From Wenzhouxiangella sp. (GTDB lineage Bacteria > Pseudomonadota > Gammaproteobacteria > Xanthomonadales > Wenzhouxiangellaceae), in NCBI GenBank assembly GCA_036351755.1, contig JAZBPT010000044.1, positions 2,685-66,684 of the forward strand: a stretch of 64,000 bases of DNA, written 5' to 3'. Below the pieces are notes generated by a model that saw only the letters and a list, made by a program, of their open reading frames with translations, ran no database searches and had not been told where the DNA came from. This document shows, piece after piece, positions 1 through 64,000 of the stretch. Within the stretch, counting starts at the first letter, position 1. Every line of letters begins with the position of its first letter. The translations under genes and the position numbers were made by a program.

Positions 1-724
1 TCGTCTCGGCCTGGCCGGCGACCTGGTCAACCGCGGTGGTGAGTCGCTGGCCACGCTGCGCCTGGTGCATTCCCTGCGCGATGTCTCCATCACGGTGCTC
101 GGCAATCACGACCTGCACCTGCTCGCCTACGCGAACGGGCAACTCGGCAAGCCCAACGACGAATTCGAGGCGATCCTGGAGGACGAGCGCGGCCAGGAAT
201 TTCTTGACTGGCTTCGCGCCTGCCCGCTGATCTGGTTCGACGAAGACGCCGGGCTGGCCATGGTGCACGCCGGCGTCGATCCGCGCTGGGGGCCGGTGCA
301 GGCCCGCGAATGCGCAGGCGAGGTCGAGCGCGCCCTGGCCGAATCACCGTCGGATTTCTTCGCCGGCATGTACGGCGACGAGCCCGATCGCTGGCAGCCC
401 GACCTGCCCGAGGTCGAGCGCTTGCGCACGATCACCAACGTGATGACGCGCATGCGCTTTTGCAGCGCCGACGGCCGACTCGACCTGGCCACGAAGGGCG
501 GCGCCGGGAATGCGCCGCCGGGATACGGGCCCTGGTTCGAGCACCTGCATCCCGACTGGCGCGACTGGACCCTGGTGTTCGGTCACTGGTCGCAGCTGGG
601 GCTCTACGAGGGCGACGGGGTGATCTGCCTCGACAGCGGCTGCGTATGGGGCGGATCCCTGTCGGCGCTCGTCGTCGAAGGGGACGAGCGGAGAATCGAG
701 GCGGTCGACTGCGCGACCGGCTAG
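1..724 (+). CDS. apaH: Symmetrical bis(5'-nucleosyl)-tetraphosphatase, 5' end truncated by the window edge
   Basis: The frame is open from base 2 (RLGLAGDLVNRG). Metallophosphoesterase motifs GDLVNRG, LGNHDLHLL, VHAG, TRMR, FGHW and LDSGCVWGG are present. Confidence 0.95.
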   Translation, partial: RLGLAGDLVNRGGESLATLRLVHSLRDVSITVLGNHDLHLLAYANGQLGKPNDEFEAILEDERGQEFLDWLRACPLIWFDEDAGLAMVHAGVDPRWGPVQARECAGEVERALAESPSDFFAGMYGDEPDRWQPDLPEVERLRTITNVMTRMRFCSADGRLDLATKGGAGNAPPGYGPWFEHLHPDWRDWTLVFGHWSQLGLYEGDGVICLDSGCVWGGSLSALVVEGDERRIEAVDCATG

Positions 725-1539
725 CGCCGGATCAATTCCTCGAGAACAGGCGCCATCTCGGGTCGCCGCCCCGTCCATATCTCGAAGGCCAGGGCGGCCT
801 GTCCGACCAGCATGCCCAGCCCGTCGTGCGCCGGCAGCCCGTGCGCATCGCACCACCGTGAGAAGGCCGCGTGGGCCGTGCCGTAGTTGAGATCGTAGGC
901 CACGGCCGAGTCCGCAAGCCATTCGCGTTCGAGCGGCGGCAGGGCATCGGCGTGGCCGGCGCTGGTCGATTGGATCAGCAGGTCGAAATGGCTCCCCGGG
1001 TCGGATTCGAACCCGGCGCCTCCGATCGTGCCGAGATGGGCGAACTTGTCGGCCAGTCGTTCGGCGCGATCGGCGGTGCGATTGATCAGGTGAACACAGG
1101 CGGGTTTGCGCGCGAGCAGTGGCCCGAGAATGCCGGCCACCGCGCCGCCGGCGCCGACGATCAGGATGCGTCGTCCGGCCGGGTCGATGCCGAGGCGGTC
1201 GAAATCGAGCAGCAGGCCCGCTCCGTCGGTGTTGTAGCCGTGCCAGCCGCCATCGGCCAGGCGCAGGGTGTTGACGGCATGCGCCTGCCGGGCGTTCCGG
1301 TCGACTCGAGTGCACAGCCTCAGCCCGGCCTGTTTGAGCGGCACAGTCAGGTTAGCGCCGGTGCCGCCGTTGCCCCGGAAAGCGGTCAGCCGATCCGGCA
1401 GTTCGTCGACCCCCGATTCGATTGCCGAGTACTCGACGTCGGTCCCGAGCTGCTCGCCGAACAGGCGATGAATCCGCGGCGACAGGCTGTGCGCCACCGG
1501 CTGGCCGAAAACCGCCAGCTTGTAGGTCGATGCGTTCAC
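721..1539 (-). CDS. aroE: Shikimate dehydrogenase
   Basis: Motifs HSLSPRIH, GANLTVPLK, AVNT, NTDG, GAGG, YDLNY and DGLGMLVGQA. Confidence 0.95.
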   Translation of the reverse strand: MNASTYKLAVFGQPVAHSLSPRIHRLFGEQLGTDVEYSAIESGVDELPDRLTAFRGNGGTGANLTVPLKQAGLRLCTRVDRNARQAHAVNTLRLADGGWHGYNTDGAGLLLDFDRLGIDPAGRRILIVGAGGAVAGILGPLLARKPACVHLINRTADRAERLADKFAHLGTIGGAGFESDPGSHFDLLIQSTSAGHADALPPLEREWLADSAVAYDLNYGTAHAAFSRWCDAHGLPAHDGLGMLVGQAALAFEIWTGRRPEMAPVLEELIRR

Positions 1540-1564
1540 CTGTGGACGATCTTCATCTTTCTTT

Positions 1565-2557
<993 letters not shown>

Positions 2558-2583
2558 TTATCCGGGTGGTGTGCGATGCGGGC

Positions 2584-2589
2584 ATTATA
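2584..2589 (-). promoter_or_regulatory. Putative sigma70 -10 element for hemB
   Basis: Perfect TATAAT on the minus strand about 30 nt upstream of the hemB start. No good -35 element is visible. Confidence 0.4.
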
Positions 2590-2674
2590 AGCTTGCGCCG
2601 CGATCGGGTCGGAGTCGAGATGGCCCTGGGTCGGCAGGATGAATACGATTGCCAGGCGGAGTAGAATGCGACCC

Positions 2675-2896
2675 ATGGCTGCGAATATCAAAGAAGCGCT
2701 GCGCACCCTGGCCGATCAACTCCCCGAGGGAGCGACCTGGAGGGATGTCGCCTATGAGGCCTTTGTCCGCCAGGAGATCGAAGCCGGTCTGGAAGAAGCC
2801 CGCCGGGGCGAGTTCGCCACGGACGACGAAGTGAAATCTGCCTTCGCCAAATGGGGTGTGCAGGTTGAAGCTGAAGTGGACACGCCGCGCCCTTGA
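2675..2896 (+). CDS. Putative antitoxin of a RelE/ParE-type toxin-antitoxin pair
   Basis: Small acidic ORF (LPEGATWRDVAYEAFVRQEIEAGLEEARRGEF) overlapping the downstream RelE/ParE gene. The start is uncertain (2639, 2666 or 2675). Confidence 0.7.
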   Translation: MAANIKEALRTLADQLPEGATWRDVAYEAFVRQEIEAGLEEARRGEFATDDEVKSAFAKWGVQVEAEVDTPRP

Positions 2897-3140
2897 GCAA
2901 CTCGCCGAGGCGCAGGACTATATCGCCCAGCAAAATCCCGCCGCTGCCGGCCAGGTCGGCGAACGGATCGCCGAAGCTACCCGCAAGTTAATGACCCAGC
3001 CCCGTATGGGCCAGCGGGGGCGAGTGGCCGGAACCCGGGAATGGGTCATTGGGCGCACCCCTTACTTCCTGGTCTACAAGCTGGAAGACGACGAGCTGAT
3101 TATCCTGCGCGTCATCCACGGCAAACAGCACTGGCCATGA
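2865..3140 (+). CDS. RelE/ParE family toxin
   Basis: Family pattern LKWTRRALEQL...YIAQQNPAAA...PRMGQRGRVAGTREWVI...PYFLVY...IILRVIHG. Start is TTG 2865 or GTG 2856. Confidence 0.88.
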   Translation: MKLKWTRRALEQLAEAQDYIAQQNPAAAGQVGERIAEATRKLMTQPRMGQRGRVAGTREWVIGRTPYFLVYKLEDDELIILRVIHGKQHWP

Positions 3141-3232
3141 CCTTGATTCAGCGCTGCCTGAGTACCCGGGACATTAGCGGCTTGAAGGTTATTCCCTGGG
3201 AAAATGCCGCGGTGTGTTCGGGGCCGTGATGG

Positions 3233-3273
3233 CGCATCGGCCGATGCGTTGCGCTTCGCTCCACGCATCCTAC
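3233..3273 (-). repeat. GTAG-type REP-like palindromic element (truncated REP doublet)
   Basis: The minus strand reads GTAGGATGCGTGGAGCGAAGCGCAACGCATCG (GTAG foot plus hairpin). It overlaps a perfect 16-bp palindrome CGCATCGGCCGATGCG at 3233-3248. Confidence 0.6.
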
Positions 3274-3385
3274 CGCTCTAATTCTCACGCCTCAGCACCG
3301 CAGCATCGTACGTGGCCCACTTTGGTGGATGTAAAACCCGTCTGGTGGCGCCCCTCTTGGCATGGGGCCAGATGGATGTTAGGAC

Positions 3386-4249
3386 ATGTGTATGAAGATG
3401 CTTGTATTTGTGGGTCTCTCGTTGATTGCTTCATCATGTTATGCGAGCGATCAAGAATTGGCGGCCATATTGGACGGCGCAATTGGGGGGAACTCTGACT
3501 GCGAGGAGTTGTTCCACCAGTATTCCTTGTCTGATTCGGTTGACTGTTTTAATGCCAGTTACGAGAGTTCAGAGCACGACCTAGTCAAGTCGGTAGCGCG
3601 CCACGGAAGTTCTTTAGCTTACCAGCGGATGGGCGAGCACCAAAAAGCTCTTGATGACATGCAGGAGGCTATTCGTCTGGCTCATTCGTACAAGGAAGCT
3701 GTTCTCTACATGGCCAGATTGCTGGCCGGCTATAGCCGGCTGCTGCTGTTTCACGATCAGAGGGATCTTGCCGATAGGTATCTAAAGAACTCCAGAGACT
3801 ACTACGAAACCTATATCAAGGTTATGGGCTCGGATCACCCGGAGACTGGGTTCCTGGCTTATCAGGTGAGCGCTTCGTTATATCTGGAAGCTGGTGATTT
3901 CTCGGAGGCAAGGGCTTACGCGAGAAAGGCGCTAAATAAGGCGGCTTTGATGCCAGAGGTTGTACCATCCACGACCCATCTGTTGCTGGCGAAGCTTGAA
4001 GCTGCAGTTCAGAGGCCTGACGAAGCGCGTGTCGCTGCCTGGAGGGCGTGCAGGTCTGATGGGAATGAGCCTGCTGTGGTGGAAGGGTGCATATTGGCTG
4101 CCCGTGGTGCCAAGGAAGAAGGCAATGAGAATTGCGCGAGTCGAGCTCTTTCAAGAGCCCTGGAAAAGTCTGAATCCGCCAATTGGGAGGATGATGATGT
4201 GGCGATGGAAATTGAAAGTTTGATCCGTGAAATCGGGAATGCCAATTGA
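3386..4249 (+). CDS. Hypothetical exported TPR-like protein of lower GC content
   Basis: 287 aa with an N-terminal hydrophobic signal-like segment and TPR-like helices (AYQRMGEHQKALDDMQEAIRL, LYLEAGDFSEARAYARKAL). Visibly more AT-rich than its neighbours. Confidence 0.65.
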   Translation: MCMKMLVFVGLSLIASSCYASDQELAAILDGAIGGNSDCEELFHQYSLSDSVDCFNASYESSEHDLVKSVARHGSSLAYQRMGEHQKALDDMQEAIRLAHSYKEAVLYMARLLAGYSRLLLFHDQRDLADRYLKNSRDYYETYIKVMGSDHPETGFLAYQVSASLYLEAGDFSEARAYARKALNKAALMPEVVPSTTHLLLAKLEAAVQRPDEARVAAWRACRSDGNEPAVVEGCILAARGAKEEGNENCASRALSRALEKSESANWEDDDVAMEIESLIREIGNAN

Positions 4250-4497
4250 GCTGGAATTCTGAATAGTTCGAACTCGGTGCTTTGGAACTGCACCAACTGT
4301 TCAAGTTGAGCAATTACCCGATACTCAGGGTCTCCCATGTGTCCGATTATGTCGCCTCGATAACCTCGGGCTCAGGCTCCTTGGGAAGGATCGGCGGCAG
4401 TTTCTTTTGACCCAGCGCAGCGCCCGCGAAGTGCCGAGCCCCCCAGTGCGTCCGGTACCATGACCCTCGCCCAAGCCTCCGAATCCCGCAGCGCCGA

Positions 4498-4537
4498 ACC
4501 AAAACACCAAAACACCAAATAACCAAGAAGCCAATTT
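4498..4537 (+). repeat. Degenerate 8-bp tandem repeat (ACCAAAAC-like, about 5 units)
   Basis: ACCAAAAC ACCAAAAC ACCAAATA ACCAAGAA GCCAATTT. Confidence 0.6.
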
Positions 4538-4573
4538 CCCCAACCTCGACGCCGAGATGCTAATCTCAACGCC

Positions 4574-5476
4574 ATGCCAGCCACCATCCGCATTCCCGAA
4601 ATGCGCCCATCCGAGCCGGTCGACGTGCCGGTCGGGGACATTGCCCGGCTGGCCGAGTTCATCGACGCTCACGATCGCCTCGTCGTGCTCACCGGCGCCG
4701 GCATCTCCACGCATTCGGGTATTCCCGCCTACCGCGACGGCAGCGGGCGCTGGCTGCAGCGTCGGCCGATTCTTTTCCAGGATTTCATGCGTTGCGAGCA
4801 CACCCGCCGGCGCTACTGGGCGCGCAGCTACTTCGGCTGGCCGGTGATGGCGAAAGCCGGGGTCAATCCCGCGCACGAGGCGCTGGTGGCGCTCGAGCGC
4901 GGTGGTCGGCTCGCGCAGGTGGTTACCCAGAACGTCGACGGCCTGCACCGGCGCGCCGGGCAGGAGGGCCTGGTCGAGCTGCACGGGCGCCTCGACCGCG
5001 TCCATTGCCTGGACTGTGGTACGGTCGGCTGCCGCGGCGAGCTTCAGCGGCGGTTGGCCGAACTCAACCGCGACTGGACCGCCGATGTGCAGGGCATCAA
5101 CGCCGACGGCGACGCCCGGCTGGACGATTCGGACTGGCCGGGCTTTCGTGTGGTCGGCTGCCCCGCATGCGGCGGTACGCTCAAGCCGCAGGTCGTGTTC
5201 TTCGGCGAAACGGTGCCGCGGCAAACGCATGAAGCGGTCGGACAGGCCCTGTCGCGGGCCACCGCGCTGCTGGTCGTGGGCAGTTCCCTGGTGGTCGGTT
5301 CGGCCTATCGCCTGGTGCGCGACGCCGCCGCCCGAGGCCTGCCCGTGGCGGCCGTCAATCGTGGCCGAACGCGGGCCGACGAGCTGCTGGCCTTCAAGGT
5401 CGATGCCGGTTGCGAGACGGCGCTGTCGGCGGCCGCCGATCTTTGCCTGGGCCGGGGTTCAGGCCGCGGTCGATAG
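4574..5476 (+). CDS. NAD-dependent protein deacylase, Sir2 family (class II, SIRT4-like)
   Basis: Motifs TGAGISTHSGIPAYR, RRRYWARS, TQNVDGLH, ELHG, Zn ribbon CLDC...CPAC, LKPQVVFFGE and GSSL. Confidence 0.93.
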   Translation: MPATIRIPEMRPSEPVDVPVGDIARLAEFIDAHDRLVVLTGAGISTHSGIPAYRDGSGRWLQRRPILFQDFMRCEHTRRRYWARSYFGWPVMAKAGVNPAHEALVALERGGRLAQVVTQNVDGLHRRAGQEGLVELHGRLDRVHCLDCGTVGCRGELQRRLAELNRDWTADVQGINADGDARLDDSDWPGFRVVGCPACGGTLKPQVVFFGETVPRQTHEAVGQALSRATALLVVGSSLVVGSAYRLVRDAAARGLPVAAVNRGRTRADELLAFKVDAGCETALSAAADLCLGRGSGRGR

Positions 5477-6496
5477 CCCCGGCGCGACGCCGGCGGCCAG
5501 CGCGTCGAAATAGTCGCGCGTGAGATCGAGTTGCTGGCGGGCGGACCCGGCGCGGTTGACCACCTGGCGGAAGCCGGCGTTCTCGGCGCGGTCCTTCGCG
5601 TACCAGCCCAGGTGCTTGCGGGCGATGCGCACGCCGCGGTGTTCACCGTAGAAGTCGTAGAGCGCCTCGAGGTGGCCGAGCAGGATGTCGCGCACCGCCG
5701 TCACCGGCTTCTCCGGGAGGCGCTCGCCGGTGGCCAGGTAGTGGGCGATCTCGCCGAAGATCCAGGGGCGGCCCTGGGCGGCGCGGCCGACCAGCAGGCC
5801 GGCCGCACCGGTGTACTCGAGCACTTCGCGCGCTTTTTCCGGCGAGTCGATATCGCCGTTGGCCCAGACCGGTATGGCGCGTTGGGAGACGATCTCGGCG
5901 ATCGTGTCGTACTCGGCCCTTCCCTGGTATTTCTGGTCGCGCGTGCGGCCGTGGACTGCCAGCGCGGCGATACCGGACTCTTCGGCGATCCGGGCGATGG
6001 TCGGACCGTTACGGTGTTCAGCGTCCCAGCCGGTGCGGGTCTTGAGCGTGACCGGCACGTCGACGGCGGCCACCACCGCCTCGAGAATCCGCGCGACCAG
6101 GTCCTCGTCGCGCATCAGGGCCGAGCCGGCCCAGGCCTTGCAGACCTTCTTGGCCGGGCAGCCCATGTTGATGTCGATGATCTCGGCCCCGTGCTCGACG
6201 TTGTAGCGCGCCGCCTCGGCCATGCGCTCGGGCACGGTGCCGGCGATCTGCACGCTCACCGGGCCGGGTTCGCCGTCGTGGTCCATTCGTTCGCGGGATT
6301 TGCGCGTGTGCCACAGCGAAGGATCGGAGGTCGTCATCTCCGAGGTAGCCAGGCCGGCCCCGAGTTTGCGGCACAGCAGGCGGAACGGCTTGTCGGTGAC
6401 GCCCGCCATGGGCGCCAGGCCGAGCGCGGGCGTTACCCGGTAACCGCCTATCGGGAGAGCGGCGCCGGTCGTCGATGTGGGGTCAGCGTAATCCAT
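5459..6496 (-). CDS. dusB: tRNA-dihydrouridine synthase B
   Basis: Motifs LAPMAGVTD, IDINMGCPAKKV, AGSALM, VHGRTR, NGDI, GRAAQGRPW and ARKHLGWY. Confidence 0.95.
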   Translation of the reverse strand: MDYADPTSTTGAALPIGGYRVTPALGLAPMAGVTDKPFRLLCRKLGAGLATSEMTTSDPSLWHTRKSRERMDHDGEPGPVSVQIAGTVPERMAEAARYNVEHGAEIIDINMGCPAKKVCKAWAGSALMRDEDLVARILEAVVAAVDVPVTLKTRTGWDAEHRNGPTIARIAEESGIAALAVHGRTRDQKYQGRAEYDTIAEIVSQRAIPVWANGDIDSPEKAREVLEYTGAAGLLVGRAAQGRPWIFGEIAHYLATGERLPEKPVTAVRDILLGHLEALYDFYGEHRGVRIARKHLGWYAKDRAENAGFRQVVNRAGSARQQLDLTRDYFDALAAGVAPGLSTAA

Positions 6497-6560
6497 GGTT
6501 CATTGTAGGATGCGCGATAGATTCATTTCATTTACCGGGTCGATCCCGGTCGCCGAGCCT

Positions 6561-6974
6561 ATGAGCCCCGGACAGGAACGACGCCGCTTCCACCGATTCC
6601 CGTTTCACGCCGACTGCGAACTCGTGGACGACGAGGGGCGGCCGCACGCCTGCGAATTGCTCGATCTTTCCATCAACGGTGCGCTCGTCGAGCTGGATCG
6701 CCCCGGAGACTTCGATTCGGCACGTGCGGGCGACCTGACGCTGAAACTGCGCGGCCTGTCGGACGGCACCCGGGCGGAAATCGTCGTCGACGTGAAAGCG
6801 CTGAGGGTCGAGCAGCGCCGCGTGGCCTGCCGCTTCCTGCACATCGACCCGGACAGCTTCGAGAATCTCAAGGACCTGATTGCCGCCAATCTCGGCGACC
6901 TGTCGATGCTCGACCGCGAACTGACCCAGCTTGACTACTGGCCCGGCTTGTCCATTTCGCCCAGCGCGGCCTGA
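6561..6974 (+). CDS. Stand-alone PilZ domain protein (putative c-di-GMP effector)
   Basis: RxxxR motif (ERRRFHR) and DxSxxG motif (DLSING). The start is uncertain (6495-6561). Confidence 0.85.
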   Translation: MSPGQERRRFHRFPFHADCELVDDEGRPHACELLDLSINGALVELDRPGDFDSARAGDLTLKLRGLSDGTRAEIVVDVKALRVEQRRVACRFLHIDPDSFENLKDLIAANLGDLSMLDRELTQLDYWPGLSISPSAA

Positions 6975-7594
6975 TTGCCCGCGGGCAGAAGCCAGCCGGC
7001 CATCACGGCCTCGAGTTCGTCGACGCCCTGTCCGGTCACTGCCGAGAATAGCTGCACGCCGACACTTTCGTCGACCATTTTGCGGACCTTCATCAGGGCC
7101 TCTTTCTGCTTGCCCCGACCGAGCTTGTCGGCCTTGGTCAGCACGAGGTGGAGCGGCAGGCCGCGGTCGGCCGCCCAATTGGCGAGGTCGACGTCGCCCG
7201 GCTTGAGCGGATGCCGAACGTCCATGACGATCAGCAGGCCGGCCAGGGCCTGGCGCTTCTCGAGGTAGCCCTGGATCAGGCCCTTCCAGTGTTTCTTGAG
7301 ATCGCCGCCGACCCGGGCGAAGCCGTAGCCGGGCAGGTCGACCAGGTGACGGGTCTCGTCGAGCCGGAAGAACACCAGTTGCCGGGTCCGGCCGGGCGTT
7401 CGGCTGGTCCGGGCCAGCGATTTCTGGCCGCACAGGCGGTTGATGAGGCTCGACTTGCCGGCATTGGAGCGTCCGGCGATGGCGACTTCCGCGCCGATAT
7501 CGGGCGGCAGCTGCGGTCGGTTGTGGACGCTGATCAGGTATTCGGCCCGCCTGAGCAGCGACTGGACGGATTCCATGGGGATTGATGCTGGCAC
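6935..7594 (-). CDS. engB: Ribosome biogenesis GTP-binding protein YihA/EngB
   Basis: Motifs GRSNAGKSS, SRTPGRT, DLPGYG and TKADK. Confidence 0.95.
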   Translation of the reverse strand: MPASIPMESVQSLLRRAEYLISVHNRPQLPPDIGAEVAIAGRSNAGKSSLINRLCGQKSLARTSRTPGRTRQLVFFRLDETRHLVDLPGYGFARVGGDLKKHWKGLIQGYLEKRQALAGLLIVMDVRHPLKPGDVDLANWAADRGLPLHLVLTKADKLGRGKQKEALMKVRKMVDESVGVQLFSAVTGQGVDELEAVMAGWLLPAGNQAALGEMDKPGQ

Positions 7595-7653
7595 GGCAGA
7601 AGCTGAGAGGCGATAATATCAGGTTCAGACTTCCAATCAGGAGAAGGATCCAA

Positions 7654-8277
7654 ATGGCTCGATTCTTGGTGATGCTGCTTGCATCGGCGCCGCTGCTGGC
7701 CCAGGCCCAGGTCGTCGGCGACCCCGAAGCCGGCCAGGAGAAGGCGGCAGTGTGCGCGTCCTGTCACGGCATGGACGGCAATTCACAGGTCAGCATGTGG
7801 CCCAAGCTGGCCGAGCAGCATGCCGGCTACGCTGCGCGCCAGTCGCGGCTTATCCGGGAGCAGAAGCGCAGCGTGCCGGAGATGTATCCGATCGTCGCCG
7901 ACATGAGCGACCAGGACCTGGCCGACATCGCTGCCTACTACGAGCAGCAGGCCCTCAAGCCCGGTGTGGCCGACGAAGCGCTGGTCGACGCCGGCGAGGC
8001 GATCTACCAGGCGGGCAATCCCGAGTCGGGTGTGCCGGCCTGCGCCGCCTGCCACGGCCCCTCCGGAAGCGGCATCAAGGGTGCTTACTACCCGCGCCTG
8101 GGTGGTCAGCATGCCGACTACACGCAGAAGCGCCTGCAGGACTACCGCAACGGCGTGACCAGCGGCGAGGACGACCCCTACAGCAAGATCATGGTCGCCG
8201 TGGCCGAAAACATGACCGACGAGGAAATCCAGGCCGTCAGCTCCTACATCGAGGGGCTGCACACGGCGCGCTGGTAA
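7654..8277 (+). CDS. Diheme cytochrome c4
   Basis: Signal peptide and two CxxCH motifs (CASCH, CAACH). SD-like AGGAGAAGGA upstream. Conserved engB / c4 / dsbA synteny. Confidence 0.92.
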   Translation: MARFLVMLLASAPLLAQAQVVGDPEAGQEKAAVCASCHGMDGNSQVSMWPKLAEQHAGYAARQSRLIREQKRSVPEMYPIVADMSDQDLADIAAYYEQQALKPGVADEALVDAGEAIYQAGNPESGVPACAACHGPSGSGIKGAYYPRLGGQHADYTQKRLQDYRNGVTSGEDDPYSKIMVAVAENMTDEEIQAVSSYIEGLHTARW

Positions 8278-8364
8278 GCTGGACTGATAAAGCTCAAGGT
8301 GGAACTCGCCCGACCCGGGCGGGTCTGATTGGGCCATACAACCAAGACAAACGCGGAGTACCTC

Positions 8365-9063
8365 ATGCGCAAGTTTCTGAATGCAATGGCCGCTGCGGCC
8401 CTGCTGGTTTCCGGTGGCGCGATCGCTCAGGAGTTCCAGGAAGGGCAGCACTTCCAGCGAATCGGAAGTCCCGTCGCCACGCCCGAAGACAAGGTCGTCG
8501 TAACCGACGGCTTCGCCTATCCCTGCGGCGCCTGCCGCCGGTTCCTGCCCTACGTGGGCACCTGGGCCGAGAACACGCCGGACTACGTCGAGGTCGAGCA
8601 CCTGCCCATCGCGCTCCAGCCGGGTTGGGACCTGTTCGTCCGCGCCTACTACACGGCCCAGGTGATGGGCATTGCCGAGCAAACGCACGAGGCGATGTTC
8701 AAGGCGGTACACGACGAGCGCCGCCAGTTCCGCAGCTTCGAGGACATCGCCGACTTCTACGCCGAGCACGGCGTGGAAGCCGACAGCTTCCTCAACACCG
8801 CACAGTCCTTCGCCGTGGACGCCCGCATTCGCCAGAATCGGAACGACGTGCGCACCTTCGGCATTCGCGGCACGCCGGCGGTCATCGTCCAGGGCAAGTG
8901 GCTCGTGAGCCCCAACGGCTTCAGCAGCTACGACGAGATGCTGGCGGCCGTCGACTACCTGGTCCAGCGCGAAGCCGATGCCCTGGGCCTCGGACAGGAC
9001 GCGGAAACTCCGGAAAGCGAGGAAGCGGCTTCGTCCGAACAGGCTGAAGAAGCCTCCAGCTGA
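8365..9063 (+). CDS. dsbA: Thiol:disulfide interchange protein DsbA/DsbL
   Basis: Signal peptide, CxxC motif (CGAC), cis-Pro loop GTP and helical insertion. Located downstream of cytochrome c4. Confidence 0.85.
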   Translation: MRKFLNAMAAAALLVSGGAIAQEFQEGQHFQRIGSPVATPEDKVVVTDGFAYPCGACRRFLPYVGTWAENTPDYVEVEHLPIALQPGWDLFVRAYYTAQVMGIAEQTHEAMFKAVHDERRQFRSFEDIADFYAEHGVEADSFLNTAQSFAVDARIRQNRNDVRTFGIRGTPAVIVQGKWLVSPNGFSSYDEMLAAVDYLVQREADALGLGQDAETPESEEAASSEQAEEASS

Positions 9064-9068
9064 TCGTC

Positions 9069-9884
9069 GTGGGCGGCGCCAGCCGGCAGCTGAAGCTGCT
9101 GAGCTACAACATCCAGGCCGGCACCTCGACCGGCCGCTACCGCGAGTATGTCACTCGCAGCTGGCGGCAGGTCCTGCCCAACAACCAGCGCGTCGCCAAC
9201 CTCGATTCCATCGCCGAGCTGGTGCGCGACTACGACATCGTCGCGCTGCAGGAAGTCGACTGCGGGAGCCTGCGGTCAGGCTTTCTCAACCAGGCCAAGT
9301 ACCTGGCCACGCACGCCCAGTTCCCCTGGTGGAGCCACCAGGGGAACCGCAAGGTGGGCATCGTGGCCCACGCCGGCAACGGCCTGCTCAGCCGGATCGA
9401 ACCCAGCGAGATCGAAGAGCACCGCCTGCCCGGCGCGATTCCCGGCCGCGGCGCCATGGTGGTGCGTTTCGGCGAGGGCGAGAAGGCCCTGTGGCTGGTC
9501 GTGCTCCACCTGGCGCTGGGGCGCCGCGCGCGCACGCAGCAACTCGATTACGTCGCTTCCCTGGTCCGCTCCTATCCGCACGTGGTGGTGATGGGTGACT
9601 TCAACAGCGGGCCCGGTTCGCGCGAGGTGCGAAGCTTCTGCGACAAGGCCGGCCTGGTTCGTCCGGGCGAGCCGGTCCTGACCTTTCCCTCCTGGCAGCC
9701 GCAGCGAGCCATCGACCACATCCTGGTCTCCCCGAACATGCAGATCAGCGAACTGCGGGCCCTTCCGGTGACCTTTTCCGACCACCAGCCCCTGTCGATG
9801 ACCGTGGATCTCGGTGACGACGTGGCCCTACCAGGCCATTCGGGCAGCGACCAGAATCAGTACCCCACCGAATACTCGTCTTAG
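9069..9884 (+). CDS. Endonuclease/exonuclease/phosphatase (EEP) family protein
   Basis: Motifs LSYNIQ, ALQEVD, GNGLLSR, HL, MGDFN, IDHI and SDH. Confidence 0.9.
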   Translation: MGGASRQLKLLSYNIQAGTSTGRYREYVTRSWRQVLPNNQRVANLDSIAELVRDYDIVALQEVDCGSLRSGFLNQAKYLATHAQFPWWSHQGNRKVGIVAHAGNGLLSRIEPSEIEEHRLPGAIPGRGAMVVRFGEGEKALWLVVLHLALGRRARTQQLDYVASLVRSYPHVVVMGDFNSGPGSREVRSFCDKAGLVRPGEPVLTFPSWQPQRAIDHILVSPNMQISELRALPVTFSDHQPLSMTVDLGDDVALPGHSGSDQNQYPTEYSS

Positions 9885-10613
9885 CGCGCCCGCCGGCAGC
9901 CGGTGAGCCAGCGCGACGCCCAAGGGGGCGGCCAGCACGCCGCCCAGCCCGATCGCGAATGTCCCCGGCAGCCAGACATGGCCGACGAGGTGGTCCGGGC
10001 CGGCCTCCCTGGGCGCCAGCGCGACGAAGACCATCGTGCCGGCCAGGGCGATCGGCCAGCCGCAGGCCGAAGCGTTGGCGACCGCCCGGACCATGCCATA
10101 GCCGTTACGCGTCAGGTAGGGGACGTTGAAGGTTCCGCCGCCGATGCCCACGAGCGCTGAGGCTGCGCCGATCAGCGGTCCCGCCAGCCACCACAGGCGC
10201 GGAAACGGTTCGCGAGCGGCGGGGCGGGGCGTTTCGGCAAGCATCATGCGCACGCCGATGACTGCCGCGATGACGGCGAAAACGCGCGCCAGGGTTTCCC
10301 CCGAAACCACGGTGGCCAGCAGGGCCCCTGCGGCCGCGCCGATCGCCACGCCGCTGCCGAGCCGGGAGATGGTCGGCCAGTCGACGGCGCCGCGTCTTGC
10401 ATGGAACCAGACGGCACTGACGGCAGTCAGCAACATGGTGGACAGCGATGTGGCCACGGCGACCGGGACGGCGACGCTCTCGTCGACCGAGTGCAGGGCG
10501 AGCAGGGCGGTGACGGCGGGCACGATGACCAGACCGCCGCCGATTCCCAGCAGCCCGGCAAGCGTGCCGGCCGCCAGGCCGATCAGCAACAGGAAAACCA
10601 GGGACAGGAGCAC
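9828..10613 (-). CDS. TauE/SafE (TSUP) family transporter
   Basis: Hydrophobic protein with the repeated motifs GLLGIGGG and VGIGGG, plus AVATSL. Confidence 0.88.
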   Translation of the reverse strand: MLLSLVFLLLIGLAAGTLAGLLGIGGGLVIVPAVTALLALHSVDESVAVPVAVATSLSTMLLTAVSAVWFHARRGAVDWPTISRLGSGVAIGAAAGALLATVVSGETLARVFAVIAAVIGVRMMLAETPRPAAREPFPRLWWLAGPLIGAASALVGIGGGTFNVPYLTRNGYGMVRAVANASACGWPIALAGTMVFVALAPREAGPDHLVGHVWLPGTFAIGLGGVLAAPLGVALAHRLPAGALRRVFGGVLILVAARMAW

Positions 10614-10668
10614 TTGTCAGGATGCCGGACTCGTTGCAGGATGACCGGAATGGTGGAGCGTTGAGGCG

Positions 10669-12606
10669 ATGAAAGCAAGCAGGCTCGTTGTGGTCACCGT
10701 ATTCGCCCTGTTCGGGGTCGTGCCGGCGCTGGCCGATATCGAACAGCAACGCGAGACCTTCCGGCAGGGCTGGCAGGCGGCCGAGCGCGGCGACCAGGCC
10801 GGCATGGTCCGGGCGATTGCAGCGTTGCCCGACTACGCCCTGACCCCGTATCTACAGTTCGAACTGTTCCGCCAGCGCATCGACCGGGTGCCGGAATCGG
10901 TCATGACGCAGTTCCTGGCCCGCTATCGCGACTGGTCCTTCCACGATCAGCTCGAACGGGCCTGGCTGCGCAGCCTGGGCGAACGGGAGTCTTTCGACCG
11001 GCTGCTGGCCCGCGCCGGCGACAGCCGGGATACGGAGGTGCGTTGCCACCTCGCCCGGGCGAAGATCCGGCTCGGTCGCACCGACGGCCTGGAGTCCGAT
11101 GTTCGCGATCTCTGGCTGTCGGGCCGTTCCCGACCGGACGCCTGCGACGAGGCCTTCGCCTGGTGGCGGCGCCAGGGCGAGCCCGACGCCGATACCGCCT
11201 GGCGGCGCTTCCGGCTGGCGCTGGATGCCGGCGAAACCGGCCTGGCCCGCTACCTGCGCCGCTATCTCCCCGCCGACGAGCGCGAATGGGCCGATCGCTG
11301 GATCGCCGTCGCCCAGCGACCCCACGCAACGCTACGGCAGGCGCGCCAGTGGCGCGATCTGGACTACGCCCGCCTGGTCATCCAGTGGGGGCTCGAGCGC
11401 CTGGCGCGCTCGGACTGGGAGGCCGCGTCGGAGTCCTGGCGGGTGCTTTCGCGGCACTTCGCCTGGAGCGATTCGCAGGTCGCGGCCGTTGAACGCGATA
11501 TCGCCCTGTTCCGCGCCGTGGCGCTGGACAAGGGCGCGATCGGCGCCATCGACGCCTTGCCCGAGGCGGCCCGGGACCAGCAGATGCTGGCCTGGCGCGC
11601 GCGTGCGGCCATGTCGCAATCGAATTGGTCCGAGGTCCTTGCCAGCATCGAGGCCATGTCCCTGCGCGAGCAGGCGGATTCGCGCTGGCGCTACTGGCGC
11701 GGCCGGGCGCTGGCGGAACTGCAGCGCCCCGAAGCCATGCTGGCTTTCACCTCCCTGAGTACCGAAGCGCACTATTACGGCTTCCTCGCCGCCAGCCGTC
11801 TCGGTCAGCCGCTGAGCCTGTGCGACGAGACGCTGCACGCCGACGATGCCATCCAGCGCCGCCTGCTCCGCGATGCCGAGTTCGAGCGGGTGCTCGAGCT
11901 GTTCCACGCGGGCCTGCCCTGGCACGCTCGCAGCACCTGGCGGCACCTGTCGCGCCGCCTGATCGACCGCGAGATCGAGCAGGCCGCCCTGATCGCGGCC
12001 GGCCGCGGCTGGCACCACCTGTCGATTCTCGCGCTCAACCAGGCGGGCCGGCGCCAGGCCTACCCCTGGCGTTTTCCCATGGCCGCCAAGGGCACGGTGC
12101 TGGCCGAGGCGAAGCGCTACGGCGTGGACCCGGCCTTGGCCTACGGCCTGATGCGGGCCGAATCGGCCATGCAGCCCGATGCGCGCTCGCACGCCGGGGC
12201 GATGGGCCTGCTGCAGCTCATGCCCGGCACCGCGCAGGCGGTGGCCCGCCGCAACGGCTTGCGCTACGACGGCGCGGAGTCGCTGACCGATCCGCAGGTC
12301 AACGTGCCCCTGGGCATTGCCCACCTCGGCGAACTCCATCGCGATTTCGGCGGCAACTGGGTACGGGTGGCCGCCGCCTACAACGCGGGCGCCAACGCCG
12401 TCGAGCGCTGGCTCGACGAGCGTCCCGACACCCCGCCGGACGTCTGGATCGAGACGTTGCCCTACTACGAAACGCGCGACTACGTGCCGAAAGTGCTGGC
12501 CTTCGCGACGATCTACGAGTGGCAGCTGGAGCGCCGGCCGCAACTGCTGACCGGGGAAATCACGCCGGGCGCCGGTCCCGCCACCGGCTTTGCCTGCCCG
12601 CCGTGA
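10669..12606 (+). CDS. slt: Soluble lytic murein transglycosylase (Slt70-like)
   Basis: Signal peptide and helical N-terminal region. SLT motifs RAES, GLLQLMPGTA, AAYNAG and ETRDYV. Confidence 0.92.
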   Translation: MKASRLVVVTVFALFGVVPALADIEQQRETFRQGWQAAERGDQAGMVRAIAALPDYALTPYLQFELFRQRIDRVPESVMTQFLARYRDWSFHDQLERAWLRSLGERESFDRLLARAGDSRDTEVRCHLARAKIRLGRTDGLESDVRDLWLSGRSRPDACDEAFAWWRRQGEPDADTAWRRFRLALDAGETGLARYLRRYLPADEREWADRWIAVAQRPHATLRQARQWRDLDYARLVIQWGLERLARSDWEAASESWRVLSRHFAWSDSQVAAVERDIALFRAVALDKGAIGAIDALPEAARDQQMLAWRARAAMSQSNWSEVLASIEAMSLREQADSRWRYWRGRALAELQRPEAMLAFTSLSTEAHYYGFLAASRLGQPLSLCDETLHADDAIQRRLLRDAEFERVLELFHAGLPWHARSTWRHLSRRLIDREIEQAALIAAGRGWHHLSILALNQAGRRQAYPWRFPMAAKGTVLAEAKRYGVDPALAYGLMRAESAMQPDARSHAGAMGLLQLMPGTAQAVARRNGLRYDGAESLTDPQVNVPLGIAHLGELHRDFGGNWVRVAAAYNAGANAVERWLDERPDTPPDVWIETLPYYETRDYVPKVLAFATIYEWQLERRPQLLTGEITPGAGPATGFACPP

Positions 12607-12651
12607 CGGTCGGTCGGTAGAATAGGAACGACACTCAAGGCCGGAGCGATC

Positions 12652-13608
12652 ATGAAGGTTCTGATTCTGGGCGGTTCGGGTTTCGTCGGCTCGCACCTGA
12701 CGCGGCGTCTGGCGCGCGAGGGACACGAGGTCAGCGTGGCCACTCGCTACGCCCCGGGCTGCAAGCACCTGTGGGTGATTCCGCAGGCGAGGATTCGACA
12801 GTTCGACCCCTTCGACAGCGAGCGCCTGGTCGAGGAACTGCGCGGCCACGACGTCGCCATCAATCTTGTCGGCATTCTCAACGAACGCGGATTCGGGGGC
12901 TCGGGCTTCCGTCGCGTGCACGTCGAGCTGGTCGAAAAGCTCATCGAGGCCTGCGTCGAGGCCGGCGTGCCGCGGCTGATCCAGATGAGCGGGCTCAACG
13001 CCGGGCAGGGCGAGAGCCACTACCTGAGAACGCGCGGCGAAGGCGAGGCCCGCGTTCGCGCCGCCGACCGCGACGGCAGGTTGGCCGGGACCATCCTGCG
13101 CGCCTCGACCATTTTCGGGCCCGACGACAGCTTTCTCAATCGCTTCGCCGGCCTCCTGAAGATCAGCCCGGTCCTGCCACTGGCCCGGCCGCAGGCGAAG
13201 TTCGCCCCGGTGTTCATCGACGACGTGGTCGAGGCCTTCATGCGCGTCCTAGCCGCCGACGACACGGCCGGCCAGACCTACGAGCTCTGCGGCTCCGAGG
13301 AATGGACCCTGGTCGGCATCGTGCGCTGGCTGCGCGACCAGCTCGAGCTCAGGCGCTTCGTCATCGGCCTGCCCGATTTCCTGGGCCGCCTGCAGGGCAT
13401 GGCCTTCGACTTCGTTCCGGGCAAGCCGTTTTCCAGCGACAACTACAAGTCGCTCAAGCTCGACAGCCTGTGCCAGAGCGACGGTTTCAAGGCGCTCGGG
13501 ATTCGTCCCTGGGGCCTGGCCGAGCGGGCCACAAGCTGGCTTCGGCCGGTCGACAAGCAGGCCCGCTACCAGCAGTTCCGCCGCCAGGCCCGGCGTGAGC
13601 GAACCTGA
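12652..13608 (+). CDS. NDUFA9-like NAD-dependent epimerase / atypical SDR
   Basis: Motifs GGSGFVG, INLVGIL, SHYLRTRGEGE and IFGPDDSFLNRF. Confidence 0.88.
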   Translation: MKVLILGGSGFVGSHLTRRLAREGHEVSVATRYAPGCKHLWVIPQARIRQFDPFDSERLVEELRGHDVAINLVGILNERGFGGSGFRRVHVELVEKLIEACVEAGVPRLIQMSGLNAGQGESHYLRTRGEGEARVRAADRDGRLAGTILRASTIFGPDDSFLNRFAGLLKISPVLPLARPQAKFAPVFIDDVVEAFMRVLAADDTAGQTYELCGSEEWTLVGIVRWLRDQLELRRFVIGLPDFLGRLQGMAFDFVPGKPFSSDNYKSLKLDSLCQSDGFKALGIRPWGLAERATSWLRPVDKQARYQQFRRQARRERT

Positions 13609-14851
13609 CACGCGCCGGGACCCGGCCGCCGGGCTGGCCGTCTATCGCGTTGGCGGCGTGGTGCGTGACCGCCTGCTCGGACGCCCCGCTTCCGACGCGG
13701 ACTACGTGGTCGTCGGTGCCACGCCGGAAGTCATGCGCGAGCGCGGCTTCCGTCCCGTGGGCCGAGATTTTCCCGTATTCCTGCATCCGGAAACCGGCGA
13801 CGAGTATGCCCTCGCGCGCACCGAGCGCAAGGCCGGGCGCGGCTACCACGGTTTCGTGTTCCACACCGGACCGGAGGTCAGCCTCGAAGACGACCTCGAG
13901 CGTCGCGACCTGACCATCAACGCCATGGCCGAGGACGCCGCCGGCAAAGTGATCGACCCCTTCGGCGGCCGCCGCGACCTCGAAGCCCGCGTGCTCCGTC
14001 ACGTCTCGCCCGCGTTCCGCGAGGACCCGGTGCGCATTCTCCGCCTGGCCCGCTTCCAGGCGCGGTTTCCCGATTTCACCGTGGCCGAGGAAACGCGTGC
14101 GCTGTGCCGGCAGATGGTGGCCGACGGCGAGGTCGATCACCTGGTGCCCGAACGCGTCTGGCAGGAATTGGCATCGGCCCTGATGGAGACGCGGCCGTCG
14201 AAGTGTTTCGAGCTGCTGCACGACACTGGCGCCCTGGCCGTGATCCTGCCCGAGCTCGATCGCCTCTTCGGCGTACCACAGGTCGCCGAGCACCACCCCG
14301 AAATCGACGCCGGTGTTCACACCCTGATGGTTGTCGACCAGGCCGCCCGCCTGGGCGGCTCGCTGCCGGCCCGGTTCGCCACCCTGGTGCACGACCTGGG
14401 CAAGGGCCTCACCCCGGCCGACGAGCTCCCCCGGCACGTTGGCCACGAGAAGGCCGGCTTGCCGGCCATCCGCGAGGTCTGCGAACGCCTGCGCGTGAGC
14501 GTCGAGTGCCGGGACATGGCCCTGTTGGTCGGCGAACACCACCTCGTCGCCCACCGCGCGCTCGAATTGAAGCCTTCCACGGTGGTGCGCCTGTTCGAGC
14601 GAATCGACGCTTTCCGCCGGCGCGAACGCCTCGAACCGTTCTTGCTGGCCTGCGAGGCCGATCGCCGCGGCCGCACCGGGCGCGAGGACGAACCCTACCC
14701 CCAGGCCGATTTCCTCCGGCGCGCTCATGCCGAATCGGTCGAGGTCAGCGCCCGCACCTTCGTCGAGCGCGGCCTGCAGGGGCCTGCGATCGCCGAGGCG
14801 ATCCACGCTGAGCGTGTGAAGCGCGTCGCAGAACTGAAAGAAGTCGGCTGA
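13595..14851 (+). CDS. cca: Multifunctional CCA-adding enzyme
   Basis: Motifs VGGVVRD, DADYVV, ARTERK, RRDLTINAMA and EDPVRILR, plus the HD-domain motifs HHPEID and HDLGK. Confidence 0.95.
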   Translation: MSEPDTRRDPAAGLAVYRVGGVVRDRLLGRPASDADYVVVGATPEVMRERGFRPVGRDFPVFLHPETGDEYALARTERKAGRGYHGFVFHTGPEVSLEDDLERRDLTINAMAEDAAGKVIDPFGGRRDLEARVLRHVSPAFREDPVRILRLARFQARFPDFTVAEETRALCRQMVADGEVDHLVPERVWQELASALMETRPSKCFELLHDTGALAVILPELDRLFGVPQVAEHHPEIDAGVHTLMVVDQAARLGGSLPARFATLVHDLGKGLTPADELPRHVGHEKAGLPAIREVCERLRVSVECRDMALLVGEHHLVAHRALELKPSTVVRLFERIDAFRRRERLEPFLLACEADRRGRTGREDEPYPQADFLRRAHAESVEVSARTFVERGLQGPAIAEAIHAERVKRVAELKEVG

Positions 14852-14961
14852 TTTTCCCGGATCGGGGGGCACCATTCGCGGCGGACGTTGTCAATCCCGT
14901 GATCGGGCCCGAGGGATGATGCCGGGCCCTGACAAGAACGAACCATAGCGGAGAAACCGTC

Positions 14962-17900
14962 TTGCCCCTGACTCGACTTGGCCTGAGCAACCCGGTGGCC
15001 GTGGCCGTGGGCTGCATTTTGCTGGTGATATTCGGGCTTCTGAGCCTGTCGCGCCTGCCCGTGCAGATGACGCCCAATATCGACCGACCCACGATTTCGA
15101 TCTCGACCGGCTGGCGCGCGGCCGCGCCGTCGGAGGTCGAGTCGGAGATCATCGAGCCGCAGGAAAACCAGCTTCGGGACGTGCCCGGATTGCAACGTAT
15201 GACGGCCACGGCCAGCCAGGGGCGCGGTTCGATCAGCCTGGAGTTCGACGTCGGCGCCGATCTCAACCGTGCGCTCATCGAAGTCATCAACCGCCTCAAC
15301 CAGGTGCCGCGCTACCCCGCAGACGTGACCGAACCGACCGTGCGTGTCGGTTCCGACCAGTTCGGCGACACGGTGGCCTGGTTCGCCATCCGGCCCATGC
15401 CCGACAACAACCGGCCGATCATCGAGTATCAGGACTTCATCGACGAGATCGTCAAGGAAAGGCTCGAGCGCCTTCCCGGCGTATCCTCGGCCAATCCGCG
15501 CGGCGGGCGGCCTTTCGAAGTGCGCATCACCTTCGATCCCTACCAGGCGGCCGCCATCGGCGTGGACCTCACGCGCATCGGCCAGCGCCTGGGCCAGAAT
15601 AACGACGTCTCCGGCGGCTTCCAGGAAGTCGGTCGGCGGCAATACACCCTGCGTTTCGCCGGCCAGTACCAGATCGCCGACCTCGAGAACCTGGTGCTCG
15701 AGTGGCGCGAAGGGCGTCCCGTCTACCTGCGCGACGTGGCCCGCGTCGAGCGGGTCATGCGTGACTCCTCGGGCGTGATGACCCAGAACGGCGGCCCTTC
15801 GATCGCCATGAATGTGATCGCCGAGCCGGGCGTCAACGTGCTCGACGTCATGGGCAATATCCAGACAACGATCGACGAACTGCGGCGCAGCCATCTCACG
15901 CCGGCCGGTCTCGACATCGAACAGGTCAGCGACGATACCGTCTACATCCGCCAGTCGGTCGGCATGGTCGCGACCAACCTGATCGTCGGCATGAGCCTGG
16001 CGGTGCTGGTGCTGTGGTGGTTCTTCCGCAAGCTCAGGGCGACCATGATGGTTGCGCTGGCCATCCCGCTGTGCCTCTGCTTCGCCTTCCTGGTGCTCGA
16101 CGGCGTCGGGCGCACGCTAAACGTCATCTCGCTCGCTGGCCTGGCCTTCGCCACCGGCATGGTGCTCGATGCCGCCATCGTGGTGCTCGAGAACATCGTG
16201 CGCCAGCGCGAACAGGGACGGGCCCCGCTGGAGGCCGCCGACCGCGGAACGGGCCAGGTCTGGGGTGCGCTGCTGGCTTCCACGGCCACCACCGTGGCAA
16301 TCTTCCTGCCGGTCATCTTCCTGCAGGACGAGGCCGGCCAGCTGTTCGCCGACCTGGCTGTGGTGATTTCCGCGGCCATCGTCTGCTCCCTCCTGGTCGC
16401 CATCGTCGTGCTGCCCACGGCCAGCTATCGCCTGCTCGGCGATGCCAAGCTCGAGGATCGCCACGGCCACTGGTGGCAGAAGGCCAGCGATTTCGTCATG
16501 GCGCTCACCGACACGCCGCGCCGCCGCTGGGGCTGGATCGCCGGGCTGACCGTCGTGCCCCTGGTGGTCGGCGCCCTGCTGGTGCCGCCGGCCGACTACC
16601 TGCCCGAGGGCAAGCGCAACTTCATTTTCGGCTTCCTCCAGACCCCGTCGGGCATGGGTCCCGACACCGCCGAGGAGGAGCTGGTCAAACCGCTCAACGA
16701 GCGCCTTATCCCCCATATCAACGGCGAGAAGGAGCCGGCCATCGCCAACACCTTCCTCGGCTTTTTCGGCACCGGCGCCTTCCTGGGCATGCGCGCCGCC
16801 GACGAGGCGCAGGTCGACGACTTGCTCGCGGTGGTCAACAACGAGATTCTGACCGGTTTTCCCGACACCTTCGGCCGCGCCAGCCGCTCGCCCATTTTCG
16901 GGGGACGGGGCAGTCGACAGATCGACATCGATCTGCAGGCCGCCGATGTCGAGGAGTTGCTCGCCGCCGGCCAGACCGCTTTCGGGCTGATCCAGCAGAA
17001 TATGCCCGGTGCGAGCATCCGGCCCCAGCCCGGCCTGGAGCTGGCCGAGCCCGAGCTGCGCCTGGAACCAGACGACCGCCGGATCGCCGAGCTGGGCTGG
17101 ACTCGGGGTGATGTCGCCACCCTGGTGCGCGCTTTCGGCAACGGCGCTTACCTGGGCGACTATTTCGACGGCGACCGCCGGCTCGACGTGATCCTGCGCG
17201 GCGAAGAGTGGGTCACGCCCGAAGAGCTGATGGGCATGCCCCTGGCCACGCCCTCGGGTCGCATCGCCACCCTGGGCGAGCTCGCCGACCTCGAGCGCAC
17301 CGCCGGCCCCAACCAGATCCGCCGCGTCGATCGGCGCCGAACCCTGTCGCTGCAGGTCACGCCGCCGTCGGGCATGCCGATGGAGACCGCGCTGGCCTTC
17401 CTGCAGCAAGAAGTCGAGCCGGAAATTCGAAGTGCCCTGCCTCCCGACGGCGTCATCACTTATCGCGGGACGGCCGAGGCGCTGGGCGAAACGCTTTCGA
17501 ACCTGGCCGGCAGCTTCCTGCTGGCGATCGTGATCCTGTACCTGCTGATCTCGGCGCTGTTCCGATCGTTCAGGGATTCGCTGCTGGTGCTCATGACCAT
17601 CCCGATGGCCACTGTCGGCGGCATCGTCGCCCTTCGCATTACGGGCTGGATCACCGGACAGGCGATGGACATGCTGACCATGATCGGCTTCGTGATCCTG
17701 CTCGGCCTGGTGGTCAACAACGCCATCCTGCTGGTCTACCGCGCCCGCGACGGCGAGCGGGAAGAAGGCCTGAGTCGACGCGAGGCGGTCGAGACCGCTG
17801 TTCGCCTGCGACTGCGGCCGATTTTGATGAGCACCACCACCAGCGTGTTCGGGATGCTGCCGTTGCTGGTCCTGCCCGGCGCGGGTACCGAGCTGTACCG

Positions 17901-18030
17901 CGGCTTGGCGGCGGTGATCGTCGGGGGCATGGCGGTGAGCACCCTGTTCACGCTGGTGCTGCTGCCATCGCTGCTGAGAATGAACGAAGAGAAACAGGGC
18001 CGCGCCGCAGGCGAGGTGGTGCCGGCATGA
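14962..18030 (+). CDS. RND efflux transporter permease subunit (AcrB/AcrD/AcrF family)
   Basis: 1022 aa with motifs GMVLDAAIVVLENI, VNNAILL and RLRPILM. Confidence 0.93.
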   Translation: MPLTRLGLSNPVAVAVGCILLVIFGLLSLSRLPVQMTPNIDRPTISISTGWRAAAPSEVESEIIEPQENQLRDVPGLQRMTATASQGRGSISLEFDVGADLNRALIEVINRLNQVPRYPADVTEPTVRVGSDQFGDTVAWFAIRPMPDNNRPIIEYQDFIDEIVKERLERLPGVSSANPRGGRPFEVRITFDPYQAAAIGVDLTRIGQRLGQNNDVSGGFQEVGRRQYTLRFAGQYQIADLENLVLEWREGRPVYLRDVARVERVMRDSSGVMTQNGGPSIAMNVIAEPGVNVLDVMGNIQTTIDELRRSHLTPAGLDIEQVSDDTVYIRQSVGMVATNLIVGMSLAVLVLWWFFRKLRATMMVALAIPLCLCFAFLVLDGVGRTLNVISLAGLAFATGMVLDAAIVVLENIVRQREQGRAPLEAADRGTGQVWGALLASTATTVAIFLPVIFLQDEAGQLFADLAVVISAAIVCSLLVAIVVLPTASYRLLGDAKLEDRHGHWWQKASDFVMALTDTPRRRWGWIAGLTVVPLVVGALLVPPADYLPEGKRNFIFGFLQTPSGMGPDTAEEELVKPLNERLIPHINGEKEPAIANTFLGFFGTGAFLGMRAADEAQVDDLLAVVNNEILTGFPDTFGRASRSPIFGGRGSRQIDIDLQAADVEELLAAGQTAFGLIQQNMPGASIRPQPGLELAEPELRLEPDDRRIAELGWTRGDVATLVRAFGNGAYLGDYFDGDRRLDVILRGEEWVTPEELMGMPLATPSGRIATLGELADLERTAGPNQIRRVDRRRTLSLQVTPPSGMPMETALAFLQQEVEPEIRSALPPDGVITYRGTAEALGETLSNLAGSFLLAIVILYLLISALFRSFRDSLLVLMTIPMATVGGIVALRITGWITGQAMDMLTMIGFVILLGLVVNNAILLVYRARDGEREEGLSRREAVETAVRLRLRPILMSTTTSVFGMLPLLVLPGAGTELYRGLAAVIVGGMAVSTLFTLVLLPSLLRMNEEKQGRAAGEVVPA

Positions 18031-19088
18031 GAAACGCAATGACAAAGGGAATGGCAATGAATCGAACGTTCGTGGCGCTCGCCGCCTTTGTGCTGGCCGT
18101 GCCGGCCTGGGCTCAGTTCGGCGGTTCGCCCACCGTGGAAGTGGCCGCTGCAGAGCAGCGCGAAATGGCGCCGACCATGCAGGTAGCCGGTACGGTGCTG
18201 TCTCGTTCGGACGCCAGTTTGTCGGCCGAAGTGGAAGGCCGCCTCGTGGAAGTGGCCGACGTGGGCACGCGCGTGGCCCAAGGCGATGTCGTGGCGCGCA
18301 TCGAGGACACCACGCTGCAACTTCGCGTGGCCGAACTGGAGGCGGAAATCGCCCGCGGCGAGGCGCGTCTCGAGTTTCTCGACGCCGAACTGGATCGGGT
18401 CCAGCGCCTGGCCGAGACCAACCTGGCGGCCGCCAGCCAGATCGACCAGACCCGCTCGGAACGCGACATGGCGCAAAGCGACCTGGCCGTTGCCCGCGCC
18501 CGCTTGGCCCAGCTGCAGGACCAGATCGAACGCACGCGCGTTCGCGCACCGTTCCCCGGCGTGGTGGTCGAACGCGTCGCCCGTGCCGGCGAGCGGGTCG
18601 GCACCGGTGCGCGCATCCTGCGCCTGGTTGACCCCGATCGGCTGGAGGTGGTCGCCCGCGCGCCGCTTCGCTATTACCGTTACGTGCAGCCCGGCGACGA
18701 ACTGACGGTCGATGCGGAGGGTGAGGTCTTCGATGCGCCGCTGCGCACCGTAGTCAGCGTCGGCAACGAGGACCTGCACGTCTTCGAGCTGCGCCTGGAT
18801 ATCGAACGGCCACTGCCGGTGGGCCAGACCGCGCGGGTGACCATTCCCACCGCTGAACTGCGCGAGGTGCTGGCCGTGCCGCGCGATGCGCTCGTATTGC
18901 GTGGCTCCGGGACGGCCGTGTTCGTCATCGAGGAAGACGGCACGGCGCGCCGCGCGACCGTCTCGACCGGCATCGGTCAGGGCGACTGGATCGAAGTCGC
19001 CGGCCCCGTTCAGGCGGGGGACCGTATAGTCGTTCGCGGCAACGAGCGTTTGCGCGATGGGCAGGAGGTGGAGATTCGGGGGAGTTGA
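18027..19088 (+). CDS. RND efflux periplasmic adaptor (membrane fusion protein)
   Basis: ATGA overlap with the permease stop codon. Signal peptide, lipoyl-like EVEGRLVEV...G, helical hairpin, VRAPFPG and VPRDAL. Confidence 0.9.
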   Translation: MRNAMTKGMAMNRTFVALAAFVLAVPAWAQFGGSPTVEVAAAEQREMAPTMQVAGTVLSRSDASLSAEVEGRLVEVADVGTRVAQGDVVARIEDTTLQLRVAELEAEIARGEARLEFLDAELDRVQRLAETNLAAASQIDQTRSERDMAQSDLAVARARLAQLQDQIERTRVRAPFPGVVVERVARAGERVGTGARILRLVDPDRLEVVARAPLRYYRYVQPGDELTVDAEGEVFDAPLRTVVSVGNEDLHVFELRLDIERPLPVGQTARVTIPTAELREVLAVPRDALVLRGSGTAVFVIEEDGTARRATVSTGIGQGDWIEVAGPVQAGDRIVVRGNERLRDGQEVEIRGS

Positions 19089-19089
19089 T

Positions 19090-19170
19090 TGAAACCTCTT
19101 GGTTTCAGGTTTCAGGTTTCAGGTTTCAGGTTTCAGGTTTCAGGTTTCAGGTTTCAGGTTTCAGGTTTCA
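19090..19170 (+). repeat. (GGTTTCA)x10 heptamer tandem repeat preceded by one inverted copy
   Basis: Ten perfect units at 19101-19170. TGAAACC at 19090-19096 is the reverse complement. Confidence 0.95.
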
Positions 19171-19258
19171 GGGCGACGCTTCGCTTTGGTTCGGGTCGAT
19201 CCACGCTTCCGGTTCGTGGCCGGTGATCAGCAGGCAGAGCGGGCCGTTGCGTTGACGC

Positions 19259-20065
19259 TCATCCGGTTGGTCGATCGAAGCCGCCGGCGACGGCGAAAAC
19301 GCGCTGGCGGCCGTCGTCGATCAGGCGCACGCGGCAGCGGTACAGGCGCGACAGGTTGTCGGCGGTGAGCAATTCATCGGTCGGACCGGCATCCCATTCA
19401 CCGTTGCCGTAGAGCAGCAGCACGTGCGAGCAGTAGCAGGTGGCCAGGTTGACCTCGTGCAGGGCCATGACCGCCGATTTGCGCGCCTCGGTGACTTGCC
19501 GGTGCAGGACGTTGAGAATGGTCACCTGGTTGGCCGGGTCGAGGTGGTTGGTGGGTTCGTCGAGCAGCATCACCTGCGGGTCCTGGACCAGCAGCGTGGC
19601 CAGGGCGAGACGCCGCGATTCGCCCCCGGACAGGTCCATGCAGCTGCGTCCGGCCAGTTCGAGCATTTCCAGGTCGGCCAGGGCGTCTCGCGCGCGTTCC
19701 TGGTCGGCCCGCGATTCGCGCGCCCAGGGCTTGATGTGCGGGTGGCGCCCCACCAGGCCGGTCTCCAGGCAGGTGGCGTCGAACGCGTAGTGGGTGTGCT
19801 GGGGCAGCATGCCCAGGCGTCGCGCGATGTCGCGCCGCTTGCGTTCGTCCAGGCGCTTCCCTTCCAGGCGGATCCCCCCGCGCTCGGGTTGGAAGACGCC
19901 GGCGAAGGTCTTGAGCAGGGTGGTCTTGCCGACGCCGTTGGGTCCGAGCAGGCCCCAGAACTCACCGCGCCCGACGGCCAGGTTGAGATCGCGCACGACG
20001 TCGACCGGGCCGATGCGCACGTCGAGATCCTCGACGACGAGCGGGCTGTCAGGAGAAGGCATCAT
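19259..20065 (-). CDS. Iron-siderophore/cobalamin ABC transporter ATP-binding protein (FecE/BtuD-like)
   Basis: Walker A GPNGVGKT, signature LSGGE, LLDEPTNHLD and H-loop ALHE. Confidence 0.9.
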   Translation of the reverse strand: MMPSPDSPLVVEDLDVRIGPVDVVRDLNLAVGRGEFWGLLGPNGVGKTTLLKTFAGVFQPERGGIRLEGKRLDERKRRDIARRLGMLPQHTHYAFDATCLETGLVGRHPHIKPWARESRADQERARDALADLEMLELAGRSCMDLSGGESRRLALATLLVQDPQVMLLDEPTNHLDPANQVTILNVLHRQVTEARKSAVMALHEVNLATCYCSHVLLLYGNGEWDAGPTDELLTADNLSRLYRCRVRLIDDGRQRVFAVAGGFDRPTG

Positions 20066-20067
20066 CG

Positions 20068-21039
20068 TTACCGGATCCTCGTCGCCCGGTAGAGCAGGAG
20101 CAGGAACAGCGGTACACCGATCAGGGCAGTGAGTACGCCCACGGGCAGTTGGCGCGGGCCCAGCAGGCTGCGTGCGGCGGTGTCGGCCAGCACCAGGAAG
20201 CCGCCGCCGAACAGGGCCGAGGCGGGCAGCAATACCCGGTGATCGGCGCCGACGAGCAGGCGCATCAGGTGCGGCACGATCAGGCCGACGAAGCCGATCG
20301 CCCCGGCCAGGGACACGGCCAGGGCGGTCAGCAGCGAGGCGATGACGTAGATCTCCCAGAATCGAGCCCGCGCTGACTCGCCGAGCAGGGCGGCCTGCAG
20401 TTCACCGCCGCTGAGCACGTTGAGGCTGCGCGCGCGCAGCCACAAAAGGCCGACCCCGGCGGCCAGCGGCATCAGCCACCAGGCCGACAGGCTGGTGTAG
20501 CTCAGATCGCCCATCAGCCAGTAGAGCATCGAGCGCAGGCTGGCGTCGGACCCGGTCGCCAGGATCAGGGAGATGACCGCGCCCCAGCCGGCGGCGACCA
20601 CCACGCCGGTAAGCAGCACGCGCGTGGTGCTCCATGGCCCCCGCCCGCGTGCCAGTACAAAGACGATGACCATGGTCAGCAGCGACCCGGCGAAGGCCAG
20701 CGCCGGCACCGGCAGGAAGCTCAGGCCGAAGCTCATGCCGATCAGCGCGAAGGCGGCCGCGCCGCCGGAAAGCCCGAGGACGTAGGGGTCGGCGAGCGGG
20801 TTGCGGAGCAGGACCTGCATCAGGCAGCCGGCCTGCGCGAGCAGGGCGCCGGTGACCAGTGCCGCGATCGCCCGGGGAATGCGCAGTTCGCCGATGACGC
20901 GCCGCATGGCCTCGTCGGCGGCGAAGGGCCAGGCCCAGCCGCCGCTGCCCCAGCTGGCGGCCAGCAGCAGGGCCGCCGGGGGCAGGAGCAGGAGGCCCGC
21001 CCAGGCGATCAGCGTCTTCGTGACTGGTGCACTCGCCAT
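20068..21039 (-). CDS. FecCD/BtuC family ABC permease
   Basis: Motifs LRIPR, LRNPLADPYVLG, IGFVGLIVPH and LPVGVLTALIGVP. Start placed at MASAPV. Confidence 0.9.
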   Translation of the reverse strand: MASAPVTKTLIAWAGLLLLPPAALLLAASWGSGGWAWPFAADEAMRRVIGELRIPRAIAALVTGALLAQAGCLMQVLLRNPLADPYVLGLSGGAAAFALIGMSFGLSFLPVPALAFAGSLLTMVIVFVLARGRGPWSTTRVLLTGVVVAAGWGAVISLILATGSDASLRSMLYWLMGDLSYTSLSAWWLMPLAAGVGLLWLRARSLNVLSGGELQAALLGESARARFWEIYVIASLLTALAVSLAGAIGFVGLIVPHLMRLLVGADHRVLLPASALFGGGFLVLADTAARSLLGPRQLPVGVLTALIGVPLFLLLLYRATRIR

Positions 21040-21112
21040 GAATTGATTACCATTCGAGACAGTTGAATCTTTCCGCGGCCCGGTATGATAGCCGGCCGCG
21101 ATGACCATCACC

Positions 21113-21625
21113 ATGATTGATCCGGACGGTTTCAGACCGAATGTCGGGATCGTGCTGGCCAGGGAAGACGGGCGCGTTTTCTGGGCGCGCCGTGCCGGCA
21201 AGGATGGCTGGCAGTTCCCGCAGGGCGGCATGAACACCGATGAAACGCCCATCGAAGCGATGTACCGAGAACTCGGCGAGGAGACCGGGCTGACGCCCGA
21301 CCACGTCGAGGTGCTGGGTCAAACCCCTGGCTGGCTGCGCTATCGCCTGCCCCGGCGGTATCGGCGTCGCCATCAGAAGCCCGTGTGCGTGGGTCAGAAG
21401 CAGGTCTGGTTCCTGCTGCAGTTCCTGGCCGACGACAACGCCTTTGACCTCGAGGCCGCCGACAAGCCGGAATTCGACCGCTATCGCTGGGTCGACTTCT
21501 GGTATCCCGTCAGGCACGTGATTCCCTTCAAGCGGCGCGTCTATGCCAGGGCGTTGAAGCATCTCGAGCCGAAGCTGTCGGAAATCTCGAATCCGAAGCA
21601 CCAGATTCCAAACAAATTCGAATGA
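21113..21625 (+). CDS. rppH: RNA pyrophosphohydrolase
   Basis: Motifs [20 protein letters not shown], Nudix box [20 protein letters not shown] and PEFD. Confidence 0.95.
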
Positions 21626-21670
21626 CGTAAATTCGAACGTTCGAAACAGGCGCGCGCTCGCGTTTCGAGA
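21581..21670 (+). repeat. Degenerate heptamer-periodic / TTCGAA-rich element overlapping the rppH 3' end
   Basis: GAAATCTCGAATCCGAAGCACCAGATTCCAAACAAATTCGAATGACGTAAATTCGAACGTTCGAAAC...GTTTCGA. Confidence 0.5.
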
Positions 21671-21752
21671 GCTGCCTGACCGAATGTCTCGGCCAAGTTT
21701 CCTTGACCGACAGCGGTTGGGCTCCCGATTGACTGATAGGAGAATTGTCGAA

Positions 21753-23180
21753 ATGAAATTTGCGCTTTGGCTGGCCGCTGGCCTGCTTCTCGCCGGGCCG
21801 CTGGCCGCCGAGCCTTTTTCCGAGGAAGACCTGGCCGTCGCGCGCGAGCTGCGCGAAGCGGCCCTGGCCGGTGACGGCGGCTACGAGGTCGTCGCCGAAC
21901 TGACCACCAGTATCGGGCCGCGACTGGCCGGCAGCGAAGCCGATGCGCGGGCCGTCGACTGGGCCGTGGCCCTATTCGAGGACATGGGTTTCGACCGCGT
22001 CTGGACCGAGCCGGCCACCTTCCCGACCTGGCACCGCGGGCTGGAGCGCACCGAGGTCGTTTCGCCTGCGCACCACGAGCTCGTCACCCTGGCGCTGGGG
22101 TTTTCGCCGGCCACGCCAAAGGGCGGTATCGAGGCCGAAGTGGTGATGTTCGACGACCTGGCCGCGCTCGAGGCGGCCGATCCGGCCGAAGTGGCCGACC
22201 GCATCGTGTTCATCCGCAACCGCATGGAGCGCACGCGTACCGGAGCCGGCTACGGCCGCGCCGTGGGCGCGCGTTCGGTGGGCAGCCGCGTGGCGGCCGA
22301 AAAGGGCGCCCTGGCGCTGGTCATCCGCTCGATCGGCACGTCCAACAACCGCTTTGCCCACACCGGCATGCAGCGTTTCGACTCCGACGTGCGCATGCTG
22401 CCGGCGGTGGCTATCTCGAACCCCGATGCCGACTTGCTCGAGCGCCTGATGGCCGGCGAGGAACCGGTACGCATCCAGGTCGAAGTCGACGCCGAGACGG
22501 TCGAGGCCTACACCTCCCAGAACGTCTTCGCCGAGATCACGGGGTCTGAAACGCCCGAGGAAATCGTCGCCATCGGCGCCCACCTGGACTCCTGGGACGT
22601 GGGTACCGGAGCGATCGACGACGGTGCGGGCGTGGCGATCGTGACTGAAGCCGCGCGCCTGATCAAGGAACTCGATCGGCGACCGGAACGCTCGATCCGC
22701 GTCATTCTGTTCGCCGCCGAGGAAATCGGACTGTGGGGCGGCCGCGCCTGGGCCGATGCCCGGGAAGGCGAGATAGAGCGCTATCAGCTGGTGGCCGAAT
22801 CCGACTTCGGGGCCGGACGCATCTACGCAATCAGTGCGCGGGTGAAGGACGAGGCCTGGCCGGTGATTGCCGCCATCCAGGCCGAGCTGGCCCCACTGGG
22901 CATCGAGATGGGAGACCGCCGTGCCAACGGCGGCCCCGACTTCTACCCGGCCGCCCCCCTGGGTGTGGCCGCCGTCGACCTCAAGCAGGACGGCACCGAG
23001 TACTTCGATTACCACCACACGGTCAACGACACGCTCGACAAGATCGAGCCCGACGCCCTGGCGCAGAACGCCGCGGCCTACGCCGTTCTGGCCTGGCTGG
23101 GCGCGCAGGCGTCGATGGATTTCGGGTCGGGCGAGACCATCCTGGCCGAAGAAGCCGGGCGAGAGGGGTCGGACGGCTGA
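21753..23180 (+). CDS. Exported M28 family metallopeptidase with PA domain (carboxypeptidase Q-like)
   Basis: SD AGGAG and signal peptide MKFALWLAAG. Motifs GPRLAGS, GAHLDSWD, GAIDDGAG, AEEIG, ESDFG and YHHT..DT. Confidence 0.92.
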   Translation: MKFALWLAAGLLLAGPLAAEPFSEEDLAVARELREAALAGDGGYEVVAELTTSIGPRLAGSEADARAVDWAVALFEDMGFDRVWTEPATFPTWHRGLERTEVVSPAHHELVTLALGFSPATPKGGIEAEVVMFDDLAALEAADPAEVADRIVFIRNRMERTRTGAGYGRAVGARSVGSRVAAEKGALALVIRSIGTSNNRFAHTGMQRFDSDVRMLPAVAISNPDADLLERLMAGEEPVRIQVEVDAETVEAYTSQNVFAEITGSETPEEIVAIGAHLDSWDVGTGAIDDGAGVAIVTEAARLIKELDRRPERSIRVILFAAEEIGLWGGRAWADAREGEIERYQLVAESDFGAGRIYAISARVKDEAWPVIAAIQAELAPLGIEMGDRRANGGPDFYPAAPLGVAAVDLKQDGTEYFDYHHTVNDTLDKIEPDALAQNAAAYAVLAWLGAQASMDFGSGETILAEEAGREGSDG

Positions 23181-23189
23181 GCGACCTGG

Positions 23190-23966
23190 TCAGTCCAGGG
23201 CATCGATTGCCGCGATCCACTGCTCGTCCCGTTCGGCCTCGACCGCCGGCGGGATGACCAGGGTGGTGTATTCCTTGTAGCGCGCCGACGGCAGGTCGGC
23301 CAGCGTCATTCGCTCGGCCCGGAAATCCTCGATCGGCAGCTGGGCGGCCTCGTAGAGGATGACGGGCGTGTCCAGGGCGTATCGGCGCGAAAGTTTGTCG
23401 ACCAGTACCTGAAGCCGCTTCGGGTCCGGTTCGAAGCCCACGCAGTCGAGATTGCCGGCCAGCGCCACCTGCCACAGCAGCACCAGCGCGGTCGGATCGA
23501 GCGAGTGCTTGTAGGCCAGAAAGCGGGTTGCCTCGATGGACTGCACGCCCCGCTCGCCCGGATCGAGTCCCAGGTCGGCGTATAGGCAGGCTTCAGCCGA
23601 AATGCCCGGTTCCATGCGTGCGGGCAGCCCCGCGGCGCGGACCTGCGCAATCGCTTCGTGCGGCACCTGGGCGAATACGCCGGGGTGCCCGTAGAACACC
23701 GTGCAGACGCGCTCTCCGGCCGATACCGCTTCGATGATCAATGCCTTCATGGCCCGGTAGGTCTCGCGCCGGTCCGTGCGATCGTCGTAGTAGTCCGTGA
23801 GGTCGACGGCGTCGGGGCGCCGGGATGCGATCCAGTCGAAGGCGAGCGCGTCGGCCAGGACGAATACCGTGTCGGCGGCCAGGATCTCGCTGACGGCACG
23901 CTCGGTGATGTGGCGCCCCAGCTGGATGCCGCAACCGACCACCACCAGTTCGCCGTGTTGCCGCAT
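23190..23966 (-). CDS. Split-borosin backbone alpha-N-methyltransferase (SonM/OphMA-like, tetrapyrrole-methylase fold)
   Basis: Motifs GELVVVGCGIQ, DYY...RRETY (catalytic Tyr/Arg/Tyr), FYGHPGVF, MEPGISAEACLYADLGLDPG, QSIEAT.F, LLWQ, YEAA.LPI and TLVIPP. No fused core peptide. Confidence 0.9.
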   Translation of the reverse strand: MRQHGELVVVGCGIQLGRHITERAVSEILAADTVFVLADALAFDWIASRRPDAVDLTDYYDDRTDRRETYRAMKALIIEAVSAGERVCTVFYGHPGVFAQVPHEAIAQVRAAGLPARMEPGISAEACLYADLGLDPGERGVQSIEATRFLAYKHSLDPTALVLLWQVALAGNLDCVGFEPDPKRLQVLVDKLSRRYALDTPVILYEAAQLPIEDFRAERMTLADLPSARYKEYTTLVIPPAVEAERDEQWIAAIDALD

Positions 23967-23969
23967 GGA

Positions 23970-25706
23970 TCAGTCGACGCGCTGGGGCTCGGCGACGACC
24001 ACGCTGTTTCGTCCTCCGCCCTTGGCCCTGTAGAGCGCTTCGTCCGCGCGCTTGCGCAGGCTCTCCAGGGCTTCGTCCGGCGCCAGCTCGGCCACGCCGA
24101 AGCTCATCGTCAGCGGTTTTTCGTTGCCCCCGTACTGGATCTCGGCCAGGTCATTGCGAACCTGTTCCAGCCGTTCGAGAACCGGCTCGAGCTGGCTGTC
24201 GGGTATGCAGACGGCGAATTCCTCGCCGCCGATCCGGCCCACGTGACCGAGCCCGGGGAAGTTCTCGCACAGCACGCGGGCGACCTGTCGCAGCGCCTTG
24301 TCGCCGGCGATGTGGCCGTGCTCGTCGTTGACCTGCTTGAAGTGGTCGATGTCGCCCAGGGCCAGGACCAGCGGCTGGCTTCTCCGGTGCGATTCCTCGA
24401 CCAGCATTCGGGCGGTGTCGAAAAAGCGGGTGTGGTTGCTGACCCGGGTCAGCCCGTCCAGTTCGGAGAGGCGCCGGTAGTGCCGCCGTTCGCGCAGGAC
24501 GTGGATCAGCAAGAGCACGAGAATCAGGAACAGGAATACCGCAAAGCCGGTGGCCATCCAGCGCACGCGTGCCTGCTGCCGACGTGATTGCGCCTCCAGT
24601 TCGGCAACGCGCTTTTGTTCCCGAAGTAGTTCGAGTTCCTGCTCCTGGCGCTGCATGTCGAATTCGACTTCCAGGATGGCGAGCCGGCGCGAACGGTCTT
24701 CGTCGATGAATCGGTCGCGGGCCTCGCTGTGCGCCACCATGTGGCGATAGGCTTCGGCGAATTCCTCGCGCTTGGCTTGTTGCTCGGCAACCAGCCGGTG
24801 CAATTCTGACTTGCGATGCCAAAGTTCTCGTTCGTCGGTGCGCTCGATCAGCACCTGGGCAAGTTCGATTGCTTGCTTGCTCTCGCCACGTTCCGCGGCG
24901 AGCTGTGCCTGGAGGTGTTCCCCGGTCAGCACGCCGTCCGCCCAGCCGGCCTGGCGAAGTCGTTCCAATCCCCTGTCGGTCCAGCGTCGTGCCGCCGCCA
25001 GATCGCCTCTTTCGAGCGCGAGATGGCCCAGCTCCAGCTCGCTGGTGCCGGTATAGACCTGGTCGTTCACGTCCAGGCAGAGCGACAGTGCGTTGCGTGC
25101 TGCGACTTGCGCTTCCTCGTAGCGCTCGGCGTAACGATAGGCGACAGCAAGACGCTGCCCGGCCTGGCATTGCTGACTTTTGTCGCCGGACTGTCCGGCG
25201 ATGGTCATGGACTGCGTTGCGTAGTCGATCGCGCGTTCGTGGTCACCGACAATGCTGTGCACGAACCCGGCCAGGCTCAGAATACGGGATCTCTCGACGA
25301 GATCATCGCTTTCGCCGCTGAGTTCGAGTGCCGACTTCAGCTGTGCAAAGCCCCATTCGTGTTGCCCGACATTGATTCCCAGATTGGCGGCGAGCCGGAG
25401 TGCTCGCAGCCGCTGATCGTCGCTGATCGGGTTCCCGAGCAGTTCCTTGATCTGGTCAATGGCCTTGCCGTAGTCGCCCTGCAATGCCAGGTTTCGGATG
25501 TGGAGCAAGCGAATCTCCACGCGTTGACGAGGCGTGGCCTCGTCGAGTCGCTTCATCAGTGCATCGATGGCCGGTTGTGAAGCGGGTACTGCTTCGGTCA
25601 CGCTGAGATGACGAGCTCGCTCGATCGCTTCGCCCAGGTTGTCGTCCTGGGCGAACGACGAACCGCCCAGCAACGCGAGCAGAAGCATTGCCGTACGCAG
25701 GGTCAT
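23970..25706 (-). CDS. Membrane-anchored TPR-GGDEF diguanylate cyclase (paralog A)
   Basis: Signal peptide (MTLRTAMLLLALLGGSSFA), TPR-like helices, coiled coil, TM segment (GFAVFLFLILVLLLIHV), DIDHFKQVND.HGH..GD and GGEEF. Confidence 0.92.
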   Translation of the reverse strand: MTLRTAMLLLALLGGSSFAQDDNLGEAIERARHLSVTEAVPASQPAIDALMKRLDEATPRQRVEIRLLHIRNLALQGDYGKAIDQIKELLGNPISDDQRLRALRLAANLGINVGQHEWGFAQLKSALELSGESDDLVERSRILSLAGFVHSIVGDHERAIDYATQSMTIAGQSGDKSQQCQAGQRLAVAYRYAERYEEAQVAARNALSLCLDVNDQVYTGTSELELGHLALERGDLAAARRWTDRGLERLRQAGWADGVLTGEHLQAQLAAERGESKQAIELAQVLIERTDERELWHRKSELHRLVAEQQAKREEFAEAYRHMVAHSEARDRFIDEDRSRRLAILEVEFDMQRQEQELELLREQKRVAELEAQSRRQQARVRWMATGFAVFLFLILVLLLIHVLRERRHYRRLSELDGLTRVSNHTRFFDTARMLVEESHRRSQPLVLALGDIDHFKQVNDEHGHIAGDKALRQVARVLCENFPGLGHVGRIGGEEFAVCIPDSQLEPVLERLEQVRNDLAEIQYGGNEKPLTMSFGVAELAPDEALESLRKRADEALYRAKGGGRNSVVVAEPQRVD

Positions 25707-25736
25707 CGGAGTGAACGGAGGGGCAAGGTGAGCGAA

Positions 25737-25949
25737 TCAGTCGTGAGCGTGGATCGTGCTGTTGATGAGATGCACATCACGCAGACCGGACAGTCGACGC
25801 ACTTCGTCGAGGTCCTTGCTCATCATGGCCTTGCGCGCCTCGTCGGGAATTCCCCGCTTTTTCATGACGCCGTCCGGGTCCTTTTCGTACTCCGCCGCGA
25901 GTTCGGCGTCGCTGCCCAGATCCTTGAGAAGTTGCTTCAGTGCTTCCAT
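25737..25949 (-). CDS. Split-borosin precursor peptide (SonA-like: borosin-binding-domain leader plus C-terminal core)
   Basis: 70 aa: MEALKQLLKDLGSDAELAAEYEKDPDGVMKKRGIPDEARKAMMSKDLDEVRRLSG-LRDVHLINSTIHAHD. Strong SD GGGAGG before ATG 25949. Helical LG.DA.L...Y...P..VM...G pattern. Same strand and cluster as the methyltransferase. Confidence 0.85.
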   Translation of the reverse strand: MEALKQLLKDLGSDAELAAEYEKDPDGVMKKRGIPDEARKAMMSKDLDEVRRLSGLRDVHLINSTIHAHD

Positions 25950-25975
25950 GGTCGTACCTCCCTTTGGGTTCATGC

Positions 25976-26004
25976 ATTCTAATCGCTCGCCGGAGCGTTT
26001 GCGA
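25976..26004 (-). promoter_or_regulatory. Possible internal sigma70 promoter for the precursor gene
   Basis: TCGCAA-N17-TAGAAT on the minus strand; the -10 element lies 26 nt upstream of the precursor ATG. The -35 match is weak. Confidence 0.3.
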
Positions 26005-26078
26005 TCATCGGCCAAGTCGAGGGTTCTAGGAAGCGCAGCCGGCGTCCGTCCGAGCCGGCGAGCCGGCCGCTTCCCAAC

Positions 26079-27863
26079 CTATTGCGCGTCGGCAAACACG
26101 ATTCGGTCGCGGCCGTCGTTCTTGGCTCGATAGAGGGCTTCATCTGCGCGCAGTCTCAGCGAGGCGAGCGACTCCCCGGGTCGGGCGCGGGCCACGCCGA
26201 AGCTCATCGTCAGCGGCAGGTCGTCGCCCCCGTAGTCGATGCGGGCAAGGGCTTTTCGCCAGCGCTCGAGCAGTTTATCGACGGCATCGCGATCAAGGCC
26301 GGGCAGGCAGGCGGCAAACTCTTCTCCCCCGACCCGGCCGAGCCGGGCGCCATCCGGACATCGGCTGCGGAGTGCGCGGGCAACGCCCCTGAGCGCGCGA
26401 TCGCCCGCCATGTGTCCGAAACGATCGTTGACGCGCTTGAAGTGATCGACGTCCCCGATGATCAGGGTCAGGGCATGTTCGTCGTCCTGCGCGTGCTTGA
26501 GCATTTCGGCGGCGGCCTGGAAGAACCGGGTGTGGTTGTCGATCCGGGTCAGGGAATCGAGGCGCGAAAGTCGACGAAAGTGCTGCCGACCCCGCAGGAC
26601 GTGAGCGAGCACGAGGAGCAGCGCGATCAGCGCCAGTACGGCGGCGCCGGAGGCGAGCCAGCGTATTCGCCGGTCGGTGCTTCGGGATGCCGCTTCCAGT
26701 TCCGCCGCGCGGCGCTGCTCACGGAGCAGGGAGAGTTCCTGCCGCTGCGTCCGGGTATCGAAGACGACCTGCAGATAGGCCAGCTGACGGGCCCGATTCT
26801 GATCGAGCAGGCGCCGACGCGCTTCGAGACTTTGCTCCATGTGTTCCACGGCATGGCGGAATTCACCACCGGCAGCCGCTGCCCTAGCCAGCATTTCCCG
26901 CGCCTCGGCCACGTAGTCCCAGACCTCCTGATCCCGCAGGCGCGGCAGGGTGTCCTCGAGCAATTCGCGCATGTGATCAAGCCGGTCGGTTTCCTCGAGG
27001 AGTCGCGCTTTGTAGAGGCTCGCTTCGGCCAGGCCCGGACCGTAGCCGGTGGCTTCGAGTCGTTCGAAGGCCTGCGCGAAAACCTCCTCGGCGCGATCGT
27101 ACTCGCCGGCATGGCGCAACAGGTCGGCGAATCCGCTCTGGATGGTCCCGGTGAAGAGATCGTCGCCCGATTCGAGGCAGATCGAGACTGCCTCGCGGTA
27201 GTGCTCGAGCGCGGTATCGTATCGGCCAGCCGCCTTGTGGACGAAAGCGAGGCGGCCGTGGATGACGCAGCGGTCTCTCATCGTGCCGTGGGAACGCGCG
27301 TTCTCGACGGCCGCGTGAGCGTATTCGGTGGCGGTTTCGTATTCGCCGACGAGCGCGTAGAGATAGGCGGCCAGGCTGAACGGCGCGTAGATCTTTTCGT
27401 CGCCCTCGAGCCGGTCTATCAGTTCCAGGCCACGAATGATGTACTCGAAGGTCTCTTCCCACTTCCTCGCGATCATGGTCAGGTTGGCCGCGCGCCGGTA
27501 GGCGCGGGCGCGCTGGACGTCCCGCATCGGCCCGGCGAGTAGTTCTCTCAGCGTTTCCAGTCCGGCCTCGATGTCGCCTGCCAACGCCTGGTTCCGGGAG
27601 ACGAGCAACCAGTAGTCGACCCTTTGGTCGCGCGTCGCCTGCGGCAGGTGTCGGGCCAGTTCGTCCAGCAGGGCCTGGGATTCCTGCCAGGGGGCGGAGA
27701 CGTTGAGCTCGCGCGCCCGGTCGAGCTTCTGGCCGAACTGCTCGGTCGTCATTTCTTCTGCCCGGACTCCGGCCAGGGACAGGAGCGCGCAAAGCGTCGC
27801 CCCGGCAAGCAATCCGAAAGCCGTTCTGGCGCCGGCCGCCTTCAAGAAGGGATTCCGCGGCAT
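26079..27863 (-). CDS. Membrane-anchored TPR-GGDEF diguanylate cyclase (paralog B)
   Basis: Signal peptide ending in VRA-EE, TPR-like helices, coiled coil, TM segment (GAAVLALIALLLVLAHV), DVDHFKRVND.FGH..GD and GGEEF. Confidence 0.92.
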   Translation of the reverse strand: MPRNPFLKAAGARTAFGLLAGATLCALLSLAGVRAEEMTTEQFGQKLDRARELNVSAPWQESQALLDELARHLPQATRDQRVDYWLLVSRNQALAGDIEAGLETLRELLAGPMRDVQRARAYRRAANLTMIARKWEETFEYIIRGLELIDRLEGDEKIYAPFSLAAYLYALVGEYETATEYAHAAVENARSHGTMRDRCVIHGRLAFVHKAAGRYDTALEHYREAVSICLESGDDLFTGTIQSGFADLLRHAGEYDRAEEVFAQAFERLEATGYGPGLAEASLYKARLLEETDRLDHMRELLEDTLPRLRDQEVWDYVAEAREMLARAAAAGGEFRHAVEHMEQSLEARRRLLDQNRARQLAYLQVVFDTRTQRQELSLLREQRRAAELEAASRSTDRRIRWLASGAAVLALIALLLVLAHVLRGRQHFRRLSRLDSLTRIDNHTRFFQAAAEMLKHAQDDEHALTLIIGDVDHFKRVNDRFGHMAGDRALRGVARALRSRCPDGARLGRVGGEEFAACLPGLDRDAVDKLLERWRKALARIDYGGDDLPLTMSFGVARARPGESLASLRLRADEALYRAKNDGRDRIVFADAQ

Positions 27864-28037
27864 CTGCCGGGTCGGTCGGTCGCAGGAATCCGCCGGTGTG
27901 TTGCTGCAGTTGGGTACACTGATCTCCCTCGATCGATTCGAGCCGCGTCGCCGTTTGCCAAGGCGAAAGGCTCATCGATGATTGTACGCATCGCCGGACG
28001 GCGCCGGCGAATTGCTGACCTGATGGAGTCCCACCGC

Positions 28038-28412
28038 ATGCCGCGACTGCTGCTCAATCTCCGCAACGTACCCGATGACGAGATCGAGGAAGTGCGTTCC
28101 CTGATGGACCGGCACGGCATCGAGTGCTACGACACGCCGCCGGGGCCGTTCGGTATCACCGCCGGTGGCATCTGGCTGAAGGATCCGGACGACTACGCCC
28201 GGGCGCGCGAGTTGATGGACGCCTACCAGGCCGAGCGCGGTGACCTGGCCCGGGCGCGCTGGGAGGCGGCCCGCGAGAAGGGCGAGGCCGATACCCTGCT
28301 GTCGAGCGTGCGGCGGCATCCCCTCAAGACGCTGCTGATCGTCGCCGGCAGCCTGTTCGTGCTGATGGTGCTGTTCGCGCCGGTGATCATTTTCTTCCGG
28401 GCGGGTGGCTGA
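28038..28412 (+). CDS. DUF6164-like membrane protein
   Basis: N-terminus MPRLLLNLRNVPDDEIEEVR...GIECYDTPPG.FG...GGIW and a C-terminal TM helix. Confidence 0.7.
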   Translation: MPRLLLNLRNVPDDEIEEVRSLMDRHGIECYDTPPGPFGITAGGIWLKDPDDYARARELMDAYQAERGDLARARWEAAREKGEADTLLSSVRRHPLKTLLIVAGSLFVLMVLFAPVIIFFRAGG

Positions 28413-28423
28413 TCAGGCGATTC

Positions 28424-30247
<1,824 letters not shown>

Positions 30248-30347
30248 CGACTGAAGTTCCGGTCTCTGTTCATGTCGCTGACAGACTGCCACAAAGCGAA
30301 TGCTCGAGGGTTGGCAATTCTGCCCGGATCGTCGTGCGAAATCGTCC

Positions 30348-31103
30348 CTATCGAAGGTGATCCCGGACGCCGATGCATTCGGCCAACTGCTCCGCCCAGA
30401 GCCGGTGGGCCCTCTCGTTGGGGTGGAAGCCGTCGCGACAGAACAGCCCGTCGGGCCGCGCGACGAAGTTCATCGGAGCATGGACGAGTGAATCGTCGCG
30501 TTCGACGAACTGCGCGAGCGCGGCGTCGAGCAGGCGCGCGCGGAGTCCGAGCATTGCGGCCAGCGGCACGGGCAGGGCGGGGAAACGGCGCATCGGCGGC
30601 ACGCCGGTGAAGATGATGGCTTGCGGGTCGAGATGTTCGCGGATGGCCGCGGTCAGTCGCCCGAGCTCGTCACGCCAGCCCCTCGACGAAGACAGGGCCA
30701 GGCAGTCGTTAACGCCCAGCGCGACGATGACATGATCGACGCGACCGGAGCCGGCTTGCGGCAGCAAGACCTCGCGAGTAAAGCGCGCGGTAGCGCCGCT
30801 GCGGGCGGCCGTGCGCCACGCGACCCCGCGACCCGACCGATCGGCCAGCAGGGATGCCAGCCTGGGGACCACGCCCGCATCCTGATCGTCCAGGCCGACC
30901 GCGGCCATCGGCGACTCGCCCAGGCCGACGATGTGCAGCGCGGGATGCGAGCCGGGCAGGCTGCCCGAGCGCTCGCCCGGGGCTTCATCCAGGCGCGGCG
31001 TGCGGCGACGCACGAGCCGGCCCTGCAGCCAGTAGACCGGTGCGCCGGCCAGGGCCAGCGCGTTTGCAGCCTCCAGGAAGGCCAGGCGGCTATTCGAGCC
31101 CAA
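30348..31103 (-). CDS. SGNH/GDSL hydrolase
   Basis: Block I GES (GDS variant), G in RSGA, GVND and DGFHPN. The start is uncertain. Confidence 0.8.
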   Translation of the reverse strand: MGSNSRLAFLEAANALALAGAPVYWLQGRLVRRRTPRLDEAPGERSGSLPGSHPALHIVGLGESPMAAVGLDDQDAGVVPRLASLLADRSGRGVAWRTAARSGATARFTREVLLPQAGSGRVDHVIVALGVNDCLALSSSRGWRDELGRLTAAIREHLDPQAIIFTGVPPMRRFPALPVPLAAMLGLRARLLDAALAQFVERDDSLVHAPMNFVARPDGLFCRDGFHPNERAHRLWAEQLAECIGVRDHLR

Positions 31104-32229
31104 GCCGCTTGGCCGCCGCCGCAGAACGCTCGACGCGCGCTTGGAGTTGCGATTCGCCGGCGTCGCGCCCGCCGGCGAATTCCGGCCAGCCCTGGCCGTG
31201 CTGGCGACACAGCGCACTGAGCACTTTCACGTGTTCGGGGGAGTCGTTCAGGCAGGGGATGTACTCCAGCGACTCGCCACCGGCTTCGATGAACTCGTCG
31301 CGCCCTTCGACGGCGATCTCGTCGAGCGTTTCCAGGCAGTCGACGGAGAATCCCGGGCAAGCCACGTGCAGCTTCTTCACGCCCTGCTGGCCGAGTTCCT
31401 CGAGGGTCTGGTCGGTATAGGGCTTGAGCCATTCGGCCCGGCCCAGGCGCGACTGGAAGGTCACCATCCAGTCCTCGTCGGCCAGGCCCAGGCGATCGGC
31501 GATGATGCGCGCGCTGGCCTGGCACTGGCAGTAGTAGGGGTCGCCGGCGAGCAGGTTTCTCTTCGGGATGCCGTGGAAGGAGAACAGCAGCTTGTCGGGC
31601 TCGCCGCGTTCCTTGCGGAACCGGCGGATCGACTCGGTCACGGCCGACAGCCAGTTTTCGTCGTGGTGGAAGTTGTTGATGAAGCGCACCTCGGGCAGCC
31701 AGCGCAGGCGCTGCAGGGAGTTGGTGACCTGGTCGAAGACCGACGCGGTGGTCGTGGCCGAGTACTGCGGGTACATCGGCAGGACCAGCAGGCGCTGGAT
31801 GTTCTCGCGCCGGAGGCGGTCAATGGCCGAGTCGATGTCGGGTTTGCCGTAGGTCATCGCCAGCATGACCTTGACGCGCGGCAGGTCGGTCTGCAGTTCG
31901 GCTTCGAGCTTGTGGGCCAGGCTGCGGCTGTCGACCAGCAGGGGCGAGCCCTGCTCGGTCCAGACCCGTGCGTAGGCTTCGGCCGACTTCGGCGAGCGGA
32001 ACGGCACGATGAAGCCGTTGAGGATGAACCACCAGATCGGTTTCGGCACCTCGATGACGCGCCGGTCGGACAGGAACTGGCGCAGGTAGGGGCGCAGCGC
32101 CCTGGCGGTGGGCGCCTCGGGCGTGCCCAGGTTGACCAGCAGGACCGCGGCGCGGGCCGCCTCGCGATGGGCGTTGACCTCGCGGGTGGCTTCGATCGTT
32201 TCGACGAGTTGTTCTCTGGAACCGGGCAT
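31090..32229 (-). CDS. hemH: Ferrochelatase
   Basis: Motifs LLVNLGTP, FLSDRRV, YPQYS, FSFHGIP, FQSRLG..EWLKP and DCLETLDEI. Confidence 0.96.
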   Translation of the reverse strand: MPGSREQLVETIEATREVNAHREAARAAVLLVNLGTPEAPTARALRPYLRQFLSDRRVIEVPKPIWWFILNGFIVPFRSPKSAEAYARVWTEQGSPLLVDSRSLAHKLEAELQTDLPRVKVMLAMTYGKPDIDSAIDRLRRENIQRLLVLPMYPQYSATTTASVFDQVTNSLQRLRWLPEVRFINNFHHDENWLSAVTESIRRFRKERGEPDKLLFSFHGIPKRNLLAGDPYYCQCQASARIIADRLGLADEDWMVTFQSRLGRAEWLKPYTDQTLEELGQQGVKKLHVACPGFSVDCLETLDEIAVEGRDEFIEAGGESLEYIPCLNDSPEHVKVLSALCRQHGQGWPEFAGGRDAGESQLQARVERSAAAAKRLGLE

Positions 32230-32382
32230 TGGGCTCTCCGCGTTGAATCAATTGACTCTGAATTGTACTGAGCGGGGCGTGAGGGCAGGAGGGTAAAACC
32301 GCTCGCGAGGAGCTGTTGCTGGGGAGTTCTGGACAATTCTGCTATGATTGGACACGTCGGAGTAAAAGGACAATAAAAAGTA

Positions 32383-33369
32383 ATGCGCGCTCGCACATCT
32401 CTTCGTTGGAGAAGTGTGTTACTGGCTGTCTTCCTGGCAGGCAGTGCAGTTGCGTGGGCAGGCCCCGAGGCCTGGGTGATCAACTCGCGAGATCACGTAT
32501 CGACCGACACACGAGTGGGAGCGCTTTGGTCGCTCGATCTCGAAACCGGCCGCGCGAGCCTGCAGGGCCGTTCTCGAATTCAGGAATACTTCTTCGTGGA
32601 GGGTATGGCCTTCCGCGACGACGAGCGCCTCTACGGCGTCGACGACCAGACCAACACGCTGGTGCGGATCGGCACCGAAAGCGGCAACGCCATTGCGGTT
32701 GCCCAGACGCCGGGCAACCTCGGGCTCCCCGCCGGCAACCACGATTTCGGCGTCACGTTCACCTGCGACGGGCGCTTGCTGATCTCCACGGACTCGGTTT
32801 CCCTCGGCGTCGGGCTCTACGAAGCGAATCCCGAAACCGGTGAGCTATCGCGCATCGGGGATACGGGGGCGCCCATCGTCGACATGGCAAGCCTCGGCGA
32901 CGAGGTATTCGGCATCGGGCGGGGTATGGCCTCCGATGCTCAGCCAGCTTCGCCCAATCTCTACCGTCTCGATGTCGAGACCGGCCGGGCCGAGTTGGTC
33001 GGTCCTCTCGGCCCCGAGGTGGATCTGTACAACAAGGCAGGCCTGGCCGCGGACGCCGAAGGCAGGCTCTGGGCCGTGACCGATCGGCGCGATCCGGCCC
33101 GATCGGGCGATTCGATCGGCAGCCAGGTCCTGCGCATCGATTCTGCAACGGGACGTGCGGAGCGCGTGACCGAAACCAGGGCCGCCGATACAGGGGCTGC
33201 GTTGATCGGGATCGAGTCGCTGGCCATCGCGCCGCCGGGAGCGTGCGATCGCGGTGCGCCCGCCGGGCCTTCCGCCATTCCCGTCATGTCAACCGCCGGG
33301 CTGTGGGCCACGGTGCTGCTCGTCCTGGTTCTGGCCGTCGCGCCACTTCGCCGACTCGGCGGGAACTGA
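32383..33369 (+). CDS. Exported beta-propeller-like protein with an IPTL-CTERM-like sorting tail
   Basis: Signal peptide and repeated LY.lD.eTG blades. C-terminal AIPVMSTAGLW followed by a TM helix and RR. Confidence 0.65.
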   Translation: MRARTSLRWRSVLLAVFLAGSAVAWAGPEAWVINSRDHVSTDTRVGALWSLDLETGRASLQGRSRIQEYFFVEGMAFRDDERLYGVDDQTNTLVRIGTESGNAIAVAQTPGNLGLPAGNHDFGVTFTCDGRLLISTDSVSLGVGLYEANPETGELSRIGDTGAPIVDMASLGDEVFGIGRGMASDAQPASPNLYRLDVETGRAELVGPLGPEVDLYNKAGLAADAEGRLWAVTDRRDPARSGDSIGSQVLRIDSATGRAERVTETRAADTGAALIGIESLAIAPPGACDRGAPAGPSAIPVMSTAGLWATVLLVLVLAVAPLRRLGGN

Positions 33370-33426
33370 TAGACTGGCGCTTTCCCCGCTCGGGTCGTTC
33401 CCTGGCCCTGTACAGAGGTCTAGCAA

Positions 33427-33660
33427 ATGGGTATCGGTGGTATCAGTTGGCCCCAGATTCTGGTCGTCCTCGTCATCGTGCTGCTTATCTTCGGCACCAA
33501 GCGTATCCGCAATATCGGCAGCGATCTCGGCGGTGCCATCCGCGAGTTCCGCAAGGGTGTCGGCGAAAGCGACGACGAGTCCGGCGAGGAAAAGCCAAAG
33601 GACAAATCCTCGACGCGCAGCGACAAGGAAGACGGATCGGCCTCCAGTCGGGAGAGCTGA
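33427..33660 (+). CDS. tatA: Twin-arginine translocase subunit TatA
   Basis: [31 protein letters not shown]. Confidence 0.95.
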
Positions 33661-33664
33661 GCGA

Positions 33665-33928
33665 GTGGGCGGCGTCGGCCTCAGCGAGCTGCTGCTGCTG
33701 GCTCTGATCACGCTGCTGGTCGTCGGGCCGCAGCGCCTGCCGGAAGTGGCGCGCACCGTCGGCCGCTGGACGCGCCATGCCCGCCAGGCCTGGGCGAGCC
33801 TCAAGTCCGAGTTCCAGGACGAGATGGATCGCGATCACAATCGCCGCATCCTCGAAGAAGAACAGTGCCGCAAGCAGTCCGAACCGACCGGACAGGAATC
33901 GCATGAGCGAAGAAACGACGCGGACTGA
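33665..33928 (+). CDS. tatB: Twin-arginine translocase subunit TatB
   Basis: GLSELLLLALITLLVVGPQRLPEVARTVGRW. GTG start just after tatA. Confidence 0.9.
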   Translation: MGGVGLSELLLLALITLLVVGPQRLPEVARTVGRWTRHARQAWASLKSEFQDEMDRDHNRRILEEEQCRKQSEPTGQESHERRNDAD

Positions 33929-34667
33929 TCCCGAACTTTCGCTGATCGACCACCTCGTCGAGTTGCGCAGTCGCCTGCTGCGGGCGGTGGCCGCGATCGT
34001 CCTCATCCTGCTCGTGCTGGCGCCGTTCGCGCGCCAGATCTACAGCGTGCTCGCCGAGCCGCTGGTGCGCCACCTGCCCGAGGGCGCGAGCATGATCGCC
34101 ATCGACGTGGCCTCGCCCTTCCTGACGCCGTTCAAGCTGGTGCTGATCCTGGCGCTCCTGATCGCCATGCCCTTCGTGCTCTACCAGCTGTGGGCCTTCG
34201 TCGCGCCCGGCCTCTATCGGCACGAGCAGCGCCTGGCGCGACCGCTGCTGGGCATGGCGGTGGGGTTGTTCTACGCCGGCTGCGCTTTCGCCTATTTCGT
34301 GGTGTTTCCGGTGGTCTTCGCTTTCTTCGCCTCCATGGCACCCGAAGGCGTGGCGATGATGACCGACATCAACCGCTACCTCGACTTCGTCCTGACGCTG
34401 TTCATCGCCTTCGGCCTGGCCTTCCAGGTGCCCGTGGCCACGATCATTCTCGTGGCGCTGGGCATCACCACGCCCGAGGCGCTCGGCAAGATGCGTGGCT
34501 ACGTGATCGTGGGGGCGTTCACGGTAGCCATGCTGCTCACCCCGCCCGACATGATTTCCCAGACCCTCCTGGCGCTGCCGGTGCTGCTTCTCTATGAACT
34601 GGGCATCATCGCCGCCCGGGTCATGGTGCGCCCCCCGGACGAATCGGACGATCAGGCCAACAGCTGA
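33903..34667 (+). CDS. tatC: Twin-arginine translocase subunit TatC
   Basis: Motifs LIDHLVELRSRL, YQLWAFVAPGLY..E, FGLAFQVP and TPPDMISQ. Confidence 0.96.
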   Translation: MSEETTRTDPELSLIDHLVELRSRLLRAVAAIVLILLVLAPFARQIYSVLAEPLVRHLPEGASMIAIDVASPFLTPFKLVLILALLIAMPFVLYQLWAFVAPGLYRHEQRLARPLLGMAVGLFYAGCAFAYFVVFPVVFAFFASMAPEGVAMMTDINRYLDFVLTLFIAFGLAFQVPVATIILVALGITTPEALGKMRGYVIVGAFTVAMLLTPPDMISQTLLALPVLLLYELGIIAARVMVRPPDESDDQANS

Positions 34668-35491
34668 TCGTCTTCTTCGTCGGAGCCGCCGCTTCCGGGA
34701 GAACCGAACACGCTGGCGTAGGCCACCCACTGCGTGCCGGCCATCAGCACCTGGATGAGCATGGCCGCAAGCATGAACACGACCTGGGAAACCATCTGTC
34801 CGGCCGCGCCCAGGGCCAGGCTCAGCGGCACGGTGACGATGCCGAACATGAAGCCCAGTGCGATCACCATGACGATGGCCGCGAGGCCGAAGCCGAGAAA
34901 GGCCGCCCAGTTGGCCAGCACTGCGCGCAGACTCGTCGCCAGGGCGCCGGTGGTGCCGATGTCGTGAAACATGACCAGCGGAATCGCGAAGTACATCGCC
35001 GCCATGACCGCGGCGAGAATGCCGATGGGCAGCAGCAGCATGGGGCCGAGGGAAAGCTGCTCGATCAGCCGGGCCATGGCGTCTGCGGACTCCTGTGCGG
35101 CGAGGATCTGTTCCGAAGTGACCTGGCTGCCCAGCCAGGAAGACAGGGCCAGCAGCGCCAGCAGGCTGCCGAGGATTCCGAAGGCGCCGAGCGCGAGCAG
35201 GCGGTTGCGCAAGCCGGGTCGGGACCAGGCGGCAAACAGCATGGTGGGCGCGGGCCGGCGGCCCGAGGAAACCTGGGCGAAAGCCGCGATGGCGCCGGCG
35301 GTGAGCAGCGGCGTGATCAGCATGATCGCCAGCTGGCCGATAAGTGGAATGACGGCGATCATCGAAACCAGCAGCCACAGGGCGGCCAGGCCGGCAAGCG
35401 GCCCGAAGCTCGAGAAGAGCAGTTCGCCGGCCGCCGGCAGCCAGCGCAGGCCGGCGGCGAAGCCGGGTTTGCGATAGCCCGGTGCGCTCAT
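34652..35491 (-). CDS. BPSS1780-like integral membrane protein
   Basis: Multi-TM protein with N-terminal AAGLRWL..A..L and the motifs AMYFAIPLV and SLRAVLANWAAF. Confidence 0.65.
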   Translation of the reverse strand: MSAPGYRKPGFAAGLRWLPAAGELLFSSFGPLAGLAALWLLVSMIAVIPLIGQLAIMLITPLLTAGAIAAFAQVSSGRRPAPTMLFAAWSRPGLRNRLLALGAFGILGSLLALLALSSWLGSQVTSEQILAAQESADAMARLIEQLSLGPMLLLPIGILAAVMAAMYFAIPLVMFHDIGTTGALATSLRAVLANWAAFLGFGLAAIVMVIALGFMFGIVTVPLSLALGAAGQMVSQVVFMLAAMLIQVLMAGTQWVAYASVFGSPGSGGSDEEDDQLLA

Positions 35492-36087
35492 GTCGAAGGG
35501 CGGACGGCGGCGGATTCCAGCGCGTCGTGGGCCGACCAGGCAGTCGCCTCACGCATGGCGCGGATCACGTCTTCGGGGCGATCGACCGTTTGCCACATGT
35601 CCAGGTGCGTTCGATTCATGAAGCGCTCCGTCACGCTGTGAGCCAGGAAATCGAGAAGCCGGTCGTAGTAGCCGGTCGTATTGATCAGCACGATCGGGCC
35701 GAGAAACTGTCCCAGTCGCTTGAGCGTCATGGCCTCGAACAGTTCTTCGAAGGTGCCGCAGCCGCCGGGCAGGGCGATGACGGCATCTCCCTCCTCGAGC
35801 ATGCGGGCCTTGCGCTCGCGCATGTCCGAAACCACTTCCAGTTCGTGCAGGCCTTGATGTCCCCGCTCGACACGCGTGAGAAACTCGGGGATGATGCCGT
35901 GGACCCGCGCGCCCTCGGCGATTGCGCCGTCGGCCATCGCGCCCATCAGCCCGGTGCTGCCGCCGCCGTAGACGATGCGCAGACCGGCCGCGCCGAGGGT
36001 TCGGCCGAGGCGCTCGGCCGCATCGATGTAGACGGCATCCAGAGCCTGGCTGGACGCGGCGTAGACCGTAACGCTTTTGATGGACAT
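35488..36087 (-). CDS. LOG family protein (TIGR00730, nucleotide phosphoribohydrolase)
   Basis: Motifs VYGGGSTGLMG, MRERK and LPGGCGTFEELFE. Confidence 0.92.
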   Translation of the reverse strand: MSIKSVTVYAASSQALDAVYIDAAERLGRTLGAAGLRIVYGGGSTGLMGAMADGAIAEGARVHGIIPEFLTRVERGHQGLHELEVVSDMRERKARMLEEGDAVIALPGGCGTFEELFEAMTLKRLGQFLGPIVLINTTGYYDRLLDFLAHSVTERFMNRTHLDMWQTVDRPEDVIRAMREATAWSAHDALESAAVRPST

Positions 36088-36120
36088 GAACGAAACCGGT
36101 ATCGAGGAAGATCGTTGAAG

Positions 36121-36594
36121 ATGCGTCATTGTAAACAGTCGCTGATCGGCGCGCTGATGCTTGCAGGCCTGCTGGCCGGCTGCGGCGGCGGGAGCGAAAG
36201 CGGCGAGCCCGCCGTCGAGGGCGAGGCGGCGTTCGGCCGCTACTGCGCCGGCTGCCACGGCATGCAGGGGCAGGGCCGGCCGCCGGCCTTCCCCCCGCTG
36301 GCGGGGTCGGAGTGGCTGGCGCTGCCGCCCGAGGGCCTGACCGCGATCGTCCTGCTCGGCCTGCGCGGCGAGATCGAAGTGGCCGGCCAGGCCTACGCCG
36401 GCTACATGCCGCCGATGCAGCACATCGACGACGAGCGCGTGGCCGAGATCGTGCGCTACGTCAAGCGGCGCTGGTCGCAGGCCGCGCCGGACTGGACGGC
36501 TGGCGATGTCGCTGCGCTGCGTGCCAGGCTCGCCGACCGGCGAACCCCGGAAGGCCGGGCCGGCGTCGAACGAATTTTCCAGGAGTTGCAATGA
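36121..36594 (+). CDS. Monoheme c-type cytochrome lipoprotein
   Basis: Lipobox LAGC, heme motif CAGCH, FPPLAGSEW and axial Met in YMPP. Confidence 0.88.
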   Translation: MRHCKQSLIGALMLAGLLAGCGGGSESGEPAVEGEAAFGRYCAGCHGMQGQGRPPAFPPLAGSEWLALPPEGLTAIVLLGLRGEIEVAGQAYAGYMPPMQHIDDERVAEIVRYVKRRWSQAAPDWTAGDVAALRARLADRRTPEGRAGVERIFQELQ

Positions 36595-37244
36595 ACCAGC
36601 CTTTTCCCTTCCAGCGCCAGAGCAATCCGCCGGTGTCGATGATCCTGCTCGGGGTCACGGTGGTGGCGTACTTCGTGCAGGTCAGTTCGATGAGCGAAGT
36701 CATTCGCCTGTTCGCGCTCTGGCCGCTGGGCACGCCCGAACTCATCCGCTTCGCCGATGGCGGGACCATGTCAACCGGCTTCGCGCCCTGGCAGCTGATC
36801 AGCTACGGCTTCCTGCACGGCGGCATCGGCCACCTGTTCTTCAACATGTTCGCGCTCTACATGTTCGGCCTGCCCGTCGAACGGGTCTGGGGGGCGCGCC
36901 GCTTCCTCGTCTACTACTTCGTGTGCATGGCGGGCGCGGCCGTCATCCAGCTTGGCGTGGCCGCGGTCACCGGCGATATCTACCCGACGATCGGTGCCTC
37001 CGGCGCAGTCTTCGGCCTGTTGCTGGCCTATGGCCTGATGTTTCCCAACAGCACCATCATGCTGCTGATTCCGCCCATTCCCATGAAGGCGAAGTACTTC
37101 GTGATAGGTTACGGCCTGTTGACGCTGTTCATGGGCATGACCGGCACGATGGCCGGCGTCGCCCACTTTGCGCATCTTGGCGGCATGCTCTTCGGTTTCG
37201 GGCTGATCCTCTACTGGGGCAGCCGACGAAGCCGGCGGCGATAG
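36591..37244 (+). CDS. Rhomboid family intramembrane serine protease
   Basis: Motifs PWQ, FLHG..GHLFFNM, GASGAVFG and AHFAHLGG. Confidence 0.93.
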   Translation: MNQPFPFQRQSNPPVSMILLGVTVVAYFVQVSSMSEVIRLFALWPLGTPELIRFADGGTMSTGFAPWQLISYGFLHGGIGHLFFNMFALYMFGLPVERVWGARRFLVYYFVCMAGAAVIQLGVAAVTGDIYPTIGASGAVFGLLLAYGLMFPNSTIMLLIPPIPMKAKYFVIGYGLLTLFMGMTGTMAGVAHFAHLGGMLFGFGLILYWGSRRSRRR

Positions 37245-37253
37245 GAGTCTCGT

Positions 37254-40220
37254 TTGTTGGCAGGTGGACGGGCAAGGACATACCGACCGGGTGTCGCCTA
37301 CCTTGGCTGGCGGCGGTGGTTGGGCATCCCGTTGCTCGCCATGCTGGCCGGGCCGGCACTCGGGCTCGATCCCGACCGGCTCACCTCCCAGTACGTTCAT
37401 GACCACTACGGGCGCGACGAGGGCCTGCCGCCCGGGGCGGTCTGGACGGTCCTGCAGTCGCGCGACGGCTATCTCTGGCTGGGAACCCAGAACGGGCTGG
37501 TACGCTTCGACGGCATCGACGCGGAGGTTTTCAGCACGGCCGGCACGCCCGGGCTGGCCAACCACGACGTTCGTTCCCTGATCGAGGCCGACAACGGCGA
37601 CCTCTGGATCGGGACCTACGGCGGCGGCGCCGCCCGCTATCGCGACGGTCGCTTCGAGCCGTTCGGTCCCGAGGAGGGCCTGGCCCATCCGATCGTCTAC
37701 GACATCCACCAGGACGACGAGGGTGCGCTGTGGTTCGGTACGGCCGGCGGCGTGACCCGGCTGGGGCCCGACGGCGAGGTCTCGACGCTGACCAGCGCCG
37801 ACGGCCTGGCGCACGAGCGGATCTTCGAGGTCTACCAGGACAGCAGCGGTGCGATGTGGTTCGCCAGCCTGGTTGCCGGTGTCACGCGCATGCGCGACGG
37901 TCGCATGACCACCTACGGCAAGGCGACCGGGATGGTTTCCGACCAGGTCCATGCCGTCTACGAGGACAGCGCCGGCACGACCTGGATCGGTACCTACGAG
38001 GGCGGCTTCTACCGCATGGAAGCGTCCGGCCCGGTGCGCTATCCACTGCCCGAAGGTGTGGCCGGCAACGGCATCCAGAGCATCCTCGAGGATTCCGATG
38101 GTAATCTCTGGCTGGGCACCTACAACAACGGCCTGATTCGCATTCACGACGGCGAGGTCGCGCACTTCGGCAGCGGCGCGCTGGCCGAGGCCTTCGTGTT
38201 CGACATGACCGAGGATCGCGAGGGCAGTCTCTGGGTGGCGAGTCGTGAAGGGCTGCACCGCCTGGGCAACGGCAAGTTCCTGACTTTCGGCGAACCGGAG
38301 GGGCTGGCCGACGCCACGTTCGTGGTGGCCGCCGACCCGGCCGACGGCTCGGTCTGGGCCGGCACGGAGGGAACGGGCCTGTTCCGGCTGCGGGGTCGGG
38401 CAGTCGAGCGTTTCGGCGTGAGCGACGGCCTGGCCAGTGACAACATCTCCGCGCTCGCCCCCGACGGCGATGGCGGCGTCTGGGTGGGCAGCTTCGGCGG
38501 CGGACTCAATCACCTCTCGGATGGGGGTATTCGCACCTGGACGCGCGAGGACGGCCTGCCCAGCAACCACATCTTCGCGCTCCTGCTGGAGGACGACGGC
38601 GCCCTGTGGGTGGCCGCCGACGGCGGTATCAGTCGCCTGGCCGACGGCCGGTTCCGGACCTGGACGCGCGAGGACGGCCTGCCCGACGCCCTGGTGCGCC
38701 AGATGCACATGGACGAGCAGGGCCGGCTTTGGCTGGGCACCAACGGTGGCGGGCTCAGCCGCTTCGACGGCCAACGTTTCGAGAACTTCGCCGGCAACGC
38801 GGGCGTGCCGGGCAACATCATCTACGCCTTCCACGAGGATGCCGGGGGCAATCTCTGGATCGGCTCGCGCGACAGCGGCCTGAGCCTGCATCGCGACGGC
38901 CGCTTCCATCACTTCTCGGTCGCCGAGGGGCTGCCCCAGGCCTCGGTCTACGGCATCGCCGGCGACGAGCAAAGCTACCTCTGGCTCAGCGGGGGCGGCG
39001 GTCTGGCCCGCGTCGCGCGCGAAGACCTGCTCGCGATCGCCGACGGCGAGGACATCGAGCTCGACGCCCGCCTGTTCAACGAATCGGACGGCCTGCGCAA
39101 CGGCCAGTTCGCCGGCGGGTTCCAGCCACCGGTCGCGACGAGCCCATCGGGGCATATCTGGTTCCCCGGACTGGCGGGGCTGGTTCGGGTCGCCCCGGAC
39201 CGGCTGGGCATCAACCGCATCGAGCCCCCGGTCGCCCTCGAGAGCGTTTCCGTCGACGGCCGCAGCATGCCCGCGGACGAGCTCGTCCGCTTGCCGCCGG
39301 GAAGCGACAACCTGGAGCTGCACTACACCGCGCTGAGCCTCGTCGCGCCGCGCCAGGTCCGCTTTCGGTATCGGCTGGAGGGCTATGACCAGCGCTGGCA
39401 GGACGTCGGCGGTCGCCGGACCGCCTACTACACCCGCCTGCCGCCCGGGGAGTACCGCTTCGAGGTGCGTGCCAGCAACAACGACGGCGTCTGGTCGGCG
39501 CGGACGGCCGGCCTGACGGTCGTCCAGGAGCCCTTTGCGTGGCAGACGACGTGGTTCCGGGTGCTGGGGATCTTCGCCGTCCTGCTGCTGGCGATGCTGG
39601 TCTACCGGCTCAGCATCCGGCAGTTTCGCGTTCGCGAGCAGCGGCTTTCCGGCCTGGTCCGCGAGCGGACCGAGCAGCTCGAGCAGGCGCTGGAGGCGGT
39701 CGAGCGCAGCTCGCGCATCGACGGGCTGACCGGGGTGGCCAATCGGGGCTACTTCGAAGAGCGCCTGGCCCGGGAGTGGGCGCTCGCCCGGCGCGAGAAG
39801 GAACCGCTGGGCCTCATCCTGGCCGATCTCGATCACTTCAAGCTGCTCAACGACAGCCGCGGCCACCAGGTCGGAGACGACTGCCTACGCGGCGTCGCCG
39901 AGGCGTTGATGGCGGTCGTTCACCGGCCCGGCGACCTGGTGGCGCGTTACGGTGGCGAGGAGTTCGTCGTGTTGCTACCGAAGACCGACATCGAATCCCT
40001 GCGCGTACTGGCCGAGCGGATGCGGCTCGGCGTCGAGGCCCTCGGTCTGCCGCATCCCGAAGGCGGTATCGACGGGCGCGTCACCATCAGCGTCGGCGCT
40101 GCCGCCGTCACGCCCGACGGACAGGTGGAGCCGCGGATTCTGGTCGAACGCGCGGACCGCGCCCTCTACACGGCCAAGAACGCCGGCCGAAACCGGGTGA
40201 GCGTGGACGCCGGCGGCTGA
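37254..40220 (+). CDS. Diguanylate cyclase with periplasmic two-component-regulator beta-propellers and a Y_Y_Y domain
   Basis: Many D..G.lW.GT..G blades, FRYRLEGYD..W...YTRLPPGEYRFEV, a TM helix, DLDHFK..ND, RPGD I-site and GGEEF. The start is uncertain. Confidence 0.92.
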   Translation: MLAGGRARTYRPGVAYLGWRRWLGIPLLAMLAGPALGLDPDRLTSQYVHDHYGRDEGLPPGAVWTVLQSRDGYLWLGTQNGLVRFDGIDAEVFSTAGTPGLANHDVRSLIEADNGDLWIGTYGGGAARYRDGRFEPFGPEEGLAHPIVYDIHQDDEGALWFGTAGGVTRLGPDGEVSTLTSADGLAHERIFEVYQDSSGAMWFASLVAGVTRMRDGRMTTYGKATGMVSDQVHAVYEDSAGTTWIGTYEGGFYRMEASGPVRYPLPEGVAGNGIQSILEDSDGNLWLGTYNNGLIRIHDGEVAHFGSGALAEAFVFDMTEDREGSLWVASREGLHRLGNGKFLTFGEPEGLADATFVVAADPADGSVWAGTEGTGLFRLRGRAVERFGVSDGLASDNISALAPDGDGGVWVGSFGGGLNHLSDGGIRTWTREDGLPSNHIFALLLEDDGALWVAADGGISRLADGRFRTWTREDGLPDALVRQMHMDEQGRLWLGTNGGGLSRFDGQRFENFAGNAGVPGNIIYAFHEDAGGNLWIGSRDSGLSLHRDGRFHHFSVAEGLPQASVYGIAGDEQSYLWLSGGGGLARVAREDLLAIADGEDIELDARLFNESDGLRNGQFAGGFQPPVATSPSGHIWFPGLAGLVRVAPDRLGINRIEPPVALESVSVDGRSMPADELVRLPPGSDNLELHYTALSLVAPRQVRFRYRLEGYDQRWQDVGGRRTAYYTRLPPGEYRFEVRASNNDGVWSARTAGLTVVQEPFAWQTTWFRVLGIFAVLLLAMLVYRLSIRQFRVREQRLSGLVRERTEQLEQALEAVERSSRIDGLTGVANRGYFEERLAREWALARREKEPLGLILADLDHFKLLNDSRGHQVGDDCLRGVAEALMAVVHRPGDLVARYGGEEFVVLLPKTDIESLRVLAERMRLGVEALGLPHPEGGIDGRVTISVGAAAVTPDGQVEPRILVERADRALYTAKNAGRNRVSVDAGG

Positions 40221-40285
40221 TTTCTTCACCCGGTATTCACGGCGTTCTCCAGATCTTGCATTTGAAAATGCACTTTTACCGCCAA

Positions 40286-40347
40286 ACTTAGTTTCTAGCC
40301 AAATCTTTAGCCACAAAGTAATTTTTTGCCATATAATTAGCCGCAAA
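40286..40347 (+). promoter_or_regulatory. AT-rich promoter/operator region of the ectoine cluster
   Basis: Perfect TATAAT at 40332-40337. Three TTAG-N3-C(T/A)A(G/A) pseudo-palindromes start at 40288, 40307 and 40337. Confidence 0.5.
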
Positions 40348-40907
40348 TGAGATCGAACGAACCCGAAAACACCGCTGCCAACGGCTCCCATCCGTCCCTG
40401 AAGACGGCGACGGATGGACCGCTGGTCAATGAACCCGACGACCCCCGCGTGATGGGCGTTGTGCGGAACTTCCGCGTGGCCGTGCGGGCCGTCCAGGCAC
40501 ATTCCGCCTGGGTGGAACGCCAGTGCGGCCTCAGCGCGGCCCAGCTGTGGGCCCTTTGGGAAGTGGAGCGCAAACCCGGCATGAGCGTCTCGGAGATTGC
40601 GCGGCGCCTGTCGATCAAGCCGGCGACCGCCAGCAACCTGCTCGACAAGGTCGAGGGCAAGAGCCTGTTGCGCCGGTCGCGCCAGGGTCCCGACCAGCGC
40701 GTGGTGCAGTTGTTCGTGACCGACGAAGGCGCCAAGTTGCTGGCCACGGCCCCGTTGCCGGCCCAGGGCGCACTGCTCGATGCGCTCACCCGCCTGCGGG
40801 AAGAAGAACTCGACGAGCTCAGTCAGGGGCTGGAAGCCCTGGTCGACATCCTGCACACCAAGGACGAAGGGTCGGCCCTGTCGCCCATGCATCCTGGCAA
40901 GAGCTGA
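40347..40907 (+). CDS. MarR family regulator, EctR-like
   Basis: Winged HTH pattern [10 protein letters not shown]...SVSEIA...[11 protein letters not shown]...DQRVV...T.EG. Directly upstream of the ectoine genes. Confidence 0.85.
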
Positions 40908-40951
40908 AACAGAACAGACACTTACACTCAAATATAAAGACGACTGCAAAG

Positions 40952-42151
40952 ATGGATATCATCGTTCAAAAATATGGCGGATCCTCGCTCGCGGAAGACG
41001 GACAACTGCGGGCCGTGGCCCAACGCGTGGCTCGTTGCCGTGAAGAAGGCAAGGCCGTCGTGGTCGTGGTTTCGGCGCGCGGCAAGACCACCAGCCAGCT
41101 GCTGGCGCGTGCCGGCAAGCTGAACTCCAACCCGGAGCATCGCGAGCTCGACATGCTGCTGGCCGCCGGTGAGCAGGCCTCGGCGTCGATGCTGAGCCTG
41201 GCGCTGCACGACCTGGGTCACGAAGCCGTTTCGCTGACCGGCCCCCAGGCCGGGGTCAAGACCTGCGACGCGCACATGAACGCGCGCATCAAGACGGTCG
41301 ATCCCGAGCGCATGCTCGAGACCCTCGAAGAGGGCAAGATCGTGGTCGTGGCCGGCTTCCAGGGCGAGAGTCCGGAAGGCGATATCACCACGCTGGGTCG
41401 CGGCGGCTCCGATACCACCGCCGTCGCGCTGGCCGCTGCAGTCGGCGCCGGGCGCTGCGAAATCTATTCCGACGTCGACGGCGTCTACACGGCCGACCCG
41501 CGCAAGGTGCCGGACGCCACGCGCCTGAGCATGATCAGCCTGGCCGAGATGAAGACCCTGGCGCATCACGGCGCCGGCGTGCTCAACGAGCGGGCGATCG
41601 ACTACGCCATCGAGCACGACGTCACCATCGTCTGCCGCAAGGCGCATGGCGAGGGCGGTGAAACGATCGTCCGCGCCGAGCCGGGTCTGGGTCGTTCGCG
41701 CATCGTCGGCGTGGCCTGCCACGACGAGTTGCTGCAGGTCGAGTTCGACGAGTCGGCCGACCACGAGAACCTGCACGAACGCCTCGACGACCTCGACATC
41801 TTCGTGCCGGAACTGGCCGAAGGCGAGTCGGGCCGCTACCTGATTTCGATCGGCCAGCTGGCCGACGACGAAGGCCTGGCCAACTCGATCCGCGAGGAGT
41901 TCGACAAGGGCGTGGTCGTGGGCGGCCCCGTCGCGAGCGTTTCCGCCGTCGGCTACAAGGCCGGCAGCGAGGAAGGCGCCGAGGACATCGCACGCAGTGA
42001 ACTCGAATCGGAAGGTATCGCGGTCCACGAGGTCATGCGCTTCGAACACGCCGTGACCTGCCTGATCGACTGCAATGCCGTCGAGCGCGCCATGCAGATC
42101 TTCCACGATCGGTTCGAGATCACCGACACTGAGGTGGCCGATGTCGCCTGA
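40952..42151 (+). CDS. ask: Aspartate kinase associated with the ectoine cluster
   Basis: Motifs [30 protein letters not shown] and [12 protein letters not shown]. Confidence 0.92.
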
Positions 42152-42647
42152 AGGCGCACAAGTCGTCGCCGAGCCGGTGTTTCGCAAGGCGCGCCCCGAA
42201 GACGGGGCCCGCATGTACGAGCTGGTCAAGGAGATGGGCGGCCTGGAGCTGAACACCGCCTACTTCTACGTCCTGTTCTGCATCGATTTCGCCGACACCT
42301 GCGTGGTGGCCGAGGTCGACGGCAAGCTCGCCGGTTTCGTGCTGGGTCACCGGCCGCCCGAACGTCCCGACGCGGTGTTCGTCTGGCAGGTGGGCGTGGC
42401 GCCTTTCATGCGCAAGCAGGGCATGGCCCGGCGCCTGCTCGAGGCATTCCTGGAGCAGAACCCGGGCGCCCGCTGGCTCGAAGCGTCGGTGACGCCGAGC
42501 AACACCGCGTCACGGAAGCTGTTCCGCTCGGTGGCACGAGACCACGGCGTGAACTGCGAGGTCGGCGATTTCATGCTGGCCGAGCACTTCCCGGACGGAC
42601 ACGAGCCGGAGGAACTGTTCCGAATCGGCCCGTTCGAAAAAAGCTGA
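42141..42647 (+). CDS. ectA: L-2,4-diaminobutyrate acetyltransferase
   Basis: Motifs [32 protein letters not shown] and HEPE.L.RIGP. Confidence 0.93.
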
Positions 42648-42683
42648 ACCGAATTCAATCCGAAGTTAGTGAGTGAAAAAGAC

Positions 42684-43970
42684 ATGAGTCATCATCTTGA
42701 AACCATCAATCGACTCGAATCGGAAGTGCGCTCTTACGTGCGCAACTTCCCGGCCGTGTTCACGCATTCGCGTGGTGCGCGCCTGATCGCCGAAGACGGC
42801 ACCGAGTACATCGACTTCTTCGCCGGCGCGGGCGTGCTCAATTACGGCCACAACAACCCCGACATCAAGGCTGCGCTGATGGACTACCTCGCCGAGGATC
42901 GCATCGTGCACAGCCTCGACATGGCCAGTGCCGCGCGCGCCGAATTCCTCGAGCGCTTCGAGGAAGTCATCCTCAAGCCGCGCGGCATGGAATACAAGGT
43001 CCAGTTCCCGGGGCCGACGGGCACCAACGCCGTCGAGGCCGCGCTGAAGCTGGCGCGAAAGGTCACCGGCCGTCACAACGTCATTTCGTTCACCAACGGC
43101 TTCCACGGCATGACCCTGGGTTCGCTGTCGGTGACGGGCAACGCCATGAAGCGTGCCGGCGCCGGTGTGCCGCTTTCCAATGCCTCGCAGATGCCTTTCG
43201 ACGGCTACCTGGAGCAGGGCAGCGACACCAGCCTGGAACTGCTCGAGCACATCCTCGACGACGAGGGTTCGGGCGTGGACAAGCCGGCTGCCGTCATTCT
43301 CGAGACCGTTCAGGCCGAGGGCGGCGTCAACGTGGCGCGCATGGAATGGCTCAAGAAGCTCGCCGAAATCTGCGAGGCGCACGGTGTGCTGATGATCGCC
43401 GACGACATCCAGGTCGGCTGCGGCCGCACCGGTCCGTTCTTCAGCTTCGAGCCGGCCGGCATCAAGCCCGATATCATCTGCCTGTCAAAGTCGCTCAGCG
43501 GCTTCGGTCTGCCCTTCGCCATCACGCTGCTCAAGCCCGAGCACGACCAGTGGTCGCCGGGCGAGCACAACGGCACGTTCCGCGGCCACAACCTGGCCTT
43601 CGTGACGGCCACCAAGGCGCTGGATTACTGGACCAACGACGAGCTGACCAGGGACGTCGAGCGCAAGACCGCCATCATCGAGTCGCGCCTGGGCGCCCTG
43701 GCCGAGCGCATCCCGGTGGATGCCAAGCTAAGGGGCCGCGGCTTCATCCAGGGCATCGCCTTCGAGGACGCCGAGCTCGCCGGCAAGGCTTCGGCCGAGT
43801 GCTTCAAACTCGGCCTGGTGATCGAAACCGCCGGCATCGACGACCAGGTGCTCAAGCTGTTGCCGCCGCTGACCATCTCCGATGAAGACCTGGAAAAGGG
43901 TCTGAGCATCATCGAAGAAGCGGTGACCAAGGTGGCCAACGACGCCTCCCCGGACCGCAAGGTCGCCTGA
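42684..43970 (+). CDS. ectB: Diaminobutyrate--2-oxoglutarate transaminase
   Basis: Motifs [47 protein letters not shown] and GEHNGTFRG. Confidence 0.97.
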
Positions 43971-44029
43971 CCGAGCCCGGGCCGGGGCGGCGCCAGCCGC
44001 TCTGGCCCATAAGGCGATTCGCCAGTTCC

Positions 44030-44065
44030 AGTCGCGTCCGGGCCACCCGGCGCGACTTCTTTTTT
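44030..44065 (+). terminator. Intrinsic terminator-like hairpin between ectB and ectC
   Basis: Stem AGTCGCG(T)CCGGG-CCA-CCCGGCGCGACT followed by TCTTTTTT. Confidence 0.7.
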
Positions 44066-44106
44066 GAATCAGGTTCCCCAGTAACCCAAACCCAGGAGAA
44101 TCCAGA

Positions 44107-44499
44107 ATGATCGTCAAGAAACTGCAGGACATCATCGGCACCAAGGACGACGTCGATACCGAAGGCTGGAACAGCCGCCGCTTGCTGCTCAAGGACGCCG
44201 GCATGGGCTATTCGGTGCACGACACCGTCATCAAGGAAGGCGCCGAGCTGCACATGCACTACAAAAACCATCTCGAAGCCGTCTACCTCATCGAGGGCAA
44301 GGGCGAAATCGAGACGGTCGAAGACGGCAAGGTCTACGACCTCGAAGCTTTCACTATTTATGCCCTGGACCAGCACGACAAGCACATCCTGCGCGCCAAC
44401 AAGGGCTCGCACATGCGCATGGTCTGCGTGTTCAACCCGCCGGTTTCCGGCCGCGAAGTCCACGGCGAAGACGGCGCCTACCCGGCCGACCTCGACTGA
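44107..44499 (+). CDS. ectC: Ectoine synthase
   Basis: Motifs [37 protein letters not shown] and CVFNPP. SD AGGAG. Confidence 0.97.
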
Positions 44500-44524
44500 G
44501 GAGCCTTCGTTCGAGATCGGCTTT

Positions 44525-44611
44525 TCACGCCAAGGCGCCAAGGCGCCAAGGACGCCAAGAAATCAATCTCTCTTTCCTTGGCGAACTTCGCGCCTTGGCG
44601 TCTTGGCGTGA
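44525..44611. repeat. Long imperfect inverted repeat built from CGCCAAG(G) units
   Basis: Left arm TCACGCCAAGGCGCCAAGGCGCCAAGGACGCCAAG and right arm CTTGGCG...CTTGGCGTCTTGGCGTGA, lying between convergent ectC and alkB. Confidence 0.8.
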
Positions 44612-44633
44612 GGCCAGGTGCACTCCCTCCGAA

Positions 44634-45290
44634 TCAGCCCGCCTTGCGGAAGGTCAGGTTGATGCGCTGGGCGCCCAGCAGCGGGTGGTCGCCGTCGGGC
44701 AGCGGCAGGATGCCGTGGTATCGCAGGCGGTCCGGGCCGCCCCAGACCAGCACGTCGCCGTGTTCCAGCACCAGGCGCTGTGGCTTGTCCTTGCGGCGGA
44801 AGCCACCCCAGAGAAATGTCGCCGGCAGGCCCAGCGAGAAGGACACCACCGGATGGGCGTAGTCGCGCTCATCCTTGTCCTGGTGCAGTGACAGCTTGGC
44901 GCCGGGATGATAGCGATTGATCAGGCAGGCGTCAGGCCGATAAGCCGGGAAACCGGCCTCGGTCGCCGCCGCGCCGGCCAGCTCCGAGAAAAGGTCGGGC
45001 ATGGGCGGCCATGGGCGATCGCTGGCAGGATCGGTCTCGGTGTATCGATAACCCTTGCGGTCGGTCATCCAGCCGAGATCCCCGCAAGAGGTCATCGATA
45101 CCGACATCCGGTGTCCGCCCGGGGTCACGAGGTGGCGAAACGGCGCTTGCCGGTTGATGTCCCGGATGAACGCGATGATGGCTTCGGCGTGCTCATCCAG
45201 TCGGCCGTGGAACAGGACCGCGCCCTCCGAGAGTCTCTCGGCCGAACCCTTCGATGCAGCGTTGTCAAAAAGTTGACCCGAGAAGGACAT
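44634..45290 (-). CDS. alkB: DNA oxidative demethylase AlkB
   Basis: Motifs TPGGHRMSV.MTSCG.LGW, CLINRY, LHQDKDE, YHG and RINLTFR. Confidence 0.95.
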   Translation of the reverse strand: MSFSGQLFDNAASKGSAERLSEGAVLFHGRLDEHAEAIIAFIRDINRQAPFRHLVTPGGHRMSVSMTSCGDLGWMTDRKGYRYTETDPASDRPWPPMPDLFSELAGAAATEAGFPAYRPDACLINRYHPGAKLSLHQDKDERDYAHPVVSFSLGLPATFLWGGFRRKDKPQRLVLEHGDVLVWGGPDRLRYHGILPLPDGDHPLLGAQRINLTFRKAG

Positions 45291-45300
45291 GCTGTGATCC

Positions 45301-46332
45301 ATGAATGAACACCGGCACAACCGCAAGCCGAAGACGCGCGCCCGGTTTGCCGCCCTGATACTCATTGTAGCGCTGTGCGCCGCCGTGCCGCTTCACGCGA
45401 CTGCGTTCACCACCGAGCAGCGGCAGGCCATCGTCGAACAAGCCGATTCGCTGCCGCGGCTCTACAGCCTGCTGGTGCTTCACCAAGGCGAGCCGGTGGT
45501 CGAGCATGTCCGCTCGGGTCCGGGCCTGTCTTCGCCGGCCAGTCTCAAGTCCCTTTCCAAGACCATCCTGTCCGCCCTGGCGGGCATCGCCATTGAACGC
45601 GGCATCGTGGAAGGGACCGACCAGCCGCTCGTCGAATTGCTGGGCGAGCGGGTGCCCGAGGCGGTCGACCCGCAGGTCGGCGAGATCACCCTGGGCAATG
45701 CGCTGTCGCTGCAGGCCGGCCTGCGCAGCACCTCGGGACGCTACTACGGTGCCTGGGTGCAGAGCGATGACTGGGTCGCCCATGCATTGACCCGGCCGAT
45801 GGTGGACGAGCCCGGCGGCGAGATGATTTACTCGACCGGCTCGACGCACCTGGCCGGTGCCGCCCTGGTGGAAGCCAGCGGAAGCTCCCTGCTGCAACTG
45901 GCCCGGGACTGGCTGGGCGAGCCCCTGGACATCCGCATTCCCGACTGGATGCGCGATCCCCAGGGTATCCATTTCGGCGGCAACCAGATGCGCTTGAGCC
46001 CGCGGGCGCTGGCGCGCTTCGGCGAAACCTATCGGCTCGGCGGCAGCCTCGACGACGAGCGGGTGATTCCCGAATCCTGGATCGAGGCGTCCTGGACGCC
46101 GAGGGGGCGCTCGCCCTGGAGCAACGACCTCTACGGCTACGGCTGGTTCATCGACAGGCTCTCAGGCGTTTCGGCCTACTACGGGCGAGGCTATGGCGGC
46201 CAGGCGCTGTTCGTCGTCCCCGACGCGGCGCTGACCATCGTCGTGATCTCCGATCCCTCGCCGCCTTCGTACGGCGGCTACTTCGATCGCATCAAGCGCT
46301 TGGCGGCGAAAATCGTCGAGACGGCCGGGTGA
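45301..46332 (+). CDS. Exported serine hydrolase (beta-lactamase class C / NylB-like)
   Basis: Signal peptide, SxxK motif (SLSK), YST, YGYGW and GRGYGGQ. Confidence 0.85.
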   Translation: MNEHRHNRKPKTRARFAALILIVALCAAVPLHATAFTTEQRQAIVEQADSLPRLYSLLVLHQGEPVVEHVRSGPGLSSPASLKSLSKTILSALAGIAIERGIVEGTDQPLVELLGERVPEAVDPQVGEITLGNALSLQAGLRSTSGRYYGAWVQSDDWVAHALTRPMVDEPGGEMIYSTGSTHLAGAALVEASGSSLLQLARDWLGEPLDIRIPDWMRDPQGIHFGGNQMRLSPRALARFGETYRLGGSLDDERVIPESWIEASWTPRGRSPWSNDLYGYGWFIDRLSGVSAYYGRGYGGQALFVVPDAALTIVVISDPSPPSYGGYFDRIKRLAAKIVETAG

Positions 46333-46347
46333 GGCCGCTGGCGCGGC

Positions 46348-47277
<930 letters not shown>

Positions 47278-47356
47278 TCAGGGGGAGTGAGGCCATCGGG
47301 CCGCAGTGACGGCCTGCCAACAGCGTGCTCTGCCTTCAGTCTTCCGGCCTCAAGCC

Positions 47357-49792
47357 TCAAGCCGAAGCCTTCTTCTTTGCGGACTTCTTCTTCTTCTTCT
47401 TCGAAGCTTTCTTCTTCCCGGCCTTCTTCTTTGACGACTTCTTCTTCGCCGCCTTCTTCTTGGATGCCTTCTTGCCCGCCGCCTTCTTGCCGCCGGCCTT
47501 CTTCTTGCCGAACTTGCCGCGACGGCCCTTGGGCGGGGCCTCGGCGAGCATCTTCTGGCATTCCTCGAGCGACAGCTTCTCCGGCTCCTGGTCCTTGGGC
47601 ACGCTGGCGTTGCGCTTGCCGTCGGTCACGAACGGACCGTAGCGACCCTTGAGCACCTGGATGCCCTCGTCGGAAAACTGCTGGATGATGCGCTCTTTCA
47701 TGCGCTGCTTGTGTTCGGCCACGAGTTCCAGGGCCTGCTCGAGGGTAATCTCGTGGGGATCGTGCTCCTTGAGCGAGACGAAATTGCGCTGGCCGTACCG
47801 CACGTAGGGGCCGAAGCGGCCGATGTTGGCCTGAACCGGCTCGCCCTCGGGCGTCTCGCCGAGATTGCGCGGCAGCTTGAACAGCTCCAGCGCTTCCTCG
47901 AGGGTGATCTTGTCCATCTTCTGGCCCGGGCGAAGCCCGGCGAACTGCGGCTTTTCCTCGTCTTCGGCGGCGCCGATCTGGGCGAAGGGGCCGTAGCGGC
48001 CCAGGCGTACGATCACCGGCTTGCCGGTCTTGGGATCGGTGCCGAGCTCTCGCGCCTGCTGGGCTTCCTTGCGGCTGACCGTCTCGTCCTTTTCCTTGAC
48101 CCGGTCGATGAACGGCTGCCAGAACTCCTCGAGCAGGGGCACCCAGTCGTGCTCGCCGCGCGAGATGGCGTCGAGTTCGTCCTCGAGCCGGGCGGTGAAG
48201 TCGTAGTCGACGTAGCGGTCGAAATGCTGAGCCAGGAACTTGGCCACCACCAGGCCGGTGGAGGTCGGGATGAAGCGGCGATTGTCGAGCTCGACGTACT
48301 CGCGATCCTTGAGCGTCTGGATGATCGACGCGTAGGTCGACGGCCGACCGATGCCGTACTCTTCCAGCGCCTTGACCAGGCTGGCTTCGGAGTAGCGCGG
48401 CGGCGGTTCGGTGAAGTGCTGTTCCGGGCGGATCGCGATCAGCGGGATCTCGTCGCCCTCGTTGATTTCCGGCAGGCGCGTGTCCTGTTCCGCGCGCGAA
48501 TCCCGGTAGACCTTCAGGAAGCCGGGTTCGATCAGGGTCGACCCCGAGGCGCGGAAGGTCGTGTTGCCGACGTCGAATTCGGCGCTGACGGTGTCGTAGA
48601 CCGCCGGGATCATCTGGCTGGCCACCGCGCGGTTCCAGATCAGCTCGTAGAGCCGGTACTGGTCGTCGCTGAGGTGGTTCCTGAGCTTGATCGGCGTGAG
48701 CTTCGCCGAGGTCGGCCGGATGGCCTCATGCGCCTCCTGGGCGTTCTTCGACTTCGACTGGTAGAAGTTGGGCTTCTCCGGCGCCAGCTTCTCGCCGAAC
48801 TCCGAGGCGATGGTCTGGCGGATCTCGTTGATCGCCTCGCCGGCCAGCGAAACCGAGTCGGTTCGCATATAGGTGATCAGGCCCTGGTTGCCGCCGCCGG
48901 TGTCGATGCCCTCGTAGAGCTGCTGGGCGATGCGCATGGTGCGCTGCGTGGTGAAGCGCAGGCGCCGCGCGGCTTCCTGCTGCAGCGTGGAGGTGATGAA
49001 CGGCGGCTGCGGCCGGCGGCGTCGCTGGCTCTTCTTGACCCGCGCGACCTTGAAGCGCCCGCTGGCGGCTTCCTCGATCTGCTTCTTCAGCCGGGTCGCC
49101 TGATCCTCGTTGTTGATGTCGAACTGCTCGAGCTTGTTGCCGTCGAGCTTGACCAGGTTGGCGCCGAAGGCGTCGTCCTCGTTCTTGCCCAGGTCGGCCT
49201 CGATGGTCCAGTATTCCTGCGGGTCGAATTTCTCGATCTCTTCCTCGCGCTCGACGATCATGCGCAGGGCCGGCGACTGCACGCGCCCGGCCGACAGGCC
49301 GCGGCGAACCTTCTTCCACAGCAGCGGCGAGAGATTGAAGCCCACCAGGTAGTCCAGGGCCCGGCGCGCCTGCTGCGCGTCGACCAGGGAATCGGCCAGG
49401 TCGCGCGGCTCCTCGAGCGCCTTCTTGATGGCGCGTTCGGTAATTTCGGAGAACACCACGCGCTTGACGGGTTTGCCGGAGTTGACGCCGCGTTGCTTGA
49501 GGATCTCGGCAATATGCCAGGAGATCGCCTCCCCCTCGCGGTCGAGGTCGGTCGCGAGATAGACCGCGTCGGCCTTCTTGGCCTCCGAGACGATCTTGTC
49601 GACGTGCTTCTTGTTGCGCTCGATGATGTCGTAGCGCATGGCGAAGCCGTGCTCGGGATCGACCGCGCCCTCCTTGGGCACCAGGTCGCGCACGTGCCCG
49701 TAAGAGGCCAGTACCTTGAAATCGGGTCCGAGGTACTTGTTGATGGTGGTCGCCTTGGCCGGCGATTCGACAATCAGCAGATTTTTTGACAT
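47357..49792 (-). CDS. topA: DNA topoisomerase I with C-terminal repeats and a Lys-rich tail
   Basis: Motifs IVESPAKA, ATDLDREGE, SAGRVQS, LITYMRTDS and GIGRPSTY. GRYGP repeats and a KKA-rich C-terminus. Confidence 0.97.
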   Translation of the reverse strand: MSKNLLIVESPAKATTINKYLGPDFKVLASYGHVRDLVPKEGAVDPEHGFAMRYDIIERNKKHVDKIVSEAKKADAVYLATDLDREGEAISWHIAEILKQRGVNSGKPVKRVVFSEITERAIKKALEEPRDLADSLVDAQQARRALDYLVGFNLSPLLWKKVRRGLSAGRVQSPALRMIVEREEEIEKFDPQEYWTIEADLGKNEDDAFGANLVKLDGNKLEQFDINNEDQATRLKKQIEEAASGRFKVARVKKSQRRRRPQPPFITSTLQQEAARRLRFTTQRTMRIAQQLYEGIDTGGGNQGLITYMRTDSVSLAGEAINEIRQTIASEFGEKLAPEKPNFYQSKSKNAQEAHEAIRPTSAKLTPIKLRNHLSDDQYRLYELIWNRAVASQMIPAVYDTVSAEFDVGNTTFRASGSTLIEPGFLKVYRDSRAEQDTRLPEINEGDEIPLIAIRPEQHFTEPPPRYSEASLVKALEEYGIGRPSTYASIIQTLKDREYVELDNRRFIPTSTGLVVAKFLAQHFDRYVDYDFTARLEDELDAISRGEHDWVPLLEEFWQPFIDRVKEKDETVSRKEAQQARELGTDPKTGKPVIVRLGRYGPFAQIGAAEDEEKPQFAGLRPGQKMDKITLEEALELFKLPRNLGETPEGEPVQANIGRFGPYVRYGQRNFVSLKEHDPHEITLEQALELVAEHKQRMKERIIQQFSDEGIQVLKGRYGPFVTDGKRNASVPKDQEPEKLSLEECQKMLAEAPPKGRRGKFGKKKAGGKKAAGKKASKKKAAKKKSSKKKAGKKKASKKKKKKSAKKKASA

Positions 49793-49931
49793 TCGAGCTT
49801 GCTTGGTTGGGACGCGGCCGCAACGGCGGCAGCGGCGATGATCGGTTGTTGCGCCTGCAACAACGAGGATATTCAGGGTGGCGGGTCGACGGCTGCAGAT
49901 CTTCCGACCGGCCGTTTTCCAGATGCCTCCC

Positions 49932-50408
49932 TCAGTGCCGGTACTCTCCCTCCTCATCGAACATGAGGTCTTCCATCCAGGCGTAATTCGCTTCCTGGCC
50001 GGGCTGGTTGAACAGGACCATCAGGATCACCCACTTGACGTCTTCGAGGCTGATGTCCTCGGTCTCCAGTGCGGCGAGCCGGTCGATCACCATTTCCCGC
50101 CGAAGCGGGTCGAGCACCCCGACGTTTTCAAGGTACAGGATGAATCCGCGGGCGTTGACGTCCAGCCGCCGGCTCTCGTCGTCGGTGAAGACCCGGATGG
50201 GATTGCTCTCGTGGCCGCCGAGCTCCGGCAGCTTGCGCTGCTCGGCCAGCCCGTCGAGCCAGTTGAACGCGCGATCGATCTCTCCGCTGGAGAAGCCGGC
50301 TTCCTCGAGGCTCTCGCTGAGCGACTCGCGGTCGGGCTCTTCTTCCGGTTCGTCGTAAATGTAGTTCTCGAACAGGTACATCAGCAGGTCGAGCACGTTT
50401 TCCTTCAT
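49932..50408 (-). CDS. smg: Smg / DUF494 protein
   Basis: VLDLLMYLFENY...AGF...EIDRAFNWL...VKWVILMVLFNQPG. Conserved dprA-smg-topA synteny. Confidence 0.9.
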   Translation of the reverse strand: MKENVLDLLMYLFENYIYDEPEEEPDRESLSESLEEAGFSSGEIDRAFNWLDGLAEQRKLPELGGHESNPIRVFTDDESRRLDVNARGFILYLENVGVLDPLRREMVIDRLAALETEDISLEDVKWVILMVLFNQPGQEANYAWMEDLMFDEEGEYRH

Positions 50409-50420
50409 TCAGTTCCTTCC

Positions 50421-51569
50421 TCAGGCGTTGCGACTGTAGCGTCCGCCGGCGTGAGCGCTGACTTTCCCGTCCAGTTCCAGCATCAGCAACATCGAGGATA
50501 CCGCCGCGGGCGTCAATTGTGAACGCTCGATGATCCGGTCGAACGGGGTGGGGTCGAATCCGACCGCTTGGAGCAGTCGCTCGTATTCGGGGTCACTGTC
50601 CATATGCGGTGATTCGCCCGATTCCTCAAGTCCGGCCGGCGAAGCCGTCGGCCGGGGCTCGAGCAGGTTCTCGATTTCGCCTGCCAGTTCGCGCGCCAGA
50701 GGGGCCAGGTCCTCGACCACCTCGTCGGCGGTTTCGACCAGCCGGGCCCCGTCCCGGATCAGACGATGGCAGCCGCGGGAGAGGGGATTGTGCACCGAAC
50801 CCGGGATCGCGAAGACTTCCCGCCCCTGCTCGTTGGCCAGCCGGGCGGTGATCAGCGAACCGCTCTTGATTCCGGCCTCGACGACGAGCACGCCCAGGCT
50901 CATCCCGGAGATGATGCGGTTGCGCGCCGGGAAATTTCCCTTGAGCGGGCCGATCCCCGGCGGAAACTGGCTCACCAGCGCGCCGGAGCGCGCGATGCGG
51001 CCGGCCAGGTCGCGATGACGGGCGGGGTAGACCTTGTCCAGGCCAGTGCCCGCCACGGCAATCGTGGCGCCCCCGGCGTCCAGGCACCCGGCGTGCGCCA
51101 TGCCGTCGACGCCTTCGGCCAGGCCGCTGGTGATCACGAAGCCCGCCCGGGCCAGGGTCTTGGCGAAGGAGCGCGCGTGGTCGAGCCCGCCGCTGGTGGC
51201 GTTTCGGCTGCCCACAATGGCGATCTGCGGGGCGACCAGGGTGTCGGGTTCGCCGGCCACGAACAGGGCGACGGGGGCATCGGGAATGCGCTTGAGCAGG
51301 GGCGGGTAGAGCGCATCGTCGCGGGTAATCAGCCAGCGCCGCTCACCCGAAAGCCACTCCAGGCAGCGCGCCAGGCGGTCCTGGTCGGGCCGGCGCAGTT
51401 GCTCGATGTGACGGTCCGAAAGTCCGCATTCGCGCAGCGTCCGGTCGTCGGCGCCGTGCCATTCGATGGGGCTGGCGAAGCGTTCCTCGAGGCCCGCGAT
51501 GCGTTTTGGGCCGAGCCCGTCGACGAGGACGAGGCTCAGCCACTCGCGGGCTTGCTCCGGAGCGGGCAC
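50421..51569 (-). CDS. dprA: DNA-processing protein DprA
   Basis: Motifs YPPLL, AIVGSR, TSGLAEGVD, FPARNRIISG, SGSLITA, GREVFAIPG and a C-terminal wHTH. The start is uncertain. Confidence 0.95.
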   Translation of the reverse strand: MPAPEQAREWLSLVLVDGLGPKRIAGLEERFASPIEWHGADDRTLRECGLSDRHIEQLRRPDQDRLARCLEWLSGERRWLITRDDALYPPLLKRIPDAPVALFVAGEPDTLVAPQIAIVGSRNATSGGLDHARSFAKTLARAGFVITSGLAEGVDGMAHAGCLDAGGATIAVAGTGLDKVYPARHRDLAGRIARSGALVSQFPPGIGPLKGNFPARNRIISGMSLGVLVVEAGIKSGSLITARLANEQGREVFAIPGSVHNPLSRGCHRLIRDGARLVETADEVVEDLAPLARELAGEIENLLEPRPTASPAGLEESGESPHMDSDPEYERLLQAVGFDPTPFDRIIERSQLTPAAVSSMLLMLELDGKVSAHAGGRYSRNA

Positions 51570-51579
51570 GGCCCGCCGG

Positions 51580-52770
51580 TCAGAGGCTTCGGTCGGGGTG
51601 CGCGAGGACGTCGTCGACCTGGATGGTGTTACCGCTGCCCTCGAGCACGATGGCATAGCTGACGTGCTCGAACGGGCGGAAGACCATGATTCGGCCGGCG
51701 AATTCGTCGGGCAGGTCCACGTAGCGCTTTTCGGGCTCGCGGAATGCGGCTCGACTCATCAGCGGGTAGCGCTCGTCGCGAATGGTTTCGCCGGGCCGGA
51801 ACGCCGAGAAGGTGTGGCCGGCCTGAATGCCCTGCGCCGTGCCGAGGTTGATCGCCACCACCTGGTAGTGACCCGCGCCGTAGCTGCTGCCGGTGATCGC
51901 GATCACGCGGCCGTCCTCGGGGATCTCGTCCATCGCCCGCGGGTGGAAGGAGGCGTCGTAGACATGATCGTGGACGGGCAGGACGAAATCGCCCTCCATC
52001 GTTTCGCGGCGTCCGGAGAGGATTTCGACTATAGCCGGATCACCGGTCCTGACCACGCGGCCGCGGGCGGTTTCCCAAAGCTCGTAGCCGATGACCGGGT
52101 AGTTGTAGCGGTCGATCTGGCCGATGGTCGACTTCCACAGGGCGCTGGCCGGGCGCAGTTCGGCCCGGACCTGGCCCTCGTGCTCGATCATCTTCTTGTT
52201 GATGCGAACGTCGCTGTTCGGGTTGGCGCTACGATCCTCGAACATGTAGTTGACCCGGGCCAGGACCACTTCGTCGCCGGTTTGCGCGCCTTCGAGGCCG
52301 CGCACGTAGGTCCGGTCGCCCGGGCCCGCGAGCACACGCTGCTCGTTGTTGGCGATGACGTAGGGCAGTTGCTCGTACTCTTCGGCCGAGACGATACGGG
52401 GCGCCTCGAGGAAGGTTTCAACCGCGTCGAGCGGAATCGTGGAAATCGGGCCGTCGATCGGCTCGCGCCGCACATCGGGCGAGAGGCGGCGAACCGAGTC
52501 ATTGACCATCAGGCGTGGTTCGCCGTCGATGAAGACCAGCGAGATCACGTCGCCCGGATAGATCAGGTGCGGATTCTCGATTTGCGGGTTGGCGTCCCAG
52601 ATCGCCGGCCATTGCCACGGCCGGGTCAGGAAACGACCAGCGATGTCCCAGAGCGTGTCCCCCTCCTGCACGACATACTCACGCGGGTGATCCTCGCGCA
52701 GTTCCACGTCCTGAGCCTGTACAGTGAACGCCGCCAGTACAATAGCGGTCAGAAATACTAAGCGTTTCAC
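51580..52770 (-). CDS. Exported LysM peptidoglycan-binding protein (TsaP-like)
   Basis: Signal peptide and LysM motif YVVQEGDTLWDIA...WPAIW.ANPQIENPHLIYPGD. Conserved position between def and dprA. Confidence 0.88.
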   Translation of the reverse strand: MKRLVFLTAIVLAAFTVQAQDVELREDHPREYVVQEGDTLWDIAGRFLTRPWQWPAIWDANPQIENPHLIYPGDVISLVFIDGEPRLMVNDSVRRLSPDVRREPIDGPISTIPLDAVETFLEAPRIVSAEEYEQLPYVIANNEQRVLAGPGDRTYVRGLEGAQTGDEVVLARVNYMFEDRSANPNSDVRINKKMIEHEGQVRAELRPASALWKSTIGQIDRYNYPVIGYELWETARGRVVRTGDPAIVEILSGRRETMEGDFVLPVHDHVYDASFHPRAMDEIPEDGRVIAITGSSYGAGHYQVVAINLGTAQGIQAGHTFSAFRPGETIRDERYPLMSRAAFREPEKRYVDLPDEFAGRIMVFRPFEHVSYAIVLEGSGNTIQVDDVLAHPDRSL

Positions 52771-52872
52771 GGAGCGACTCCCTCCAGCAATGCCCACAGG
52801 CTTGATTTTTCGCAGACTATCATAAACATTACCATTGCAAAACGCACGTTTAAGCGGTTTTCTTAAATTCTC

Positions 52873-53388
52873 ATGTCAAAACTCAAGATTCTCGAATATC
52901 CCGATCCGCGCCTCCGGCACGTCGCCCGACCGGTGGATTCCGTAGGCGAGCGCGAGCGCAAGCTGGCCGAAGATATGCTCGAGACCATGTACGACGCCCG
53001 CGGAATCGGGTTGGCCGCCACGCAGGTGGCCGAGGACATCCGCGTCGTCGTCATGGACCTCAGCGAGGAGCGGAACGAACCGCGGGTTTTCATCAATCCG
53101 GAGATCGTCGACCGCAGCGGAAGCCAGTCCTACGAGGAGGGCTGCCTGTCGGTGCCGGGCTTCTACGCCGAGGTCACGCGTGCCGACAAGGTGAGTGTCC
53201 GCGCCCTCGACATCGACGGTAAGCCCTACGAACTCGACGCCGACGGCCTGCTGGCGGTCTGCATCCAGCACGAGATCGATCATCTCGACGGCAAGATGTT
53301 TATCGACTACCTCTCGCCGCTGAAGCGTCGCATGATCGGCAAGAAGCTGCGCAAGCAGCAGAACAGCCGCGAAAAAGCCACGGCTTGA
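52873..53388 (+). CDS. def: Peptide deformylase
   Basis: Motifs [13 protein letters not shown] and QHEIDH. Confidence 0.97.
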
Positions 53389-53403
53389 TCGGCCGGAGCG
53401 GAT

Positions 53404-54321
53404 ATGCGAATCGTTTTTGCCGGCACACCGGCGTTCGCGGTGCCGGCGCTGCGGGCGTTGCTCGAAAATCCCGACTGGCGCCCCGTGGCCGTGCTTACCC
53501 AGCCCGACCGCGGCGCCGGTCGTGGCCGCAAGTTGCGCTTCGGGCCCATCAAGCAGCTGGCCGTCGATTCCGGAGTCGATGTGCTGCAACCGCGCTCCCT
53601 GAAGAATGAAGAAGCACGGGCAGAACTGGCCGGATACCGACCCGACCTGCTGGTGACGGCCGCCTACGGCCTGCTTCTCCCCCCTGAGGTGCTCGACATG
53701 CCGGCCCACGGCTGCTGGAACCTGCATGCCTCCCTGCTGCCGCGCTGGCGGGGCGCCAGCCCCATCAACCAGGCCATTCTCGCCGGCGACGCGGAGACGG
53801 GCATTTCCCTGATGCAGATGGATGCAGGACTCGATACCGGCCCCGTGATCGTGCGGCGCGCCACCTCGATCGGACCCGAAGAGACGGCCGGTGAACTGCA
53901 CGACCGGCTCGCGGAGATGGCCGGGGAGATCCTGGGCGACGCCCTGGAGCGTCTCGACGACGGCAGCCTGCCGGCCGCCGTGCCGCAGGACGAGGCCCTG
54001 GCCACGCGTGCGCCCCTGATCGACAAGGGCGACGCACGGCTCGACTGGAATCGCCCGGCCGAGGAGCTGGCGCGCATGGTGCGGGCTTATCACCCCTGGC
54101 CGATCGCGTTCGGCGAGATCGAGGGCACGACCTGGCGGATTCACCGTGCCCGGGCCGGCGAGGGCAGCGCTCCCGCCGGTGAGGTCCTCGCCGATCGCGG
54201 CCCGGAGGTGCTGGCCGTGGGCTGCGGCCTTGGCGTACTCGAAATTCTCGAGCTGCAGGGACCCGGCCGCAAGCCGGTGGCCGCACGGGACTGGTTCAAC
54301 GCGCGGCGCGGCCGGCGTTAG
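53404..54321 (+). CDS. fmt: Methionyl-tRNA formyltransferase
   Basis: Motifs FAGTPAFA, TQPDR, NLHASLLPRWRGASPI and MDAGLDTG. Confidence 0.97.
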   Translation: MRIVFAGTPAFAVPALRALLENPDWRPVAVLTQPDRGAGRGRKLRFGPIKQLAVDSGVDVLQPRSLKNEEARAELAGYRPDLLVTAAYGLLLPPEVLDMPAHGCWNLHASLLPRWRGASPINQAILAGDAETGISLMQMDAGLDTGPVIVRRATSIGPEETAGELHDRLAEMAGEILGDALERLDDGSLPAAVPQDEALATRAPLIDKGDARLDWNRPAEELARMVRAYHPWPIAFGEIEGTTWRIHRARAGEGSAPAGEVLADRGPEVLAVGCGLGVLEILELQGPGRKPVAARDWFNARRGRR

Positions 54322-54345
54322 GCCGGTTGCCGCGGTGCTACGGCC

Positions 54346-55659
54346 ATGACGCGTGACGGATCGCAGCCGAGGGCGGTTGCCGCACAGGCCGCGCAGGCGG
54401 TGCTCGATCGGGGACGCGCCCTGGACACGGCCCTGCCGCCCCTTCTCGAGCGCCTCGATGATTCGCGTGATCGTGCGCTGGCCAGGCGACTGGTCAGCGG
54501 CGTGATGCGCGAGTGGCCGGCGCTGGACTGGTTGGTCGGCGCGCTGGTCGACAAACCGCTCAAGGGCCGCAATCGCCTGCTGCACTTCCTTCTGGCCGTG
54601 GCGCTGCACGAGTTGCGCGACGGTCGCGAGCCCGACCATGCGATCGTCCACGCCGCGGTGGCCGCCGCCCGTTCCCTGCGGGGGCAGCGCCTGACCGGGC
54701 TGGTCAACGGTGTGCTCAGGGCGTTCGGGCGTCGACGCGAGGCATTGCTTGGAGCCCTGCCAGATACGCCCGTCTTTCGTTTCGGCTATCCAGGCTGGCT
54801 GATCAAGCGCGTCGAGTCCGACTACGGCGACGGCGCGCCGGCCATCCTGGCGGCAGGCAACGAGCCGCCGCCGCTTTGGCTGCGCGTCAATCGACGACGC
54901 ATTGCGCCCGAAGACTACCGCGAGCTGCTCGAGCAGGCCGGATTCGAGGCGCATGCTGCCGGCGGCTTTCCCGACGCGCTGCGTCTGGCCGAGCGCGCCG
55001 CGATCAGCGCCCTGCCGGGCTTCGACGACGGACTGGCCTCGGTGCAGGACGGGGCTGCGCAGCTGGCCGCCGATTATCTCGACCTGCACGACGGGCAGCG
55101 CGTGCTCGATGCCTGCGCCGCGCCCGGAGGCAAGTCGGCCCACATCCTTGAAAGACGCGATGTGGATCTGACGGCGCTGGATATCGACGGCGAGCGACTG
55201 TCCCGGGTCGGCAACGGCCTCGATCGCCTCGGCCTGGACGCCCGGTTGGTCACGGGCGATGCCGCGCATCCCGACGATTGGTGGGACGGGAGGCGCTTCG
55301 ATCGGATCCTCATCGACGCGCCTTGTTCGGCCACCGGCGTCATCCGGCGGCACCCCGACATCCGCTGGTTGCGTCGCGACGAGGACATCGACCGGCTCGC
55401 CACCCTCCAGGGCACGATCCTCGACGCCTTGTGGCCGCTACTCGAGCCGGGCGGTATCCTTGTCTATGCGACCTGTTCGCTCTTGAGGGTCGAAAACGAC
55501 GAACAGGCCCGCGCCTTTCTGGAGCGCCATGCAGATGCCCGCGAAATCGAAAACGCCGACATGCCCGGTCGGCCGGCCAGGCCGGGTCGCCAGATTCTGC
55601 CTGGCGAGCATGGCTGCGATGGTTTTTATTACCTTGCCGCTCGCCGGCTGCCGGAGTGA
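54346..55659 (+). CDS. rsmB: 16S rRNA (cytosine967-C5)-methyltransferase
   Basis: NusB-like N-terminus and motifs VQD, DACAAPGGKS, DAPCSATG.IRRHPD and YATCS. Confidence 0.95.
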   Translation: MTRDGSQPRAVAAQAAQAVLDRGRALDTALPPLLERLDDSRDRALARRLVSGVMREWPALDWLVGALVDKPLKGRNRLLHFLLAVALHELRDGREPDHAIVHAAVAAARSLRGQRLTGLVNGVLRAFGRRREALLGALPDTPVFRFGYPGWLIKRVESDYGDGAPAILAAGNEPPPLWLRVNRRRIAPEDYRELLEQAGFEAHAAGGFPDALRLAERAAISALPGFDDGLASVQDGAAQLAADYLDLHDGQRVLDACAAPGGKSAHILERRDVDLTALDIDGERLSRVGNGLDRLGLDARLVTGDAAHPDDWWDGRRFDRILIDAPCSATGVIRRHPDIRWLRRDEDIDRLATLQGTILDALWPLLEPGGILVYATCSLLRVENDEQARAFLERHADAREIENADMPGRPARPGRQILPGEHGCDGFYYLAARRLPE

Positions 55660-56170
55660 GCGCGAGGGCGACTGGCGGGTCGAATTCATCCAGCCGCGCC
55701 TGGCCTGGACGCGAGAAGGACTGGATTTCGTCGCCGGCGTCGATCTCGATCCCAGTCCGGCCATGCTCGAGGCGCTCGACCGCGGCGTGAGCGTGACGTT
55801 CCTGATTGCCCTTCGCGCCTCGTCCGGCCAGGTGTGGCTGCCCGGACTGGACGAACGCCGACGCCATCGATTCCGGATCAGCTACCTGCCCCTGAGCCGT
55901 CATTACCAGCTCGAGGACCTGCACAACGGCACGCGTTCGACGTATCCGCGGCTGAACATGCTCGTGCGGTCCTTGCGCGAGGCGCGTTCCTGGAGCATTC
56001 CGCTTGCGCCCGGTGAGGCGGTTTCGGTCGTGCGCGCGCGCATCCAGCTCGACCGCACGCGCCTGCCGTCGCCGATGCGCCTGCCGACCTGGTTCGAGCC
56101 GCAGTGGCACCTGGTCAGCGAGTGGCGGGAACTGACGCCGCCGCCGCGGGAGATGGCCGATGATCGGTAG
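55610..56170 (+). CDS. DUF4390 family protein (possible lipoprotein)
   Basis: Lipobox-like LAGC, EALDRGV, ISYLPLSRHY and LDRTRLPSPMR. Conserved position between rsmB and ntrY. Confidence 0.75.
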   Translation: MAAMVFITLPLAGCRSEREGDWRVEFIQPRLAWTREGLDFVAGVDLDPSPAMLEALDRGVSVTFLIALRASSGQVWLPGLDERRRHRFRISYLPLSRHYQLEDLHNGTRSTYPRLNMLVRSLREARSWSIPLAPGEAVSVVRARIQLDRTRLPSPMRLPTWFEPQWHLVSEWRELTPPPREMADDR

Positions 56171-58292
56171 AAGGGGGCGGCTGCGCATCCTGCGCGCGAT
56201 TCCCATCGCCGCCGTGCTGGTCCTGCTGCTTTCGGCCCTGTACCTGGTCTCGACCGTCGAGCAGGAAGCCACCCAGCTCGGCCGCCTGGCGCAGTGGATC
56301 TTCGCGCTGACCGGCGTGGCCGTGCTCGTGCTGCTGGGCGTGATCGTCGGCCGGGCCGTGCGCCTGTTCCGGCGCCTGAGGAGCGATGAGCCGGGTGCCC
56401 GCCTGACGGCTAGGCTGGTGGCGGTCTTCGTGGCGCTGACGCTGCCGCCGGTGGTCATTCTCTACCTGTTCGCGATCCAGTTTCTCAGCGACACGATCGA
56501 CGGCTGGATGGACACCCGCGCCGAGCAGGCCCTGGCCGACTCGATCGAACTGGGGCAGATGTTCCTCGAGCTGCGTACCCGCGACGTGCGCGACGAAATC
56601 GGCCGCCTGGCCGATCAGCTCGACACCGGCGACGAGGATCGCCTGTTCCGCCAGCTGCTCCGGCACGTTTCCAGCGCCGGGCCGACCGATCTTTCCGTGG
56701 TCGACGCATCCGGCTCCTCGACGGTCAGCGCGAGCATCGACCCGGGTCGCATCCTGCCCGAGAGACCGGGTGATTTCGCCCTGAGCCAGGCGCTGCAGGA
56801 CGAGGAGTATGCGGCGGCCGAGCCGACCGAGGACGGCATCCGCATCCGGGTCCTGCACAGCCTGGGCAACCGGACCCTCGGCGGCGACACCCTGCTGCTG
56901 CAGGCCATCTATCCCCTGCCTGAAGCCTTCAGTGACCTCGCCGGGCGAATCGAAAGCGCCTACCACCGTTACCAGAACGTCGCCTACCTGCGCGTGAGGC
57001 TGCAGCAGAGCCTGATCCTGATCCTTTCGTTGGTGCTGTTGCTGACCGTCCTGCTGGCGATGCTGCTGGCCTTCAACGCCGCGCGCCGGCTGACGCAGCC
57101 GATCCGCGAACTGGCCCAGGCCACCGAAGAGCTCGCTGCAGGTCGCTTCCCCGGAGACCTGGAAGTGACCAGCCGCGACGAACTCGGTTTCCTCGTCGGC
57201 TCCTTCAACACCATGACCCGCGAGCTTGCCAGCAGCCGCCAGCAGCTCGAGGCCCAGCGGCGCTATCTCGAGATCGTGCTGGGCCGCCTGTCGGCCGGCG
57301 TGCTCGCCATCGACGGCGACGATCGTATCAGCGCCTTCAACGACTCTGCTTCGCGCATTCTCGGCCTGGATGCCGACGCCGACAGCGGGCGCAAGCTCTC
57401 GGAAGTGGCGGAGCAGCGTCCAGAGCTGGCCCCGCTGGTCGAGCTGATCGTCGAGCGCCACGCCGCGCCGGGCGCCGACTGGCGCCAGGAGATCAAGCTC
57501 GGCACCGCCGAGCAGCCCCTGGTGCTGGTCTGCCGCGGCTCGGACCTGCCGGCCGAAACCGGTGGCCACGTGGTGGTCTTCGACGACGTCACCGTGCTCG
57601 ACCAGGCGCAGCGCGAAGCCGCCTGGGCCGAGGTGGCGCGGCGCCTGGCGCACGAGGTCAAGAACCCCCTGACGCCGATCCAGCTCGCGGCCGAGCGCCT
57701 GGCCTGGAAGCTCGAACCCGCCCTGGAGACCGACCAGCGCGATCTGCTCAAGCGCGCGACCACGACCATTCGCGCCCAGGTCGACGCCCTTCGCCGCCTG
57801 GTCGACAACTTCGGCGACTACGCGCGACCGGCACGGCTCAAGGCCGAGCAAGTCGACCCGAGGCGAATCATCAACGAAGTCGTGGATCTCTATGCCAGCG
57901 GCAATATGCCCATCCACTTCGACGTCAGCGCACCCGCTTCGCCGCTGCCCCTGACCGCCGACCCCGGCCAGCTCAGGCAGTTGCTGATCAACCTGGTGCG
58001 GAATTCGCAGGAAGCTCACCCCGAAGGCCAGCCGCGGATCGTCATCGAGCTGGCTGCCGCGAGCCGCCAGGGCAGTGACGGGGTCGAGCTGGTCTTGCGC
58101 GACGACGGACCCGGCTTTTCCACCGACGTGCTGGCTCGGATCTTCGAGCCCTATGTCACGACCAAGCCGCGCGGTTCGGGCCTCGGGCTGGCGATCGTGC
58201 GACGCATCGTCGAGGATCACGGCGGCAACATCTCGGTGGCCAACGCCGAGGATGGCGGCGCAGAGGTCCGGATCTGGCTTCCCGGCGGGTGA
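56160..58292 (+). CDS. NtrY-like sensor histidine kinase
   Basis: N-terminal TM helices, HAMP (DELGFL..SFN.M), PAS, ARRLAHEVKNPLTPIQL and ATPase boxes DDGPG, FEPY.TTK, GSGLGL. Confidence 0.92.
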   Translation: MIGRRGRLRILRAIPIAAVLVLLLSALYLVSTVEQEATQLGRLAQWIFALTGVAVLVLLGVIVGRAVRLFRRLRSDEPGARLTARLVAVFVALTLPPVVILYLFAIQFLSDTIDGWMDTRAEQALADSIELGQMFLELRTRDVRDEIGRLADQLDTGDEDRLFRQLLRHVSSAGPTDLSVVDASGSSTVSASIDPGRILPERPGDFALSQALQDEEYAAAEPTEDGIRIRVLHSLGNRTLGGDTLLLQAIYPLPEAFSDLAGRIESAYHRYQNVAYLRVRLQQSLILILSLVLLLTVLLAMLLAFNAARRLTQPIRELAQATEELAAGRFPGDLEVTSRDELGFLVGSFNTMTRELASSRQQLEAQRRYLEIVLGRLSAGVLAIDGDDRISAFNDSASRILGLDADADSGRKLSEVAEQRPELAPLVELIVERHAAPGADWRQEIKLGTAEQPLVLVCRGSDLPAETGGHVVVFDDVTVLDQAQREAAWAEVARRLAHEVKNPLTPIQLAAERLAWKLEPALETDQRDLLKRATTTIRAQVDALRRLVDNFGDYARPARLKAEQVDPRRIINEVVDLYASGNMPIHFDVSAPASPLPLTADPGQLRQLLINLVRNSQEAHPEGQPRIVIELAAASRQGSDGVELVLRDDGPGFSTDVLARIFEPYVTTKPRGSGLGLAIVRRIVEDHGGNISVANAEDGGAEVRIWLPGG

Positions 58293-58346
58293 TCGCTTGC
58301 TCGCTGGGGTATCCTCTCCTACCCCAATCGGTGCGAAAATGAATCC

Positions 58347-59696
58347 ATGAGTAGTGCGCGCATCCTGATCGTCGACGACGAGCCGGACATCCGCGAGATG
58401 ATCGGCGAGATCCTCCGAGATGAGGGCCACGAGATCACCGACGCCGGCAATGCCGCCGAGGCGCGCGAGCGCCTGCGCGAAGCCGCGCCGGACCTGATCC
58501 TGCTCGACGTGTGGATGCCCGACACCGACGGCATCAGCCTGCTGCGCGAATGGCGCGACGCGGGCGTGCTCAAGTGCCCCGTGGTCATGATCTCCGGCCA
58601 CGGCTCGGTCGAGACCGCCGTCGAGGCGACGCGCCTGGGCGCCTTCGATTTCATCGAGAAGCCCGTGTCGATGGCGCGGCTGATGGTGACCATCGAGAAC
58701 GCGCTGGAGGCCGGGCGACTCAAGCGCGAGAATGAGGGGCTCAAGCGTAACCAGCCGGCCGTGCTCGAGCCGCTGGGGCGTTCGGCCGTGGTCCAGCAAC
58801 TGCGGCAGCGACTCGAGCGCGTGGCCCAGCACGAGGCCCCTGTATTGATTGCCGGCGAGCCGGGCGTGGGCAAACAGGAGGCCGCACGCTGGATCCATGC
58901 CCACTCCCCGCGCAGCGAAGGGCCTTTCGTCAGTGCCGCCACCCGCGTCGACAGTGCGTCATTCAAGACCATGCTGCTCGGCGAGAACGGCAGCGACGGC
59001 CTGCTCGCCGAAGCGCAGGGCGGCGTGTTGTTCATCGACGACGTCTCACGCCTCGACCGGGGTGCCCAGACGGTGCTCCTGAAGGTCCTCGAGGCCGGGC
59101 GGATCGATCCCGAGCAGAGCGATAGCACCGCACTCGACCTGCGCGTGATCGCCGGCACCAGCCAGCCGCTGGAAAAGCTGGTGCGCGACGGTCGCTTCGA
59201 CGAGTCCCTGTTCTACCAGCTCAACGTCCTGCCGCTGGAGATTCCGCCGCTGCGCGAGCGCCAGGAAGACGTCCCCGACCTGGTGCGTTTCTACGCCGAG
59301 TATTACCCGGGCCGCGACGGCACCCCTTACCGGCATTTTCCGGTCGCCGTGCAAAACCGGCTTCGCCAGTACCACTGGCCCGGCAATCTCAGGGAACTGC
59401 GCAACCTCGTGCAGCGCCTGCTGATTCTCGGCGGCGGAGAGGAAGTGACCGTAGCCGAGGTCGAGGAGGCACTGGCGCAGTCCGACACCGGGGAGACCGT
59501 GGGCGACCGGAAAATGCCGGCGCTCTACAATATGCCCCTGCGCGAGGCCCGCGAGGAATTCGAGCGACAGTACCTGACTTTCAAGCTGCAGTCGGTCGAG
59601 GGCAGCGTGGGCAAGCTGGCCGAAATCGTCGAGATGGAGCGCACCCATCTCTATCGCAAGCTCAAGCAGCTGGGCATCGACCCGAAACAGTTCTAG
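58347..59696 (+). CDS. NtrX-like response regulator (REC-AAA+-HTH)
   Basis: REC domain (VDDE, LLDVWMP), Walker A GEPGVGK, WPGNLREL and HTH ERTHLYRKL. Confidence 0.92.
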   Translation: MSSARILIVDDEPDIREMIGEILRDEGHEITDAGNAAEARERLREAAPDLILLDVWMPDTDGISLLREWRDAGVLKCPVVMISGHGSVETAVEATRLGAFDFIEKPVSMARLMVTIENALEAGRLKRENEGLKRNQPAVLEPLGRSAVVQQLRQRLERVAQHEAPVLIAGEPGVGKQEAARWIHAHSPRSEGPFVSAATRVDSASFKTMLLGENGSDGLLAEAQGGVLFIDDVSRLDRGAQTVLLKVLEAGRIDPEQSDSTALDLRVIAGTSQPLEKLVRDGRFDESLFYQLNVLPLEIPPLRERQEDVPDLVRFYAEYYPGRDGTPYRHFPVAVQNRLRQYHWPGNLRELRNLVQRLLILGGGEEVTVAEVEEALAQSDTGETVGDRKMPALYNMPLREAREEFERQYLTFKLQSVEGSVGKLAEIVEMERTHLYRKLKQLGIDPKQF

Positions 59697-59717
59697 ATCC
59701 CGCAAGGGGAAAGAGCC

Positions 59718-61094
59718 ATGCAGATCATCATTCTCGGCGCAGGGCAGGTGGGGACCGGCATGGCCCGGAGCCTGTCGGCCGAGGACTTCGACATCACCGT
59801 GGTCGACACCGACCCCGAGCGCCTGCGCGAGCTGCAGGAAAAGCTCGATATCCGCACGGTGCTCGGCCACGCCGCCCACCCGGAGACGCTGATCCGCGCC
59901 GGCATCGAGGATGCCGACCTGCTGATCGCGCTGACCAATTCCGACGAGACCAACATGGTTGCCTGCCAGGTGGCCTACTCGCTGTTCAACACGCCGACCA
60001 AGGTCGCGCGCGTTCGGGCCAGCGACTACCTGGCGCACCCGGAGCTGTTCAACCGCGAAAACACGCCCATCGACGTGCTGATCAGCCCCGAGGGCCTGGT
60101 CACCGACCACATCCAGCGCCTGATCGACTACCCGGGCGCCCTGCAGGTACTCGATTTCGCCGACGGTCGCGCCCAGCTGGTCGGCACCCGCGCCTTCCAC
60201 GACGGCCCCTTGGTGGGGCATGAACTGCGCGCGCTGCGCGACAAGCTGCCCAAAGACGTCGACGCGCGCGTGGCCGCGATCTTCCGCAACGACGAGCCCA
60301 TCATTCCCGAGGGCGATACCGTCATCGAGGTCGACGACACAGTCTTCTTCCTGGCCGCGCGCAACGACATCCCGGTGGTGATGCGCGAACTCAGGCGAAT
60401 GAGCGAACCCGGCCACCGCATCCTGCTCGCCGGCGGCGGCAACATCGGCGCCAGCCTGGCGCGCCGGCTCGAGCGCAGCCATCACGTCAAGCTCATCGAG
60501 CGCGATCCCGTTCGCGCCGAGCGCATCGCCGAAGACGTCGACACCGCGATCGTGCTCGTCGGCGATTGTGCCGACGAAGACCTGCTGCACGAGGAGGGCA
60601 TCGACGAGACCGACGTCTACTGCGCCCTGACCAACGACGACGAGGCCAATATCCTCTCGTCGATGCTGGCCAAGCGCATGGGCGCCGACAAGGTCATCAC
60701 CCTGATCAACCGCCCGGCCTACGTCGACTTGGTCGAATCCGACCGCATCGACGTGGCGGTCAGCCCGCAGCAGGTCACCATCGGGGCGCTGCTGACGCAT
60801 ATCCGCAAGGGCCATATGGTGCGCGTGCATTCGCTCAGGCGCGGCGCGGCCGAGGCGATCGAGGCGGTCGCCCACGGCACGCCGGGGCAGTCCAAGGTGG
60901 TTGGCAAGCGCATCGATGAGATCGACCTGCCGCCGGCAACCACCATCGGCGGCATCATTCGCGGCGAGCAGGTGATCATCGCCCACCACGACGTGGTCAT
61001 CGAGACCGACGATCACGTCATCCTGTTCGTGGCCGACCAGCGTTCCATTCGCCGCGTGGAGCGCCTGTTCGCCGTCGAAGCCGTATTTGTCTAG
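59718..61094 (+). CDS. trkA: Trk system potassium transporter NAD-binding subunit
   Basis: Two RCK domains (GAGQVG, GGGNIG), DETNMVAC and RGAAEAIE. Confidence 0.95.
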   Translation: MQIIILGAGQVGTGMARSLSAEDFDITVVDTDPERLRELQEKLDIRTVLGHAAHPETLIRAGIEDADLLIALTNSDETNMVACQVAYSLFNTPTKVARVRASDYLAHPELFNRENTPIDVLISPEGLVTDHIQRLIDYPGALQVLDFADGRAQLVGTRAFHDGPLVGHELRALRDKLPKDVDARVAAIFRNDEPIIPEGDTVIEVDDTVFFLAARNDIPVVMRELRRMSEPGHRILLAGGGNIGASLARRLERSHHVKLIERDPVRAERIAEDVDTAIVLVGDCADEDLLHEEGIDETDVYCALTNDDEANILSSMLAKRMGADKVITLINRPAYVDLVESDRIDVAVSPQQVTIGALLTHIRKGHMVRVHSLRRGAAEAIEAVAHGTPGQSKVVGKRIDEIDLPPATTIGGIIRGEQVIIAHHDVVIETDDHVILFVADQRSIRRVERLFAVEAVFV

Positions 61095-61104
61095 CGCCGG
61101 CGTC

Positions 61105-62559
61105 ATGCAGTTTCGCGCCTACGCACCGGTCCAGCGCATCGTCGGCGTCCTGCTGGTCTTCCTGAGCCTGGGGTTCCTGCCGCCGTTGCTGTTCGCGATG
61201 TTCAGTCACGACGGGACCTTCAGCGCATTTGCCGTGAGTCTGTTGGTGGTCGCCGTTGCCGGCGTGGCGCTCTACCTGCCGGTCCGGCGCTCCCACCGGG
61301 ATCTGAGAATCCGCGACGGCTTCCTGGTGGTGGTGGCCTGCTGGGCCGCCGTCTGCCTGGCCGGGGCGGTGCCCTTCGTGCTGGCGATCGATGCCAGCAT
61401 CGCCGACGCGGTCTTCGAATCGACATCGGGCCTGACCACTACCGGGGCCACCGTGTTCACCGGCCTGGACGACATGCCGATCTCGATCCTGTGGTATCGG
61501 CAGCAGCTGCAGTGGATGGGCGGTCTGGGGATCATCGTCCTGGCCGTGGCCATCCTGCCCATGCTGCGCATTGGCGGGATGCAGGTCTACAAGGCCGAGG
61601 TCACCGGCCCGGTCAAGGAAAGCCGGCTGACGCCACGCATTGCCGAGACGGCCAAGGCCCTGTGGCTGATCTACATCGGCCTCACCGTGCTGTGCGCCGC
61701 CGCCTACTGGGCTGCCGGAATGTCCCTGTTCGACGCCGTCGGGCACAGTTTCTCGACCATCGCGACGGCGGGCTTCTCCACCCACGACGCTTCGATCGGC
61801 TACTTCGACAGCGCGCTGATCGACTGGCTGGCCGTTTTCTTCATCCTGGTCGCCAGCCTCAACTTCGGCCTGCACTACCTGGCCCTGCGTCGCGCAACGG
61901 CCCAGGTTTACCTGCGCGATCCCGAACTGAAGCTCTTCGTGCTGCTGCTGCTGATCATTTCCGCGGCAGCGACGCTCCTGCTTTGGCAACTCGACGTCTA
62001 TCCCTCGTTTTGGGAATCGCTGCGGCACGCCGTCTTCCAGTCGATTTCCTACATGACCACCACCGGATTCGCCACGGCCGAGGTCTACAACTGGCCGGGC
62101 ACCCTGCCGCTGTTGCTCTTGCTGATCAGTGCTTTCGGCGGCTGCGCCGGGGCGACCACCGGCGGCTTCAAGATCATCCGCGTCTACCTGCTCACCAAGC
62201 AGGGAATCCGAGAGCTCAAGCGCTTGATTCATCCGCGCTCGGTGGTACCCCTCAAGCTCGGCGGCCGCACGCTCAACCAGGAGGTGGCGAACGCGGTGTG
62301 GGGCTTCGTTTCGCTCTACATCCTCTGCGTGGTCGTGCTTACGCTGATCGTCTCGGGTATCGAGCACGATCTAGTGACCGCTGTTTCGATCGTGTTCTCC
62401 TCGCTCAACAACCTCGGCCCGGCCCTGGGCGAGGCCGGCGCCAACTACGGCGGCCTGGCCGACGCCACCAAATGGATCATGAGCTTCGCCATGCTGCTCG
62501 GCCGCCTGGAGATCTTCACCATCCTGGTCCTGCTCACGCCGACCTACTGGAAGCACTGA
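61105..62559 (+). CDS. trkH: Trk system potassium uptake membrane protein
   Basis: Motifs FESTSGLTTTGAT, QWMGGLGII, TAGFS, TTTGF, NNLGP and MLLGRLEIF. Confidence 0.95.
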   Translation: MQFRAYAPVQRIVGVLLVFLSLGFLPPLLFAMFSHDGTFSAFAVSLLVVAVAGVALYLPVRRSHRDLRIRDGFLVVVACWAAVCLAGAVPFVLAIDASIADAVFESTSGLTTTGATVFTGLDDMPISILWYRQQLQWMGGLGIIVLAVAILPMLRIGGMQVYKAEVTGPVKESRLTPRIAETAKALWLIYIGLTVLCAAAYWAAGMSLFDAVGHSFSTIATAGFSTHDASIGYFDSALIDWLAVFFILVASLNFGLHYLALRRATAQVYLRDPELKLFVLLLLIISAAATLLLWQLDVYPSFWESLRHAVFQSISYMTTTGFATAEVYNWPGTLPLLLLLISAFGGCAGATTGGFKIIRVYLLTKQGIRELKRLIHPRSVVPLKLGGRTLNQEVANAVWGFVSLYILCVVVLTLIVSGIEHDLVTAVSIVFSSLNNLGPALGEAGANYGGLADATKWIMSFAMLLGRLEIFTILVLLTPTYWKH

Positions 62560-62565
62560 CAGGAT

Positions 62566-62651
62566 GTTGACTCGTTCGCTGGTTGGCTGGTTAGCTAGTT
62601 GAACAAGCCAACAAGCCAACAAGCCAACAAGCCAACAAGCCAACAAGCCAA
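62566..62651. repeat. (AACAAGCC)x6 octamer repeat with a degenerate inverted arm
   Basis: Six perfect units at 62602-62649, preceded by the 8-bp-periodic GTTGACTC GTTCGCTG GTTGGCTG GTTAGCTA GTTG. Confidence 0.9.
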
Positions 62652-62659
62652 TAGTCGAA

Positions 62660-62968
62660 ATGAATCCCGAAGCCATCGAAAAAATGATCGAAGACGGCCG
62701 CGACACCTACGAGTCGCGGCTGGCGGCCGGGCAGGCGCGGCTGAAGGCCGGTGATGTCCCGGAAGCGATCGCGCACCTGGAAAAGGCCACCGGCCATGCG
62801 CCCGAGCACACCATGGCCTGGCAGGAGCTGGGCAAGGCCCTCAACGAGGCGGGTCAGCCCGAGGCCGCCCGCAAGGCCTGGGAAAAGGGGCTGGAGGCGG
62901 CGCAGGCCAACGGCGACAAGCAGGCCGAGAAGGTTTTGGGGGTCTTTCTCAAGCGCCTGGAGCGCTGA
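62660..62968 (+). CDS. Small TPR-repeat protein
   Basis: AGQARLKAGDVPEAIAHLEKA...AWQELGKALNEAGQPEAARKAWEKG. Confidence 0.8.
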   Translation: MNPEAIEKMIEDGRDTYESRLAAGQARLKAGDVPEAIAHLEKATGHAPEHTMAWQELGKALNEAGQPEAARKAWEKGLEAAQANGDKQAEKVLGVFLKRLER

Positions 62969-62972
62969 GCGA

Positions 62973-64000
62973 TCACTCTTCCTTGAGGACGTCGCCGGGA
63001 CGCAGGCGTGCTGCAGCGAGGGCCGGCTGCGCACTAGCCAGGAGCAGGATGCCCAGCAGCCCGGCGGCGACCGACAGCGCGACCAGTGTCGGCGAGACGT
63101 CGTCGATGAGGTAGCGATCGACCAGCCAGGTGGTGCCGATCAGGCCCAGCAGGCTGCCTACGACCAGTCCGGGCAGTCCCAGTTTCAGGCCCTGCAACAG
63201 AACGCGTCGCCGAACGGCGGCCGGCCCCGCGCCCAGCGACATGTGGATGGCCGTTTCCCGCCTTCCGGAATCGACCAGGAAGCGTTGCATGGCGAAGAAG
63301 CCGAACGCGGACATGAGCACGATGACGGCTCCGAACAGCACCGTGATGCGGGTCCGCGCCCGGTCCCTCTCGGTCAACTGCGCCATGATCTCGGTCAGCG
63401 GGCGAACGCTGACCACCTTCAGTTCGTCGAGGTGGGTGGTGAGCGCCTCGTCGATTTCCCGCTTCACGAGGGCTTCGTCGACATCGCCCCTGACGAGGCC
63501 CGCGTTCATGAACCCGGCGAAGCCCATGGCGCTTGAGAACACGAGCGGCACGGGCGGCTTTTCGGGATGTTCGTAGCGAACGTCTTCGACCACGCCGATG
63601 ATGCGTGAGTCCGCCTGGCCCGCTCCCGCCTGGTCCCTGCGCAGGAAGCGGCCGATGACGTTTTCCTCGCCCCAGGCCTGGCGGACGAACTCCCGGCTGA
63701 CGACCACGCCGGGCTCCGAGCCGCTCTCGAAGGTGCGGCCCTGCAGGATTTCGATGCCGAGCAGGTCGAAGAAGCCCGGTGCGACGTTGACGACTCGCGC
63801 ATTGAGCGATCGCTCGCCGATGCGGAAGGTGGAAATCGCATAGGCGCGCTGCCCCGGAACCGGGGAACCAAAGCTGATCTCTTCCACGCCGGGCAGCGAG
63901 CCCAGGCGTTCGCGGGCTTCGGCCCGAAACGAGAACTTGGCTTCGTCCGGGGGCGGCTGGAAGGTTCCGGTCGGAGGCGTCTTGAATCCCAAGGTGGTCA
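62973..64000 (-). CDS. ABC transporter permease, MacB/FtsX-like, 5' end truncated by the window edge
   Basis: Periplasmic core V.PGFFDLLGI.ILQGRTF and IIGVVEDVR. FtsX domain RRETAIHMSLGA and LRPGDVLKEE. Confidence 0.88.
   Translation of the reverse strand, partial: TTLGFKTPPTGTFQPPPDEAKFSFRAEARERLGSLPGVEEISFGSPVPGQRAYAISTFRIGERSLNARVVNVAPGFFDLLGIEILQGRTFESGSEPGVVVSREFVRQAWGEENVIGRFLRRDQAGAGQADSRIIGVVEDVRYEHPEKPPVPLVFSSAMGFAGFMNAGLVRGDVDEALVKREIDEALTTHLDELKVVSVRPLTEIMAQLTERDRARTRITVLFGAVIVLMSAFGFFAMQRFLVDSGRRETAIHMSLGAGPAAVRRRVLLQGLKLGLPGLVVGSLLGLIGTTWLVDRYLIDDVSPTLVALSVAAGLLGILLLASAQPALAAARLRPGDVLKEE

Follow-up and report, generated by a model that had tools for sequence, protein, structure and literature searches.

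A Type IV split-borosin cassette with two TPR-GGDEF cyclases in Wenzhouxiangella and its probable coupling to c-di-GMP signalling

We describe a locus in which the genes for a borosin-type peptide methyltransferase and its precursor are interleaved with genes for two diguanylate cyclases. Our preferred reading, to which we assign a probability of about 0.72, is that the locus is a Type IV split-borosin cassette made up of a three-gene unit and a retained cyclase, DGC-B, with the modifying enzyme coupled to a cyclase. The cassette would be of the SonM/SonA type and belong to the sub-clade nearest to the fused Type X borosins. Its precursor, DGC-A and methyltransferase genes would form the standard three-gene unit of the clade, with a conserved promoter-like element of their own. 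The junction between cyclase and methyltransferase appears tightly coupled here, and elsewhere the two are a single polypeptide. The methyltransferase would act at the inner membrane face beside the cyclase; if so, peptide methylation and c-di-GMP output may be coupled both physically and in regulation. DGC-A and DGC-B would then serve as two sensors that feed different periplasmic inputs into one second messenger.

A conserved four-gene borosin locus

The window is a 64,000-nucleotide stretch of a Wenzhouxiangella sp. contig. It contains four co-oriented minus-strand genes in the order DGC-B, precursor, DGC-A and methyltransferase, separated by gaps of 129, 30 and 3 nt. These genes and gaps agree with those reported in an earlier note on this DNA. 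The features of the locus are as follows.

26079..27863, minus strand: DGC-B, 594 aa (ORF and Pfam)
25973..26005, minus strand: promoter-like element ATCGCAAA-N17-TAGAAT, 5' of the precursor gene, with the -10-like TAGAAT at 25976-25981
25957..25964, minus strand: Shine-Dalgarno sequence AAGGGAGG of the precursor gene, strong, 7 nt before the ATG at 25949 and kept in relatives
25737..25949, minus strand: precursor gene, 70 aa counted from the ATG
25785..25949, minus strand: precursor leader, residues 1-55, of the borosin-binding-domain type with a conserved LSG at its end (SonA homology)
25737..25784, minus strand: precursor core, residues 56-70 (LRDVHLINSTIHAHD), and stop codon (position after (S/T)GL)
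23970..25706, minus strand: DGC-A, 578 aa (ORF and Pfam)
23190..23966, minus strand: methyltransferase, 258 aa (ORF and Pfam)

For the precursor, the mechanical ORF call is longer (92 aa) and starts from a TTG farther upstream. Wenzhouxiangella sediminis and two metagenome contigs carry the four genes with the order and flanks found here, and every gene and domain of the locus is under purifying selection (dN/dS 0.07-0.35). The preserved order and the selection indicate that the four genes form a genuine, conserved set, not ORFs aligned by chance. The sequencing runs containing the locus are DNA from microbial-mat and other metagenomes, with no RNA run among those listed.

The methyltransferase matches the Pfam family TP_methylase. 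We rejected an identity as a tetrapyrrole methylase, since true tetrapyrrole methylases match at only ~1e-4, whereas SonM (7ltc_A) matches with a phmmer E value of 1.4e-64; OphMA and dbOphMA match at ~1e-40. Residues Y60, R66, Y70, Y92, F98, E145, W165 and Q166 are invariant (the first four counted in 15 homologues) and correspond, in that order, to SonM Y58, R67, Y71, Y93, F99, E146, W166 and Q167. Mutation has shown Y58, R67, Y71 and Y93 to be important in SonM (PMC8429565). The protein of 258 aa has no extra domain, and the precursor is encoded as a separate ORF. By homology, we assign the enzyme as a stand-alone borosin alpha-N-methyltransferase. Its nearest relatives outside Wenzhouxiangellaceae are Type X borosins (57-63% identity), and in the tree the methyltransferases make up a single clade (support 98) without a paralogue split.

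The precursor matches SonA over residues 2-58 (chains 8t1s_B and 7ltc_B, phmmer E 5e-8), which, together with the methyltransferase match and the retained catalytic residues, upholds the SonM/SonA-type pairing put forward in the earlier note. Homology thus identifies the 70-aa peptide as the putative substrate of a SAM-dependent backbone N-methyltransferase. G55 is invariant among 40 precursors and the (S/T)GL junction is conserved; the SonA product begins after G55 (PMC10549244). Backbone N-methylation is predicted to fall within the core LRDVHLINSTIHAHD. The core motif TN(S/H)T-I-K-A-Y-D is kept across the clade, as is a free C-terminal (Y/H)-(D/E). The whole genome, which is 85% complete, holds only two precursor homologues.

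The precursor gene appears to carry its own expression signals. The promoter-like element is identical or nearly so 5' of all five PEP2-type precursors, including those of L087 and L004, whose spacers are otherwise divergent. A scan for consensus sigma-70 promoters and terminators gave no calls on the minus strand, so we infer the function of this conserved box. A hairpin after DGC-B was considered as a terminator and rejected, as it folds no better than shuffled sequences (z -1.5).

At the other end of the three-gene unit, the DGC-A stop codon (TGA) is followed by TCC and the methyltransferase ATG, which lies in frame with the TGA, 3 nt on. Many cyclase-methyltransferase junctions in the clade are 3-nt gaps or stop-start overlaps (ATGA, GTGA). 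Sorted by frame, 24 junctions comprise 9 in-frame cases, which reach well beyond the species group of the window, and 4 and 11 in the other frames. The layout of a close stop, one codon and the methyltransferase occurs outside that species group only in L086. Read-through of the TGA from DGC-A into the methyltransferase was considered, and we make no such claim given the mixed junction frames.

Gene order and fusion across the clade

We surveyed 85 loci for the order of precursor (P), cyclase (D) and methyltransferase (M) genes, with DM denoting a fusion. The orders included P-DM (25 loci), P-D-M (18), M-P-D (9) and D-P-D-M (4). The separation of precursor from enzyme, taken as unusual in the earlier note, is thus ordinary: an intervening cyclase is the commonest arrangement, and P-D-M is standard in the clade. 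The flanking of the precursor by two cyclases had also been called unusual. That description fits the exact D-P-D-M order, found only in the species group of the window, but not two-cyclase loci in general (16 of 85). At a single chromosomal site, the genus occurs in three states: D-P-D-M (the window, L083, L084 and L087), P-D-M (L031 and L086) and P-D-M-P-D (L004).

Cyclase and methyltransferase form one polypeptide in about 29 Lysobacterales loci, with fused ORFs of ~840 aa. Such Type X fusions are known mainly from Xanthomonadales and cluster with Type IV sequences from Chromatiales (Imani et al. 2021/2022), the order in which NCBI taxonomy places Wenzhouxiangella. The locus resembles Type X borosins in its precursor family and core motif, its precursor-first order and the Cys pair of its TPR domain. 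It differs in having a second cyclase that is not linked to the methyltransferase, and in lacking the fusion that defines Type X, as a TGA stop codon and 3 nt part DGC-A from the methyltransferase. DGC-A is the unfused counterpart of the Type X N-terminal part.

The borosin and cyclase genes might instead be co-regulated or co-inherited neighbours without a mechanistic link, the cyclases answering an unrelated signal from the envelope, such as redox state sensed by the Cys pair, while the peptide serves a separate role. Solo cyclases of the family are consistent with this explanation: C143 has no borosin gene nearby, and a same-genus genome that is 99% complete contains a solo family cyclase, with no borosin methyltransferase found. 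An AF2 model of the Type X cytoplasmic part (GGDEF-methyltransferase; pLDDT 82, pTM 0.50) has confident domains joined by a low-confidence linker. As it predicts no fixed interface, the fusion may reflect co-localisation only. Shewanellamide A, the Shewanella oneidensis borosin, showed no antibiotic activity and its function is unknown (PMC10549244).

Several observations make a mere neighbourhood improbable. The earlier note's statement that GGDEF genes occur next to such clusters is borne out by the literature, in which 56% of split-borosin BGCs, across phyla, contain GGDEF genes and the TPR domains are predicted to be periplasmic (bioRxiv 10.1101/2021.12.24.474128). The natural fusions and the frequent stop-start overlaps also argue against it. 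Finally, strong TPR-cyclase and methyltransferase matches coincide in 72 of 151 genomes of the order (exceptions 3 and 4), although much of this coincidence is expected because the two genes form one cassette. The coincidence spans several families with patchy distributions. We therefore favour enzyme-cyclase coupling over shared inheritance alone.

Two cyclases and their peptide partners

Both cyclases contain GGDEF and TPR_12 domains (GGDEF E values of 1e-33 to 1e-35; in DGC-B, GGDEF 8.5e-35 and TPR_12 5e-17). They share 42% identity over 556 residues (E 9e-121), with 34% identity in the TPR domain and 56-66% in the GGDEF domain. Each begins with a hydrophobic, signal-like segment and has a single membrane helix (residues 386-404 in DGC-A, 405-423 in DGC-B) followed by an Arg-rich stretch. 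In DGC-A the TPR domain spans residues 21-378, with Cys180 and Cys210, and the GGEEF domain spans 405-578. The TPR domain follows the signal peptide and precedes the only membrane helix, and is accordingly predicted to face the periplasm. The two Cys residues are conserved in 81 and 82 of 82 cassette cyclases. D452, D454, K457, N460, D469, R491, K562 and R566 (DGC-A numbering) occur in 100% of these 82 cyclases and all are present in DGC-B, so that both proteins are predicted to keep intact GGEEF active sites. An RxxD I-site five residues before GGDEF is absent (PGLG in DGC-A, PDGA in DGC-B), as it is from the family consensus.

The two cyclases appear to differ in origin. In the TPR tree, DGC-B groups with the cyclases of L031 and L086 and the first cyclase of L004 (support 99), and DGC-A belongs to a clade (support 100) on a stem of 0.99, outside the clade of DGC-B and the single-cyclase species. 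This basal position of the A-type TPR may be a long-branch effect. The GGDEF domain of DGC-A groups with B0 (support 96). DGC-A thus appears to be a very divergent TPR joined to a B-like GGDEF, and DGC-B an orthologue of the single cassette cyclase in sister Wenzhouxiangella species; in the whole-cyclase tree, the B clade receives only 80% SH-aLRT. By these relationships, DGC-B would descend from an earlier pairing of precursor and cyclase that has since lost its peptide gene. DGC-A and the long-core precursor would be a second precursor-plus-sensor module with a GGDEF resembling the resident one. No short-core (PEP1-type) precursor was found in this genome, which is 85% complete, so such a gene could sit on a missing contig.

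We consider it very improbable that DGC-B is a functionless, decaying remnant of a lost cassette. Such an origin would fit the missing ancestral precursor type and the long branches of the DGC-B GGDEF domains (0.5-0.63). Decay is contradicted by an open reading frame that retains the Cys pair and every catalytic residue, and by dN/dS values from three comparisons of 0.12-0.25 (TPR) and 0.15-0.35 (GGDEF). DGC-B is also retained in at least 4 genomes whose methyltransferases are as little as 80% identical.

The peptide could itself be the ligand of the TPR domains, as the earlier note proposed, an idea that we regard as unlikely. The methylated core would be released, enter the periplasm and dock onto the TPR domain of DGC-A, DGC-B or both, closing an autocrine or kin c-di-GMP loop in which DGC-B is an "orphan receptor" for the cell's own or its neighbours' peptides. 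The inheritance of the genes speaks for this idea. The precursor gene appears to be inherited as one module with the 5' half of the cyclase gene, which encodes the TPR, and core type tracks the TPR and not the GGDEF. Loci with short-core precursors (PEP1, L040, L047 and L007) are exactly those whose TPRs form one clade (support 97). Long-core precursors pair with other TPR lineages, including that of DGC-A, and the GGDEF clades lack this split. Precursor and cyclase were also duplicated together without the methyltransferase in at least 2 independent cases (L004 and L073). Physical adjacency alone could yield such co-inheritance. A partial Mantel analysis of 48 cassettes does not discriminate, because all distances are intercorrelated (r 0.77-0.94); the core-TPR correlation given GGDEF was 0.17, and core-TPR covariation is no stronger than core-GGDEF.

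Structural comparison bears on the same question. The AF2 model of DGC-A residues 21-378 is a 15-helix TPR superhelix (pLDDT 93.7, pTM 0.87), and its best Foldseek matches are the peptide-binding superhelices LGN, RapF, Rap-Phr and NprR (TM 0.56-0.68). Rap and LGN are generic matches for long TPR superhelices, which weakens the resemblance as a point in favour of a peptide ligand. The conserved free C terminus of the core would suit a ligand. A predicted complex of the DGC-A periplasmic domain with precursor residues 36-70 had a score of 0.02 (mark 0.32) and counts neither way.

Export and processing weigh against a peptide ligand. The precursor has no signal peptide, as the earlier note had cautioned, and no exporter or endoprotease was found within the operon. 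The note's broader remark that a protease is lacking holds for the operon but not for its surroundings: a gene for a secreted M28 aminopeptidase adjoins, convergent and 9 nt downstream, and counts in favour of the ligand idea. This gene is syntenic in all Wenzhouxiangella loci. We rejected it as the pathway protease because the linkage is unproven; outside the genus, just 2 Luteimonas loci have an M28 gene, a distantly related one, at this position. The S. oneidensis product was recovered only from cell-pellet extracts and never from supernatants (PMC10549244). In the Type X proteins of sister lineages the methyltransferase is joined to the would-be receptor, which runs against the logic of ligand and receptor and puts the coupling at the cytoplasmic face of the membrane. 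The DGC-B TPR is under purifying selection even though its own precursor type is missing, and the solo cyclases likewise occur apart from any borosin partner.

A more specific form of the ligand idea seems slightly less likely still. Core and periplasmic TPR would be cognate signal-receptor modules of at least 2 types, short-core/B-type and long-core/A-type. This lineage would make only the long-core peptide while retaining the B-type receptor as an "orphan", together with a third cyclase that is solo; LuxR solos likewise respond to signals that their own cell does not produce.

Relation to known systems and meaning

The closest characterised system is the son cluster of Shewanella oneidensis MR-1, which encodes SonM (SO1478), SonA (SO1479), a GGDEF protein (SO1480) and a cation efflux protein (SO1481) and yields shewanellamide A. 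Both loci have a stand-alone SonM-type methyltransferase with identical catalytic residues, a precursor of ~70 aa with the same type of leader and an LSG junction, and a TPR-membrane-GGDEF protein alongside. A protease and other tailoring enzymes are absent from both clusters. Shewanella has the genes as M-P-D, whereas the present locus reads D-P-D-M, has a second cyclase and lacks an efflux gene. The cores also differ (LRDVHLINSTIHAHD here, DSSYQSYLVISHGNGD in Shewanella).

RRNPP receptors (Rap, NprR and PlcR, with Phr-type peptides) resemble the cyclases here in the size and shape of their TPR superhelix and in having an adjoining small peptide gene. They are cytoplasmic proteins of Firmicutes and depend on Opp to bring in a secreted peptide. 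By contrast, the TPR domain in our locus is predicted to be periplasmic and is fused to a cyclase, and the peptide lacks a secretion signal. The two TPR groups have no sequence homology (10-14% identity). Staphylococcal agr offers a likeness of pattern, in that a variable block (peptide core and sensor) lies beside conserved catalytic parts (here GGDEF and methyltransferase). Unlike in agr, the core is fairly conserved across genera, and the analogy is one of pattern alone.

The pairing of borosins with cyclases is already published and still unexplained. The borosin authors write that the native role of bacterial borosins "remains elusive", and the reason for TPR-GGDEF cyclases in most clusters is likewise open. 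We found no published test of the cyclase role in borosin clusters in the literature. Wenzhouxiangella provides a compact natural experiment: depending on the species, a single chromosomal site holds one module, a pair of modules, or two cyclases with one peptide. W. sediminis, a cultured isolate, is among these species, and a few gene swaps could directly test both the specificity of peptide for receptor and the coupling of cyclase to methyltransferase. If the modules are cognate, backbone-N-methylated RiPPs would be a new class of signal wired directly to c-di-GMP. If the coupling that we favour is correct, a RiPP modification enzyme would be linked to second-messenger signalling.

The split-borosin pair and its operon

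The window carries a genuine, well-conserved split-borosin locus of an already published kind. Sequence searches bore out the earlier note's assignment of its methyltransferase and peptide to the SonM/SonA type. The methyltransferase matched SonM structures (E 1.4e-64) and fungal OphMA and dbOphMA (about 1e-40), against only about 1e-4 for genuine tetrapyrrole methylases. SonM is crippled by mutation at Y58, R67, Y71, Y93 and the 'lock' residues F99, E146, W166 and Q167 (PMC8429565); the window equivalents (Y60, R66, Y70, Y92, F98, E145, W165 and Q166) are all invariant in a 15-sequence alignment. Residues 2-58 of the precursor matched SonA chains (E 5e-8). The SonA product starts after G55 (PMC10549244), and by analogy the predicted core is the 15 residues past LSG, LRDVHLINSTIHAHD. 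The source genome is a Wenzhouxiangella MAG, a genus placed under Chromatiales in NCBI, and the nearest named methyltransferase is from W. sediminis (90%).

Features of the locus in the window
26079-27863, minus: DGC-B, cyclase upstream of the precursor, 594 aa; Pfam GGDEF and TPR
25973-26005, minus: box ATCGCAAA-N17-TAGAAT, upstream of the precursor, conserved among relatives
25737-25949, minus: precursor, 70 aa
23970-25706, minus: DGC-A, cyclase between precursor and methyltransferase, 578 aa; Pfam GGDEF and TPR
25076-25168, minus: Cys180/Cys210 pair of DGC-A, from the alignment of cassette cyclases; equivalent pair in DGC-B
23190-23966, minus: methyltransferase, 258 aa; Pfam TP_methylase
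21684-23180, plus: secreted M28 aminopeptidase, signal peptide from Met24

The four minus-strand genes and the gaps of 129, 30 and 3 nt between them are as first described. We favored the 70-aa precursor over a 92-aa mechanical ORF because a strong Shine-Dalgarno sequence, AAGGGAGG, lies 7 nt upstream of its start. The ATCGCAAA-N17-TAGAAT box was not called by a consensus promoter scan. It is kept 5' of all five long-core (PEP2-type) precursor genes, including those whose spacer is otherwise divergent; in its place, short-core precursors carry a TATAAT box with a hairpin after it. Because the box is conserved at every long-core gene, it suggests that the genes for the precursor, DGC-A and the methyltransferase are transcribed as a unit of their own.

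Type X borosins carry their methyltransferase as a C-terminal fusion to a GGDEF protein (bioRxiv 10.1101/2021.12.24.474128), whereas in the window the two genes are separated at TGA TCC ATG (23967-23972, minus), with stop and start in the same frame and one codon between. One substitution or stop read-through there would give a Type X-like fusion. This in-frame layout is common to the three relatives with the same gene order (L083, L084 and L087); in the rest of the clade, stop and start are variously in and out of frame. Many cyclase-methyltransferase junctions among the surveyed loci are stop-start overlaps or 3-nt gaps.

Gene order and cyclase architecture

We surveyed 85 loci (79 from species-representative genomes, 5 from close relatives, and the window), locating the genes by means of the window's proteins and an HMM of the precursor.

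Gene orders among the 85 loci (P, precursor; D, TPR-GGDEF cyclase; M, methyltransferase; DM, fused)
P-DM, fused Type X: 25 loci, plus one tandem pair
P-D-M: 18 loci
M-P-D, Shewanella order: 9 loci
D-P-D-M: 4 loci (window, W. sediminis and two metagenome contigs only)

The earlier note had called the separation of precursor from enzyme unusual. Given the P-DM and P-D-M counts, a cyclase between the two is instead the norm for the clade. Nor are two cyclases unusual in themselves, since 16 of the 85 loci have them, in six different orders. The exact D-P-D-M order, distinct from the M-P-D of the Shewanella son cluster, did prove restricted to the window's species group, and only the extra upstream cyclase is peculiar to that group. 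Elsewhere in the same order, five tandem full-length matches to the periplasmic-TPR profile surround one borosin methyltransferase (genome G119, contig C10, about 35.4-46.5 kb), apparently an extreme multiplication of the cyclase.

Each window cyclase starts with a signal-like segment and has one membrane helix, after which comes an Arg-rich stretch. On this predicted topology the TPR region (roughly 350 residues) must be periplasmic, as previously proposed, and the GGDEF domain cytoplasmic. Among 82 cassette cyclases, which come from several orders, no catalytic position of the GGDEF domain varies and the RxxD I-site is absent. The sole strongly conserved feature of their TPR sensor domain is a Cys-x29-Cys pair (C180 in 81/82, C210 in 82/82; DGC-A numbering), which may form a periplasmic disulfide, either structural or redox-responsive. 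AF2 modelled the periplasmic domain of DGC-A confidently (pLDDT 93.7, pTM 0.87), with 15 TPR helices plus a helix of about 60 residues that leads to the membrane. Its top structural matches were LGN and the Rap/NprR peptide-binding superhelices (TM 0.57-0.68), a likeness expected of any long TPR array.

Origin of the two cyclases

Wenzhouxiangella cassettes occupy one syntenic site (RecQ, DUF6164, cassette, M28 peptidase, NUDIX, FecCD) in three states: D-P-D-M in the window group, P-D-M in two single-cyclase sisters (L031, L086) and P-D-M-P-D in L004. The same states recur, by coordinates, in a genus sample. The M28 gene, syntenic in 7/7 Wenzhouxiangella loci, is convergent with the methyltransferase gene and ends 9 nt from its stop; at two Luteimonas loci (L014, L043) the corresponding place is taken by a distant M28. 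The window's enzyme is a candidate for a trimming role, the analogy being an M1 aminopeptidase that was tested in Shewanella, but the linkage may be mere synteny.

DGC-A and DGC-B are 42% identical overall. A whole-protein tree separated clade A (support 100, long stem) from clade B (SH-aLRT 80), which includes the single cyclases, and the TPR and GGDEF trees were discordant. In the TPR tree, the window B-type grouped with the single-cyclase species (99), in a clade also holding L040, L047 and L007 (97); the A-type lay outside it on a 0.99 stem. In the GGDEF tree, the A-type joined the single-cyclase GGDEFs (96) and the window B domain lay on long branches. These trees agree with the identities between A and B (TPR 34%, GGDEF 56-66%): the A TPR is divergent and its GGDEF resident-like. 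Methyltransferases formed one clade (98) with no paralogue split, and all genes and domains are under purifying selection (dN/dS 0.07-0.35).

Short-core precursors (…LK-SNG-V-AC-D and relatives) occur exactly in loci of the B/L040/L047/L007 TPR clade; long-core precursors (…HL-TNST-IK-AY), including the window's sole cassette precursor, accompany other TPR lineages, A among them. DGC-B is probably the resident cyclase, its own precursor type lost, because its TPR groups with single-cyclase species and no short-core gene was found in the window's 85%-complete genome. The precursor and TPR-A would constitute a second module, with a catalytic half resembling the resident one. The second cyclase thus reflects gain and loss of modules particular to this lineage.

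Why borosin clusters carry cyclases

The association itself, mentioned in the earlier note, is documented: split-borosin clusters have GGDEF as accessory domain more often than any other, in 56% of cases (Imani et al., bioRxiv 10.1101/2021.12.24.474128). That study also predicts a periplasmic TPR and finds Type X clustering with Type IV sequences from Chromatiales. The son cluster includes the GGDEF gene SO1480, its native role one that "remains elusive" (PMC10549244). Our literature search found no paper testing the role of a borosin-cluster cyclase. Among 151 genomes sampled from the order, 72 had strong matches to both the TPR cyclase and the methyltransferase (cyclase only, 3; methyltransferase only, 4), which is largely to be expected of genes belonging to a single cassette.

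We put at roughly one in five the chance that the peptide is a ligand of the cyclase TPR domain. Some support comes from the co-segregation of core type with TPR clade and from the repeated co-duplication of precursor and cyclase without the methyltransferase (L004, L073). Several points count against it. The co-segregation is explicable by adjacency alone, and DGC-B is retained although its own type of peptide is missing. In Shewanella the product stays with the cells, is absent from supernatants and is not antibiotic (PMC10549244). Family cyclases also stand alone: a 99%-complete genome of the genus (G065) has a solo cyclase but yielded no borosin methyltransferase, and the window's genome encodes a third, solo cyclase, flanked by genes for an FlgT_N-like protein, TauD and MatE, with no precursor or methyltransferase nearby. 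The same genome holds a second, different split-borosin locus (L003), whose cyclase differs in sensor type from the window's TPR cyclases.

Loci elsewhere in the window's genome
Contig C143, 7843-9639, minus: solo TPR-TM-GGDEF paralogue (L090), 598 aa; E 6.6e-94 to the periplasmic-domain profile
Contig C57, 494-5064: locus L003
494-2485: 7TMR-DISM-GGDEF cyclase
2482-3996: FAD amine oxidase
about 4048-4246: precursor, 68 aa, ending QLVIL
4246-5064: methyltransferase, 45% identical to the window's

Homology strongly implies that the methyltransferase would N-methylate backbone amides of the precursor core and that the cyclases would make c-di-GMP in response to extracytoplasmic input. Natural fusions, coupled junctions and the published co-occurrence suggest that the methyltransferase acts beside the cyclase at the membrane and that the two activities are functionally linked. 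Wenzhouxiangella, with a cultured representative, is a clean system for asking why borosin clusters carry cyclases.

Follow-up and report, generated by a model that had tools for sequence, protein, structure and literature searches.

The window analysed here is a stretch of 64,000 nucleotides from contig JAZBPT010000044.1 of a Wenzhouxiangella genome recovered from a microbial mat (GCA_036351755.1, an 85%-complete metagenome assembly in 315 contigs). Within it, four minus-strand genes form a compact cluster of 4.7 kb (23190–27863), and the shortest of them, preA (25737–25949), is a candidate precursor gene of the split-borosin kind. A GGGAGG Shine-Dalgarno sequence (25962–25957) precedes ATG 25949 with a 7-nt spacer, and the frame closes at the stop codon 25739–25737, giving a product of 70 aa. 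The automatic ORF list instead opens the same frame at TTG 26015 and arrives at 92 aa. The original prediction preferred the shorter call, and several lines of evidence agree with it. The start at ATG 25949 is favoured because a length of 70 aa is called in all 11 close homologues in the protein database, because a GGAG-type Shine-Dalgarno sequence lies 6–9 nt before the equivalent methionine in 12 of 12 homologues from related genomes, and because the alignment of the product to SonA (E 5e-8) begins at residue 2. The 66 bases that only the 92-aa call would translate also hold a conserved DNA block (about 25963–26009, minus strand), which points to the same start. This block, which is shared by three species, includes a -10-like TAGAAT (25976–25981); it shows hardly any change in G006 and is for the most part preserved in G018, and in the comparison with these two genomes conservation is lost further upstream. 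It is probably the promoter and 5′ UTR of the preA operon, as judged from its conservation; a scan for consensus promoters and terminators made no call on the minus strand within the cluster, this block included. In other members of the genus the region upstream of preA is a different one, in which TATAAT/TAGAAT-like hexamers and 5′ hairpins occur as well.

The gene for a TPR-GGDEF cyclase, here cyclase ‘a’ (23970–25706, minus strand; 578 aa), follows preA after 30 nt. Pfam identifies a GGDEF domain (7.6e-33) and TPR_12, and hydropathy predicts a signal peptide, a periplasmic TPR domain of about 350 residues, a transmembrane segment (379–408) and a cytoplasmic GGEEF domain. The GGEEF motif is present, and there is no RxxD at the canonical I-site position. 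Only 3 nt after the stop codon of cyclase ‘a’ starts the gene for a borosin α-N-methyltransferase of 258 aa (23190–23966, minus strand), a homologue of SonM. With spacings of 30 and 3 nt, preA, cyclase ‘a’ and the methyltransferase probably form one operon, and their order is the same in all seven complete loci (six other genomes and this one). Among split borosin clusters no partner domain is more frequent than GGDEF, found in 56% of more than 1,600 (bioRxiv 10.1101/2021.12.24.474128). Upstream of preA, at a distance of 129 nt, lies the gene for a second TPR-GGDEF protein, cyclase ‘b’ (26079–27863, minus strand; 594 aa, by Pfam and topology). It is a paralogue of ‘a’ (TPR domains 36% identical) and is confined to G000, G006 and G018, the G018 gene being of a different lineage. 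Directly after its stop codon there is a GC-rich imperfect palindrome (26030–26075, minus strand) that has no U-tract and whose folding energy is not significantly better than that of shuffled sequences (z -1.5). Across the genus three TPR-GGDEF lineages, a, b and c, can be distinguished (window genes; L017, L019, L020). The TPR domain of lineage c is nearer to b (48–51%) and its GGDEF domain nearer to a (62–68% vs 54–58%), a pattern that suggests domain-wise mosaicism or very unequal rates.

According to Pfam the cluster holds nothing besides the two cyclases, preA and the methyltransferase; the scan of the neighbouring genes revealed no protease or exporter gene in it, and NCBIfam has no model for either precursor or methyltransferase. 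In the genus the cluster is always found between an M28 peptidase gene and a DUF6164 gene. These flanking genes directly abut in three congeners without the peptide (L023, L024, L025), and the cluster is therefore an accessory indel island, the peptidase, NUDIX and FecCD/ABC genes being backbone. The M28 aminopeptidase gene, which is convergent with that of the methyltransferase, was considered as a maturation protease and discarded as a member of the cluster, since it abuts DUF6164 in the three island-less congeners and is not adjacent to the cluster in G033 or G024. Further along the backbone, the FecCD permease ORF (20068–21252, minus strand) overlaps the NUDIX gene (21101–21625, plus strand) by about 150 bases and is matched by Pfam only from residue 112 onwards; the true start of FecCD is therefore probably downstream of the listed one.

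Homologues of preA are present in 12 of 24 other genomes of the genus and in one genome of another family in the order, and 400 genomes drawn evenly from the class yielded four weak, leader-only matches. In the search for related loci the nearest named records, and the only ones, were Wenzhouxiangella sediminis XDB06 and Wenzhouxiangella sp. 15190; a search of sequencing runs found DNA matching the window in microbial-mat and other metagenomes, and listed no RNA run containing it. W. sediminis XDB06 (NZ_QUZK01000037.1) has the same four-gene layout and a precursor that is 90% identical, with an identical 15-residue core. A literature search combining Wenzhouxiangella with borosin found nothing. 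The genome to which the window belongs carries a second split-borosin cluster on another contig (L015; contig C57, 494–5064), consisting of a 7TMR-DISM-GGDEF sensor cyclase (494–2485), a flavin amine oxidase (2482–3996), a short precursor with a borosin binding domain and a hydrophobic tail (about 4061–4225) and a methyltransferase (4246–5064) 45% identical to the first. This second borosin pair is also present in G006 (L022).

The preA product divides into a leader and a core. The leader (residues 1–55; 25785–25949, minus strand) had been aligned without gaps to SonA in the original prediction, and phmmer against PDB chains confirms this for residues 2–56 of both proteins, with E values of 5e-8 to 1e-7 over seven SonA constructs. 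Beyond LSG, the remaining 15 residues show no alignment with the SonA core, again as had been stated. An AlphaFold2 model built on 76 homologues places helices at 2–13, 15–23, 25–32, 36–43 and 47–54 (pLDDT 76–83), a five-helix bundle ending in LSG. In a Foldseek comparison of this model with the PDB, SonA chains take the first 19 places (TM up to 0.90, rmsd 1.0–1.7 Å over 49–56 residues), after which come LigA (1bou_A, rank 22) and the binding domain of OphMA. The LigA-like helical bundle that the original prediction had proposed to look for is thus present in the model. By alignment and predicted fold the leader is a SonA-like borosin binding domain, of the kind described for SonA (PMC8429565, PMC10549244).

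It could be argued from the likeness to LigA that preA encodes a LigA-type small subunit of an extradiol dioxygenase, or else that it is a decaying, non-functional ORF. The product has a weak match to Pfam LigA (E 0.011, below the cut-off), 28 of 30 members of its core class touch LigA at E values up to 1, and SonA itself was deposited as a ‘LigA domain-containing protein’. Both versions are nonetheless scarcely credible: among the neighbours scanned, in or near the cluster, none has a LigB-type domain, SonA chains rank ahead of LigA in the structural comparison, and frame, start, Shine-Dalgarno sequence and core are all conserved, with synonymous-only change in the core.

The enzyme encoded two genes downstream argues for a borosin pathway. 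It belongs to PF00590, and its best match is SonM (E 1.4e-64), followed by OphMA and dbOphMA (E 1e-40), with tetrapyrrole methylases far off (E 1e-4). In the alignment the equivalents of SonM Y58, R67, Y71, Y93, F99 and F179, the importance of which has been shown by mutagenesis (PMC8429565), are all kept, and so is the YGHP motif. The equivalents of E173, L176 and Q178 in the top clamp of SonM are changed, which might be expected of an enzyme acting on a different core. The protein ends at 258 aa with no fused domain, and the core sits on the precursor. The locus therefore combines a borosin binding domain, a discrete methyltransferase with its catalytic residues and a short core right after the binding domain, the features of a type IV precursor system. 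On this evidence from sequence and modelling, preA very likely encodes the precursor peptide of a type IV (split) borosin pathway; the earlier identification as a borosin precursor holds, for the split kind, with a SonA-like leader and a SonM-type methyltransferase in the same operon.

The closest characterised pair is SonA/SonM of Shewanella oneidensis MR-1 (SO1478–SO1481; PDB 7LTC, 7LTE, 8T1S, 9CH7), the product of which is Shewanellamide A. Both systems have a precursor of 70–71 aa with a five-helix borosin binding domain ending in LSG and a core of 15–16 residues with a terminal Asp, a discrete PF00590-type α-N-methyltransferase with the same catalytic Tyr/Arg set, and a GGDEF protein, and both are devoid of a protease or other tailoring enzyme. 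By contrast, the leaders share only about 35% identity and the cores no alignable similarity: the methylated Leu63 and Ile65 of SonA, and the directing Tyr62, have no counterparts in preA. The top clamp of the methyltransferase also differs from that of SonM. The gene order here is precursor, cyclase, methyltransferase, with the second cyclase upstream, whereas the published order in Shewanella is methyltransferase (SO1478), precursor (SO1479), cyclase (SO1480) and efflux pump (SO1481); the cation efflux gene is absent from the preA island. The shewasin A system of Shewanella amazonensis (SamA1/SamM1/SamP) likewise joins a short precursor fused to a borosin binding domain with a discrete methyltransferase, but that cluster also encodes a dedicated pepsin-like peptidase, and methylation there occurs once, on Phe52 (bioRxiv 10.1101/2024.01.09.574750), and the preA locus has no such peptidase.

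The core (residues 56–70; 25740–25784, minus strand) is the predicted substrate of the methyltransferase and the probable released 15-mer, as suggested by the model, the class motif and a codon comparison. It is disordered in the AlphaFold2 model (pLDDT about 40). The residues to which attention had been drawn in the original prediction (V59, H60, L61, I62, T65, I66, H67, H69 and D70) are present as stated, and three His in 15 residues are unusual (binomial P about 0.004, calculated post hoc for a His frequency of 2.2%). However, the core is not one of a kind but a variant of a widespread and already catalogued class. A profile search of 1.84 billion representatives recovered 147 relatives of the precursor, the tails of which fall into classes. 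The preA core class accounts for 36 of the roughly 70-aa matches and extends over dozens of clusters at 50% identity; SonA-like tails belong to a class of their own. The class pattern reads Ser-Gly-Leu, two variable residues, a hydrophobic, a polar or cationic and a second hydrophobic residue, T/S-N-S/G-T/S-I/V, one variable residue, then A/S, H/Y and D/E. In an alignment of 30 class members, Gly is conserved at position 55 in 28, Leu at 56 in 26, Thr or Ser at 62 in 28, Asn at 63 in 25, Ser or Gly at 64 in 27 and Ile or Val at 66 in all 30. The Ile at position 62 of preA is therefore a peculiarity of its subclade. Among the residues that had been proposed for methylation, conserved hydrophobics occur only at positions 66 and 59.

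The same core class is already listed, as predictions, for Dokdonella in supplementary file 3 of the 2024 RODEO borosin dataset (bioRxiv 10.1101/2024.01.09.574750). The Dokdonella sp. entries have a leader of the same family, a core centre of the form T-N-S/H-T/I-I and an ending of the Ala-Tyr-Asp type; the searched parts of the supplements contain no Wenzhouxiangella entry. The preA subclade is set apart at four positions: 60, 67 and 69 are His, against a prevailing Lys/Arg, Lys and Tyr in the class, and 62 is Ile, against Thr. Compared with W. sediminis, the 15 core codons show four synonymous and no non-synonymous differences, and the 55 leader codons nine synonymous and seven non-synonymous ones. 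This synonymous-only pattern, a comparison of sequences, indicates that the core is translated and under purifying selection. By the same kind of evidence it belongs to a conserved class rather than being a hypervariable singleton. Across related genomes the core is conserved as a class, and its His pattern is not.

This last result bears on a second proposal of the original prediction, that the His-rich core with its H-x-H-D terminus could be a metal-binding peptide, that is, a chelator of Zn, Cu or Ni or a metallophore. The core does contain three His and two Asp among its 15 residues, and in the closest clade H60 is kept in 11 of 12 sequences and H69 in 12 of 12; at position 67, however, no more than 6 of the 12 close relatives and 8 of the 30 class members have His, and 13 of the 30 have Lys instead. 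Across the class, position 69 is His in 15 of 30 and Tyr in 10, with Phe and others in the remainder, and position 60 is His in 17 of 30, mostly within the close clade, and Lys, Arg, Tyr or others elsewhere. No fixed set of metal ligands is therefore maintained among the homologues, and the way in which His alternates with Lys/Arg or with Tyr in the alignment is more easily reconciled with polar, cationic or aromatic contacts than with a fixed metal site. A cation efflux gene is part of the son cluster of Shewanella, and some crystals showed Zn at the SonM dimer interface (PMC10549244), but this Zn sits on the enzyme and not on the core. The island contains no metal transporter or other metal-handling gene, and the FecCD/ABC genes are also found beside the empty site where a genome is without the cluster. 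A metal-binding function of the core is accordingly very improbable.

The preferred reading, a split-borosin precursor, allows a mechanism to be proposed by homology with SonA/SonM. The leader (residues 1–55) would dock onto the SonM-type methyltransferase, the disordered core would enter the active site, and the enzyme would transfer methyl groups from SAM to one or a few backbone amide nitrogens within residues 56–70. If a guess is to be made, Ile/Val66 and position 59, also conserved, suggest themselves first. In SonM the choice of site depends on a bulky residue before it and on contacts with the clamp, rules that are not transferable (PMC11751858); as the top clamp also differs here, sites and number of methylations cannot be predicted from SonA. 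Housekeeping peptidases encoded elsewhere would probably remove the leader just after LSG. A cut at this point is predicted because LSG is common to SonA and the preA class and because Shewanellamide A starts directly after it (PMC10549244), a single precedent. By analogy, the product would be a linear 15-mer of 1739.907 Da plus 14.016 for each methyl group. Because the core differs from that of SonA, this is expected to be a different borosin product, which upholds the original prediction on this point.

The presence of a cyclase gene between precursor and enzyme at every complete locus, together with the predicted periplasmic location of its TPR domain, raises the question of what such a product might do. 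The methylated 15-mer could be a ligand of one or both periplasmic TPR-GGDEF cyclases and so set c-di-GMP levels, a proposal that extends the split-borosin reading and does not compete with it. Such an arrangement would bear a loose analogy to TPR peptide receptors, the conserved aromatic or His residue and the acidic C-terminus serving as recognition element; core and TPR domain would co-diversify, and the cyclase encoded upstream would respond to another variant of the peptide. Core and TPR domain do diverge together within the genus. Identities to the window for core, TPR domain, GGDEF domain and methyltransferase are 100, 95, 92 and 90% in G006; 67, 68, 86 and 80% in G018; 40, 35, 66 and 73% in G013; and 33, 33, 67 and 81% in G003. 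However, the comparison rests on seven loci, all of them kin, and a faster pace of evolution is usual for sensor domains. Core subtypes and sensor lineages also go together, one subtype with lineage ‘a’ and another with lineage ‘c’, and the second borosin pair of the genome also adjoins a sensor GGDEF protein, of the 7TMR-DISM type. Against this, the island lacks an exporter gene, and in the case of Shewanellamide A it was the cell pellets, not the supernatants, that contained the product (PMC10549244). The literature search returned no paper linking borosins to cyclase activity, beyond the 2021 co-occurrence statistic. A complex prediction for the TPR domain of cyclase ‘a’ (20–385) and the precursor tail (41–70), run without controls, scored 0.02 and is counted neither for nor against this idea. 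Such a role in signalling is tentative and, on balance, rather doubtful.

Shewanellamide A is, to our knowledge, the only known bacterial borosin product, and we know of no function for it. The preA locus adds a well-defined example of a second, conserved class of borosin core. Its methyltransferase, a trans-acting backbone N-methyltransferase with a different core preference, may be of some interest for peptide engineering. W. sediminis XDB06, with its identical core, offers a ready experimental system for the methylation sites, the product and the link to the cyclase. If the signalling role were true, it would give split borosins a biological role, in which a self-made signal is sensed outside the cytoplasm and converted into c-di-GMP.
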